From Mobula hypostoma (taxonomy: Eukaryota), in NCBI RefSeq assembly GCF_963921235.1, contig NC_086097.1:81222001-81286000 (forward strand): DNA of 64,000 bases, in the 5' to 3' direction. Each line of letters opens with the position of its first letter. Position 1 is the first letter of the stretch. Positions 1 to 64,000 of the stretch are shown piece after piece. The translations under genes were made by a program, and so were the position numbers. Under the pieces are notes generated by a model. That model saw only the letters and a list, made by a program, of their open reading frames with translations. It made no database searches and was not told the origin of the DNA.

Positions 1-769
1 CATTGATAATGCTGCACAGGAATACAATTGAATTTTTAAATTCTGAAAACTGAATACACATTAAGTTGCAAGTGAAATGCCAGTTTTATTCAGAACAAGA
101 AGATGCGCACAGAGGATTAATTCACCACATATTGTTTGCTCTCATGTCTATTTTACCATAGCATGAAATTCATTCAATTTGTTTTGGACAGTTGCATGCA
201 AAACGGTTCCTTGCTTTGAAACAGTGATTACATTTAAATAGGATTCCCTGATGAGACAAGCTTTGGGATGGCCTAAATATGAAAAATGTGATATAAATGC
301 AATTTATTCTTTCTTGTAAGGGAAAAATGAGGAAATTAGGATCAGGAAGCTATATAACGTCAACTGTGGTTGCAGACAGACGACGAGCCATGGACCGAGG
401 GATGTAAAAACAGAGAACAGGAAATAAGATGGCGCCACGAAGACAGATAGAACAGAAAATAATTTTGGAGTTTTCTGCTTTTCTATCAAACATTTGAATT
501 CCTTCAAGAATTAAGATAATTTTCCCAGAAACAGACACAATAACAATGGCATTGATTTGTACAATGCCAAGTGCTTAGAAAGACTTCATGGATGGTTTTC
601 ACTAATAGGATAATTTTAATGTACAAATATGCTTATTATAACAAGGAGACTTTCTCTACTATGTACATCACCTCAGTTGCACAGTCCCATCAGTCACATT
701 CCCCCTTGTATTAGTCTCCTAAACCCTAAAACGTTCACTCTCATATACTCACCAATCTCCTCTTTTGGT

Positions 770-1000
770 TCTTTGTCACTTACTCTAACTAAGTGCAATT
801 TACAGGAACTGATTAGTCTGACAGCTTATTTTTGGGATCAGAGAGGAAGCTGGAGCAGCTGAAGCAAACTCACATGATCAGAGGAAGAATGCACAAACTC
901 AGCACTGATAAAACCCTGCTCAGAACTGACACTGGGTTGGCTCACTGGAATTGGGAGGGAGCAGTGTTGATTGCAGTCTGTCTCAGGTTGATACCAATGA
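770..1000 (-). mobile_element. Degenerate tRNA-derived SINE fragment
   Basis: GGAAGCTGGAGCAGCTGAAGCAAACTCACATGATCAGAGGAAGAATGCACAAACTC resembles the SINE core at 10600-10899; heavily decayed. Confidence 0.4.
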
Positions 1001-1559
1001 ATGCAACCATTACATAGCTTATCAGCAAGAACTACCCCTTGAACAATGCCATCCTGTGTGGTCCCGTCAAATAACTTGATTAGAAATAATTGTCCCTTTC
1101 AATTTCCAATCAACTTAACTATTTAAACAGGGATGGTCTGATCAATGTTGCGATTTACCCTATTTTAACGTTATTCCTTCTCTCACGCACTGAATTATAT
1201 CAGTAAAACAAAAGTCCCCACCACAAGAGAGTGGAGAAAACCTCAAAATAATTTGGGAGCAGGTTCAACTTGAGTGACTAACATGCACTACTAATCTTGT
1301 CTCAGAAAATAGCATTGGCAGAGGCTTCAGAACTGTCTACCTGATTCACATCAAGAATGCATAACCTGGGAAAACTAACAACAGGAGATCTGTCATTAAT
1401 ATCTCAGTCTAGCCCTCCTTTCAATATAATTTTATCCCTCACCATTTTTGTTCAATGACCGTATCCCAAAGCAAGCATTGAGAAATGGATTTTTAAAACT
1501 TTAAGTTATCAAAAAAAAAGCTAAATCGATCCCACACCCCACACTTCCTGTTTCTACAT

Positions 1560-3152
1560 CCCACACCCCGCATTTCCCGTTTCTACCTCCTGCCCAAGAT
1601 CCACAGACCTGCCTGTCCTGGCAGACCTATTGTCTCAGCTTGCTCCTGCCCCACCGAACTCATTTCGGCATACCTCGACACGGTTTTATCCCCCCTTGTT
1701 CAATGCCTTCCTACCTATACTCGTGACTTCTCACGCTCTTAAATTTTTCGATGATTTTAAGTTCCCTGGCCCCCACCGCTTTATTTTCACTATGGATGTT
1801 CAGTCCTTATATACTTCCATCCCCCATCAGGAAAGTCTCAAAGCTCTCCGCTTCTTTTTGGATTCCAGACCTAACCAGTTCCCCTCTACCACCACTCTGC
1901 TCCGTCTAGCGGAATTAGTCCTTACTTTTGATAATTTCTCCTTTAGCTTCTCCCACTTCCTCCAAACTAAAGGTATAGCTATGGGCACCCGTATGGGCCC
2001 CAGCTATGCCTGCCTTGTTGTTGGCTTTGTGGAACAATCTATGTTCCAAACCTATTCTGGTATCTGCCCCCACTTTTCCTTCGCTACATCGACCACTGCA
2101 TTGGCGTTGCTTCCTGCATGCATGCTGAGCTCGTTGACTTCATTAACTTTGCCTCCAACTTTCACCCTGCCCTCAAGTTTACCTGGTCCATTTCTGACAT
2201 CTCCCTCCCCTTTCTAGATCTTTCTGTCTCTATCTCTGGAGACAGCTTATCTACTGATGTCTACTATAAGCCTGCTGACTCTCACAGCTATCTGGACTAT
2301 TCCTTTTCTCACCCTGTCTCTTGCAAAAATGCCATCACCTTCTCGCAATTCCTCTGTCTCTGCCGCATCTGCTCTCAGGATGAGGCTTTTCATTCCAGGA
2401 CAAGGGAGATGTCCTCCTTTTTTAAAGAAAGGGGCTTCCCTTCCTCCACCATCAACTCTGCTCTCAAACGCATCTCTCCCATTTCACACACATCTGCTCT
2501 CACTCCATCCTCCCGCCACCCCACTAGGAATAGGGTTCCCCTTGTCCTCACCCACCACCCCACCAGCCTCCGGGTCCAACGTATAATTCTCCGTAACTTC
2601 CGCCACCTCTAACGGGATCCCACCACTAAGCACATCTTTCCCTCACCCGCCCCCCCGGCTTTCCGCAGGGATCGCTCCCTACGCGACTCCCTTGTCCATT
2701 CGTACCCCCCCATCCCTCCGCACCGATCTCCTTCCTGGCACTTATCCTTGTAAGCGGAACAAGTGCTACACATACCCTTACACTTCCTCCCTTACCACCA
2801 TTCAGGGCCCCAGACAGTCCTTCCAGGTGAAGCGACACTTCACCTGTGAGTCGGCTGGGGTGATATACTGCGTCCGGTGCTCCCGATGTGGCCTTCTATA
2901 TATTGCCAGACCCGACACAGACTGGGAGATCGTTTCGCTGAACACCTATGCTCTGTCCGTCAGAGAAAGCAGGATCTCCCAGTGGCCACACATTTTAATT
3001 CCACGTCCCATTCCCATTCTGATATGTCTATCCACTGCCTCCTCTACTGTAAAGATGAAGCCACACTCAGGTTGGAGGAACAACACCTTATATTCCGTCT
3101 GGGTAGCCTCCGACCTAATGGCATGAACATTGACTTCTCAAACTTCTGCTAA
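1560..3152 (+). pseudogene. Frameshifted PLE RT-GIY-YIG polyprotein
   Basis: ORF pieces 1630-2217, 2118-2612, 2692-3126 and 2877-3152 in different frames join into one RT plus endonuclease protein. Confidence 0.9.
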
Positions 3153-3439
3153 TGCCCCACCTCCCCCTTGTACCCCATCCATTATTTATTTATATACACA
3201 CATTCTTTCTCTCTCTCTCTCCTTTTTCTCCCTCTGACTATACCCCTTGTCCATCCTCTGGGTTCCCCCTCCCTTTTCTTTCTCCCTAGGCCTCCTGTCC
3301 CATGATCCTCTCATATCCCTTTTGCCAATCAACTGTCCAGCTCTTGGCTCCATCCCTCCCTCTCCTGTCTTCTCCTATCATTTTGGATCTCCCCCTCCCC
3401 CTCCCACTTTCAAATCTCTTACTAGCACTTCTTTCAGTT

Positions 3440-3476
3440 AGTCCTGACGAAGGGTCTCGGCCCAAAACATCGACTG
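3440..3476 (+). ncRNA. Decayed minimal hammerhead ribozyme in PLE pLTR
   Basis: AGTC-CTGACGA-AGGGTCTCGGCCC-AAAA-CATC-GACTG; GAAA and GTC mutated relative to the intact copy at 24026. Confidence 0.7.
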
Positions 3477-6400
3477 TACCTCTTCCTAGAGATGCTGCCT
3501 GGCCTGCTGCGTTCACCAGCAACTTTGATGTGTGTTGCTTAAATCAATCCAGACAGTCCAATGGTAATAACTTTGCACTTCTTACTTCTAACATATCCCT
3601 TATTTCAAATTTCACTCAGTAAACAAACTGCACTGTTTTACATTGGTTATCTTCTGCTGAATCTAAAAGTTGTGCAGAATCTGAAATGTACCTCTCTGAA
3701 TATCCAAACAGAAGTGGAGAAGAAGCCAAAGAGGACATTAACCTCATTGGCCTGTGATGCATTCAAACTTACTTCAAGAGAAAGCATTTACTTTAAATTG
3801 ATCTTGTGATCTTTCAGTTTCAAATGTGGCATGTCCTAGATCAGCCTAACAGCAGAGCAAGGTTGGTGTTCCATCAGCAGCAATACCTAAGATTTGAAAC
3901 TACTCTGTGAAATGCAGACAAGGAAGCGCACAACTGAACAATATATTTAACTGCCATGGTGTGCAGCAGCAGCAGGCAGATTCATAACTCTCAAGATAGC
4001 TGTTACAGAGCTTTCCTGAAGTATTGAAGTTTGGGTGCAGACTTATCAATAATATTCTTGTTTTTTTAAAGTTTATTGCTGATAAGACAAAATACTAGAA
4101 ATATCGCAGCCAGAAACCTAAGACAATAATTAGAAGTGATGTGTACTATTATTCTGCCACTTGAAATCTAACGTTAAAATATGATGTGAAGGAAAGCTGA
4201 CATGCATTTTATGCCTTTTGGTGTGTAAATATGATACGCAACAAGCAGAAACTGAAGGCAGACGATTCCTTACTCCAGTGAGGTGGGTGCTGAATTCCAA
4301 AAGTATCGTACTGTACATCAGAGAAAGATCCCAATATATGCTCGCAGAAGTTATTAATTGATTGTCTTATCCGATGTCTATCATCAAGCTATAATTCTGC
4401 ATTTCCCACGTACTGACTTCATATCAGGCAGTAAAGTCCAAGTTTGAAATTCAATCAGCTGGGGAAGGGCGTGTGGTTTGTTTAGCAGTAATTTCGTACT
4501 GAATTCATTTTCTAGTTTTATTGGATGTACGATGCACAATGAAATAAGTTAATGGTTCTGCAATTCACAAGACAATTCCATCTCTACTCAATCATACTGC
4601 AAAGCAATAAACTGAATCAGAGTGACTTACTAGGAAATCGGACACTCTGTTATTCCGGTAAAACTGAGTAGGATGTCCATCTGCCAATACTAAATCAAAC
4701 ATTTACCGCACCTTAGAACATATTTTACCTTGTGAAGGGTGGTGTTGTTGCAGACTGGATCATGGTGGATAGAGTTTTGAAAAGTGATTTGAGATTATGT
4801 GCAATCAAACTGAGGTAACGACAGGACTTCTAATTACAAAGTGTAATTTCATATTTGACAATGAATTTTTTCCACCCAATATTTTTAATGTAGTATTTTA
4901 AAGCTAAATTAATATAAAGTAAAAGGCAGCACACCATGGAGACCTGTTAGATACAGCAAAACTGTAAGTGTGGAGCTAGTGTTAGCTCATTGTTAATTTT
5001 TCTGCCTCTGAGAGGAAGCGTTGATAGTGTGCATTATGGATCAGCTTCAACTCTCCCACTCTTCAAGCTTGCTACATGGCATGCCTCTTCAAGTCATTCA
5101 GATTGCTGCACTTCTTGGACTCTTGGTCCCATGCTGTTCTTCTGCCAGTTGAAATATTCTTTATCTGAGCAACATTCAGAGTAAAACAGACATTAAACCT
5201 GAAATTCATTCCATATGCCTTAACTGACCATGCATCAGGCAGCCAGGTTTTATTACACTCATTAGCTGTGCAAAGCAATTTTAGGAGGTCAATATGATAA
5301 ACCTTCTCTTATAAAGCTGTAGTTTGAATGGAGGCCTGACGCACGTGAGAATCTATTAAAATAATTGCAAGGGTTCCCTCTGTGCTTGGCATGGACCAGT
5401 AGTAACAGCATATTAAGTTTTCAGGCCAACACTTTGTGGCAAGCACTCAGGGTCAATCTATCTTGGATGGCCTCATTCTGGCATATTCAGAATCAGCCAT
5501 CTGTCACTGCATTAGATGCCAGGTCATATGGATAAAAATACACGTCGGTGACCCTGACCATTGTCTCCCTACTGACATGCTGCAGCATTGTAACACTCAG
5601 GGCAGTATGGAGCACAGAAGCATGCCATAGAAAGAGTAGAGAATGCTATCCAAAAACTGACAAAATTCTTCTTTTCATGACCAAATGTTATCAGGAGAGG
5701 CATTAAAGTATTGGCACTGTGCTTCCTCCCCATACGTTGATTGGTATGAGATAATGCATTTCCTGCTCAAACAGAATCCTTGACAATAAAACACAAGATA
5801 ATTGCAAATGATAGAGCAATGCTGCATTACTATAAAGAAAATTATTCACTGTCTAATTCTCCCAGATATCTTTCCTCATGAAAACATGCCATAGATAGAT
5901 TTTGTAGCTGCAATTCCAACTGGTACACAGATCTAATTTCTAGAAAAATAAATGCTACAAGCTATATCCTCCACAATGGGACCAGAAGTTTGTTATTAAG
6001 ATGATTAATTTACTACAAAGAACCATGCAGTATTCTTCATGTACTGTAAAACAGAGCTGAGACCCATTTTTGTTACAGTGGGCTCAGCCAAGCACTAGGA
6101 GGATATTGTGATTGAATCAATTCCTCATTTAGGAGCCAATATTCCAGATTCAGTTTGCTGCTACTGACAACAATCACTGCTATGTGCTGTGTTGAAAACA
6201 TACTGATGCTGCTGTCACCCAAGGAAAACAAAGATTTGAAAGTACCAACTCTTCATTTAGCACAATGACCAGAAGACAATACATTATGAAAACTCTTTGC
6301 AGAAGTATAATTCAGCTCATATTGTCAAAAACTGATACCTTCCCCAACATTTTCCATATCACATACTTGGTAGTAAACTTAGCCCAAGGGTTATGATGAT

Positions 6401-6996
6401 GTCACTAGATCATCCATTCATCACTTCTCAGATAGAAATGCTATTTAACTCACTCAGTGCAGGGGGAGGTGATAAGTGGGGATGATCAGGCAAAAGGTAT
6501 ATGACTACCTCTATCTGAACCATCAACATGAAGTTGTGAATGATACAACACATGCATTAAAGCATTGCAGGTCAGAAATTTTACGTCTGTTCATTTGTAC
6601 TACCAGCATGCACAATATTGTGCCCATAGTTGTATACCTTGAAATTTTATTATGTTCTAATTATTTTAATAATCCTGCTGAGCTTTGCCTGCTTTTATGA
6701 GATGTATGGCATCCAATATGTATTTGGAGTCTTATGATAGAATATTTCCTTTCCTGCTTTTACATTTAAAACATTCCTCAGGTGTGCATTCCTCAGGGCT
6801 CATCTCAACTATGTTGTTGATAAGTAATGACTCCAGTCATGTTTTCCCTATTTTTAATGCATTTCCCCTTTTTTAAAATTCCAAAGCCATAATTTTTCCC
6901 CATTTATTAAATATTGGAAATAGAAATTAGATTCTGCATTATCTTGTCCATTTCTGCAACTGAGTATTTCAAATTACTTCCACAAGCCTCTCAACT

Positions 6997-7340
6997 CAAA
7001 GTTCAAAGTAAATTTATTATCAAAGTACATTTAAGTTACCATATACTACCTGGAATTCATTTTCTTGCAGACAGTTACAGGGAAAAAGAAATAAAATAGA
7101 AATGCAATTGAACTTTACAAAAAGCTCTACACAACCAAAAGCTGACAAACAACCAATGTGCAAAGGAAGGAAAACTACAAATAAAAATAACACTGAAAAA
7201 ATGAGTTGTAAAGAGCCCTTAAAAGTGAGTCTGCAGGTTATAGAATCAGTCCAGAGAGGTTGTAAAATAAGTTAGCTACACCAGTTCAAGAGCCTGATGG
7301 TTGTAGGTAATAACTGTTCCTCAACCTGCTGGTGTGGGTC
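6997..7340 (-). mobile_element. Rex1/Babar-like LINE 3' end fragment
   Basis: AAAGTTCAAAGTAAATTTATTATCAAAGTAC tail and GTTCAAGAGCCTGATGGTTG...TAACTGTTCC, shared with RT-linked copies at 36.7-39.4 kb and 54.9-55.7 kb. Confidence 0.7.
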
Positions 7341-7880
7341 CAAGAGTGTTCACATCCCATTCACCTGTGCAATATTTTGATAAAACCCACTACCTCAAAA
7401 GTAGTTGGACACTTCATTTCTAAAACTCTGTGCCTCGACATATTCCATTACATTCAGCTTCTCCCATGCTCTATTGAAAGCCTTTAATAATAGGGGAGTG
7501 GCTCTCCGAAGCAACAAATCAACCAAAGACATCAGTGACCCAATTTCCCATAAGACTACTTCTTCAGTCTTTCCATGAGAAAGTAACCAAGAATATATAT
7601 TATTTGCAAATGATTTATTCCATTGTTTCTTTTCCAGGATGTGGACAGGTTTTAATGCCAAGGTAAGACCTCATTTGTTGAGGTGTGTGATAAATATGAA
7701 ATGAAAGGTAATTGCTGACCTGAAGTGCTGGGCACACAGAACATTATTTGTGGTTTGGTACAAGTGAGGGTCATAGGCTGAACTCCAGCTTTCATTCTGA
7801 CACACAACAATATCCATTTTCATTAAGTTCTTTGAACAATCAGATGCATATGTGACTGGAAGGGGAAGAGGCTTAGAGGG

Positions 7881-8355
7881 ACACACACAAAATGTGGAGG
7901 AACTCAGCAAGTCAGCCAGCATATGTGGAAATGAATAAACAATCGGCATTTTGGGCCAAGCTCCTTCTTCAGGACTGGAAAGGCAAAGGGAAGACACCAG
8001 AACAGAAATGTGGGGGGAGTAGAAGGAGGATGGCTAGTAGGTGATAGGTGAAGCCAGGTGGGTAGGAAAGGTAAAGGGCCGGAGGGGAGGGAATTTGATA
8101 GAATAGGAGAGTGGATATTCATGCCAGCAGGTTGGAGGCTACCCAGACAGAATATAACGATGGCCTCATCATGGCACAAGAGGTGGTCATGGACAGATAT
8201 GTCGGAACGGGAATGGCAATGCAAATTAAAACGTTTGGCCACCAGGAAGTTCCACTTTTGGTGGATAGAGCACAGGTGTTTAATGAAGTGGTCCTCCAAC
8301 TTACGATGGGTCTCATCAATGTAGATAAGCCACATCAGGAGCACCAAACACAATA
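7881..8355 (-). mobile_element. PLE 3' fragment (GIY-YIG end plus pLTR)
   Basis: ORF 7904-8353 LIYIDETHRKLEDHFIKH...FCLGSLQPAGMN; pLTR ACACACACAAAATGTGGAGGAACTCAGC. Confidence 0.85.
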
Positions 8356-8820
8356 GAGTGAATGTAAGGGAGATACTTTTTTCACTCAGAAAGTGGTTGC
8401 AATCTGGAATACACTCCTGAAACGTCAGTTACTTTCACAATATTTAAGAAGTATCTGGACAAGGACTTGAATCAGAAAGGCACAGGGCACTACTGACCAA
8501 ATGTTGGTAAATGGGATTAATATAGATAGATATTTGGTGGTCAGAATCAAAGGAGGAAGTACAAGAGCCTGAAGACACAAACACATCATTTCAGGAACAG
8601 TTTCTTCCCCATCAGATTGCTGAATGGACAATGATCCCATGTTAACTACCTCACTTCTTTTTCCTGTTTTGCTTTCTTTTTGCACTATTTAATTTTTCCA
8701 CTAGTCTTATCTAGTTTAATATATATAGTAATTTTTTTTTATTATGTGTTATACTGTGCTGCTGCAGCAAAAACAACAGATTCCATACCAGATATCACTG
8801 AAAATAAACCTGATTCTGAT
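8356..8820 (+). mobile_element. Old CR1 3' fragment followed by Rex1-type 3' tail
   Basis: TTTTTCACTCAGAAAGTGGTT..CTGGAAT (FFTQRVV..WN); then AGGAACAGTTTCTTCCCC...AATAAACCTGATTCTGATT. Confidence 0.55.
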
Positions 8821-9287
8821 TATTGTGACACCGTATTGCAGCAGCAAACAGAACATTGACACAGCATGGACGTATTGAGGCTGTAGAATCATTCAACACA
8901 GAAAGAGGCTCTATGACTTGCAGTTTCTTCACGACTGTGCTGATGCCAATGGAATTTTCTTTTCAAGCAGCAGTGGTGTTTCCAGAGTGGGCACATTTCA
9001 GGTTACATTTGCAGTCCTATTCAGTTCAGTGTTTTTCCAATGGGAACCTTATTTTGTTGCAATGGAAAAATGACTTTGAGCAAACAAATTTGTACTGGAT
9101 GGACTTGCAAGTAGCCAAGCTCATTTGAGACTGATTAAGTCATGCAGGAGCTGTTATACATTCATTCTGAGGCACCCCTAAGTAGGTTTTACCTACAAGA
9201 AGACTTATGCATGTCAAGAATGTTCCCGTTTAGAGGGGATGCCCTACCATAAATGTCGCAATTCACTTTAAAAAAATTATCTGCAGG

Positions 9288-9446
9288 ACATTATTTGCGG
9301 TTTGGTACAAGTGAGGGTCATAGGCTGAACTCCAGCTTTCATTCTGACACACAACAATATCCATTTTCATTAAGTTCTTTGAACAATCAGATGCATCTGT
9401 GACTGGAAGGGGAAGAGGCTTAGAGGGACACACACAAAATGTGGAG
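9288..9446 (+). repeat. 159-bp direct duplication of 7741-7899
   Basis: Direct comparison shows identity except for 2 substitutions. Confidence 0.95.
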
Positions 9447-10599
9447 CTACAAATGTATATAGCTACTAAGGCTCACATAATCCATCCCCAATTCTCCTCA
9501 AGAAACCAGCCTTGAGCTGCCTTCTTGAATACCTGACATTTGAGTATTTCCATGATACATTTAAGCAATGAGTTCCTGCTTTCTTGTCCTGCTTGGGAGA
9601 AAGATCATTGTATGGGAATGTGCTATCGAGGACTTGTCCAGTTGCTGTAGGGCATATTGTGGACAGTTCAATGTCGAGCCACAGAATGACTGTTAATAGC
9701 TTACATTGTAATTGCATAGAGCCAATTTTTACTGCACGAACAATAGCAAAAAAAAAAGAAAAATAGATGACTTCTCTATCTCTAAATGTTTCAAAAGAAG
9801 TAAAACATTTTAAAGGAAGATCAATTTCATAAAAAGTGTCTTAATTTCACAGTGTAATTTGTTTTCATTATCAACTGAGGTAAAATACTGTTGAAAAAAG
9901 TTTAAAATTTACCCACAATGTAACACCCAAAGAATATAACTTCTAAAACTAGGCAAGACTTTTGTTCCAAAAAAACTGTCAGTTTAGCCCCGCTGACAGT
10001 GCAGGAGGGTGAGCTGAAAACTGTTTCTGATTAACACTCACTGTCAACTGTGTCAACTATTGATGAGCAAGACAATGAGAGGGCTGTTAGGTTGGCATCA
10101 ATCACCACCTCCCAGAGAGATAATAAGAGGAAGGAAAATGAAATCTGTTTAGGGACCTCCTACCCTTCTAAGAGAAGGTACATCAAACAGGTAATGGATA
10201 AGGAGTTGGTGCTGGATGCCACAGCATTTGTCACCTTTGGCTTCATCGGGACATAAAGTGACATATCATCAATTGCCCTGCACTGTTACAGAAAGAAATT
10301 TTTTTAAAAATATACCATACTTCACAAGGTACAACTGTTGGTAGATGAAAAAGGGACACATAGAAGCAGAGATCTTCATGCCATCACTCACTGGCTTTAA
10401 ACAGCAGAAATTTATGGGGATGGGAGCTGATTTTATTATGTTTGTCTGACCTTGGTCCTGATATGCTCATTAATCATGCACCGTATTTCAGCGAGCTGAG
10501 CTTCCAGAGCAATTTTGGATGAAATTATAGTGTAACTTGGCAGTAACCTATTTCCATTCTGATGAACGAGACACTTGCTGTTTATTGATATTTATTTTA

Positions 10600-10899
10600 G
10601 CTATTATTTATTTCGATGCCGCGCGGAACACGCCCTTCCAGCCCAATGAGCTGCACTGCCCAACAACCAAACTATTTTACCACTAGCCTAATCGCAGGAC
10701 CGTAGACAATGACCACTTAACCTTCTAACCTGGATGTTTCTGCAACGTGGGTGGGTAACCAGAGCACCTGGAGGAAACCCATGTGGTCACGGGGAGAACC
10801 TACAAACCCCTTAAAAATGGCACCAGAATTGAACTCCAAACTCTGGAAGGCCCCGAGATGTAACAGCGTCACGCTAACTGCCACGTTACCATGGCACCC
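10600..10899 (-). mobile_element. tRNA-derived SINE (HE1/V-SINE-like)
   Basis: Minus strand: GGTAACGTGGCAGTTAGCG A-box-like, GGAGTTCAATTC B-box-like, core GTTCTCCCCGTGACCACATGGGTTTCCTCCAGGTGCTCTGG, A-rich tail. Confidence 0.75.
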
Positions 10900-13059
10900 T
10901 GCCTGTGCCATGACATCTGCAACCCTTCACCCAGCAAGACTGCACTTTTCTTCTTGACTTCTCATCACAATATCTGCGTTCAGCCTGAAAGAAACTTTAA
11001 TCCTGCAAAGTCAGGCACTTCTGCTTTTGGGATAACTGTTTCTCTTCATTCAGTCAAGAACATTTCATCTGAAGATAGCCATGTTGCTTCACCTGTTGTG
11101 GGGGATGTATAATCACCTGCCTCTGTGAAGTGCAGTATCTATAAAACATTGATCTTTCCTTTCCGTGGAGAATATCTGCCACAGTGCCTAAGACAGTGAA
11201 AAGCTCAGATCAAGAAACATTGCAAAAAACTTACCACATGCTGTGGGACTGTGAAAAATATGCAATTTAATTATGTAATGTCCTCAATATATGGGCCAAA
11301 TGTAAGTGACCAAATCTATTGCCCTTGCTAATTTCTTCATTCCACAGGGTTAACATAGAAGTCATTTATCGGTTATTTTATCCATGAAGTGTGTATGAAT
11401 AGAACTGCTTGGCCAATGGTATAAATTATGTGAAAATCGCTTGTGCTTAATAACTCTGGTTAGGAGTAGGTTATACTGTTCTTTTTTTTTGTTTGTGTGT
11501 GTGTGTACAGGCAACTTGCCAAAGATTAGAATTTAATTCACAGAACTTTAAATTACCAACTGGCAAACAGCCTCTTGGAAATTGCAATACAGGCTATAAA
11601 GCTGTTGATGAAGAAATCATGAGGTAGTAGAAATCTCTGTTAAAATTATACTGTTAAAATATAAAGAGATGGATATCACTCTTAAAAATAAATAAGAACG
11701 TTTATCTATGCAGAAAATAACACCGGAGTTTTGTTTCTCAGAGGTAGCAAGGCACTTCAACAAGTTAGGAAATTTGTTGAATAGCAATCTAAAATTCAGA
11801 TGACGAATTTGCTGCACAACTTGGAGAACAATTCTATTCAAGATAATATTTGCCACAATTTTCAAGTCATGCAGGATACGCAAAGATACATTTCAGGATA
11901 GTGTTTTACTCTGGACTCTTGATGCCTTAAACAAGCCTTTCAAGTTGACTTGTTACTCACCCCTCAATGCTTGGGGGATTCCTTCCACATGATTCTCTCT
12001 AGTCTTCAAAAAGTAGGGGACTGTAGATTGCAAATATGGTGATAATTACAAGTTATTCTTAAAAAAGAGAAGTGGCAAGGTGAATAGGAAGAAAGGAGAT
12101 ATATTTTAAAATGTACTGAAAGACATCACCGGTGTCTCAAAGAGATTTGGAGCCAAAATAATGCTTTGAAGTCTAGTCATTACTCTATGTAAACAATGCA
12201 GCAACTAGAATGTACAGAGAAAATAACAAATAGTAATAAGATTGTAATCAGATAATCTCTCTTGGGCATTGCCTGAAAGATTAATTTTATGCAGAATTAT
12301 GGGAGGAACTCTCTATCAAGACCATGATTAGGACCTCTCTGGACTCCTGGTTAATACTTCAGTGGAGTACTGGAATCAGCTTCGATTTCTGTGACAAATT
12401 CACTGAAACGAACAGTAAAAATGTCAATATCACAACTCAGGAGAGCAATTTCATCTACACCTAAACATAAAAAGAATTTTGCATAAATGTGACATCCTTC
12501 ACAATACCAATATATCTGATAGCAGTCAACATGAACACTGGAAAATCCACAAACAGCAATAAGATGATCTAATTTCTGTTATTATAGAGGTTGAGTGACG
12601 AGCACTAGTTTCAAGGGAGAGTCTCCCTGCAAATTTTCAAGTAGGAAATCTTCTACATCTGCGTGAGAGAGTAAAATCAACATGAACTGTAGTTACCTTT
12701 ACTCCACTGTACTACTGATACATCAGACTTTATCTTCTCCCTCTTAAGCTGCAGAGTAAATTCTATCATGTTGTGATCATTGGCTCCTTAGGCTTCAACA
12801 CTCAAGCTGCCGTAAAAAGCCATCTCACAGACATTCTATAAATTCCCTCTATTGGGATCCAGCACCAATATGATTTTACCAATCTACTTGTGTATTGAAA
12901 TCCCCCATGACTATCACAACATTGCCCTTTTTACATACAATGTTGCTGCCCGCTAAAGCCACACAAAGAGGAAGGTGTTAGAGGCAGTGTACAGTCCAAT
13001 AACTGGAGCAAATGATTGTCTTGGGAAGTTCTTTTTTGTGACCGCAAGACCCTGTTTGA

Positions 13060-13566
13060 ATACTGCAAGTCCGGCTCACTAGTTCATTGGCGAGACCAAC
13101 GGCTTTGGAGCGGTGTGGCCTTGGTTATTATATGGGCCAGGCCCTCATATGGTGTGGTCGCCTGTTGCAGCTGCCCAGGCCAGGAGACGCTGGAGCAGTG
13201 TGGAAGAGAGTTGGAGTCCATGCTAGGTTGCGGGCTGGCCCCTCCCATTGGTACTGCCTCGGTGGAAGACAAGCTGGATTACATCCATCTGCAGCTGCAC
13301 TGGTGTGAGATGAGAGCTACTGTGTGCTTGCTCTTGCAGAAACGTGGCTCCAGGGCAACATCCATTGCACCAACAATCTATAAGTCATGACTCTCAGGGA
13401 CTTGGGCTATACTATTTTTTTTGCGACTGTATGTTTTTTTCTACTATCATAACTATATTTACTGTTTGTGGCTGTTGGTACTATGTTTTGCACCTTGGCA
13501 CCAGATTAACACTTTCATTTGACTGCATTCATGTATATGGTTGAAAGACAATTAAACTTGAACTTT
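13060..13566 (+). mobile_element. Internally deleted Rex1/Babar-like LINE (5' start joined to 3' tail)
   Basis: SVEDKLDYIHL...VCLLL.ETW-like APE start, then tail ACAATTAAACTTGAACTT. Confidence 0.45.
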
Positions 13567-13594
13567 CAGGGAATGGCAATACACATGGCTTTAT

Positions 13595-13725
13595 GAGGGC
13601 CCTCTGGTCCTAGATTCACCCACTACAGAATACATCCTCTCCACATCCACTCTATCTAGGTCTTTCAATATTCGACTGGTTTCAATGAGATCCCCCCTCA
13701 TTCTTCCAAACTCCAGCGAGTACAC
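13595..13725 (-). mobile_element. CR1 ORF2 C-terminal fragment
   Basis: YSLEFGRMRGDLIETSRILKDLDRVDVERMYSVVGESRTRG. Confidence 0.85.
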
Positions 13726-14754
13726 TTTCCCACTATTTACATCAAGGAATGCAAACCTAGAAATCAGAGATATACTTCCAAAAGTTGTAGGTGACCTCAG
13801 TTGTAGTGGCAGGGGTGGTGACATGTAGTGGGTTTAAATGACTGTGAAGAAAATACAAGCACACATTTTTGAAAATGTATAGAGTAAGAGAACAATTGGA
13901 AACTAAGCAAAGGGTGTATAAGTAACTGGTGATGGCTTTAGTTGGAAGACAACAAAATGCCCAAAAGTGGATAGAGTGGAACTTGGCTTCTGGGCATAGA
14001 GCACGGAGCAACGTGCATGTTATTGAAGCCTTAGAACTCACACATATTATTTAATTTCCTATGGAATGGGATTAGAAAGCAAGATTCATATTTATTGTGA
14101 ATATGCTGCTTAGTTTATATTTTGTGTACATGAACAGTAATGCCACAATATCAAAGGAAAAATCTGAAGCACCGGAAAAGGGCAAAATGTTGTCATATTT
14201 AAGTTATGCCATCATTAAAAACTGAATGGACAGTGGCTTTGATTCTCTAGAGAAGTGAAGAATAAAGGAGATTAGAAGATGATAAAAGGGTTTGAAAAAC
14301 AAAGCATTAAGATACAGTAGTTTCCATACGCAGGCAAGACCAGAGACATGTACCATCAATAGATTGTCACTTACAAACCAACTGGGAATACAGAACGTTA
14401 TTACAAGGAATAGTTCAATTTAAAAGCATTGCTGCATTTAAGTGGAGATTGGATAAAAGCACTATGGAAAAAGGAATAAAGGATAACGTAATGGGGGTTA
14501 GATGAATCAGAGCAGGAGGAGGCTCTTGTAGAGCACAGACACTAGACAAGAGCCTTGCACTGTGAAATATTTTGTGCTATTGTATATTTTAATGAGATTG
14601 TTTGCTCAAATAATAGAAATATTTTACGATCACTGTACTGAACAGTTGAACAAACAACAATCTTCACCAACGTACATTTCTTTATGTTTCCATACACTCC
14701 ATAGAGTCTCTGTGTTTCACCACTCTTTGCAATTGCAAGTGGACTCCTATTGAT

Positions 14755-15072
14755 AAAACGTAAAGCATCCAGAGCCAGGCATTATTCCTGTCAACATAGC
14801 TGCCACCACAAAAAGGAATAGCTTCTTATTACTCCTCAACCATCAGGCTCTTGGACCAAAGTGGATAACTTCACACAAAGTCATCATTGATGTGCTCCCA
14901 CAACCTATGGAAACACTTTCAAGGACTGGTCCTTCATTGATTCTATTATGGTTATTATTCTATCATGGATTTATTGAGTATGCCCACAAGAAAATGAATG
15001 TCAGGGTTGCATATGGTAACACATATCTACTTTGATAATAAATTTACTTTGATCTTTTGAACTCTGAACTTT
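14755..15072 (+). mobile_element. Rex1/Babar-like 3' end fragment
   Basis: CAACCATCAGGCTCTTG...GAAAATGAATGTCAGGGTTGCATATGG...TACTTTGATAATAAATTTACTTTGA. Confidence 0.7.
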
Positions 15073-15896
15073 ATTTCAACATATCGGCATATAGGCACAC
15101 ACCTAGGATACTATTCTCGAGAAAGTGACAAACGATTGTACAAAATTAAACTGTTAAGAGAAAAGGTTAAGTGGTATGACATTGTACTAAGTTGAGGTTA
15201 AAAAGTAAACTTTCATCAAGATTTTGAGTATGCAACACCAGGCAAAATTTCTATTCCTCACAGTATTCAACTCAGACACAATGTTGTTCCATTCATGCAT
15301 TTTAATATCAGAAGAAAATACAAGCTCGTTTCTGGACAGTTCCACTACAAACATGTAGAGTTTCCATTTTTTTTTAAAAAGCCACAATGTAGGCACTGGT
15401 ACAAACTCTGTTATGAAGCTTAAAATTTGACACGACGCCACGGCACTGTAGGGTAGGTAGCCATGGCAGCATAACAGTTAACCCGGCCTGTCTCAACTAG
15501 GGGCATTTGGAATTCGAGTAGTGCAATAAATGTATTTAATAATAAATATACTGTTTTCAGGATTAGTGCCAGGTCCTTTCAGTGAGTTGGGCTCCACACA
15601 AGGAGCGGACTAAATGGCGGCCAGCCAAACAGTAACCCTCAGAGTACATGAAGCAGTCCACACTGTGGATTGAACTATACAGGAGTGACAAATGTGGGCA
15701 AGTTGAGGGAAGTTCAGTAGAGGACTATTGCTTAAGAGGAATTAGCTGACTTGAGATAGTCCATTTGGGAGATATTCACTGGGAAAATAGTCAGCACTTT
15801 CTCACTAGATTTGTTTTGTGACATTGGCTGATAAATGATATATTAATGTTCACTATGTTCTAACAACTTCATTCAACCCAAAACCGCTGTGCAAAG

Positions 15897-16068
15897 CATA
15901 TCCTCAACACTTGAGAGCTCCAAGAAATACTGTATGATAAACCATATCCTTAATGCTTGGGAACTCCAAGAAATACTGTATGATAAAGCATATCTTCAAC
16001 ACTTGGGAGCTCCAAGAAATACAGTATGATAAACCATAACCTCAACACTTCGGAACTCTAAGAAATAC
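15897..16068. repeat. Minisatellite, 46-bp unit, ~3.7 copies
   Basis: Unit approximately CATATCCTCAACACTTGGGAGCTCCAAGAAATACTGTATGATAAAS repeated in tandem. Confidence 0.9.
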
Positions 16069-17682
16069 TTTAGGGACAGTCAAAAGATGTAGGGTATAGA
16101 GGTCTTGGATGTACTGACTAACAATAATTCCAAGCAACATGGGAAATTAATCAAACAGACTCTATGTGATCAGGGCATTATCTAGGTCAGGTGAGAATCA
16201 AAATATGATGAAGTCTGAAATGTCCTAAATTCCATCACCGTTCACATGATTTTATTTGGTAAAAGTTTAACAGACCAGTCTTGCTTCACAGAGGTGGCAG
16301 CCAGTGTAGGAGGGCCAAGAAAGTAAACTCATCAACATCTAACAACAAACATGGACCGTGCGACACAATCCCCATGTCTGTTAAAACAAACCAAACAACC
16401 CTCATGTTGGTCGAGTGCTACAAATGACTACACTCATGAAGCAGCAATGCACACACACAAAAAAATGTCTGCAGCCAGACAGATCAGTTGAACATAGTTC
16501 ACTAGAACTATTGATTAAATGCATACTGCTAGTAGAGTGAACAGGATTTATACAGGCATCAAAGCATTCATTCATCCGGTGTTTAGGACCAAAGTACAGA
16601 TCAGTGCAAGTAATAAGAAAAGGGGAAAAAAGGGGATACTGTCAACAAAACAAGGTCAGCCAACAGTTAACAAACATTAACAATCACAGAAGTACTTCAA
16701 AGCCAAAACTTCCTTTCACTTACAAGTACAGAGAGGATAATTGTAAGTACACAAGTTAACTTAAACTTTATGAATGTCACTGTGATTTATAATAACTCAT
16801 GGAAGAAATCTTAATTATCCACAGAGTACTTAGCTTCAAAAAGCCTTGATTTAAGATTGTGGTAAATTGAGTCTTCCTAGTGCTTTCTGTTACTTAATTT
16901 AAATTCAGACTGAAAACTAATTAAGATTGGATGAAGTGCTAAAGTGAATATTTACTGTTTGGAAAAATTATAAATTTAAAGAGCAAAATCAAGGCTATAG
17001 GAGGAAATTTCAATATGGGGTCTTGATCAACTAAGTTGGACGAAGGAAAAATATGCCTAGAACAGTATATCAATGAAGGGAGAGTTTTCCGAATTGCAGA
17101 AGCATTAATTACATTAGGACAATTATTGATGAAAATACATAAATGATCTTTTTTCTGACCAGACTCATAGAACGACTATTTGGCATTAGAAATTAATTAT
17201 TTTTGGTTTTCCAACATTAAAAAGGAGAGACAAAAGAGAAAAAGGAGAATATTAGCATGTTAACAGACAAATATGAGAGATGTATTGAGGGGTACTCTTG
17301 GCAATGGAATGGTTGGGGATAAGAGATAACAAATTAAAGAACACGGTCATTATAATTTATAAGCTCCATAAAAATTTCTATATTGGACAGAATCTTAATA
17401 AGAAAATACATGTTTCAAAGATAACACAATAATTAACTTCATTTGTAAAGAACAATCTATATGACAATTAGACATAGGAGTAGTATTAGACCATTCAGCC
17501 TATTGGCTGCTCCTTTATTTGATCATTTTTCTCTGTAAACCTATTGCCCTACCTTCTCCCCATTAACATGGACCGCCTTACTAATCAAGAATCTGTTAAA
17601 CTCTGCTTTAAATATACGAAGGTTGTGCCCTCTGGTCTAGTGACTTAGCCTCTGCAGTTATCCATGGCAATGAATTTCAGGA

Positions 17683-18410
17683 GCAACATACACAAAATGC
17701 TGGAGGAACTCAGCAGGTCAGGCAGCATCTATTAATGAACAGGCAGTTGAGGTTTCAGGTCAATAGAATGGGAAGGGGTCGCACTGGGAGCACCGGACAC
17801 AATAGGTGACCCCAGCAGATTCACGGGTGATACGTTGCCTCACCTGCAAATACTATTTTCAGCCCTGAATGGACATGAGGGAGTGAATGAACAGTGTAGG
17901 TGTATTACTTTGGCTGCTTGCAGGGATAAATGCTGGGAGGGATGAATAGACAAAGGAACCACGGAGCAAGTGATCCCTATGGAGAGTGCGGGGGAGGTGT
18001 CAAAGATAGGTTTGGTACTAGGATCCCTTTGGAGATAGCAGATGTTGAAGAGGACGATGTGTTGGATGCCATGGCTCACAGTGTGGTAGGTAAGGATATG
18101 AGGAACTCTATCACTATTACAGTGGGGTAGATGGGGTGAGCATGGATGTTCAAGAAATGCAAGGAGAAGCAGGTGAGGGCAGCATCAATGGTGGAGGAAG
18201 GGAAACCCTGTTCTTTGAAGAAGGATGTCCCTGGAAAGAAAAGCTGCATCCTGGGAACAGATGCAGCAGAGGAACTGAAAAAATGGGAATAGTATTTTTG
18301 CAGCAGACAGATGGGAGAAGTACATAGTCAAGATAATCGTGGGAATCGGTAGTTTTGTAAAAGATGTTGGATGACCATTTGTCTCCAGAGATGGAGACAA
18401 AGAGATCGAG
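17683..18410 (-). mobile_element. Deleted PLE (pLTR plus RT thumb / endonuclease pieces)
   Basis: GCAACATACACAAAATGCTGGAGGAACTCAGC pLTR; RDPSTKPIF and PFFQFLCCICSQD similar to the PLE at 1529. Confidence 0.75.
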
Positions 18411-18619
18411 AATTCCACAGGTTTATTATCCTCTGGCTAAAGAAATTCCTCCTCATCTCTGCTCTAAAGGGATGCCCTTTTATTCGAAGGCTGTGCCCTC
18501 TGGTCCTAGACCCTTTCATGACTGGAAGCATCCTCTCCACATCCATTCTATTCAGAATGTGCAATACTTGGTAGGATTCAATGATATACCCCCTCATCCT
18601 TCTAAATTCCAGCAAGTAC

Positions 18620-18960
18620 AAAGTTCAAAGTAAATTTATCATCAAAACCCATGCAGTATATGTCACCATATACAACCCCAAAGGTTCATTTTCTTGAGAG
18701 CATACTCAATAAACCCAAATCATGAAAGTCTGCACCCATCAGGGCGGATAATCAGTGCGCAAAAAAAAACTGTAAATATAAAAGAAAAATAATAAATAAA
18801 TAAGCAATAAATGTCAAGAACATGAGTTGAAGAGTCCTTGAAAGTGAGTCCATAGGCTGTGGGAACAGTTCGGTGATGGGCAGTGAAGCAGAGTGAAGTT
18901 ATCCCCGCTGGTTCAAGAGCCTGATGGTTGAGGGGAATAACTGCTCCCGAACTCGATGGT
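18620..18960 (-). mobile_element. Rex1/Babar-like 3' tail
   Basis: AAAGTTCAAAGTAAATTTATCATCAAA...GGTTCAAGAGCCTGATGGTTGAGGG. Confidence 0.7.
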
Positions 18961-19143
18961 GGCCCAGAGGCGTCAAATGCTCCTCATACCTTACTCCTTA
19001 ATATCAGCACATCCTTCCTTGTATATGGAGTCCAAAACTGCTCTCGTTTTTCCAAATTTGGTCTGACCAATGATTTATAAAGACTCTGCATAACATCCTT
19101 GCTTTTACATTCTAATCCTCTCAAAATGAAAGCTAACATTCAT

Positions 19144-20993
19144 TGGTGCTCCACACCAATCCCAACCTCACCGTCAAACCCACAGATAAGGGAGGTGCTG
19201 TAGTAGTCTGGCATACTGACCTCTATCTTGCTGAGGCCCAGTGCCAACTCTCAGACACCCCCTCTTACTTGCCCCACGAAAAGAACCCCACTAAGGAACA
19301 CCAGGCCTTTGTCTTCCACACCATCACTAACCTTAATGACTCTGGGGATTTCCCACCCACTGCCACCAACCTCATAGTTCCTGCACCCTGCACCTCCAGT
19401 TTCTACCTCCTACCCACGTTCCATAAACCTGCTTGTCCAGGTAGACCATTATTTCAGCTTGCCTCATTGAACTCCTATCAGCATACCTCAACTCTGTTTT
19501 ATCTCCCCTAGTTTAGTCCCTTCCTACCTACATGCATGATACTTCACACACTCTTGATCTTTTCAAGGTTTTAAGGTACCCTGGCCCCCATCATCTTATT
19601 TATACTATGAATGTCTAAGTCCCTATACACGTCCATCCCCCACCAGGAATGTCTCAAAGCTCTCTGTTTTTTCTCTGGACACCAGTTCTAACCAGTTCCC
19701 CTCCATCACTACTCTCCTCCACCTAGCAGAATTTGTCCTCACTCTAAATAATTTCTCCTTTGGCTCCTCCCACTTACTTCAAACAAAAGGTGTAGCCATA
19801 GGCACTCACATTGGTCCCACCCTGCTACTTGTAAAAACGTGATTCCCTTCTCTCAATTCCTCCGTCTCCACCGCATCTGCTGTCAAGATAAGGCTTTTCA
19901 TGCTAGAACGAAGGAACTGTCCTCCTTTTGCAAAGAAAAGGGCTTCTCTTCCTCCACCATCAATGCTGCCCTGAACCACATCTCTTCCATTTCATGCACA
20001 TCTGCTCTCACTCCATCCTCCTGCCATCTTACCAGAGATAGGGTTCCTTTTGTCCTCACCTACCACCCCACCAGCCTCTGCATCCAGCACATAATCCTTC
20101 AAAACCTTCGCCACATTCAACAAAATCCTAGCAAGCACATCTTTTACTCCCTCCCACTTTTTGCTTTCAGCAGGGATCATGCCCTACGCAACTCCCTTGT
20201 CCATTCGTCTCTCCCTACTGATCTCCTTCCTGGCACTTATACTTGCTAATGGAACAAGGGCTACACCTGCCCCTACACCTGTTCCCTCACTACCATTCAG
20301 GGCCCTAAACAGTCCTTCCAGGAGGCAATACTTCACTTCTAAGTCTGTTGGGGTCATTTACTGTGTTCAGTGCTCCTGGTGTGGCCTCCTGTATATCAGT
20401 GAGACCCAACGTAGATTGGGAGACTGCTACGCCGAGCATCTACACTCCATCCACCAGAACAAGTGGGATCTCCCAGTGGCCACCCATTTTAATTCCACTT
20501 CCCACTCCCATTTCAATATGTCCATCCATAGCCTCCTCCACTGTCGTGATGAGGCCACACTTAGGTTGGAGGAAGAACACCTTATATTTCTTTTGGGTAG
20601 TCTCCAACCCAATGGCATGAACATTGAGTTCTCAAATTTCCAGTAATGCCCCCTATCCCCCTTCCTTCACCATTTCCCATCCCCTTTTCCCTCCCTCACC
20701 TGATCTCCTTGCCCACACATCGCCTCTCTCTGGTGCTCCTCCCTCCTTTTTCTTTCTTCCATGGCATTCTGTATTTTCACCAATCAACTTCCCAGCTCAT
20801 TCCTTCATCCCTTCCCCTCCAGGTTTCACCTATCACTTGGTGTTTCTCTCTCCCCTCCCCCCAACTTTTGAATCTACTCCGCAGCGTTTTTTTCTCCAGT
20901 CCTGCCGAAGGGTTTTGGCCTGAAATGTCAACTGTACTTCTTTCCATGGATGCTGCCTGACCTGCTGAGTTCCTCCAGCATTTTGTGTGTGCT
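19144..20993 (+). mobile_element. PLE, 5'-truncated, with internal deletion at ~19820
   Basis: VKPTDKGGAVVV, FYLLP..HKP.CPGRP, IPFSQFLRLHRIC, GVIYCVQCSWCGLLYISETQRRL (GIY-YIG); pLTR with decayed hammerhead at ~20897-20934. Confidence 0.9.
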
Positions 20994-21410
20994 GCATTAT
21001 TACTGACTCAAAACTCCAAGTTAACCTTCAGGGAATCCTGCATTTATATTATTGGCTAGATAATCTTCATATCTCCTCTTTTTTTCCTCCTATTGCATTT
21101 TTAGTTGCCTTCTGTCGTTTTTTTGAAGTTTCCCCAATTGTCTTGCTTGCTGCTAATTTTTGCAATCTTGTGCTTTTACAGTCTTTGACTTCTTTCAGCA
21201 GCCAGTTGCCTCATTATCCCTTCAGAATTCTTGTTCTTTGAAATGAAATGACCCTGCATCTTCCATTTACTCACAGAACGTTCTGTATTGCTGCTCTATC
21301 GTTATTCTTTCCAATCAACTTAGACCAGCTCCTTTCTCATGCTTCTGTAGTTTTTCCCTCTCATGCAATGCATTGCTACCGTACATTGCATGAGAGGGAA
21401 CAACTATAGC

Positions 21411-21699
21411 AGTATGAGGTGCTTTGAGTATCTCGGAAACTGCTGATCCCCTGGGATTTTCGCACATAATAATCCCTAGAGTTTACAGAGAACGGTGAAG
21501 AAAACAAAGAAAATCTAGTGAGCAGCAGTTCTGTGGGCGAAAGTACCTTGTTAATGAGAGAGGTCAGAGGAGATAATAGTGGTGTGCAGAAGAGCATCTC
21601 TGAATGCACACCTCATCCAATTTTGAAGAGGATGGGTTATAGCAGCAGAAGACCACATTGTGTTCCACTCCTGCACTTAGTAAAGTGGCTGCTGAATGT
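21411..21699 (+). mobile_element. Truncated non-autonomous Tc1-like element (same family as 30392-30919)
   Basis: SISETADPLGF..., SGVQKSISECT...MGYSSRRPHCVPLL; right end TAAAGTGGCTGCTGAATG|TA. Confidence 0.75.
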
Positions 21700-22414
21700 A
21701 AACAGTTACTATCTCTTCAGGTTTCATCTACCTGAGGCTCCAAATTCAAATCTGATTCATTGCACAACTCCAGACCCAGTATTTTTTTCCCTAGTGGACT
21801 AGACTATAAACTGCTCTAGAAAGCCATCTTGTATTAAATGTAGCAAAGTACAACTGAATGTATTTGGAGAAACGTGACTAACAAGCAATATTTATGTTTA
21901 GATCTTGCGTTAGGCAACAAAACAGGGCTGAATTAGTAGTCCTATTATTAGAGACTGATTAGGAAAGTATTATCAAACAATATAAAATTTCAGGCCGAGG
22001 TTAAAGGTGAGATATAGAAGTCACAAGCTAAATTCTTAAACCTGTATAAATCTGCTTACTTATAGCTACATTGAATACAGTGATTATGGAAGACAGATTA
22101 AAAAGCATGACAGAAGATAAACACATACAAGAATTTAAAAAAAATCAACCATTTTGAAAAAAAACTATAAATTCCATGAGTTTTTCCATCTGTAACTATA
22201 TAAAGAAAATAGGCTTAAAAATTTTGCATCATGGCAATAAAACTGAGGATCAAGTGAGCTTCAGAACTTGCACAAGATGAGCAAAGTATCAAGGGAGAAG
22301 AAAAATTACAAGAAAAAGTCAAAAGCAACAAAAAATAGTTTCTGTATAGTTGTAAAAAGACAAAATGACAACAAAAGATAAATATAGCTTCCTTGATGCA
22401 GAGAAGACTAGATA

Positions 22415-22836
22415 ACATTGTTTAAAGTGAATGTGTGATGCTAAATATTTTGCACCTTTGTATTATTAAGGATCCCAACCATCTATCCAGCATCCTCTTT
22501 GACCTCCTGCCATCAGGCAGGGAACTAAAGACTACAATGCATAAAAACACTAACAGTCAGGATGGGAAACAATTTCTTCCCCAAAACCATTAGGCTTCTG
22601 AACTCTCTATCGCATTATATTCAAAGGTGTCATTGGTTAATCTGCTCCATACATTACAATATTTAATTTATGCACATTAGTTTATTATTCATTTGTAGAT
22701 TTATCTTTATCTTCATAAGTTATCGTGTGTAATGTGGTTATGTGGATTACTGTGCTTTACACCCTGGCTCAGAGAACCATGGTCTCATTTCTACATACAT
22801 TATATACGTGTACATAGATAAATGATAATAAACTTG
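22415..22836 (+). mobile_element. Rex1/Babar-like 3' fragment inside an old CR1 fragment
   Basis: ATTAAGGATCCCAACCATC...CTGCCATCAGGCAG...AATTTCTTCCCC; tail GATAATAAACTTGAC. Confidence 0.6.
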
Positions 22837-23107
22837 ACAATAAGTGACTATAAGCAAAGAGAAATTATGGGAGACCATGACTTTGAAGACAATTAAATAT
22901 TTGAAATACTTAATATTTGTAACTGGAGATGTTAATGAGACAATTGTCTTGGACCAGATTGGTGACATCATGGGATTAGAAATAAGGTGGCCACAAAGTC
23001 AATAGACTATTGGCAATGATCTTCCAAAACATTACAGACTGTTGAATGGTTCCAGTAGACTGAAAAGTAGCTACTGTTATATCACCATGAAAAAAAGAAA
23101 GCAAATG

Positions 23108-23650
23108 ATATATCATCATTATCAGGTGCCATGCCCAGTTTGAGCTTTGACTGCACACTCCTGTTTCGGGTCAAGTGGATCAATTCATTGGTATTCATTT
23201 CCAGTTCTCTGGCTGCTGTCCCCATCAGCATTTGTCTTTGTCTTCCTCTTGCTTTCTTCCCTTCAATCTTTCCCATAATTACTGTGCATTCTAACTCCTC
23301 TTTCTTAATTAGATGTCCAATGAAGTTACGTTGCCTTTTCATGATCTTGTACATTATTTCTCCTTTTGTGTTTGCTCTGTTCATGACATCCTCGTTAGAT
23401 ATTCATTTTGTTTCGTCCACGATATTCTTTGCATCCTCTTCAAAAACCACATTTCTGCTGCTACAATTCGTTTCCTCATTTTACTAGGTATTGTCCAACA
23501 TTCTGAGCCATATAACATAAAAACTGGATAAGCGTAACATTTCAGTACCCTGAGGCGGGTTGTCATGCCTAGTTTAGTGTTGGTCTATACTCTTCATTCT
23601 CGTCAAGGTGTCTTTTGCCATCCCACTCTTCTTTTGATGTCCAAGTCATA
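23108..23650 (-). mobile_element. RTE-clade LINE 3' fragment
   Basis: TRLRVLKCY..PVFMLYGSECWT...AEMWFLKRMQRISWT; GHLIKK...GKIEGKKARGRQR; (ATG)n-like tail. Confidence 0.85.
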
Positions 23651-23811
23651 TGTACCAAATATACCAAATGGTATATGGAGAAATTAAAACGAATTATGTG
23701 AACCTCATCTATCAGTATTACGCTCAATGTTACTGTTAATTATATATCCACAATGCACTTGCAAAATCACAACACGAAATGAAAGGAAACATTAGATCGA
23801 GGGATTTAGCG

Positions 23812-23877
23812 GTGTAAGTGTGTGTGAGTGAGAGTATGTGTGTGTGTGTACGAGTGCAAGTGCGTGCGTGGGTGTGT
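23812..23877. repeat. Imperfect (TG)n microsatellite
   Basis: gtgtaagtgtgtgtgagtgagagtatgtgtgtgtgtgtacgagtg... Confidence 0.85.
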
Positions 23878-23919
23878 TTAAACCAGATGTATGAGGAAAT
23901 AACACTTAGATTCATTGGA

Positions 23920-24127
23920 AACAACAGGAATTCTGCAGATGCTGGAAATTCAAGCAACACACATCAAAGTTGCTGGTGAACGCAGCAGGCCAGGCAGCAT
24001 CTCTAGGAAGAGGTGCAGTCGACGTCAGTCCTGACGAAGGGTCTCGGCCTGAAACGTCGACTGTACCTCTTCCTAGAGATGCTGCCTGGCCTGCTGCATT
24101 CACCAGCAACTTTGATGTGTGTTGCTC
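23920..24127. mobile_element. Solo PLE terminus with inverted pLTR copies (hairpin), TSD-flanked
   Basis: Minus-strand pLTR 23920-24025 followed by plus-strand pLTR 24026-24127; direct repeat AGATTCATTGGA at 23908-23919 and 24128-24139. Confidence 0.9.
24026..24063 (+). ncRNA. Minimal type I hammerhead ribozyme, intact core
   Basis: Stem I CAGTC/GACTG; core CTGACGA; stem II AGG-GTCTCGG-CCT; GAAA; palindromic ACGT mini stem III; GTC cleavage triplet (cut after 24058). Confidence 0.85.
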
Positions 24128-24339
24128 AGATTCATTGGATTTTTTTTAAAGTGACTACTGAATAATTGCCAAGTGAAAGTTTGGAGACTCAAGACTGAAA
24201 CTGGAACAAGAAACTGTTGACTCAGGAACTTCATGAGCTGAGCAGTATCTATGAGGAGTGGGATGGTGGGTGGGGGGAGGAACTATCAACATTTCAGGTA
24301 AAAAAAAACCTGCATCAGGACTGAGAGTTGAGATGGCCA

Positions 24340-25285
24340 GTATATAGATGAGAAATAGCATATTGAGAAAGGAGTTTGAGGACAAGTGGAAGTCTGTTGC
24401 ACAAAATAATGGCCCAAGGAATTGAGTTAATATGCACGGGGACAGTATTTAAGTTTTCGGATAATACAGGGTAAAATGTTGCCAGGATTCAGAGAGTCTG
24501 CAGAGAGATTTCAGCAATTTCAGGAAATCCAGCAAAAAGTGCCAGATGAAGTGCAATGTGCAGAAATGTAATGTTAATTGCTTTAGATTAAAACAATAAA
24601 ATTGACTATTTTCAAAATAGTGAGAAGTTGCAGTTAGAAGGTCAAGGCATCCTTCCTTGCACATGAGAAACACAAATAAACCAACACAGAGCAAGCAATT
24701 ATTAAGCTAAAGAATATGTTGGCTTTTGTTCATTGATAATAGAATACAAGAGCACTGCATTTGAAGAGGACTTTGGTGAGCTATTTTGGTTTTTACATCT
24801 CAGGATACCTTAGAGACAGTGCGACACAGATTCACTAGATTTATTCCTGAGAGAGAGTACAGCAGAAAATAATAAGACTGATCTACACTCTCTTGAGTTT
24901 AGAAGAACGGGAAATAATCGCATTGAAACATGCAGGGTTCGGAGAGGGCAGATGTTGACAGGCTGTTCGCTCCAGCTAGTTTGGATCTTGGGGGCATATT
25001 TGAAGAATAAAGCCATAGTTTATGGATTTGGCCATATAGGACAGAGATGAAGAGACAAAGCTTTGCCAGTGGGTTGGTGAATGTTTGAATTGTTCCATGC
25101 AGAAATCAGTGCATGCTCACTCACTGAGTATATTCAAAGCCTATGGCAATAGACCATTAGACACAAGGGAATTGTAGGATATGTAGGCTGGCCAGAAAAG
25201 TGAGCTTGAGGTAACTTTACTAAATGGTAGAACATGCTTCAGGGGCCATCTGACCTCTCCTGCTTCCATTTCTTACATTCTTATG
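24340..25285 (+). mobile_element. Very old CR1 RT/3' fragment
   Basis: Decayed W..KWQMKCNVQKCNV and LYTLEFRRTGNNRIET; tail TTTCTTACATTCTTATG. Confidence 0.6.
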
Positions 25286-27773
25286 AAATAGGAACTGTTA
25301 TATTCCGGCTCCCTACGAGTAACACAGTATTGTTATATTTCAAGGCTGATTTTCATACCAAACTTTTGTGCTGGTTCCAAACTTCTCAGACTTTTGAGAG
25401 AGTTCTAAAGGAGAGAATGACAACCACCCACTCAGTGACAAAAACAGAAAGTGCTAGCAATGCCGAGCAGATCAGACAACATTTATGCAGGAAGGAACAG
25501 TTAACCTTTCAGCTTAATAACCCTTCATCAGATTTCATTGATAGCTGTAAGTGGGAAAGAAAGCTGAGCAAGGGTTCTCGTTTTCAGATTTCCAGCACTT
25601 ACCGACTTTTGCTTTTCAATTAATGTTAAATCAGTGAGTAGCTTCTGTACTCGCTAAAAGAAAGCATCTGAAGTACTGCTCTAAGGACCGAAGGTTAAGG
25701 TTACACTATCGTAAAATCAAGCACCTATTTGTTGAACATGCTTTTTGTGCAGTGATGAAAAATGAAAATACATGATGCACTTTTCTTTGATTGTAGAAAC
25801 CTCTGGCAAAAACAACTGCACTGGGTATAGTTGAATTTCTGGTCATTGGTGCAGGATAAACTCTTACCATTTAAATACCATTGGTTCTAGCAAGCATTGC
25901 TACCATCTATTTATAAAAATAGGACATACAATATCCCAAGTGTTTACTTAGATACACATATTTGGCCAGTGACATTACCCATGGACAATTTCGATCTTGG
26001 GAAACAGCAATGATGTTCAAATTTTAATCTGGGCAGATACTGCACATGTCACTGCTCAAGAACATCAGAAGGATTCCAGATAATTATCGTTATTTGCAAA
26101 CTAATGAAATCAATTACAGGTCGGCAAATTACGTTAGCTTCAGAATAGAAACTGCATTACTCTTTTCGAGTTACATTAAAGCGGACTTATGGACCACTCT
26201 TTGGCCACTTGAGCAAATTGCAATTGAATCTGTTGATACCTTTCCAATTTCAAATATACACTGTCAATTTCAATGTGGCATTCCGCACTCCGAGTTCCAA
26301 CTACTTGTATTTTATGCACGAGTGCAATTTCTAAAACTGGATCTCAAAAAAAAGAAACTCCACAAAACAAAGCTTTTATTCCAGCTACTGAATGAACGGG
26401 AAGAAGGGTGGGATTGAGCACCTCGGAGGCTAGAAAAACCCTCACATACTGGTGAAAACTAATACCTAATGGAGGCATGTCCTTTGCGTGAAGGGGCCAC
26501 AGAAAATCTCTAGGGTTAAAGCAATCATTATTGCCAGGTAGATGCCTGGAAGGAAACTGTTAAAATAAAAACAGAAGAACATTCTATAAATATCTACAAG
26601 ATAGGCAAATGCAAATAGTGGTAGTTATGCCTTCACCAAGAATGCGTAATTAATTCATGGTAATTCAGACCTAAATTGATCGGTAATTTTGAGCCAACAT
26701 TCACGAACATTTCTAAACACAGAAGCTGCAGCAAGCCACATTCCAGTGCTGAACTTTTCAAACAGGTTGTAAGCTGGTTGGGAAATTTCGAAGGATTTGA
26801 TTTACGTAAACACAAGCTAAAATTCCTATCACCTGCATTGTGGAAAAGCTAAAGCTACAATGATCACATAGACAAGATGGTTCTCATTAGCTGGGTCTGT
26901 CCTCAACGTATTTACAAATGTAACCATCAAAGAAAAAACTTAAACACAAAATACTCTGCAGATGCTGGGTTAAGTGTTTTAGACAGTGAATAACCTCAAA
27001 TATTTATTCATCAAAGCATCTGTATGGTGTTCGCACTGCACATCAATCACTCCTGTATCTGACAAGCAGGATGGATATGCAAAATCCAAAGGACGTCTGA
27101 GATAACAGAAATGTTACACGTGTGATGTTTGGGTTGTTCATAAAGAGGAATCAGACAGACAACATGCAAGGACTATGAGCAGAACATCTTGAGTAGTTGC
27201 CTTAGTGCCTTCTAGCTTAAATCATTTAGAATTTATAAGTAATTAATATTTGGAATTAAAGGGTTGATTGCAAAGGAACTCAACACAATTGACCACCAGT
27301 GGAGAAAGTAGGTGTTCTGCACAGTTAAAGCTGCCAAGATATTAAATGCAAAGGTCTTATTAGAATATAACAGTTTGCAGTATTCTTATAAAAATGTTTG
27401 ATAATGTCTCTTAATATCGTCTGTCACATTACAAATATAGTATTAGTATACATAATATTTTGTGGTGTTTGGTAAATTTTTAATTAAATATTTCAACAAC
27501 TTCTGGATTGTATTCATTCTGTGAAGTCAAGATGATAAGTGCTGGACATCCCTGCTCTTCCTGCTCCTGGGGACTGAAGGGAAAGCAGATGGAATCTTCT
27601 TTTGGAGGATGGAATCTGTATAACCTGCTCAAGGCAAGAATGGGCAGTAAACTGAGATATGGGGATAGATCAGCAACAGCAGCCTGGAATGATCCAAGTT
27701 TACAAAGGTGAACATAAAGATCGTCTAGACTTCCCTGGGCAATGCAGTGGAGCCACAGATGGGACTGCATCTA

Positions 27774-27990
27774 CAGTACTGTGCAAAAGTTTTAGGCACA
27801 TGTATAGAGCTAGGATGCCTTAGATATTTGCATACTAGGTCTTTCCAGTTACCAACTAACACTTAATACTACTGAGCTAACACAAAGCTAAGTACTCTTA
27901 TTTCAATTAGTAATCATCTTCCTATTTTAACCAACATAGAGTATTGTGCAAAAATCTTAGGCACCCTAGCTATATATACTATATGTGTAG
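27774..27990. mobile_element. Two short palindromic MITE-like (Tc1-type end) elements
   Basis: TA|CAGTACTGTGCAAAAGTTTTAGGCAC...GTGCCTTAGATATTTGCATACT-like inverted arm (27774-27837); second partial copy GTATTGTGCAAAAATCTTAGGCACCCTAGC at 27941. Confidence 0.65.
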
Positions 27991-28389
27991 TATTATATAT
28001 CACAGGTCACAGATCTGAGCTAGACAAAGAATGGACTTATGAGCATTGGCTCTTTACAAATTTGCTTCTGAGGAAACAAGAATCCATAAAGCCAGCTGTT
28101 CTATGATCAAATAAGAACTGTTAAGAACTTACAAAGTTCATCATTTCACTGCAGGTGCATTTTGCATATGGCACAAAAGTTGGAGGGATTCAGGGGTTCA
28201 GATGGTGGTGATCTGTGTAAAAAATTGCTCTGGACGACAAGGCAAGTGGAGTGGAGATTGTGATGAAATGCTTAACTTCGCTTCCTCTCCAAACGGTATG
28301 TTATTTTTGTAATGTGACATTTGTAACACCAAGCATAACCCCTTATTTATGCACTTAGAACAGTATAGTGCTTATAGAAGTACCTAGAA

Positions 28390-28489
28390 CAGAGCTATTT
28401 ATTGATTACAGCTCAGCGTTCAACACTATCATAACCTTAGTACTAATCAACGAGTTTCAAAACCTGAATCTCTGTACTCCCCTCTGCAA
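28390..28489 (+). mobile_element. Rex1/Babar RT fragment fused to Tc1 interior
   Basis: [28 protein letters not shown]; joins Tc1 at TGCAA microhomology. Confidence 0.8.
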
Positions 28490-29402
28490 GCCTCACCCTT
28501 TTTTCTCCAAACATAACAATGGTCATTATGGCCAAACAGTTCAATTTTTGTTTTGTCAGATCAGAGGACATTTCTCCAAAAAAGTAAGATCTTTGTCCCC
28601 ATGTGCACTTGCAAACTGTAGTCTGGCTTTTTTTTATGGCAGTTTTGAAGCAGTAGCTTCTTCCTTGCTGAGAAGCCTTTCAGGTTATGTCGATATAGGA
28701 CTCATTTTACTGTAGATATAGATACTTGTCTACCTGTTTCCTCCAGCATCTTCACAAGGTCCTTTGCTGTTGTTCTGGGATTGATTTGCACTTTTCGCAC
28801 CAAAGTATGTTCATCTCTAGGAGACAGAATGCGTCTCCTTCCTGAGCGGTATGACGGCTGCGTGGTCCCATGGTGTTTATACTTGCATACTATTGTTTGT
28901 ACAGATGAACGTGGTACCTTCAGGCGTTTGGAAATTGCTCCCAAGGATGAACCAGACTTGACATCATTTTCTGACCTCAATCCGAATGAAAAATTGTGGG
29001 CAGAAATGAAAAAGTGCGTGCGAGCAAGGAGGCCTAAAAACCTGACTCAGTTACACCAGTTCCGTCTGGAGGAATGGAACAAAATTCCAGCACTTACTGT
29101 GAGAAGCTTGTGGAAGGCTACCCAAAACATTTGACCCAAGTTAAACAATTTAAAGACAATGCTACCAAATACTAACGAAGTGTATGTAAACTTCTGACCC
29201 ACTGGGAAAGTGATGAAAGAAATAAAAGCTGAAATAAATCATTCTCTCTAGTATTATTCTGACATTTCACATTCTTAAAATAAAGTAGTGATCCTAACTG
29301 ACCTAAGACAGGGTATGTTTTCTAGGATTAAATGTCAGGAATTGTGAAAAACTGAGTTTAAATGTATTTGGCTAAGGTGTATGTAAACTTCTGATTCAAC
29401 TG
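28485..29402 (-). mobile_element. Sleeping Beauty-like Tc1 derivative, copy 2 (one side deleted)
   Basis: Minus KSGSSLGAISKRLKVPRSSVQTIV.KYKHHGTTQPSYRSGRR; inverted C-terminus on plus; IR/DR ending GTGTATGTAAACTTCTGATTCAACTG|TA. Confidence 0.93.
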
Positions 29403-29449
29403 TACATGTACATTGATAATAAACTTACTTTGAATTTTTTCTTCCATTT

Positions 29450-32400
29450 TCTACACATTCCAATGCCTATTTGAGAGATTCTTGAATACCTTGATCAAAT
29501 ATGCTCCACCACCACCCCAGGTAGGGCATTCCAAGCACCGATGACTCACTACCCCGTGCATCTTCTTTGACATTACCTAATCTCAACTTCAATTCGTGTC
29601 CACTGGTATTAGACACATCGACCCTGGGAAAAACATCCTGGTCGTCTACTCTATCTGCCTCTCATAACCTAATAAATATCTATCAGATCTTCCAATCAGC
29701 CTCCACCATTCGAAAGAAAACAAACCTAGTTTGTCCAACCACACCTCATAGCATGTGCCCTCTGATCCAGGCAGCATCCTGATAAACCTTTTCTGTACCC
29801 TTACAAAAGCATTGACATCCTTCCCATAATGGGGTGACTGGAACTAAATGCAATATCCCAGATGCAGCTTAACAAGTATTTTATAAAGCTGCAAAGTAAC
29901 TACCTGACTCTTGAACTCATTTCCTCAACTAACAAGGGCAAACATGCCAATGCTTTATAAACCACCCTATCAACCTGCGTAGCCTCTTTCAGGGATTTTT
30001 GACCCCAAGATCCCTCTGCTCATCAACACTGCCTTGGGACTTAGCTTTAATAGTGTACTGATTCTTAACATTTGAGTTCTCAAAATGTAACACTTCACAT
30101 TTGGCTGATTTAAATTCCACTTGCTATTTCTCTGCCCATATCTACAAGTGATCACATCCCACTGTAACCTTTGGCAACCTTCTATGCTATGCACAACACC
30201 AGCAATTGTTATAGTATCTGCAAATTTACTAAGCTACTCATTTATGTTTTTATGCAGGTTATTTCACAAAGAGCAGAGGTTACGATCTGCATCTCTGTGG
30301 AACACCACAAGTTACAGACTTCCAATCAGAATATATCTCATTTACTTCTATATGTAGGCCAATTCTGAATCCAAACGGTGAATTCAAAAAACACTCTGTG
30401 GCTACTTTATTGGATACACCTCTCATCAATGTAAATATCTAATCTGCCAATCATGTGACAGCAATTCAATGCATAAAAGCATGCAGACATGACCAAGAGG
30501 TTCAGTTGTTGTTCAGACTAAACATCACAATTGGAGAAGAAATGTGATTCAGTGACTTTGACCATGGAATGATCATTGGTTCCAGTTGGAGTGGTTTGGG
30601 TATCTCAGAAACTGCTGATCTCCTGGGATTTTCATACATGACAGCCTCTTGAGTTTACAGAGAATAGTGAGAAACAAAAACTATCCAGAGAGCAGCAGTT
30701 CTGTGGACAAAGGTGTCCTGTAAATGCAAGAGGTCAGAGGAAAATGGCCAGACTGGTTTAAGCTGACAGGAAGTAACTCAATTAACTACATGTTAAACAG
30801 TGGTGTGCAGAAAAGCATCTTTGAATACACAACATGTTGAACGTTGAGGCAGACGGACTACAGCAGCAGAGGACCACACCGGATTCCACTCCTGTATCTA
30901 ATAATGTAGCCACTGAGTGTGCAGGGCATGCATCTTAATCTTCTGGATGGGCCTCTCATAAGGGACCTCATCAAACACATTACTAAAATCCACAAAGACA
31001 ACATTCACAGCTCTATCTTCATCAGGCAACTTCCTCATCTTCTCAAAAAACTCATTCAAGTTATTAAGACTTGACTCGTTACACAAAGCCAAGCTGACTG
31101 GTTCTAATTAGCCACGGTTTTCAAAATGCACACAAATCCTATCCCTAGGAATCCTTTCCCATAACATCCCTACTGCTAACACAATACTAACTAGTTTATT
31201 GATTTCAGGATTACCTCTGCTTCCCTTCTTGAATAATGGAACTGTATCAGCTATCACCAGTATTCTGGGACCATGCCTGTGGTTAGGGAGGGCATGAAGA
31301 TATTGGTCAAGGCCCTAGCAATCTCATCTCTTGCCTCTCTAAACAGCTTGTGTATATTCCATCAGGTCTTAGGCACTTGGCCATCTGGTTATGTGACCCC
31401 ACACTATATCTCAAAATTCTCAAGCAAATGAGCATGCTCTAATACTAATCTCCATCCTCCACTACTTTTTCCTTTGTAAATATTGATGCAAAGTATTAAT
31501 TTAAGACTTCATCCACATCCTCCACCTCCAAGCACATGTCCCCTTCTTTATCCTGAAGTGGTCCAACCCACGCTCTAGTTATCCTCTTGCTCTTCATATA
31601 TGTATACAATACTTTGGGATTCTCTATAATCATTTTTGCCAAGGACTGTTCATGGTCCCTCCTGTTTTCCCCAATTCCTTTCTTGAATTCTTTTTTTGCT
31701 TCTTTATAATCCACAAGGGCTTTATTTGACCGTAGCTTCCCAAACCCTTACTTGAATTTCTTTGTACCTCTTGATTAAATTCACTACCTTTATCAACATC
31801 CATGGTTCACTCACCTTGCCATCCTTGTTCTTTCTTCTTACTGCAACATATTAGTCAATTACTTTGTGCAAATAGTCTTTAAAAATCTCCACATCAGATT
31901 TGGACTTGCCCAAAAACAAATGTTTCCAGTTAACTCTCCCTGGTTCCTGCCTAATACTCTTGTAATTTGTCCTGCTCTAATTTAATACTCTCCTGCAACA
32001 TCCATATTTATACTTATCTATAGCAACCATTAAACTTAGGGAGTTGTAATCACTGTTCTCACACTGAAGAATCAATTACCTGGCCAGGTTTATTCCCCAA
32101 CACCACATTCAGTATGACTCTTTGTCTTGTTAGACTAGCTACATATTGATTTACGAAATCCTCCTGGATCCACCTAACAAATCCTGTTGCATTTAAACCT
32201 CTTGCACTAAGTTTATAATAGGGAAATTGAAGACACTCATGACAACAACCCTAATCTGCCTGCATATCTATTCATCAATGCCCCAGTGGCTATTGGAGAG
32301 TCTGCAGTATAATCCCATCAGATTTATTATTTTTGTGTTCTACCCACACAGACTCAAAGGATGAGCCCTTCATTATATCCTCCTCTGAGTGTAGCTGTGA

Positions 32401-32900
32401 TACCTTATTAATAATGCAACTATTCACCCCTCACCCGACTTCTCCCTCCACCTCACCTTTTCTTAAACATCAAAATCCTGGAACATTAAGCACCCATTCC
32501 TGTCCTTCTCTCAAACAAATCTCTGTTTTGGCCAGAACAGCATAGCTCCATATACTGCTACATGATCTGTTTTCATCAGCCTTACCCATAATGCTTCTAG
32601 CATTAAAATACTTTAATCCATATGTCCCATTGTCTCTATTGCCTTGCTCCTGCCTTCCTTTACTGGTCATGTCACTATCTTACTCTTGATTGCTCCATTT
32701 TCTGACCTGTACTCCAGCTCCTATTCCCCTGCCAAATTAATTTAAACAACACCAACACCCCTCTATCCCACCCAAGTAGCACTAGTGAATCTCTGGGCCA
32801 GAATCAGGGTGCAATCCATCCCTCTTATACAACTTGCCTTTGTCCCAGAAGAGGTTCTATTGATCCAAGTCTGAAACCCTGCCCCATGCACCAATTCCAC
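29450..32900 (-). mobile_element. Old, long CR1 LINE (ORF1 end through 3' region), degenerate
   Basis: LKYFNARSIMGKADE (APE start), ENPKVLYTY, VDFSNVFDEVP, LNEFFE; ORF1 end at ~32740. Confidence 0.85.
30392..30919 (+). mobile_element. Non-autonomous Tc1-like element inserted in CR1
   Basis: TIRs CACTCTGTGGCTACTTTATT / AATAATGTAGCCACTGAGTG; decayed N-terminal HTH SDFDHGMIIG...ISETADLLGFS. Confidence 0.85.
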
Positions 32901-33489
32901 TGTTTCAGAATATTTCACTGTCGTGTTGAATGCTGCTCTAAATGATAAAGAACACATTATTCTCCTGACCCAGATGAAGCTACGTTCTTTCAGGTATAAT
33001 TTAATTTGTGAGTTTTTGACCCAGGATAACCTCTTTGCAATTAGCTAGCATGGGTATCAATTAAACAAACACATAAAATACTTCAGTTAGTTACAACTGT
33101 TTAATTGTTCTTCCATTTGATGGATGGAACCTTCAAGGTCACAAAGCCTAATTGTAGCTGAGAAAACAGAGCATCAACTCAAGAATTTAATTGTTATTTG
33201 ATCAAGGAATGATGCAGAATGGTGCAATGTACCACAGGCATCAGTTTTAGACTCAAATTAGAAATACTTTGCATGAAATGCCTGACTTTCATCCTCCCTT
33301 TGACAATTGCTTCACCACAGTAATAAGAGTGCAGTGAACGTAATGCGTGCACACGGATCTTTTATCCAAGTAAATGACAAATCCCTGTGGTGATGTTCAC
33401 ATTAAGTCAAGATTTAAGGACAGAATGATTGCAGCATGTAAATGTAATCAAAGTGAATTTCCCAGAAACTTGAATCATTTAAGGGATAG

Positions 33490-34092
33490 TCAACATGGCT
33501 TCATTCCTGATAGCTTTTGAAGGAGGTTACCAAGAAAGTTGATGAAGGCCAGTCCTGATGAAGGGTCTCAGCCCAAAACATTGACTGCACTCTTTTCCAT
33601 AGATGCTGCCTGGTCTGCTGAGTTCCTCCATCATTTTGTGTGTGTTGCTTGGATTTCCAGTATCTGAAGATTTTTTTTCTTGTTTGAGGAGGCAGTAGAT
33701 GTTGTCCACATGGAATTTAGCAAGGCCTTTGACAAATTCCCACATGTGAGATTGGGCTAGAAGGTTGACAAAGTCCAGAGGGCATTCAAGATGAGGTAGT
33801 AAAGTGGATTGAACTTTGGCATTGCGAGAAAAGCCAGAGAGTGGTAGTAGATGGTTGCCTCTCTGACTGGAGACCTGTGACTAGTGGTGAGCTGCAGGGA
33901 TTTCTGCTGAGTCCATTGTTGTTTGTTATCGATATCAATGATCTGATGATAATGTGGTAAACTGCATCAGCAAATTTATGGTTGACATTTATGGGGGTGT
34001 AGCGGACAGTGAGGAAGGCTATCAAAGCTTGCAGCAGAATCTAACCAGCTGGAAAAATGGGCTGAAAAATGACAGATGTAATTTAATACTGT
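33490..34092 (+). mobile_element. CR1 RT fragment with inserted PLE pLTR (33550-33685)
   Basis: FEGGYQES/VDVVHMEFSKAFDK, QRVVVDGCLSDWRPVTSG; pLTR begins at CAGTCCTGATGAAGGG. Confidence 0.8.
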
Positions 34093-34528
34093 ATGCTCTA
34101 TGACTATTTCTAGAGTGTACATGCATCATATATTACAAGACTGTTTCAGTTCACAACTTTGAGGAAATTAAGGCATTAGCAAATGGCATCAGTTTTCATG
34201 CTGTACCATAATTTCATGTCTTTTTCTGCAAATCAGATGGTTTTTTTTAAAGAGTTCAAGATTCAAGAATGTTTAATGCCACTACCAGTATACTCTGGAT
34301 CCAATACAGGACTGAAACAAACACAATAAGGTAAAGAACATGAAGATGCATACATTAGGATGCTCTTTGTCGACTACAGCTCAGTACTCATTACCATTAG
34401 CCCTCAAAGCTAATCAATAACCTTTAAGACCTTGGCCTCAATACCGCCTTGTACAATTGGATCCTGGATTTCCTCATTTGCAAACCCAGTCAATTCAGAT
34501 TGGCAACAGCATTTCCTCCATGAGAACT

Positions 34529-35252
34529 CATCCTGACTGAGAAGTTACAGAACCTGGGCCCCTGAATCTCCCTCTACAATTGGACCCTTGATTTCTGAAC
34601 CGGAAGACCACAATCTGTGTGGGCTAGTGATAATATCTCCTCCTTGCTGACAATCAACACTGGTGCACCTCAGGGGTGTGTGCTTAGCCCACTGCTCTAC
34701 TCTCTCTATACTGTGTGTCTAGGCACAGCTCAAATACCATCTTGAAATTTGCTAATGATACAACCATCGTTGCTAGGATCTCAGATGGAGATGAGAGGGC
34801 GTACAGGAGCGAGATATGCCAACTAGTGGAGTGGTGTCACCGCAACAACCTTGCACTCAACGTCAGTAAGACGAAAGAGCTAATGTGGACTTCAGGAAGG
34901 GTAAGACAAAGGAACGCACACCAATCTCATAGAGGCATCAGAAGTGGAGAGAGTGGGCAGTTTCAAGTTTCTGGGTGTGCAAGATCTCTGAGAACCTAAC
35001 CTAGTCCCAACATATTGATGTAGTTATAAAGAAGGCAAGGCAGCGACCATACTTCATTAGCTGTTTGAAAAGATTTGGTATGTCAACAAATTTCTGTTTT
35101 TGCACGATTTTCAATCTATTCAATATACGTATTGTGTAATTTATTTATTATTATTTTTCTTCTTCTTCTATATTTTGTATTGCATTGAACTGCTGCTCTA
35201 AGTTAACAAATTTCAGAACTCATGTTGGTGATAATAAACCTGATTCTGATTC
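34529..35252 (+). mobile_element. Rex1/Babar LINE (copy B), sense insertion into copy A
   Basis: [35 protein letters not shown]; own tail AATAAACCTGATTCTGATTC. Confidence 0.8.
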
Positions 35253-35754
35253 GCATTAGACCAGGTGCACCTCAAGTCTGTGTGCTTAGCCCACTGCTCT
35301 ACTCATTTTAAACTTATGACTGTGAGGCAAAGCAGAGCTCCAATGCCAATTTCAAGTTTGCTGATGGCACCACTGCCCTAGGCCAAATCAAAAGTGATGA
35401 AGAATCAGCATATAAGGAAGGAGATTGAAAATCTGGCTGAGTTGCATCGTAACAAAAACCTCTCACTCAATATCAGCAAGCCAACGAAATGATTACAGAT
35501 TTCAGGAAAGGGCAACCGGAGGTCCATGAGCCAGTCCTCACAGGAAAATCAGAGGAGGAGAAGATGAGCAACTTTAAATTCCCGGGTGTTACTATTTCCG
35601 AGGATTTGTCTTGGCCCAGCAAGTAAGAGAAATTACGAAGAAAGCACTGCAGTGCCTCTACTTCCTTAGGAGTTTGTGGAGATTCGGCATGACATCTAAA
35701 ACCTTGACAAACTTCTATACATGTGTAGTGGTGAGTATATTGACTGGCTGCACC

Positions 35755-36524
35755 AGAATCAGGTTTATCATCACTGGCGTGTGTAGTGAAATTTGTTTAC
35801 TTAACAGCAGCACTACAATGCATTACATGATAATATAGAAAGAAAACTAAATAAGTAAATCAATTTCAGTAAGTATATATGTATATTGAAAAGATTAAAA
35901 ATTGTGCAAATACAGAAATAACATATATTATAAATAAGTGAGGCAGTGTTCATGGATTCAATATCCATCCAGAAATCGTATGGCAGAGGGGAAGAAGCTG
36001 TTCCTGAATCGCTGAGTGTGTGCCTTCAGGCTTCTGTACGTCCTTTCTGGAAATAACAATGAGAAGAGGGTGTGCCCTGGGTGGTGGGTTCCTTAATAAT
36101 GGGCATCGCCTTCCTGCGGCACCACTCCTTGAAGGTGTCTTGGGTACTACGGAGGCTAGGACCCAAGATGAAGCTGACTAATATTACAACCTTCTATAGC
36201 TTCTTTTGGTCCTGTGCAGTAGCCACTCCCCCTCCCCCTTCCATACCAGATGGTGATGCAGCCTGTCAGAATGCTCTCCACGGTACCTCTACAGATGTTC
36301 TTGAGTGTTCTGGTTGACAAACCAAATCTCTTCAAACTTGTAATGAAATATATTCATTGTCTTCACTTCTTTATAGCTGCATTGATGTGTTGGGGCCAGG
36401 TTAAATCCTCAGAGATCTTGACATCAAGGAACTTGAAATTGCTCACTCTCTCCACTTCTGATCCCTCTATGAGGATTGGTATGTGTTCCCTCATCTTACC
36501 CTTCCTGAAGTCCACAATCAGCTC
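35755..36524 (-). mobile_element. Rex1/Babar LINE (copy C), antisense insertion into copy A
   Basis: Tail AGAATCAGGTTTATCATC; minus-strand ELIVDFRKG, NFKFLDVKISEDL.W. Confidence 0.8.
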
Positions 36525-36895
36525 ACAGCCTGATATGGAAATACCAATGCCCTTGGACAGAAAATCCTACAAGAAGTAGTGGATTCAGCCCAGTGCTTCA
36601 CAGATAAATAGCTCCCAACCACTGAGCACATCTACATGAAACACTGTTATAGGAAAGCAGCATCCATCATCAGGGATCTCCCCCACCCACGTCATAATCT
36701 CCTCTCACTCTTGCCATCAGAAAGAAGGTACAAAGGCCTCAGGACTCACACCACCAGTTTCAGGAAGAGTTACTACACCTCAACCATTAGGACTCTTGAA
36801 TAAAAGGGGATAACTTTACTCAACTTCACTTACACCATCATTGAAATATTCCCACAAACAATGAACTTACTATTTCATGTTCTAAATATTTATTG

Positions 36896-39184
36896 TAGTC
36901 CGTGAGCCAGGACCCCAAATTTGGGCCATTGGTACCATCTGGGGGGAATAATTCTTATAGTGATTTTTGGGAAGGTGTACACCCCTAGTGCTAGAAAATA
37001 TGTGATAGCATTGCAGCACTGGTAGCTTTCTGTGTATTCAGAACTGATATCACACCCAACAAGATGATTGTACAAGTCACTTCTTTGGTCACGAAACTTG
37101 AATCTTTCATACTATCTGCTGGAGTTACCCTCCTGCAAGATTCTACAAGGAAGCACATTCGTAGGAAACTAGAATCTGAGCTAAGCAATTCAGTAGGTAT
37201 ATTTCCAGATGACAAAGGTTTCTGTTAATGGTTAATGGTTTCTGAAAGTGTATCATTAAGGGATGTTGTCTTGGAAAATCAAATTCTACAGGGGGAATTC
37301 AGAGTTTGGAGGGCCAAAGCAACCAATTTCGACAAGATCATAGATCAGACTTCATCACATATCAGATCAGGAGATGACTGTGACTCCCTGGCCATTCCAT
37401 CCATCTGATGTGAAAGATAGTGCTCATACCTCATACCAGATCAACTACAGCGGCTTCTTGTTGGACTGCTCACTGGAAATCCTGACACCAAGACTCCAAC
37501 ACAGGGAGTCGCTGCTCCGGTTCAGTCATTTAGTCAGGACATAATATATGCTGTGACATGTGGTCAACATAAACCACCAAAGCACCTTCTACTTCTTACT
37601 GCAGTAAAAACACTGACGGGTAACACTGAGCTCATCCAAACACTGAACAGGTTTGGGCATGGAGTGTCTTGCTCCCAACTTGAAGAGAACAACACTGCTC
37701 TGTGTCTCCAAAAGCTAGCAACTGCCTCCAACCAGGGAGTTGTACTTCCAGCCTCCATCAATCCTCATGCCTTCACCAATCTTGCAAGGGACAATATCGA
37801 TAGATTTGAGGAAGCTCTCACTGGAATGGGTACGTCACATGGCATAGTGGTACAGGCCAATGTTTATGGACCACATCTGCCATGAGATAATCTTCCACAC
37901 ATTGAGAAACTGAAGCAGAGATCAGTCACCACTGAGGATCAAGAACTGGAAGTATATGTAACAGGTGCACGTGTGGGCCCACAGCCTCTCCCAACCAGGG
38001 AACACTGTGTCCAAGACTGCTTAACAAAACATGCACAGCGAGCCAACTACTAGACTGGTATATGGAGAAGATGTTCAGCAGCTACCACAAGGACCCGCAA
38101 CTGCCAGGTCCTGTTGGCAGAGGATGGAAGATGGAAAGTGAAGAGGAAGCTGAACAGTTGGTGGTGCACTGGATGGAAGGCCAGCCAGCACCCAGTGCCG
38201 TCCTGGATCTACTGGCCTGTAACTGTCCAAAAAATGTTCACTCCCAAGGTGTATTTGTGTTGCAAATGGCCTCAGGTGTACTGACATGTGTAGACTGTGA
38301 GAACCAGACATCCACCTCAGAGAGTGTGGAAAGTTCAAATGAAGATGTGGAAGACGTGGAAGACTTGGAAAATTATTATGATTATTAATAGGTAATAAAA
38401 GCATGGAAAACAAAGTATGGAAAGCAGTCTGTGATTAAATATATTCATTTTACAACCAAATGGGGCCTAGGTTATGGCTGTGTGGAACCCCACATTTGAA
38501 TTATTGTACTGTAATTCTATTTGCTATGACAAAAGCTTAAGATTGTTTTGATTTAATACAACAATATGGAAAATATCATGACATTGATAAAACTCCAGAG
38601 ATCTCTCCAAATGAGGTTTTTTTACCTTTTGGGGGGCTGGGGTAACATTTTCTGCTGTACTGATGTTAATATGAAATATATACAAAAAGTGATTACTTAT
38701 TTGAATTCCTGAATAAATTCTCTACAAATCCATGTAATTATATGTGTCCTAGGGTTTTTATTGACTTTTCCAAAATAAACAACAGACAAATATTTTTCTG
38801 AAAATGAAATGATTCACTCTACTGAAATTGGGCACTGTACTGCGAGTGCCACCAGTGACATAGTTTTCAATGTAGAATTTTATAACAACATTTGATGAAA
38901 AGTGCTTGAACTCAGCTATCATTGTGACAAATTTCAATGTTGAGGGATCACTGATGACAAAATACCACTAGGTTGAATATATATGTTGTACTTCATATTG
39001 GCCACTTTTCAGAAATGCTTATTTTAGGGTAGTGTTATAAAATGTGTGATGGCACACATAAAGCTACCACTGGTGCAATGTTATCACATATTTTCTAACT
39101 CTAGAGATGTACACCTTGCCAAAAATCACTATAAGCATTATTCCCCTCAGATGGTACCGACCAACCCTACTGGCTCACAGACTA
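36896..39184 (+). mobile_element. Academ-like (AcademX-type) DNA transposon, internally deleted, 2289 bp
   Basis: Imperfect TIRs 36896-37035 / 39054-39184 with termini TAGTC...GACTA; TSD TTG (36893-36895 / 39185-39187); transposase and Cys-rich remnants inside. Confidence 0.8.
37037..38388 (+). pseudogene. Academ-like transposase remnant (first catalytic Asp region plus C-terminal Cys-rich zinc finger)
   Basis: KPPKHLLL..AVKTLTG..ELIQTLNRFGHGVS..QLEE; DNIDRFEEALTG.GTSH; LTKHAQRANY*TGIW; P.P.GRGW...W...PAPSAVLDLLACNCPK / KCSLPRCICVANGLRCTDMC. Confidence 0.75.
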
Positions 39185-39741
39185 TTGCTATTTATTTATA
39201 TTTTCATTTGCACAGTTTGTTGTCTTTTGCACTGGTTTAAAGACCACAATGAGGCGTCTTTCACTGATTCTGTTAAGAATACTATTCGATACATTTGCTG
39301 AGTGTGCCCACAGAAAATGAATCTCAGGGTTGTATACAGTGACATACTATATATGTAGTTTGATAATAAAATTTACTTTGAAATTTGAACACAATAAATA
39401 TAAATACATAAAACAGCTTATATACATAGATTGATTGTATGTCTATGTATATAATGTCTGTACATAAGGTGACTGACAGGAACGGACTCCAGTAACAATA
39501 GGCTCATTTTATAGTGTTGAATGCAGATACAGTGAAGGACAGGCTGAACTACTGTGTCACTTCTGCCCTTCCTTGATCAGTCACCACCTTCCTCTCGGGT
39601 TGTTGCATTCTATCAACAGTTAAGGACAGAACAATTCTTCACTGAGAATGAGGCATAGAAATAAAAGTTGTAACTCCAGCAAAATGCATCTTCTTGTTAA
39701 CTTGGTTTTGCTTTTTCCTTCTGTGAAGTTGGCTGCCCTCA

Positions 39742-40682
39742 TAGTCATAGTCATAGTCTTACTTTATTGATCCTGAGGGAAATTGGTTTTCGTTACAGTT
39801 GCACCAACCAAGAATAGAGTACAAATATAGCGATATAAAACCATAAATAATTAAATAGTAATATGTAAATTATGCCAGGAAATAAGTCCAGGACCAGCCT
39901 ATTGGCTCAGGATGTCTGACCCTCCAAGGGAGGAATTGTAAAGTTTGATCCACAGGCAGGAATGACTTCCTATGACGCTCTGTGTTGCATCTCGGTGGAA
40001 TGAGTCTCTGGCTGAATGTACTCCTGTGCCTACCCAGCACATTATGTAGTGGATGGGAGACATTGTCCAAGATGGCATGCAACTTGGATAGCATCCTCTT
40101 TTCAGACACCACCGTCAGAGAGTCCAGTTCCATCCCCACAACATCACTGGCCTTACGAATGAGTTTGTTGATTCTGTTGGTGTCTGCCACCCTCAGCCTG
40201 CTGCCCCAGCACACAACAGCAAACATGATAGCACTGGCCACCACAGACTCGTAAAACATCCTCAGCATTGTCCGACAGATGTTAAAGGACCTCAGTCTCC
40301 TCAGGAAATAGCGATGGCTCTGACTCTTCTTGTAGACAGCCTCAGTGTTCTTTGACCAGTCCAGTTGATTGTCAATTCATATCCCCAGGTATTTGTAATC
40401 CTCCACCATGTCCACACTGACCCCCCGGATGGAAACAGGGGTCACCGATGCCTTAGCCCTCCCTCAGGTCCACCACCAGCTCCTTAGTCTTTTTCACATT
40501 AAGCTGCAGATAATTCTGCTCACACCATGTGACAAAGTTTCCTACCGTAGCCCTGTACTCAGCTTCAACTCCCTTGATGATGCATCCAACTATGGCAGAG
40601 TCATCAGAAAACTTCTGAAGATGGCAAGACTCTGTGCAGTAGTTGAAGTCCGAGGTGTAAATGGTAAAGAGAAAGGGAGACA
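39742..40682 (-). mobile_element. Rex1/Babar LINE 3' part (young subfamily, (ATGACT)n tail)
   Basis: SPFLFTIYTSDF...LQKFSDDSAIVG, LQLNVKKTKELVVD, FYESVVASAIMFAVVCWG, RCNTERHRKSFLP. Confidence 0.9.
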
Positions 40683-41184
40683 AGACCCTGAGGACAGAGT
40701 CTCTGTCACAGTCACATTATGAGCACTCTCCGGATACAAGCAGTGGTGAGCAGAAAAAGGCTCATTTTAAGATTAACACATGGACAATGACAGTGGCATG
40801 AGGAGAAATTAGACCAAAGCAGCTGAGCAATAAACTCGTTCATATCCAACTTACTGCAATAAGTAGTGCCACCATTCCAAGACAATTTAAAATCACAGCT
40901 ATCTTACTTTTATACCAATGAAATACACAAGTATTTTGTAACTTTAAAAATAAGACCGTAAGGCACAGGAGCAGAATTAGGCACATCAGCCCATCAAGCC
41001 TGCTCCACAATTCCCAGCAGTTGTTTCCACTCAGCTGATTTTTTCCAATAAAGCATTCTCCCAAATTTGTCTAGTGAAGACAATGCAAAAAGAAGGGCTC
41101 TGGCATAATAAAATAAACACTGAATGAAATGTTAACATTGCCTGAGATAACTGCAAAAAGATATGAAAGGAAATTGAGATACAG

Positions 41185-42812
41185 CCGAAGTCCTTTATAC
41201 TACCAGCACTACTTTTATCCCACCAGGGGCCCAAACAACTGTCACCATTGCTATACAACCATCAAAGGTGCTTACAAAATCCACTCCCCCGCAACTCCCA
41301 TCCACAGTTTGGGAAATCAGACCACAAGCTGTGCTCCTTCTCCCTGAAGACAAACAGAAGCCAAAATGGCAGAATCAGAGACAGAAAGTTATATAAGGTT
41401 GGCTTGAGGAAACAGATGAGGTTCTGTGCAATTGTTTTAAGCTAGTAAACTGGCCCACGTTCAAAGACTCAGCAGACAGCCTAGATGAGTATGTCACTAG
41501 CATAAAAGAGCTGAATCAGCAAGTGTGTTGAGAGGACTAAAGAGGACAGTCTGGATGTTCCCAAATTGAAAACCATGGATGAACTAGGGAATCCACTCCA
41601 TTCTAACATCAAGGACTTCAGCATTCAAATGAGATGACGTTGAGCTTTACAAGAAATTGAATTACGTAGTACCTCCATAAAGCTATCATGGATATCAACA
41701 GACAATATTAGTCCAATATCAAGTCCCAGACTGGCTGTCAGTTGTAACAGCGTTGTGGAAGCTGATGGGGGTATCTGCAGATATTTTAACCTCTCCTTGC
41801 TCCAGTCTGAGGTTCCCTCCTGCTTTAATTCAGGTTCCTAAGAAAAACAAGGGGACATGTTTAATGACTACCTACCGGTGGATGATATTAAAGCAGCTAG
41901 ATATGGCAGGCATTAACTCTAACCTCCCACTGCAATTTGCCTTCTGTTGAAGGTCTACGTCAGGTGTCATCTCCCAAGTCTTACACTCATCTGTGGAGCA
42001 TTTGGACGGGGTGACATGGTACCATAGCAGTTAACACGATGCTATTACAGCTTCAGGAATTGGACTTCAATTCTGTAATGTCCTCCCTGTGGAATGCATG
42101 GGTTTTCTCCGGGTGTTTCCATTTTCTCCAAGTCCAAAGATGTACCGGTTAGTAAGTTAATTGGTCATTGTAGAATCGTCCTGAGATTAAGCTAAGGTTA
42201 AATCAGAGGTTGCTGGGTGGCAGGGCTCGAAAGGCATAAAGGGTCTATTCCACACTGTATTGCCATAACAATAAAGGCACCAACATCAGACTATCATTTA
42301 TTGGCTACAGCTTTGCCTTGAATACTATAATTCCAAAAAACTCATCAGCGAATACCAGGATCTGGAAGTCAATACCTCTCTCTGCAACTGGATCCTCGAC
42401 TTCCTGACCAACAGCCTGCAATCATCAAGAATAAGAAGCAACAACTCCACCATGATTATCCTGAAAGACCCCCTTGCCCCTCTCCCATTGGGCAGAGGAT
42501 ACAAAATTCCAAAATCAGGTATGAGCAGGTTCAAAGACAGCTTCTACCTCTCTATTATAAGATTACTCAATGGTTCTCTTGTATAAACTGGATTCTTGAC
42601 CTCAAATTCTATCTTGTTATGATCTTGCTTATTGTCCTTATTGACAACCTGCACTGCACTTTCTCTGTAGTTTTTACCCTTTATTCTGCACTCTTGTTAT
42701 CTTTTTACCCTGTATTATACTACCTCAATATAATGAATTGAATTGCATGACCTGCAAGGCAAGCTTTTCACTGTATCTCAGTAGATATGACTAGAATAAA
42801 CTAATTCCAATT
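41185..42812 (+). mobile_element. Degenerate Rex1/Babar LINE with inserted SINE
   Basis: HCYTTIKGAY, FGKSDH, KPWM, YSFALNTIIP, LCNWILDFL; tail AATAAACTAATTCCAATTC. Confidence 0.7.
42007..42275 (+). mobile_element. tRNA-derived SINE
   Basis: GGTACCATAGCAGTTAAC...GACTTCAATTC; core CATGGGTTTTCTCCGGGTGTTTCC; same family as 10600-10899. Confidence 0.7.
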
Positions 42813-43336
42813 CTGGGCTCTAAAAGTGCAGTCACTACTTACTACCTAGTCAAAAAGAAGGCAAATTTAGTATGGCATATTTTCAGAACTATATAGCCAA
42901 ACAGATGGTTTTTCAGCTTAGACCTATCATACATCATTAGTGAATGCCACAGAATACATCAACGGCCAGTGACTGTGATTTTACTGACGGATAATTTGAA
43001 AGGAAGACATCTGGCACAATCACAACATGTTATTTCAAGGTCATTCCCTTTGTCAAGCAGTATAATCTCAGCAGGGTAAATATAAAATGGCTTCATTGGT
43101 GATGTGGTGCAACAACGTCCAGTGACCAACCAATTTCCTTTCTCACAATAATTTTTGTTTTCAAGTAAGATAGAAAGTAATTTTTAATGCTGCGAAACTT
43201 TGTACAAGCAGGATGTTAGTTAAAGGTTATCTACAAACTCTTGGCGAAAGCTGGCATGAACAGAATAAAAGGACATTGACTTGAATTATCATCATGGTGT
43301 CCCGAAACAGGGATATATAATATCTGTAAGTTAGAT

Positions 43337-43570
43337 ATACCCACATGGGGCTCCTCTAGGTTTCCTCTCACATTCTAAAGATGTATGGTTAGGGTTAGGG
43401 TCAGGGTTAGTAAGCAGTGAATATCCCACATTGGTACCAGAAGCATGGCAACACTTGTGGGCTTTCCCCAGCACAATCCTTGGACTCTGTTGGCCGTTGA
43501 CACAAATGCTGTATTTCACTTTATGTTTTACTGCTTTGATGTACATGTGACAGGTAAAGTGAAACTTTTA
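43337..43570 (+). mobile_element. SINE 3' portion
   Basis: CATGGGGCTCCTCTAGGTTTCCTCTCACATTCTAAAGATGTATGGTTAGG core. Confidence 0.55.
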
Positions 43571-44558
43571 AAGATTTATCTTTAAAGATTATAAAAAGTC
43601 AGACATAATCAGTAAGCATTTAAATTTCTCAATATTTACTATTAAAGATTAAAAAAACAATTTTTGCATCGTTGTATGTCCCAGACTCTGCCTGCTTTTA
43701 ACATGATGCTTTCTGATTGCACAAACGCTTTCTCCCAGCAACTTTCAATAACTTTAAATTGGTGTGCAGAACCAGTTTCTGTAACCCTTGGGCAGCAATG
43801 CAACCAAAACTCCTGAGCCACCAGCACTACCCCAATATCCCAAGGTCAGTTAGATCCCAAGAAGCTATCACTTCATTTATTGAGCAAATATTGTGAAACA
43901 TTGCTAACAAATTAGGGATTAACATAAGAAAATTGAGTTCAGAAACAAAATCAGCATTGTACATCTTTTAAATATGCAGTGTTGAACAGAAACTTATTTC
44001 ATCTTTGTTCTCATTTTTAATTTGAAATTAAATAAATTTGATTGTATCTTTTGTACAATTCTGATTGAAGACTGGTACTTGATTGGCACAGAAGTCATAT
44101 TTTCATGCTGTTCGCAGCAAAGTTCACACCTTTCTTTCCATTCTTTCTGCCCCCTCCCCACCCACCATCTTCCTAACACTTCAGTAAACTGTTTATGAGA
44201 ACCCTGAAAAGTATGCCAGAAATAGCTAGGGCTATAAATATTTTTCTTCTTTGGAAATCCCTCAATACCAAGGATGACTTGATTCTTTTCTAGTTCTGTG
44301 GGCTACAAGGTCAGACGAAGGTGGTGCCAGGTGACATGGGTAGGTAAGTAGTCTGTGAGGTGTGCCCTCCGGCAATAACTTACATAGGGTTTCTGATGCA
44401 TTGCCTCCCAATGAATTGACTCATTCTGAATGCCCCTTTTCACCCTGAAGTATCTATGAGCCAGGGATTCCCAGGGATCGAAAGGGATGTTGCATTTTGC
44501 TTGCAAGGAAGCTTTAACATAGAACATAGAATAGTACAGCTCAGTACTATTGTGCCCT

Positions 44559-47520
44559 TCAGCCCACAATGTTGTGCTGACCCTCAAACCTGCCTCCCAT
44601 ATAAGCCCCCACCTTAAATTCCTCCATATACCTGTGTAGTAGTCTCTTAAACTTCACTAATGTATCTGCCTCCACCACTGACTCAGGCAGTGCATTCCAC
44701 TCACCAACCACTCTCTGAGTAAAAAACCTTCCTCTAATATCCCCCTTGAACTTCCCACCCCTTACCTTAAAGCCATGTCCTCTTGTATTGAGCAGTGGTG
44801 CCCTGGGGAAGAGGCGCTGGCTATCCACTCTATCTATTCCTCTTAATATCTTGTACACGTCTATCATGTCTCCTCTCGTCCTCCTTCTCTCCAAAGAGTA
44901 AAGCCCTAGCTCCCTTAATCTCTGATCATAATGCATACTCTCTAAACCAGGAAGCATCCTGGTAAATCTCCTCTGTACCCTTTCCAATGCTTCCACATCC
45001 TTCCTATAGTGAGGTGACCAGATCTGGACACAGTACTCCAAGTGTGGCCTAACCAGAGTTTTATAGAGCTGCATCATTACATCGTGACTCTTAAACTCTA
45101 TCCCTCGACTTATGAAAGCTAACACCCCATAAGCTTTCTTAACTACCCTATCCACTTGTGAGGCAACTTTCAGGGATCTGTGGATATGTACCCCGAGGTC
45201 CCTCTGCTCCTCCACTCTACCAAGTATCCTGCCATTTACTTTGTACTCTGCCTTGGAGTTTGTCCTTCCAAAGTGTACCACCTCACACTTCTCCAGGTTG
45301 AACTCCATCTGCCACTTCTCAGCCCACTCCTGCATCCTATAAATGTCTCTCTGCAATCTTTGACAATCCTCTACACTATCTACTACACCACCAACCTTTG
45401 TGTCATCTGCAAACTTGCCAACCCACCCTTCTACCCCCACATCCAGGTCGTTAATAAAAATCATGAAAAGTAGAGGTCCCAGAACAGATCCTTGTGGGAC
45501 ACCACTAGTCACAAATCTCCAATCTGAATGTACTCCCTCCACCATCACCCTCTGCCTTCTGCAGGCAAGCCAATTCTGAATCCACCTGGCCAAACTTCCC
45601 TGGATCCCATGCCTTCTAACTTTCTGAATAAGCCTACCGTGTGGAACCTTGTCAAATGCCTTACTAAAATAAAATATAGATCACATCCACTGCACTAACC
45701 TCATCTATACGCCTGGTCACCTCCTCAAAGAACTCTATCAGGCTTGTTAGACATGATCTGCCCTTCACAAAGCCATGCTGACTGTCCCTGATCAGACCAT
45801 GATTCTCTAAATGCCTATAGATCCTATCTCTAAGAATCTTTTCCAACAGCTTTCCCACCACAGACGTAAGGCTCACTGGTCTATAGTTACCCGGACTATC
45901 CCTACCAACTTCTTTGAACAAGGGTACAACATTTCCCTCCCTCCAATCCTCCGGTACCATTCCTGTGGACAACGAGGACATAAAGATCCTAGCCAGAGGC
46001 TCAGCAATCTCTTCTCTCGCCTCGTGGAGCAGCCTGGGGAATATTCCGTCAGGCCCCGGGGACTTATCTATCCTAATGTATTTTAACAACGCCAACGCCT
46101 CCTCTCCCTTAATATCAACATGCTCCAGAACATCAACCTCACTCATATCGTCCTCACCATCATCAAGTTCCCTCTCATTGGTGAATACCAAAGAGAAGTA
46201 TTCTTTGAGGACCTCGGTCACTTCCACAGCCTCCAGGCACATCTTCCCACCTTTATCTCTAATCGGTCCTACCTTCACTCCTGTCATCCTTTTTTTCTTC
46301 ACATAATTGAAGAATGCCTTGGGGTTTTCCTTTACCCTACTCGTCAAGGCCTTCTCATGCCCCCTTCTTGCTCTTCTCAGCACCTTCTTAAACTCCTTTC
46401 TTGCTTCCCTATATTACTCAAGAGACCCATCTGATCCTTGCTTCCTAAACCTCATGTACGCTGCCTTCTTCCACCTGACTAGATTTTCCACCTCACTTGT
46501 CACCCATGGTTCCTTCACCCTACCATTCTTTATCTTCCTCACCGGGACAAATTTATCCCTAACATCCCGCAAGAGATCTCTAAACATCTACCACATGTCC
46601 ATAGTACATTTCCCTGCAAAAACATCATCCCAATTCACACCCGCAAGTTCTAGCCTGATAGCCTCATAATTTGCCTTACCCCAATTAAAAATTTTCCTGT
46701 CCTCTCTGATTCAATCCTTTTCCATGATAATGCTAAAGGCCAGGGAGCGGTGGTCGCTGTCCCCCAGATGCTCACCCACTGAGAGATCTGTGACCTGACC
46801 TGGTTCATTACCTAGTATTAGATCTAGTATGGCATTCCCCCTAGTCGGCCTGTCCACATACCGTGACAGGAATCCGTCCAGGACACATTTAACAAACTCT
46901 GCCCCATCTAAACCCTTGAAATTAATCAGGTGCCAATCAATATTAGGGAAGTTAAAGTCACCCATGAAAACAACCCTGTTATTTTTGCACCTTTCCAAAA
47001 TCTGCCTCCCAATCTGCTCCTCTGTATCTCTGCTGCTACCAGGGGGCCTATAGAATACCCCCAATAGAGTAACTGCTCCCTTCCTGTGCCTGACTTCCAC
47101 CCATATTGACTCAAAGGAGGATCCTGCTACATTACCCACCCTTTCTGTAGCTATAATAGTATCCCTGACCAGTAATGCCACCCCTCCTCCCCTTTTTCTG
47201 CCCTCTCTATCCCTTTTAAAGCACTGAAATCCAGGAATATTGAGAATCCATTCCTGCTCTGGTGCCAGCCAAGTCTCTGTAATGGCCACTACATCATAAT
47301 TCCATGTATGTATCCAAGCTCTAAGTTCATCACCTTTGTTCCTGATGCTTCCTGCATTGAGGTACACACATTTCAGCCCTTCTACCTTACTGTCTTTACA
47401 CTGTTTATTCTGCTTCTCTTTCCTCAAAGCCTCTCTGTATGTTAGATCTGGCTTTACTCCATGCACTTCTTTCACTGCTCTATCGCTCTGGGTCCCATCC
47501 CCCTCGCAAATTAGTTTAAA
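44559..47520 (-). pseudogene. CR1 ORF2 (APE endonuclease plus reverse transcriptase), 2 in-frame stops and 1 frameshift
   Basis: YLNAGSI, ITETW, YRPP, GDFNFP, SDH; KSPGPDG, YRPVSL, GVPQGSVLGP, FADDTK; stops at 46711-46713 and 46414-46416, frameshift at ~45670. Confidence 0.95.
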
Positions 47521-47523
47521 CCC
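47511..47523 (-). promoter_or_regulatory. Candidate -1 ribosomal frameshift slippery site G_GGU_UUA_AAC_UAA at the CR1 ORF1/ORF2 junction
   Basis: ORF1 ends GAG GGT TTA AAC TAA; the -1 frame GGG TTT AAA CTA ATT TGC... runs open into ORF2, which has no ATG before mid-APE. Confidence 0.65.
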
Positions 47524-48452
47524 TCCTGAACCATGCCAGCAAACCTACCTGCAAGGATATTGCTCCCCCTTGAGTTCAGGTGCAACCCATCCAATCTGTA
47601 CAGGTCCCACCTTCCCCAGAAAAGATCCCAATGATTTAAAAATCTAAAACCCTGCTCCCTGCACCAACTCCTCAGCCACGCATTCAACTGCCATCTCCTC
47701 CAATTCTTACCATCACTGTCACGTAGCACTGGCAGCAATCCTGAGAACGTCACCCTTGCGGTCCTGTTCTTCAGCCTTTTGCCTAATTCCCGAAACTCAC
47801 ACTTCAGGACCTCATCCCTCTTCTTGCCTATGTCATTGGTCCCAACATGTATCACGACTTCTGGTTGCTTTCCCTCTCGTACCAGGATGTCGTGCACCCA
47901 GTCAGAGATATCCCGGACCCTGGCACCTGGCAGGCAACAAACCATGCGGGTGTCCTTCTCACGTCCACAAAATCTCCTGTCTGCTCCCCTGACTATAGAG
48001 TCTCCAATGACGACGGCTCTCCTCTTCGCCGTCCCACCCTTCTGCACCACAGGGTCAGAATCAGTGCCGGAGGCCCTGCCACAGTGGCTCACACCTGGTA
48101 GGTCGTCCCTGCCAACAGTATCCAGGACGGTAAACTTATTATTCAGGGTAATGGCTACAGGGGTGCTCTGCACTACCTGTCTGCTCACCTTCGCTTCCCC
48201 CCCTCTGACTGTCACCCAACAACCTGCTTCCGACAGCCTAGGTGTGACTACCTCCCTGTAGCTCTCATCTATGAGTGCCTCATTCTCCCTTATGAGTCGA
48301 AGGTCATCCAGCTGCTGCTCCAGATTCCTTACACGGTCTTCCAGGTCACCCAGCCGTATGCACTTCTGGCGGATGTTACTCTGCGGGAGAGAGGAGTTCC
48401 CCCAAGACTGCCACATCTCACATGAGAAGCACATCACCATCTCAGGAGACAT
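47511..48452 (-). CDS. CR1 ORF1 protein (313 aa from likely ATG): zinc-finger-like, coiled coil, SGNH/GDSL esterase
   Basis: Open frame; CFSC..., LEDRVRNLEQQLDDLRLIRE, IGDSIVR, CLPGA, HVGTND, DGLHLN. Confidence 0.9.
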   Translation of the reverse strand: MSPEMVMCFSCEMWQSWGNSSLPQSNIRQKCIRLGDLEDRVRNLEQQLDDLRLIRENEALIDESYREVVTPRLSEAGCWVTVRGGEAKVSRQVVQSTPVAITLNNKFTVLDTVGRDDLPGVSHCGRASGTDSDPVVQKGGTAKRRAVVIGDSIVRGADRRFCGREKDTRMVCCLPGARVRDISDWVHDILVREGKQPEVVIHVGTNDIGKKRDEVLKCEFRELGKRLKNRTARVTFSGLLPVLRDSDGKNWRRWQLNAWLRSWCREQGFRFLNHWDLFWGRWDLYRLDGLHLNSRGSNILAGRFAGMVQEGLN

Positions 48453-48696
48453 TGTAAAAACTAACTGCGAGCTGGCTTGTCCTCCGCCTCTTCTCTTCGA
48501 AGCCTCTCGAGTCAAAGCCTCAAAGCTCCACTCCTTCACTGGCCCCCTCACGCACTGGCCGCTTTCCACTGAATATCTTGAATTATTTTCTGTGCCTGCT
48601 TGATAATCCACTTATGTGACTGAGTTCTGAACAGAGCATCTGTTTCCGGTGTCGGTTTTCAGGCATGTGGCTGCCCAGTACAGCAATATAAGTGAC

Positions 48697-48826
48697 AGAA
48701 AACACAAGAGACTGCAGACGCTGGAATATGGAGCAAAAAAAAAACAAAACACTGGAAGACTCTGCAGGTCAGACAGGGAGGAAAACGTCAGTCAATGTTT
48801 TGGGTCGAGGCTCTTCATCAGGACTC
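48697..48826 (-). mobile_element. PLE pLTR fragment with decayed hammerhead
   Basis: Minus AGTCCTGATGAAGAGCCTCGACCCAAAACATTGACTG; CTGCAGACGCTGGAAT. Confidence 0.65.
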
Positions 48827-48889
48827 ATTTTACCTCCAGTGGGTGTAACTAGTGTTTCAATACTGAGGTCGTTTGCTTGAGAAAAGACA

Positions 48890-50190
48890 TCAGAATTAGA
48901 ATCAAGTTTATTATCACTGACATATGTTGCGCAATTTGTTGTTTTGTGGCAACAGTACAGTGCAAGACATGAAAATTACCATAAGTTGTTATGTGTAATG
49001 CAGTAAATAATGCAGAAGAGAAACAGTAAGGCAGTGTTTATGGACCGTTCAGAAATTTGATGGTGGAGAGAAAGAAGCTATTCCTAGATCATTGAAAGTG
49101 ACTCTTCAGGCTCATGTGCCTCCTCCCTGATGGTAGTAATGAGAAGAAGGCATGTCCCAGACGGTGAGGGTCCTTAATAATGATTGGGTATCTTCTTGAG
49201 GCACTCACTGCCTTTTGAAGATGTCCTCAATTGTGGTGATAGTTGTGTCTCTGACAGAACTGGCTGAATCTACAGCACTCTGTGGCCTCTTGTGATGCTT
49301 TGAAGGCTCCTTACTAGGCAGTATGCAACCAGTCAGAATGCTCTCCACAGTAATCTGTAGAAATTTGCTAGAGTCATTGATGACTTAACAAATACCCTTA
49401 AACTCCTAATAACATAGAGCTGCTGATGTGCTTTCTTCATCATTGCATTAAATTTGGGCCCAAGATAGATCCTCTGAGATGCCAATGCCCAGGAACTTGC
49501 AGCTACTCAGCTATTCCTCCAGTGACCCCTCTATGAGTACAGTCATGTGCTCTCGTGACTTCACCTTAAGTCCACAATCCATTCTGTGTTTGTGCTGGAG
49601 TGCAAAGTTGCTTTTGTGACACTATCCAATCTATCTTACTTCGGTGCGCCTCTTCATTACCATTGAGATTCCGCCAACAACAATGTCGTCATCAGAGTAC
49701 TTGTCGATGGCATCTGAACTGTACTTCCCCGCACAGTCATAAGCATAGCGGGAGTAGAGATGTGGGCTAAGAAAGCATCCTTGAGGTGTGTCTGTTGATT
49801 ATCAGCAAGGAGGAGATGTTATTACTGATCTGCACTGATTTTTGTCTCCTAATGTGGAAGTCAAGGCTCCAGTTGCAGAGGGAGGTACAGAGACCTAGGT
49901 TTTGAAGCCCGTTAATCACGGTGTTTAAAGTCAAGTGGTAAGCAATAAGCAACAGCCTGGCATATGTTTTGCTGCTGCACAGTTGTTCCAAAATCAAGTG
50001 GAGGGCCAGTGAGATTGTGCCTGCTTTAGCCCTGTGGTGGTGGTGGTAAGCAAACAGTAGGAGGTCCAGGTCCTTGCTCAGGCAAGAGGATTCTAGCCAT
50101 GACCAACCTCACAAAACATTTCATCACAGTAGATGCGAGTGCTGTCTGGTGATAGTCATTGAGACAGTTTATGCTGCTCCTCCCGGGGAC
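48890..50190 (-). mobile_element. Degenerate Rex1/Babar LINE
   Basis: CLNDYHQTALASTVMKCFVRLVM, LQNLGLCTSLCNWSLDF; tail AGAATTAGAATCAAGTTTATT. Confidence 0.8.
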
Positions 50191-50363
50191 TGGTGAGATT
50201 ATCATAGAGTTTAGGTTGCTCTTGCTGTCAGTGCATTTGAAGTATTTTGCATAGTAAGGGTTTCTCATAAATTCCCAGTACCTTGAGATCACAGATATAT
50301 GTTGGCCAAGTTTCAAGGGCAGAGGTCATTGCTGCCGAGCGAAAGATGAGATTTATGCCATAG

Positions 50364-50450
50364 TAACACATACAAAATGCTGGAGGACCTCACCATCTAT
50401 GGAAAGTAATAAACAGTCAATATTTCGAGCCGAGACCATTCATCGGGACA
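50364..50450 (-). mobile_element. PLE pLTR fragment with decayed hammerhead
   Basis: AACACATACAAAATGCTGGAGG...CAGTCAATATTTCGAGCCGAGACCATTCATCGGGAC. Confidence 0.65.
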
Positions 50451-52344
50451 AGATTTATGCTGTGTTTGATACGTACAATATATGTGAACAAATGTAAAGA
50501 AAAAGGGAAATGAATTTAAATATGCAACAGATGTATTGTATTCCAGTACCAATAGTTAGCCATCAGTGTGAGCTTCAGAGTCAAGAAGAAAAGCAGTCAC
50601 CCATGTCAAAGAACAAGTCAGATCGATCACTCCCACAGCTCTCAGAGCCCTATTTCACCATAATGTTGACAAGTATCTGTGCTGCATCAGTCTGTCATGA
50701 GGACATAAGGCACAGATGAAGAATTGAAGAGAAGGAGAAGCAGCCACATTTGACACAAGCACCATACACGTAAGGAAATTGTAATTCAGTTTGTGCTCCA
50801 GCATCACCAATACAAGGTATTCCTTCCTCTGTTACATTCAAGTGCATTGGAAGGATTAGAGCTTGGCAGGTGACACAAAGCGATATAAAACTACTCTGCA
50901 TGAAGTCTGCAGCTCACCACAAGAAAGATGGAGCTGAGGACAGATGCTCGGTGGTGGAGCTGGGGTGGGAACTACTTTCATCGCACGTGACAGTATAGAT
51001 TGCATTTTTACAACTAAACATTGATCTTGTACAGATCAGCCTTTGTCTCATTCCCACAGGAAGTCCATCCCTTTTAAGCGCAGCAACAGCACATGAAGAC
51101 ATCCCTCGACAGCTGGTGACACCAGGTTTGTCTGCAGAGGGAAGCATTAATTTGATAGGTTAGGGTAGAGCCAAAGTGGAATCATGATTTATACTGCAAG
51201 TGCTCAGGGAGCAGGGTGGATTTATTTTTCACTACTTAAGGTTTGCAATGCGATTAACACAGTAATTAATTTAAGAATTCTGGTTAGAGTTCCCTGAAGA
51301 AAGAGCTGGCAATAACAGTGACCAGAGGAAAACAGAGTCAGTCTGAAAGGCTACAACCTTAATTGGTAAAAAGTTTGACATAAATGTCCCCACCATGACT
51401 GAGATCAGGGCTGTGAAGGTAAAAAGAGGAAAGGAAGAACAAGCATTCATTGATCTTGCTCAACTTCTATCCAAATATTTCTGCTTAAAAGTACAAACAT
51501 ATTTGTTGAAGACAAGTTTAGGTTCAGTCATTGGACTATAAGAGTTGAAAGATTGCAAACATTCAAGACTAGACCTCATTTGTTTTTCTAAAGACATAGA
51601 AGATGTCAATTTGATGCATCGAGTCAGGCTCCTCTAATATTCACATCAGACCCATTATTTCCTTGTAAACTATTTCATTGCTTGTGTTCTTCAACTGCCT
51701 CCAAATTTCATGGCATTATCCACATTAGAAGTATGGATGCAGAAAAGGCTAGACTTAGATTTACGGTGTGCTTTGGATGGCGTCCAAAGACAAAAGGGAA
51801 GAAAGAACAAGGTTCTAAAAGGGATTCAGGTGTGAAGAGAATTTTAGCTTGCAGGCATGGAAAGACCAGAAAGTCAATGAAAGTCATGGGGAAAATGACA
51901 AAATAATTGTTTTCTGTGTGATTTGGAATACAGCCAGCATTGTGCAGGCTGAGGCTAAGAATGGAAGGTGGTAGCTGAGATTGGAATAGATGAGCCAATA
52001 CCACTGCTTATTTCAGCAGCAGGTGAGTTGACTTGCAAGCAATGGTAAACAACATTTCTGATGTGTAGTAAAGCGCTTTTTTTTCTGACAGAGGGCATTT
52101 AGGGTTGGATGTCTTTGGTTGGGAAAAAAAATCCAAAACAGGTCAACAGCTCGTTCAGAGAGAGTGGCTGAGTTCAATTCATTTAAAAATTAACTATTTG
52201 ATATCTATATACCAAAGGTAAAGGTGCAAACAATACAAGGGACAGGACTGATGGAATTCTAATTCTGTTCACAAGTCTAAAACAAACATAAAAACTCAGA
52301 AACATGTTTACAAAGAGTTCAACATGTGTTTTGAATCTGAGTAA

Positions 52345-52968
52345 AGGCATCGACTGCAAGATCCAACAAGAGGTTGTGAGGACTGCTGAGAGAATCACTG
52401 GGGTCTTTCTCCACCACCCCGCAACCCCATCCAGGACATTACCAGAAGCACTGCATTCACAGAATTCTCAATATTGTCAAGGATCCCTCCCATCCATCCC
52501 ATAATCTCTTTGACCTCCTACCATCAGGCGAAAGGTACAACAGTGTAAGGGGATGAACTGTTAGGGTTGAAACAGCTTCTTCTTCCGAGCTGTGAGCCTT
52601 CTAAGCACCCCATTACTGAGCACCTGGTCACATACAAGAGAAAATCTGCAGCTACTTGAAGTCCAAGCAACACACACAGAATGCTGGAGGAACTCAGCAG
52701 GCCAGGCAGCATCTATAGAAAAGGGTACAGTTGACGTTTCAGGCTGAAACCCTTCAGCAGGACAGTTCACATTACTTATGACACTGCCAGAAGTAGCAAT
52801 CTTTTGCTTATTTAATTATGTCATCTATGCACTTTATATCAATTTGTACATCTACAGAGTACTTTTTATCTGTTAATATTATTACATACTGTATTTTGTA
52901 CTGTGGTCCATGAACATTGTTTTGTTTAGCTGTATACGGCTGAATAAGAATACACCTGAACTTGAACT
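52345..52968 (+). mobile_element. Rex1-like 3' fragment with inserted PLE pLTR (52628-52765, minus)
   Basis: QEVVRTAERITG, IVKDPSHPSHNLFDLLPSG; pLTR with minus-strand GTCCTGCTGAAGGGTTTCAGCCTGAAACGTCAACTG. Confidence 0.7.
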
Positions 52969-53254
52969 TTACCAGGGTTTGCTGCCCTAACAGCATGGTC
53001 CAATAGCTTGGCACAGGGGCTACTTGCATTCAATTCTACATGGGGGGAATTTAGTGTACAACTCTAGCCAGTTCACATGCTGTCCTTTTCTTATGTTTAA
53101 ACAAAACAACTTTCATTGTTGTTTTAACTGCCACAAAATCAAATTTTGATTCTTATTTTGACTCTTTCATTCCAAACTCTGGGTAACTCAGGCACTGGAT
53201 AGTGGACCAAGATCAGATTCAAAGTTCAAAATATATTTATAATCAAAGTACATA

Positions 53255-54893
<1,639 letters not shown>

Positions 54894-54895
54894 TA

Positions 54896-55755
54896 AATGT
54901 CACCATATACAACCCTGAGATTCATTTACCTGTGGGTAAATACAAAGAAACTAAACAAAAACCAGCTAGCTAAAAAAATAAGCAAACAGACAAATGGACA
55001 GACAAATAAATAAACAAACAAGAAATAGATAAACAAAAATAACAAACAAGTGGGCAAGCAATAAATATCGAGCACTTAAAAGTGAGTCCATAGGTTGCAG
55101 AAACAGTTCAGTGTTGGAGTGAATAGTGGATTTATCCCCTCTTGTTTAAGAGCCTGATGGTTGAGGGATAATAACTGTTCCTGGACTTGAAGGTGTGGGT
55201 CTTGAGGCTCCAGTGCCTCCTTCCTGATGGCAGCAGCAAGAAGAGAGCATGGCCTGGATGGTGGTGGGTGGGTAGGGTCTCTGATGATGGCTGCTGCTTT
55301 CCTGCGACAACTTTTCATGTAGATGTACTAGTGGTGAGGAGGGCTTTACCCATGAAGGTATCTCCACACCAGGCCATGATGCAGCCAGTCAGTATACTCT
55401 CCACCACACATCTATAGAAGTTTGTCAAAGTTTTAGATGACATGCTAAATCTTCACACATCTAGGAATGCAGAGGTGCCGCCTTCCTTTCTTTGTAAGAG
55501 CCAGACTCAAGACAGGTCCTCCAAAATGACAACTCTTGAGAAATTTAAAATTGCTGCCCACTCTTCCTCTGATCTTCCGATGAGAACTGGCTTATGGACC
55601 TCCGGTTTCCTCCCCTTGTAGTCAATAACCAGCTGCTTGATCTGCTGACTTTGAGTAGAAGGTTGTTGTTGTGGCACCACTCAGGCTGATTTTTAACCTC
55701 CCTCCTATATGCTGATTCATCAGCACCTTTTATTCTGCCAGTGGAAGTGGTGTTG
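54896..55755 (-). mobile_element. Rex1/Babar 3' part hosting the Tc1 (tail continues at 53215-53254)
   Basis: RRKAAAIIRDPTHP; tail ...CTCAGGGTTGTATATGGTGACA-[Tc1]-TGTACTTTGAT..AAAT..TTTGAACTTTGAA. Confidence 0.8.
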
Positions 55756-56940
55756 TGTTCAACAATACAATCTAGAATACATATCTGGATGACTCACTGT
55801 GGACATTCATTGTGGTAATGGCATTATCACTTGAGACTTCCTTCCTCATCCCCAGTAACAGCCACACAAAATATGAAGCTTCAGTTGCCTAATTGTGTAC
55901 TGAAGTTCCATTCACTTATTCAACGCTGTTGATTCAAATTTCATTCTTACTTCACTTTTCAGGAGAAGTCTTATCAAATCACATCAACAGCTACATGGCA
56001 GTCAATAAGTAGCCAAAGAAGGGAGCTTAAGCCATGTGCTTGTTTGTCATTGGGATTAAGCAGACGAACTGTGTTTATCTTTCAATACTCACCACCAAAT
56101 ATATTCTGAATAAATTGTAGCAATAGTGACATGATAGCATCTCATTCAACCCTTGCTGAATAATTCAGGAAGTGAATTGTGCACTCCGGTTGGATTTATA
56201 TCAGTCTTATGAACATTACTCAGTAGTTGACTCGTAATTATGCAAATACATATCGCCATTTATCGCAGACGAAATAGTCAGCAATCTCAAACATCACACA
56301 GCTGCTGTCACGTCAAAACATTATTCATACAAGTGGCTAACAGCAGTAACTTGGCTGAGGCGTGTTTAGATTCCCCGTGGATTCCATGAGAAATCCAACT
56401 CCTTCAAAATCATTTATCATGTGTGATTATCATGAATGTCTCAATTCATATGTTCTATTTAGCAAAGTCCTATAACAATCCCGTGGTTGTCCTTTTCAAT
56501 TCCTCTCAAACAGGTCTCTGATGTCTTCAGAGAACCACCAGCATGAGTAAAAACAAGCAGGAAGAAAAGCCTCCGAACCCTGCTTATTCACCCAAAAATA
56601 GCTGCTGTCTCTCTTCTAATTCTAACACTGATAGCTTTGATAATGAATTTCATTATACAATCATTCCACTTCATTCAATCTCAATTCAAGATCAAGCTTT
56701 ATCCACAACAGTTACACGTCTGCTAAATGCAGATTAATTTTTTCTCCTGCTATACAATTGTGCCAAGTCCATAGCATACCTTTCCCATTAATCCCTGATT
56801 TCTACAATCAGACTTAAGTCCGCCTCATGCACATATTCTTTGTGGACGCCTAGGATTTCAACTCTCTTACTGGGGAACAAAAGAACACCAGTGGATATCA
56901 AAGATACCATGATGGTGACCATCCGCAAGACAAGAGACTA

Positions 56941-57115
56941 GTCTAAACTCCAGTGAGTACAGGCCTGGAGCCATCAAATGCTCCTCATCATTTAACCCTT
57001 TCATTGCTGGAATGATAAATGCGAACCTCCTCTGGACCCTCTCCAATGCCAGCACATCTTTTCTTAGATAGGGACTCAATGCCTTATAGAGCCTCACTGT
57101 TATATTATTACTTTT
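56941..57115 (-). mobile_element. CR1 fragment
   Basis: SPYLRKDVLALERVQRRF...GLYSLEFR. Confidence 0.8.
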
Positions 57116-57117
57116 AT

Positions 57118-59821
57118 ATTAAATAAAATCAAAGATCTCAGACCTAGGGTGCTGCATCAGAGGGACACTAGGACTGCTTGTGTCCTTAGTTTCATGGAAT
57201 CCTGGTTAAACCCTTCCATACTGGAAGCAGCGATTCAGATTGACGGGTTCACTATACACCTTCAGGATAGGACTGTCGAGTCTCTTAAAAGCAGAGGTTG
57301 AGGTGTATGTCTCATGATCAACTCCTCTTAGAGCACAAATGTATCAGTGTTGTCCCAACTCTGCTCACTAGAGCTGGAATATCTTGCAATAAGTACTGTC
57401 CATTTTATCTGCTGCGGGAGATCTCTGCAATCATTTTGGTAGCGGTGTACATTCCACCTCGGCCAATGTCAAACAGGCTCTGGATCATCTGAGCAATGGG
57501 ATCAATATGCATGAGAACAGCATACCCTGATGTCTTCGCCATCATTTTTGGGGATTTTTACCATGCCAGCTTAAAAAAGTCACTAAATAATTACCATCAA
57601 CAAATCACCTGTAGTGCAAGAGGAAACAACTCACTGGACCACTGTTACACCACTATCAAGAGTGCTTACCGTGCTATTCCACACCCTCACTTTGGGAAGT
57701 CTGATTGCCTGGCTGTACTTCTACTCACTGAGTATAGGCAGAGACTGAAGACTGCAGCACCAGTAGTGAGGACCAAGAAAGTACGGACAAGGGAAGCAGA
57801 GGACTGCTTTGAATCGGTAGAATGGACTGTATTCAAGGATTCTCCTTCAAATCTGGATGACTATGCCACATTGTTACTGACTTCATTAAAACCTGTGTGG
57901 ATGAGTGTGTGTCTACGAAAACTTGCTGTACATTCCCAAAACTAAAGCCGTGGATGAAACAGGAGGTTTATTGTCTGCTGAGGGCTAGATCAGTGGCACT
58001 TAAGTCTGGTGACCCAGATCTGTGCATGAAAACCAGATATGACTTGCAGAGGGCTATTTCAAGAGCGAAAAAACAATTCTGAGTGAGGTTAGAAGTGACA
58101 TCAGATGCACACAAACTCTGGCAGGGTTTGCAGGACGTTACTTCCTATAAAGCAAAACCCAATAGCATGAATGGCAGTGATACATCACTACCAGATGAAC
58201 TCAATATCTTCTAAACCCCTTAGGAATAGAGGGAGTAGAACAGTGGGCTAAGCACACACACCCCTGAGGTGCACCAGTGTTGATTGTCAGTGAGGAGGAA
58301 ATATTATCACCAATCTGCACAGATTGTGGTCTTCTGGTTAGGAAGTCGAGGATTCAACTGCAGAGGGAAGTACAGAGGCCCATGTTCTGTAGCTTATTGA
58401 TCAGGACCGTGGGAATGATGGTGTTAAACGCTGAGCTCTCATCAATGAACTGCATCCTGAAGTTGGTGTCTGTGTTGTCCTGGTGATCTAGGGCCGTGTG
58501 AAAAGCCATTGAAATTGTGTCTGCCCTAGACCTCTTGTGGCGATAGGCAAATTGCAGTGGGTCCAGTTCCTTGCTGAACTTTGAATGGGAGAATATAACA
58601 CAACTGTGAAAAACCCTGCTACAACCGGTGATCTCTGTCTTTAGACCGAAGTCAGGCTTGTCTTTCAGGAGGGTCAATGGAATACCTAGTAGGGATCTGA
58701 AAACTTGTGCCAACCAGCTAGGGGGAGTATGCAGGAACATTTTCAACCATGCATTGCTACAACTATGCCAGTGCTATTAAGAGTAGTGTGAGCTACCTTA
58801 ACAACTATCATTCAGTAGCACTAACTTCTATGGTGAGAAATTGCTTTGAGTGGTTGGTTATGGCTAGAATTAACTCCTGCCTCAGCAAGGAGCTGGACCC
58901 ACTGCAATTTGCCTATCGCCACAAGAGGTCTAGGGCAGACACAATTTCAATGGCTTTTCACACGGCCCTAGATCACCAGGACAACACAGACACCAACTTC
59001 AGGATGCAGTTCATTGATGAGAGCTCAGCGTTTAACACCATCATTCCCACGGTCCTGATCAATAAGCTACAGAACATGGGCCTCTGTACTTCCCTCTGCA
59101 ATTGGATCCTCGACTTCCTAACCAGAAGACCACAATCTGTGCAGATTGGTGATAACATACCCTCCTCACTGACGATCAACACTGGCGCACCTCAGGGGTG
59201 TGTGTGCTTAGCCCACTGTTCTACTCCCTCTATTTCTATGACTCTGTGGGTGTGTATAGCTCAAATACCATCTCTAAATTTGCTGATGATACAACCATTG
59301 TTGGCAGACTCCCAGATGGAGATGAGAGGGTGTTCAGGAGTGAGATAAACCAGGTAGTTGAGTGGTGTCACAATAACAACAGCCTTACACTCAATGTCAG
59401 TAAGATGAAAGAGCTGATTGTGGACTTCAGGAAGGATAAGCGAGGGAACGTGAACCAATCCTCATAGAGAGATCAGAAGTGGAGAGGGTGAACAACTTCA
59501 GGTTCCTGGGTGTCAAGATCTCTGAGGACCTAACCTGGTCCCAACATATCGATGCAGCTATTAAGTAGGCAAAATAATAGCTATATTTCATTAGAACTTT
59601 GAAGAGATTTGGTCTGTCAACTAACACATTGAAAACTTCTACAGATGTACAACGGAGAGCATTCTGACAGGCTGCATCACTGACTGGTATGCGGCTAATG
59701 CACAGGATGGAAAGAAGCAACAGACAGTTGTAAAATTAGTCAGCTCCATCTTGGGTACGAGCCTCCATAGCATCCAAGACAATTTCAAGGAGTGGTGCCT
59801 CAAAAAGGCGGTGTGCATTAT
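57118..59821 (+). mobile_element. Long Rex1/Babar LINE (APE-RT), degenerate, with internal inverted duplication
   Basis: [66 protein letters not shown]. Confidence 0.9.
58221..58577 (-). repeat. 357-bp inverted duplication of 58882-59238
   Basis: The two 69-aa ORFs on opposite strands (58277-58486 and 58973-59182) differ at 2 residues; both arms share private lesions. Confidence 0.95.
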
Positions 59822-60706
59822 TAACCATATAACCATATAAGAATTACAGCACAGAGACAGGCCATCCTGGTCCTTCTAGTCCGTGCCAAACGCTTACTCT
59901 CACCTACTCCCACCAACCTGCACTCAGCCCTTAACCCTCCTGTCCATATAACTATCCAATTTTACTTTAAATGACAATATCAAACCTGCCTCTACCACTT
60001 CTGCTGGAAGCTCGTTCCACCCAGCTACGACTCTCTGAGTAAAGAAGTTCCCTCTCATGTTACCCCTAAACTTTTGCCCTTTAACTCTCAACTCATGACC
60101 TCGTTTGAATCTCCTCTAATCTCAATGGAAAAAGCCTATCCACGTCAACTCTATCTATCCCCCTCATAATTTTAAATACCTCTATCAAGTCCCCCCTCAA
60201 CCTTCTACGCTCCAAAGAATAAAGACCTAACTTGTTCAACCTTTCTCTGAAACTTAGGTGATGAAACCCAGGTAACATTCTAGTAAATCTTCTCTGTACT
60301 CTCTCTATTTTGTTGAGATCTTTCCTATAATTCGGTGACCAGAACTGTACACAATACTCTAAATTTGGCTTTACCAAAGCCTTGTACAATTTTAACATTA
60401 CATCCCAACTCCTACACTCAATGCTCTGATTTATAAAGGCCAGCAGACCAAAAGCATTCTTCACCACCCTATCCACATGAGATTCCACCTTCAGGGTACT
60501 ATGCATCATTATCCCTAGATCACTCTGTTCTACTGCATTCTTCAATGTCCTACCATTTACCATGTATGTCCTATTTTGATTAGTCGTACCAAAATATAGC
60601 ACCTCACATTTATCAGCATTAAACTCCATCTGCCATCTTTCAGCCCACTATTCTAACTGGTCTAAATCTCTCTGCATGCTTTGAAAACCTACTTCATTAT
60701 CCACAA

Positions 60707-60758
60707 ACAACAGGAATTCTGCAGATGCTGGAAATTCAAGCAACTTTGATGTATGTTG
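60707..60758 (-). mobile_element. 52-bp PLE terminus insert with short inversion
   Basis: TSD CTTCATTATCCACAA (60692-60706 / 60759-60773). Confidence 0.88.
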
Positions 60759-60873
60759 CTTCATTATCCACAACGCCACCTATCTTAGTATCATCTGCAT
60801 ACTTACTAATCCAATTTACCACCCATCATCCAGATCATTAACGTATATGACAAACAACATTGGACCCAGTACA

Positions 60874-60985
60874 ACAGGAATTCTGCAGATGCTGGAAATT
60901 CAAGCAACACACATCAAAGTTGCTGGTGAACACAGCAGGCCAAGCAGCATCTGTAGGAAGAGGTACAGTCGACGTCTCAGGCCGA
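60874..60985 (-). mobile_element. 112-bp PLE terminus insert, truncated within the hammerhead
   Basis: TSD GACCCAGTACA (60863-60873 / 60986-60996). Confidence 0.88.
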
Positions 60986-62982
60986 GACCCAGTACAGATC
61001 CCTGAGGCACACCACTAGTCACCGGCCTCCAATCTGACACACAGTTATCCACCACTACTCTCTGGAATCTCCCATCCAGCCACTGCTGAATCCATTTTAC
61101 TACTTCAATATTAATACCTAACGATTGAACCTTCCTAACTAACCTTCCATGTGAAACCTTGTCAAAGGCCTCACTAAAGTCCACACAAACAACATCCACC
61201 GCTTTACCCTCATCAACTTTCCTAGTAACCTCCTCAAAAAATTCAATAAGGTTTGTCAAACATGACTTTCCACGCACAAATCCATGTTGACTGTTCCTAA
61301 TCAGACTCTGTCTATCCAGATACTTATATATACCATCTCTAAGAATACTTTCCATCAATTTACCCACCACTGACGTCAAACTCACAGGCCGATAATTGCT
61401 ATGTTTACTCTTAGAACACTTTTTAAACAATGTAACAACATGAGCAATACGCCAATCCTCCGGCACCATCTCCGTTTCTAATGACATTTGAAATATTTCT
61501 GTCAGAGCCCCTGCTATTTCCACACTAACTTCCCTCAAGGTCCTTGGGAATATCCTGTCAGGACCCGGAGACTTATCCACTTTTATATTCCTTGAAAGTG
61601 CCAGTACTTCCTCTTTTTTAATCATCATAGTTTCCATAACTTCCCTATCTGTTTCCCTTACCTTACACAATTCAATACCCTTCTCCTAAGTGAATACCGA
61701 AGAAAAGAAATTGTTTAAAATCTTCTCTATCTCTTTTGGCTCCACACATCGCTATCCACTCTGATTCTCTAAGGGACCAATTTTATCCCTCACTATCCTT
61801 TTGCTATTAATATAACTGTAGAAACCCTTTGGATTTATTTTCACCTTACTTGCCAAAGCAACCTCGTATCTTCTTTTAGCTTTTCTAATTTCTTTCTTAT
61901 GATTCTTTTTACATTCTTTATATTCCTCCGGCACCTCATTTACTCCATGCTGCCTGTATTCATTGTAGATCTCTCTCTTTTTTCCGAACCAAGTTTCCAA
62001 TATCCCTTGAAAACCATGGCTCTCTCAAACATTTAACCTTTCCTTTCAACCTAACAAGAACATAAAGATTCTGTACCCTCAAAATTTCACCTTTAAATGA
62101 CCTCTATTTCTCTATTACATCCTTCCTATAAAACAAATTGTCCCAATCCACTCCTTCTAAATCCTTTCACATCTCCTTAAAGTTAGTCCTTCTCCAATCA
62201 TAAATCTCAACCCTGGTTGCAGAGCTATCCTCCTCCATAATTATATTGAAACTAATGGCATTGTGATCACTGGACCCGAAGTGCTCCCCAACACAAATCT
62301 CCGTCACCTGACCTATCTCATTCCCTAACAGGAGATCCAACATTGCCCCTTCTCTAGTTGGTACTTCTATGCATTGCTGCAAAAAAACTATCCTGCACAC
62401 ATTTTACAAACTCCAAACCATCCAGCCCTTTTACAGAATGGGCTTCCCAGTCTATGTGTGGAAAATTAAAATCTCCCACAATCACAACCTTGTGCTTACT
62501 ATAAATATCTGCTATCTCCTTACAAATTTGCTCCTCCAATTCTCGCTCCCCATTTGGTGGTCTATAATACACCCCTATAAGTGTTACTACACCTTTCCCA
62601 TTCCTCAATTCCACCCAAATAGTCTCTCTAGATGAGCCCTCTAATCTATCCTGCCAGAGCACCACTATAAAATTATCCCTGACAAGCAATGCAACACCTC
62701 CCCCTCTTGTCCCTCCGATTCTATCACACCTGAAGCAATGAAATCCAGGAATATTTAGTTGCCAATCACACCCCTCCTGCAACCATGTTTCACTAATAGC
62801 TACAACATCATACTTCCAGGTATCAATCCATGCTCTAAGCTCATCCACCTTTCTTACAATGCTCCTAGCATTAAAATAAATGCATTTAAGAAATTTTCCA
62901 CCTCTTTCTCTCTGTTTATTACTAACCGTGCAAACAACTTTCCTATCTCCTTTTTCTTCCTTCTCCCATACATCTTACACTT

Positions 62983-64000
62983 TATACTTTATTATCGGCA
63001 AACAATTGATACTAGAACGTACAATCATCACAGCGATATTTGATTCTGCGCTTCCCGCTCCCTGGATTACAAATTGATAGTAAATATTAAAATTTAAATT
63101 ATAAAAATGTTAAGTAAGGTAGTGCAAAAAAAACCGAGAGGCAGGTCCGGATATTTGGAGGGTACGGCCCAGATCTGGGTCAGGATCCGTTCAGCAGTCT
63201 TATCACAGTTGGAAAGAAGCTGTTCCCAAATCTGGCTGTACAAATCTTCAAGCTCCTGAGCCTTCTCACTGGGGGAAGAGGGATGAAAAGTGTGTTGGCT
63301 GGGTGGGTCGTGTCCTTGATTATCTTGGCAGCATTGCTCCAACATTGTGCAGTGTAAAGTGAGTCCAAGGACAGAAGATTGGTTTTTGTGATGTGCTGCG
63401 CCATGTTCACGATCTTCTGCAGCTTCTTCCAGTCTTGGACAGGACAACTTCCATACCAGGTTGCGATACACCCTAGAAGAATGCTTTCTATGGCGCATCT
63501 ATAAAATTTAGTGAGGGTTTTAGGGGACAGGCCAAATTTCTTTACTGTTCTCAGGAAGTAAAGGTGCCGGTGGGCCTTCTTGGCAGTGAACTCTGCTTGG
63601 TTGGACCAAGTCAGGTCATTTGTGATATTGACCCCGAGGAACTTAAAGCTTTTGGCCTGTTTCACTTGCGCACCACCAATGTAAATTGGGTCGTGCGGTC
63701 CGCTACTCCTTCTGAAGTCAACAACCAATTCCTTCGTCTTGCTGACGTTGAGGGATAGGTTATTGTCTTCGCACCATGCCACCAGGTTCTTAATTTCCTC
63801 TCTGTACTCAAACTTATCATTACACGAGATATGGCCGACAATTGTGGTGTCATCAGCAAACTTATATATTGAGTTTGATGGAAACTTGGCTACACAATCA
63901 TGGGTGTACAGTGAGTACAGCAGGGGGCTGAATACACAGCCTTGTGGGGCACCGATGCTCAGAGTGATTGTAGAGGAGAGCTTGTCCCCTATTTTTACAG
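62983..64000 (-). mobile_element. Young Rex1/Babar LINE 3' part (runs off window end)
   Basis: GAPQGCVFSPLLYSLYT, KFADDTTIVG, LSLNVSKTKELVVDF, LYFLR, RFGNSFFPTVIRLLN. Confidence 0.92.

What the first reader, a model, noticed from the sequence alone, without database searches (positions are those of the whole stretch)
47460..47530. CR1 LINE ORF2 appears reachable by a -1 ribosomal frameshift at a coronavirus-type U_UUA_AAC slippery site
Seen: ORF1 ends ...CAG GAG GGT TTA AAC TAA (minus, 47520-47514 = TTTAAAC). These are two overlapping, correctly phased X_XXY_YYZ heptamers (G_GGU_UUA and U_UUA_AAC). The -1 frame (TTT AAA CTA ATT TGC GAG GGG GAT GGG ACC CAG...GTG AAA GAA) is open straight into the APE domain, and ORF2 has no Met until FMGDF, deep inside the endonuclease. 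A G-rich tract GAGGGGGATGGGACCC follows a short spacer. Established: U_UUA_AAC is the coronavirus -1 PRF heptamer, while L1 ORF2 is translated by reinitiation. Inference: this CR1 makes a Gag-Pol-like ORF1-APE-RT fusion. I cannot confirm a stimulatory structure, or whether this is already reported for CR1.
Basis: partly seen in the sequence, partly recalled or inferred. Interest (0 to 1): 0.85.

Follow-up and report, generated by a model that had tools for sequence, protein, structure and literature searches.

The report
Frameshift site joining CR1 LINE genes
A jumping gene of the CR1 type ends its first gene on a classic "slippery" seven-letter signal that is kept across sharks, rays, frogs, turtles and lizards, so its copying enzyme is probably made as a fusion with the first protein, as in retroviruses.

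Summary
On the minus strand, ORF1 (an esterase-type CR1 ORF1) ends GGT TTA AAC TAA. TTTAAAC lies at 47520-47514. The APE-RT frame is -1 and has no Met codon before the endonuclease domain.

The window copy is dead: it has three in-frame stops and one frameshift in ORF2. The junction is nevertheless a property of the family and the clade.
- All 30 near-identical copies examined keep it.
- Four further CR1 lineages in the same genome, with ORF1 identity down to about 42%, keep NNT TTA AAC plus an immediate stop, with ORF2 in -1.
- Of 184 ORF1p homologues with a complete C-terminus (cartilaginous fishes, coelacanth, ray-finned fishes, frogs, turtles, squamates), 129 end in x-L-N. The residue before Leu is almost never one whose codon cannot end in U.
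- Twelve homologues end in Q-G-N. I predicted CAG GGA AAC for these, and the DNA confirmed it in 2 of 2 loci.

Two different heptamers that share only the X_XXY_YYZ pattern argue for -1 ribosomal frameshifting giving an ORF1-ORF2 fusion.

I found no conserved hairpin or pseudoknot. A G-run 9-12 nt downstream is conserved instead. Termination-reinitiation is not excluded. I found no report of this in searchable papers, and the key older CR1 papers could not be read.

The parts
44516..48611 (-). CR1-group LINE copy (ORF1, ORF2, 3' tail). The 5' end was not mapped. The copy is defective.
   Evidence: ORF list, Pfam, 3' end read. At least 4286 first-look candidates in the genome; the best 40 are 97-100% identical over 301 nt.
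47511..48452 (-). ORF1, 313 codons plus TAA, starting MSPEMVMCF... and ending ...MVQEGLN.
   Evidence: begins ATG, ends TAA, length divisible by 3.
47562..48011 (-). SGNH/GDSL esterase domain of ORF1p.
   Evidence: Pfam PF13472, E 1e-13, residues 201-350 of the 366-aa open frame.
47514..47520 (-). Slippery heptamer U_UUA_AAC. It forms the last two sense codons of ORF1 plus the third base of the preceding codon.
   Evidence: Kept in 30 of 30 copies, in lineages B-E of this genome and in L067.
47511..47513 (-). ORF1 stop codon TAA, directly abutting the heptamer.
   Evidence: TAA or TAG directly follows the heptamer in 8 of 8 lineages.
47493..47503 (-). G-rich tract GGGGGATGGGA. The G5 run is at 47503-47499 and starts 10 nt after the heptamer.
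   Evidence: A run of 4 or more G starts 9-12 nt after the heptamer in 8 of 8 lineages.
47359..47520 (-). Linker of ORF2 in the -1 frame, from the slip site to the endonuclease domain. It is open and has no Met codon.
46750..47358 (-). Apurinic-type endonuclease (APE) domain of ORF2.
   Evidence: Pfam PF03372, E 2.4e-20, residues 63-265 of the 46711..47544 frame.
46414..46713 (-). Three premature in-frame stop codons in ORF2 (first bases 46713, 46590, 46416).
45664..45680 (-). Frameshift that breaks ORF2 between the two RT-bearing frames.
   Evidence: The ORFs 45664..46413 and 44559..45680 overlap in different frames. Stops listed.
45216..45894 (-). Reverse-transcriptase domain, split over two frames.
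   Evidence: Pfam PF00078, E 3.5e-7 and 1.4e-21.
44516..44531 (-). 3' terminal short tandem repeat, TTCTATG TTCTATG TT.
   Evidence: Read. That such repeats are typical of CR1 3' ends is recalled, not tested.

Best explanation
What it is. The window holds a dead copy of a young, abundant CR1-group LINE. In this family, and in esterase-ORF1 CR1 elements of vertebrates generally, ORF2 (APE-RT) has no start codon of its own. It is reached from ORF1 by programmed -1 ribosomal frameshifting.

Proposed mechanism. The ribosome decodes the last two ORF1 codons, UUA AAC, which sit directly before the stop. The two tRNAs slip back one base onto UUU AAA. The ribosome then reads CUA and continues through a variable 30-80-codon linker into the endonuclease and reverse transcriptase. 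Most ribosomes terminate and give ORF1p. A minority give an ORF1p-ORF2p fusion, as Gag and Gag-Pol are made in retroviruses. A G-run 9-12 nt downstream and the abutting stop codon are probably part of the signal.

What is shown: the heptamer, its phase, the stop adjacency, the -1 phase of ORF2, the open linker, and their conservation.

What is inferred: that slippage occurs, its efficiency, the role of the G-run, and the existence of the fusion protein.
For: 1. Anatomy in the window.

2. Family level. 30 of 30 copies at 97-100% identity keep GGTTTAAAC followed by TAA. In 25 of these 30 a TAG closes the -1 frame five codons before the heptamer, so the frame change must happen within about 25 nt.

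3. Four more lineages in the same genome (ORF1 about 42-62% identical) carry ACT/GGT/GCT TTA AAC followed by TAG or TAA, with APE in -1. In lineages B and C the -1 frame opens only 2 codons before the heptamer.

4. Protein C-termini. Of 184 ORF1p homologues with a complete C-terminus, 129 end in LN and 12 in QGN. Named sources include rays, sharks, coelacanth, a mormyrid, an eel, frogs, turtles, lizards and snakes.

5. The residue before Leu takes 14 identities. It is K, E, Q, M or W (codons that cannot end in U) in only 2 of 129. At positions -4 and -5 those residues occur in 48 and 49 of 129. On unique tails the counts are 2 of 87 against 107 of 435, Fisher p 1.6e-7.

6. Prediction tested. 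QGN should be encoded CAG GGA AAC, that is G_GGA_AAC. Both QGN-type loci with DNA (L068, L069) read exactly so, followed by TAG or TAA. APE is in -1, and in L068 that frame stays open for about 500 codons to the contig end.

7. At DNA level, Leu is TTA in 6 of 6 LN lineages and Asn is AAC in 8 of 8, although ORF1 proteins have diverged to about 30-40% identity.

8. The linker between the slip site and APE differs in length and sequence between lineages but stays open. It has no Met codon before APE in 5 of 7 intact lineages (A, B, D, F, H).

9. A run of 4 or more G starts 9-12 nt after the heptamer in 8 of 8 lineages. Per-lineage shuffle expectation is 0.75-6.4%. In 7 of the 8 lineages the codons around it change their amino acid but keep the G.

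10. Contigs from four public runs, one of them an RNA library, cover the junction. At a 10% threshold they show no variant or indel at 47511-47522, while flanking sites vary.
Against: - No direct measurement was made.
- No conserved or stable downstream hairpin or pseudoknot is predicted. The 110 nt after the heptamer are purine-rich. Their minimum free energies range from -2.9 to -21.6 kcal/mol and no helix is shared. The -2.45 z-score for the window copy comes largely from a hairpin further downstream that other lineages lack.
- The G-run lies at the long end of, or beyond, usual spacer lengths.
- The strict adjacency of heptamer and stop is not required by standard -1 frameshifting, and would also fit a termination-coupled event.
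- All 8 DNA lineages have a UGGGA 55-125 nt upstream of the stop. This is the core of the calicivirus reinitiation motif (PMC5972666, passages read).
- Lineages C, G and some E copies do have in-frame Met codons before APE.
- 43 of 184 homologues end otherwise. Some are mutated copies, but some probably represent lineages with other junctions.
- The 8 lineages are not fully independent: A, C and D are alike around the junction.
Confidence: 0.72

Rival explanations
1. Termination-reinitiation. All ribosomes terminate at the ORF1 stop. A fraction of 40S subunits (or 80S ribosomes) stay on the RNA, perhaps tethered by UGGGA-18S rRNA pairing or by the downstream G-rich element. They restart at a nearby non-AUG codon in the -1 frame, as proposed for L1 ORF2 and shown for SART1 and caliciviruses. 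ORF1p and ORF2p would then be separate proteins.
For: - The stop codon always abuts the conserved motif.
- UGGGA lies 55-125 nt upstream of the stop in 8 of 8 DNA lineages, and again 16 nt downstream in lineages A-D.
- SART1 uses a downstream structure, and L1 ORF2 needs no AUG (PMC5972666 and PMC3708506, passages read).
- The ORF2 frame is open right up to the stop in all lineages.
Against: - Reinitiation gives no reason for the X_XXY_YYZ pattern. It also does not explain the wobble base of the preceding codon matching (U before UUA in 6 of 6, G before GGA in 2 of 2; 127 of 129 and 12 of 12 at protein level). Nor does it explain the concerted UUU to GGG change.
- No AUG overlaps the stop.
- The upstream UGGGA comes from conserved Trp-Asp/Glu codons. 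It is missing where those residues are missing: W[DE] occurs in the last 60 aa in only 70 of 129 LN-type proteins, whereas LN is kept in all of them.
Confidence: 0.15
2. The terminal Leu-Asn (or Gly-Asn) is conserved because ORF1p needs it, for example as the end of the last esterase helix. On this reading the slippery heptamer is a by-product, and ORF2 is translated by some other route such as internal entry, or leaky or non-AUG initiation.
For: - The terminal Asn is invariant even in a group of metagenome elements that lack a heptamer and have ORF2 in the same frame (last codon AAC in 24 and AAT in 7 of 32).
- It is an invariant column in alignment A1.
Against: - Protein need does not explain TTA out of six Leu codons in 6 of 6 lineages.
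- It does not explain the constraint on the wobble base of the preceding, variable residue.
- It does not explain the -1 phase of ORF2 in 8 of 8 lineages, or the closure of the -1 frame just upstream in 6 of 8.
- L to G is not a conservative replacement, yet it keeps the slippery pattern.
Confidence: 0.08
3. The frames are joined at the nucleic-acid level (transcriptional slippage, editing or a small splice), so the mRNA carries one continuous ORF.
For: None found.
Against: - The site has no long homopolymer.
- Contigs of four runs, including one RNA library, show no insertion or deletion at the junction at a 10% threshold. The only listed indels are at 47594-47596. Joints near the site have depths of about 10-30 against tens of thousands. 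Contigs drop rare variants, so this is weak evidence.
Confidence: 0.02

Closest known systems
Retroviral and LTR-retrotransposon gag-pol -1 frameshifting. Rous sarcoma virus is the closest in layout; its layout is recalled, not checked here.
   Same: An X_XXY_YYZ heptamer at the very end of the upstream (structural) ORF. In Rous sarcoma virus, as recalled, the gag stop codon follows directly. The pol-like ORF is in -1 without its own start. A minority fusion product sets the structural-to-enzyme ratio.
   Different: This is a non-LTR element with target-primed reverse transcription. It encodes no protease to release the enzyme. ORF1p is an esterase/coiled-coil protein, not a capsid. No pseudoknot or hairpin is predicted; a G-run is conserved instead.
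Coronavirus ORF1a/1b frameshift signal.
   Same: The identical heptamer, U_UUA_AAC, and a -1 shift into the polymerase ORF.
   Different: Coronaviruses depend on a conserved multi-stem pseudoknot a few nucleotides downstream (recalled). Here there is none. Here the stop abuts the heptamer. The resemblance is convergent, not homology.
PEG10 and PNMA-type domesticated retrotransposon genes.
   Same: The review PMC5009743 (passages read) describes -1 frameshifting at a classical heptamer in Ma3/PNMA genes. PEG10 is recalled to use G_GGA_AAC, the heptamer of the QGN-type elements (L068, L069).
   Different: Those genes derive from LTR elements and use H-type pseudoknots.
Dictyostelium TRE5-A/TRE3-A, and other non-LTR elements with overlapping ORFs.
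   Same: These are non-LTR retrotransposons stated to require a -1 frameshift for ORF2 (PMC5911963, passage read).
   Different: They belong to a different clade and host. No conserved heptamer-plus-stop-plus-G-run signal is reported in what I could read.
L1 ORF2 unconventional termination/reinitiation, and SART1 UAAUG coupling.
   Same: A bicistronic LINE RNA in which ORF2 synthesis depends on ORF1 translation reaching the junction. In SART1 a downstream element matters (PMC5972666, PMC3708506).
   Different: Those elements have an inter-ORF spacer or a stop-start overlap with AUG and give separate proteins. Here there is a phased slippery heptamer, and in most lineages no AUG.

Membership tests
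CR1-group LINE (APE-type non-LTR retrotransposon) | ORF2 with an N-terminal APE endonuclease followed by reverse transcriptase | tested here: met
   Pfam PF03372 (E 2.4e-20), PF14529 and PF00078 (E 1.4e-21), in that order on the minus strand.
CR1-group LINE (APE-type non-LTR retrotransposon) | Esterase-type ORF1 (SGNH/GDSL domain after a Cys-rich, coiled-coil N-terminus) | tested here: met
   PF13472, E 1e-13. Conserved Cys pairs and esterase blocks in alignment A1. Esterase ORF1 as a CR1/L2 trait: PMC4120745 and PMC13343379 (passages read).
CR1-group LINE (APE-type non-LTR retrotransposon) | 3' end made of short tandem repeats rather than poly(A) | tested here: met
   TTCTATG TTCTATG TT at 44531-44516. 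That this typifies CR1 is recalled.
CR1-group LINE (APE-type non-LTR retrotransposon) | Placement within the CR1 clade, as against L2, in an RT phylogeny | not tested
   No tree was built. The assignment to CR1 in the strict sense rests on the 3' tail and the ORF1 type.
Canonical -1 programmed ribosomal frameshift signal | X_XXY_YYZ heptamer in the 0-frame phase, inside the overlap of the two ORFs | tested here: met
   U_UUA_AAC or G_GGA_AAC in phase in 8 of 8 lineages.
Canonical -1 programmed ribosomal frameshift signal | Downstream ORF in -1, open from the heptamer, without an obligatory start of its own | tested here: met
   APE is in -1 in 8 of 8 lineages. There is no Met codon before APE in 5 of 7 intact linkers.
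Canonical -1 programmed ribosomal frameshift signal | Stable stimulatory structure (hairpin or pseudoknot) 5-9 nt downstream | tested here: not met
   No shared helix. Minimum free energies are -2.9 to -21.6 kcal/mol over 110 nt. Only a G-run at 9-12 nt is conserved. G-quadruplex formation or a trans-acting factor could not be tested.
Canonical -1 programmed ribosomal frameshift signal | Conservation of the signal beyond coding need across relatives | tested here: met
   The wobble base of the preceding codon is constrained, TTA and AAC are fixed, and there is a concerted switch to GGGAAAC.
Canonical -1 programmed ribosomal frameshift signal | Measured transframe product | not testable with these tools
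   Needs a reporter assay, ribosome profiling or mass spectrometry.
TURBS-type termination-reinitiation | Stop-start overlap or a close AUG restart codon | tested here: not met
   No AUG in the -1 frame near the stop in any of 8 lineages. The nearest is codon 38 or later where one is present.
TURBS-type termination-reinitiation | UGGGA motif upstream of the stop, presented by flanking pairing (motifs 2/2*) | tested here: inconclusive
   UGGGA is present 55-125 nt upstream in 8 of 8 DNA lineages, but it is explained by Trp-Asp/Glu codons. It is expected to be absent in 59 of 129 LN-type proteins. Motif 2/2* pairing was not examined.

The most novel reading that the evidence does not exclude
The recoding signal is centred on the ORF1 stop codon, and esterase-ORF1 LINEs share it in two interchangeable forms.
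- In vertebrate-type elements, ribosomes pausing at UAA or UAG slip -1 on the last two codons.
- In a group of elements on metagenome contigs, the same junction is an in-frame UGA-CUA with ORF2 in frame 0, which suggests readthrough.

Both forms have a G-run about 10-14 nt after the stop and no hairpin. That would make the G-run a new kind of stimulator: a small G-quadruplex, an rRNA contact, or a bound protein, possibly ORF1p itself. ORF1p binding would let it feed back on the ORF2p:ORF1p ratio. The ORF1p-ORF2p fusion would be the physical basis of cis-preference in the CR1 group.
Probability: 0.3. Interest if true: 0.85.

Novelty: new member of a known kind. Interest (0 to 1): 0.7.

Why it matters
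How LINEs translate ORF2 from a bicistronic RNA is an old open question. Two papers I read say so directly. PMC3708506 states that the mechanism "is, however, not clear". [quoted passage not shown] The only well-studied cases, L1 and SART1, use reinitiation.

[quoted passage not shown] A conserved, phased slippery heptamer at the ORF1 stop gives a concrete and cheaply testable mechanism. It predicts an ORF1p-ORF2p fusion protein. Such a fusion would change how RNP assembly, cis-preference and ORF2p dosage are thought about for these elements.

It also gives annotators a rule for calling ORF2 in CR1 elements that have no start codon. And it offers a natural -1 signal that appears to work without a classical pseudoknot.

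Tried and rejected
- Folding. The 114 nt after the heptamer in the window and 110 nt in eight lineages gave no shared hairpin or pseudoknot. I inspected three-tier G-quadruplex potential by eye only; it is not consistently possible (the window copy has only two G-tracts downstream).
- Alignment A1 of 23 ORF1 proteins was too diverse for a collection scan. The smaller A2 worked.
- Scan of bacterial and archaeal genome contigs with A2: 9 loci, which are bacterial SGNH hydrolases or unrelated elements. Nothing useful came of it.
- A search of the window's own genome for the QGN-type family found only the LN-type lineages (at most 47% identity). QGN DNA therefore came from 2 metagenome loci only.
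- Earlier notes of this scan held nothing.
- Literature. Ten searches found no paper linking CR1 with frameshifting. Kapitonov and Jurka 2003 was not held. The first CR1 descriptions from chicken and turtle, and the fugu element paper, are not in the library, so an earlier mention cannot be excluded.
- Expression. The run search and laying of contigs show the junction in one RNA library and three runs of uncertain type. DNA carry-over cannot be excluded, so this is not evidence of transcription level.
- I did not use structure prediction or complex prediction, because no claim here depends on them.


Full report
**Observation**

On the minus strand the window reads ...CAG GAG GGT TTA AAC TAA TTTGCGAGGGGGATGGGACCC.... 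TTTAAAC is at 47520-47514 and the stop at 47513-47511.

The stop-to-stop ORF list shows the following.
- The ORF1 frame (47511..48611) ends ...MVQEGLN.
- A second frame, open from 47544 to 46711, reads ...GGFKLICEGDGTQ... and runs into an endonuclease domain.
- That second frame is -1 relative to ORF1, so U_UUA_AAC (and G_GGU_UUA) are correctly phased.

Pfam finds a GDSL/SGNH esterase in ORF1 (E 1e-13), Exo_endo_phos in the next frame (E 2.4e-20), and then RVT_1. The element ends in TTCTATG TTCTATG TT. It is therefore an esterase-ORF1, APE-RT LINE of the CR1 group.

The copy in the window is dead. ORF2 carries three in-frame stops (first bases 46713, 46590, 46416) and a frameshift near 45680-45664.

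**Is it more than chance?**

I drew codons at random from this ORF1. The last two codons plus the preceding base make a canonical heptamer in 0.23% of draws. Any of seven in-phase positions in nine codons does so in 1.6%.

**The family**

The genome (3.48 Gb) holds at least 4286 first-look candidates for the 301-nt junction. The 40 scored are 97-100% identical.
- All 30 loci fetched keep GGTTTAAAC and TAA.
- In 25 of the 30 a TAG closes the -1 frame five codons before the heptamer. In the other 5, including the window, it closes eight codons before. Any change of frame must therefore happen within about 25-35 nt.
- The first Met codon is codon 185 in 15 of the 30. In 9 a premature stop comes first. 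In 6 a Met codon lies elsewhere (codons 7-228), presumably from private mutations.
- 3 of the 30 keep the -1 frame open over all 540 codons held.

Copies this young are alike by descent, so this shows a family trait, not selection.

**Divergent lineages in the same genome**

I searched the genome with ORF1 proteins of other species, fetched small stretches and read them. This gave four more lineages.
- B: ACT TTA AAC TAG. ORF1 is about 62% identical to the window's. All 127 matches scored are 98-100% identical to the query and have no internal stop.
- C: GGT TTA AAC TAA.
- D: GCT TTA AAC TAG.
- E: GCT TTA AAC TAA. This lineage is old, with ORF1 about 42% identical. 15 of 30 copies still carry heptamer plus stop, 1 has the heptamer with an altered stop, and 14 have different single mutations or deletions, as expected for neutral decay from that ancestor.

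In every lineage the endonuclease is in the -1 frame. In B and C the -1 frame opens only two codons before the heptamer.

**Protein C-termini across vertebrates**

Two protein searches with ORF1, an earlier one for longer proteins and a cluster look-up gave 264 proteins.
- 184 have the last esterase block 18-50 residues from their end, so their C-terminus is complete.
- Of these, 129 end in Leu-Asn, 12 in Gln-Gly-Asn, and 43 otherwise. Several of the 43 are visibly mutated or extended LN or GN ends.
- Named sources of LN-type proteins include rays, sharks, coelacanth, a mormyrid, an eel, Xenopus, a poison frog, many turtles, lizards and snakes.
- The residue before Leu is variable (14 identities). 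It is K, E, Q, M or W, the residues whose codons cannot end in U, in only 2 of 129. At positions -4 and -5 those residues occur in 48 and 49 of 129. On unique 8-residue tails the counts are 2 of 87 against 107 of 435, Fisher p 1.6e-7.

The sequences are related, so the p-value overstates independence. Even so, 14 different residues, all but one (Glu, 2 of 129) compatible with an NNU codon, is what a U_UUA_AAC constraint predicts and what a protein constraint does not.

**A prediction and its test**

If the LN end reflects a slippery heptamer, the QGN end should be encoded CAG GGA AAC, that is G_GGA_AAC, another classical heptamer. The QGN family is absent from this genome. I therefore scanned metagenome contigs with a nine-protein alignment (80 loci).
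- Both QGN-type loci read CAG GGA AAC followed by TAG (L068) or TAA (L069), with the endonuclease in -1. In L068 the -1 frame stays open for about 500 codons to the contig end.
- A further LN-type locus (L067) reads CAT TTA AAC TAG, again with APE in -1.

At DNA level this gives 8 of 8 lineages with X_XXY_YYZ, an abutting UAA or UAG, and ORF2 in -1. Leu is TTA in 6 of 6 and Asn is AAC in 8 of 8. The change UUU to GGG alters three bases and one amino acid but keeps the slippery pattern. I regard this as the strongest single argument for tandem tRNA slippage.

**The linker and start codons**

Between the slip site and the endonuclease lie about 30-80 codons that differ greatly between lineages, yet are open in all intact ones. 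There is no Met codon before the endonuclease in A, B, D, F (L067) and H (L069). C has Met at codons 38 and 41, G (L068) at 63 and 66, and some E copies have one at about codon 16. An own AUG is therefore not a conserved feature, whereas the heptamer is.

**Downstream element**

No stable or shared structure is predicted. Minimum free energies for 110 nt after the heptamer range from -2.9 to -21.6 kcal/mol, and no helix is common to the lineages. The region is purine-rich, with C at 2-16%. The window's z-score of -2.45 is largely due to a hairpin further downstream.

What is conserved is a run of 4-7 G starting 9-12 nt after the heptamer, in 8 of 8 lineages. Per-lineage expectation from shuffles is 0.75-6.4%. 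In 7 of the 8 lineages the codon before the central GGG ends in G while encoding E, L, Q, R or K, and the codon after begins with G while encoding D, G or V. This points to a constraint on the RNA rather than on the protein. Its role is unknown.

**A contrasting group**

Thirty-two metagenome loci end ORF1 with AAC or AAT (31 of 32; one AGC), followed by TGA and then CTA, CTT or CCA.
- The endonuclease is in the same frame in 17 of the 22 loci where it was found. It is in -1 in 3 and in +1 in 2; these are decayed copies.
- Frame 0 is open for up to 491 codons after the TGA.
- The third codon after the stop is ACG in 15, ATG in 13, and ACT or AAG in 4, so a restart AUG is not conserved.
- A G-rich stretch follows again.

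This looks like a stop-codon readthrough junction; UGA followed by CUA is recalled to be a leaky context. It suggests that esterase-ORF1 LINEs in general link ORF2 to ORF1 by recoding.

**Rivals**

- Termination-reinitiation is the serious rival. The stop is always part of the motif. UGGGA, the core of calicivirus TURBS motif 1 (PMC5972666, passages read), lies 55-125 nt upstream in all 8 DNA lineages. L1 and SART1 set precedents. However, that UGGGA comes from conserved Trp-Asp/Glu codons, which only 70 of 129 LN-type proteins have near their end. Reinitiation also does not explain the phased heptamer or the wobble-base constraint.
- A purely protein-level need for the terminal Asn is suggested by its invariance even in the readthrough-type group. 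It does not explain the codon choice or the -1 geometry.
- Joining of frames at RNA level finds no support. Contigs of four runs, one of them an RNA library, show no variant or indel at 47511-47522 at a 10% threshold, while neighbouring sites vary. Contigs can hide rare forms, so this is weak evidence.

**Literature**

Ten full-text searches found no paper that links CR1 to frameshifting. What I read, by term search within each paper:
- The 2026 survey of CR1-group elements (PMC13343379) and the 2014 ORF1 survey (PMC4120745) do not contain the words frameshift or slippery.
- The 2016 frameshifting review (PMC5009743; first 300,000 characters held) mentions non-LTR elements only for HeT-A, TART and L1.
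- The 2013 review of non-LTR protein biogenesis (PMC3894237) does not contain the word frameshift and calls ORF2 initiation an open question.
- PMC5911963 states that Dictyostelium TRE5-A and TRE3-A require a -1 frameshift, so the idea is not new for non-LTR elements as a class.
- Kapitonov and Jurka 2003 and the original chicken, turtle and fugu CR1-type papers could not be read. An earlier remark on overlapping ORFs there is possible.

**Verdict**

The window copy itself is a fossil. I rate this as a new member of a known kind, namely gag-pol-style -1 frameshifting in a LINE clade. It has an unusual feature worth testing: no pseudoknot, but a stop-abutting heptamer plus a G-run.

Noticed in passing
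G000 genome-wide (e.g. locus L061); A second CR1 lineage (B). All 127 scored matches to one ORF1 protein are 98-100% identical, with no internal stop. This suggests very recent or ongoing amplification in this genome.
   Followed up: partly
Metagenome loci among L074-L145 (32 loci); Esterase-ORF1 elements whose ORF1 ends AAC/AAT TGA C(T/C)(A/T). The endonuclease is in the same frame (17 of the 22 loci with an APE hit) and no restart ATG is conserved. This is a junction of stop-codon readthrough type, with a G-rich stretch downstream.
   Followed up: partly
window 47868-47874, 47646-47652, 47634-47640 (minus strand): Three further canonical heptamers inside ORF1 (GGGAAAG, GGGTTTT, TTTAAAT). All are in phase 0 and none is in the other two phases. 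The -1 frame is closed there. With the two at the junction this makes 5 in 312 positions, against about 0.7 expected.
   Followed up: no
window about 47607-47630 and lineages B-H; UGGGA, the core of the calicivirus reinitiation motif, lies 55-125 nt upstream of the ORF1 stop in all 8 DNA lineages. It is produced by conserved Trp-Asp/Glu codons of the esterase.
   Followed up: partly
Protein hits P0001, P0023, P0025, P0051, P0056, P0106; Public gene models fuse CR1 ORF1 pieces to host genes. Examples are names such as ribosomal protein S24 isoform, hydroxyacid oxidase 2 isoform and transmembrane protein 204 isoform. One ORF1 is filed as a Pseudomonas aeruginosa hydrolase on a 4-kb contig. These are likely annotation artefacts and contamination.
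   Followed up: no
L126, L148, L153; An SGNH-like ORF ending ...VVKRLRKA sits directly after an ORF with a GDWRSD.YKKYL motif, on short contigs binned with bacterial genomes. This is a different kind of element from the LINEs studied here.
   Followed up: no
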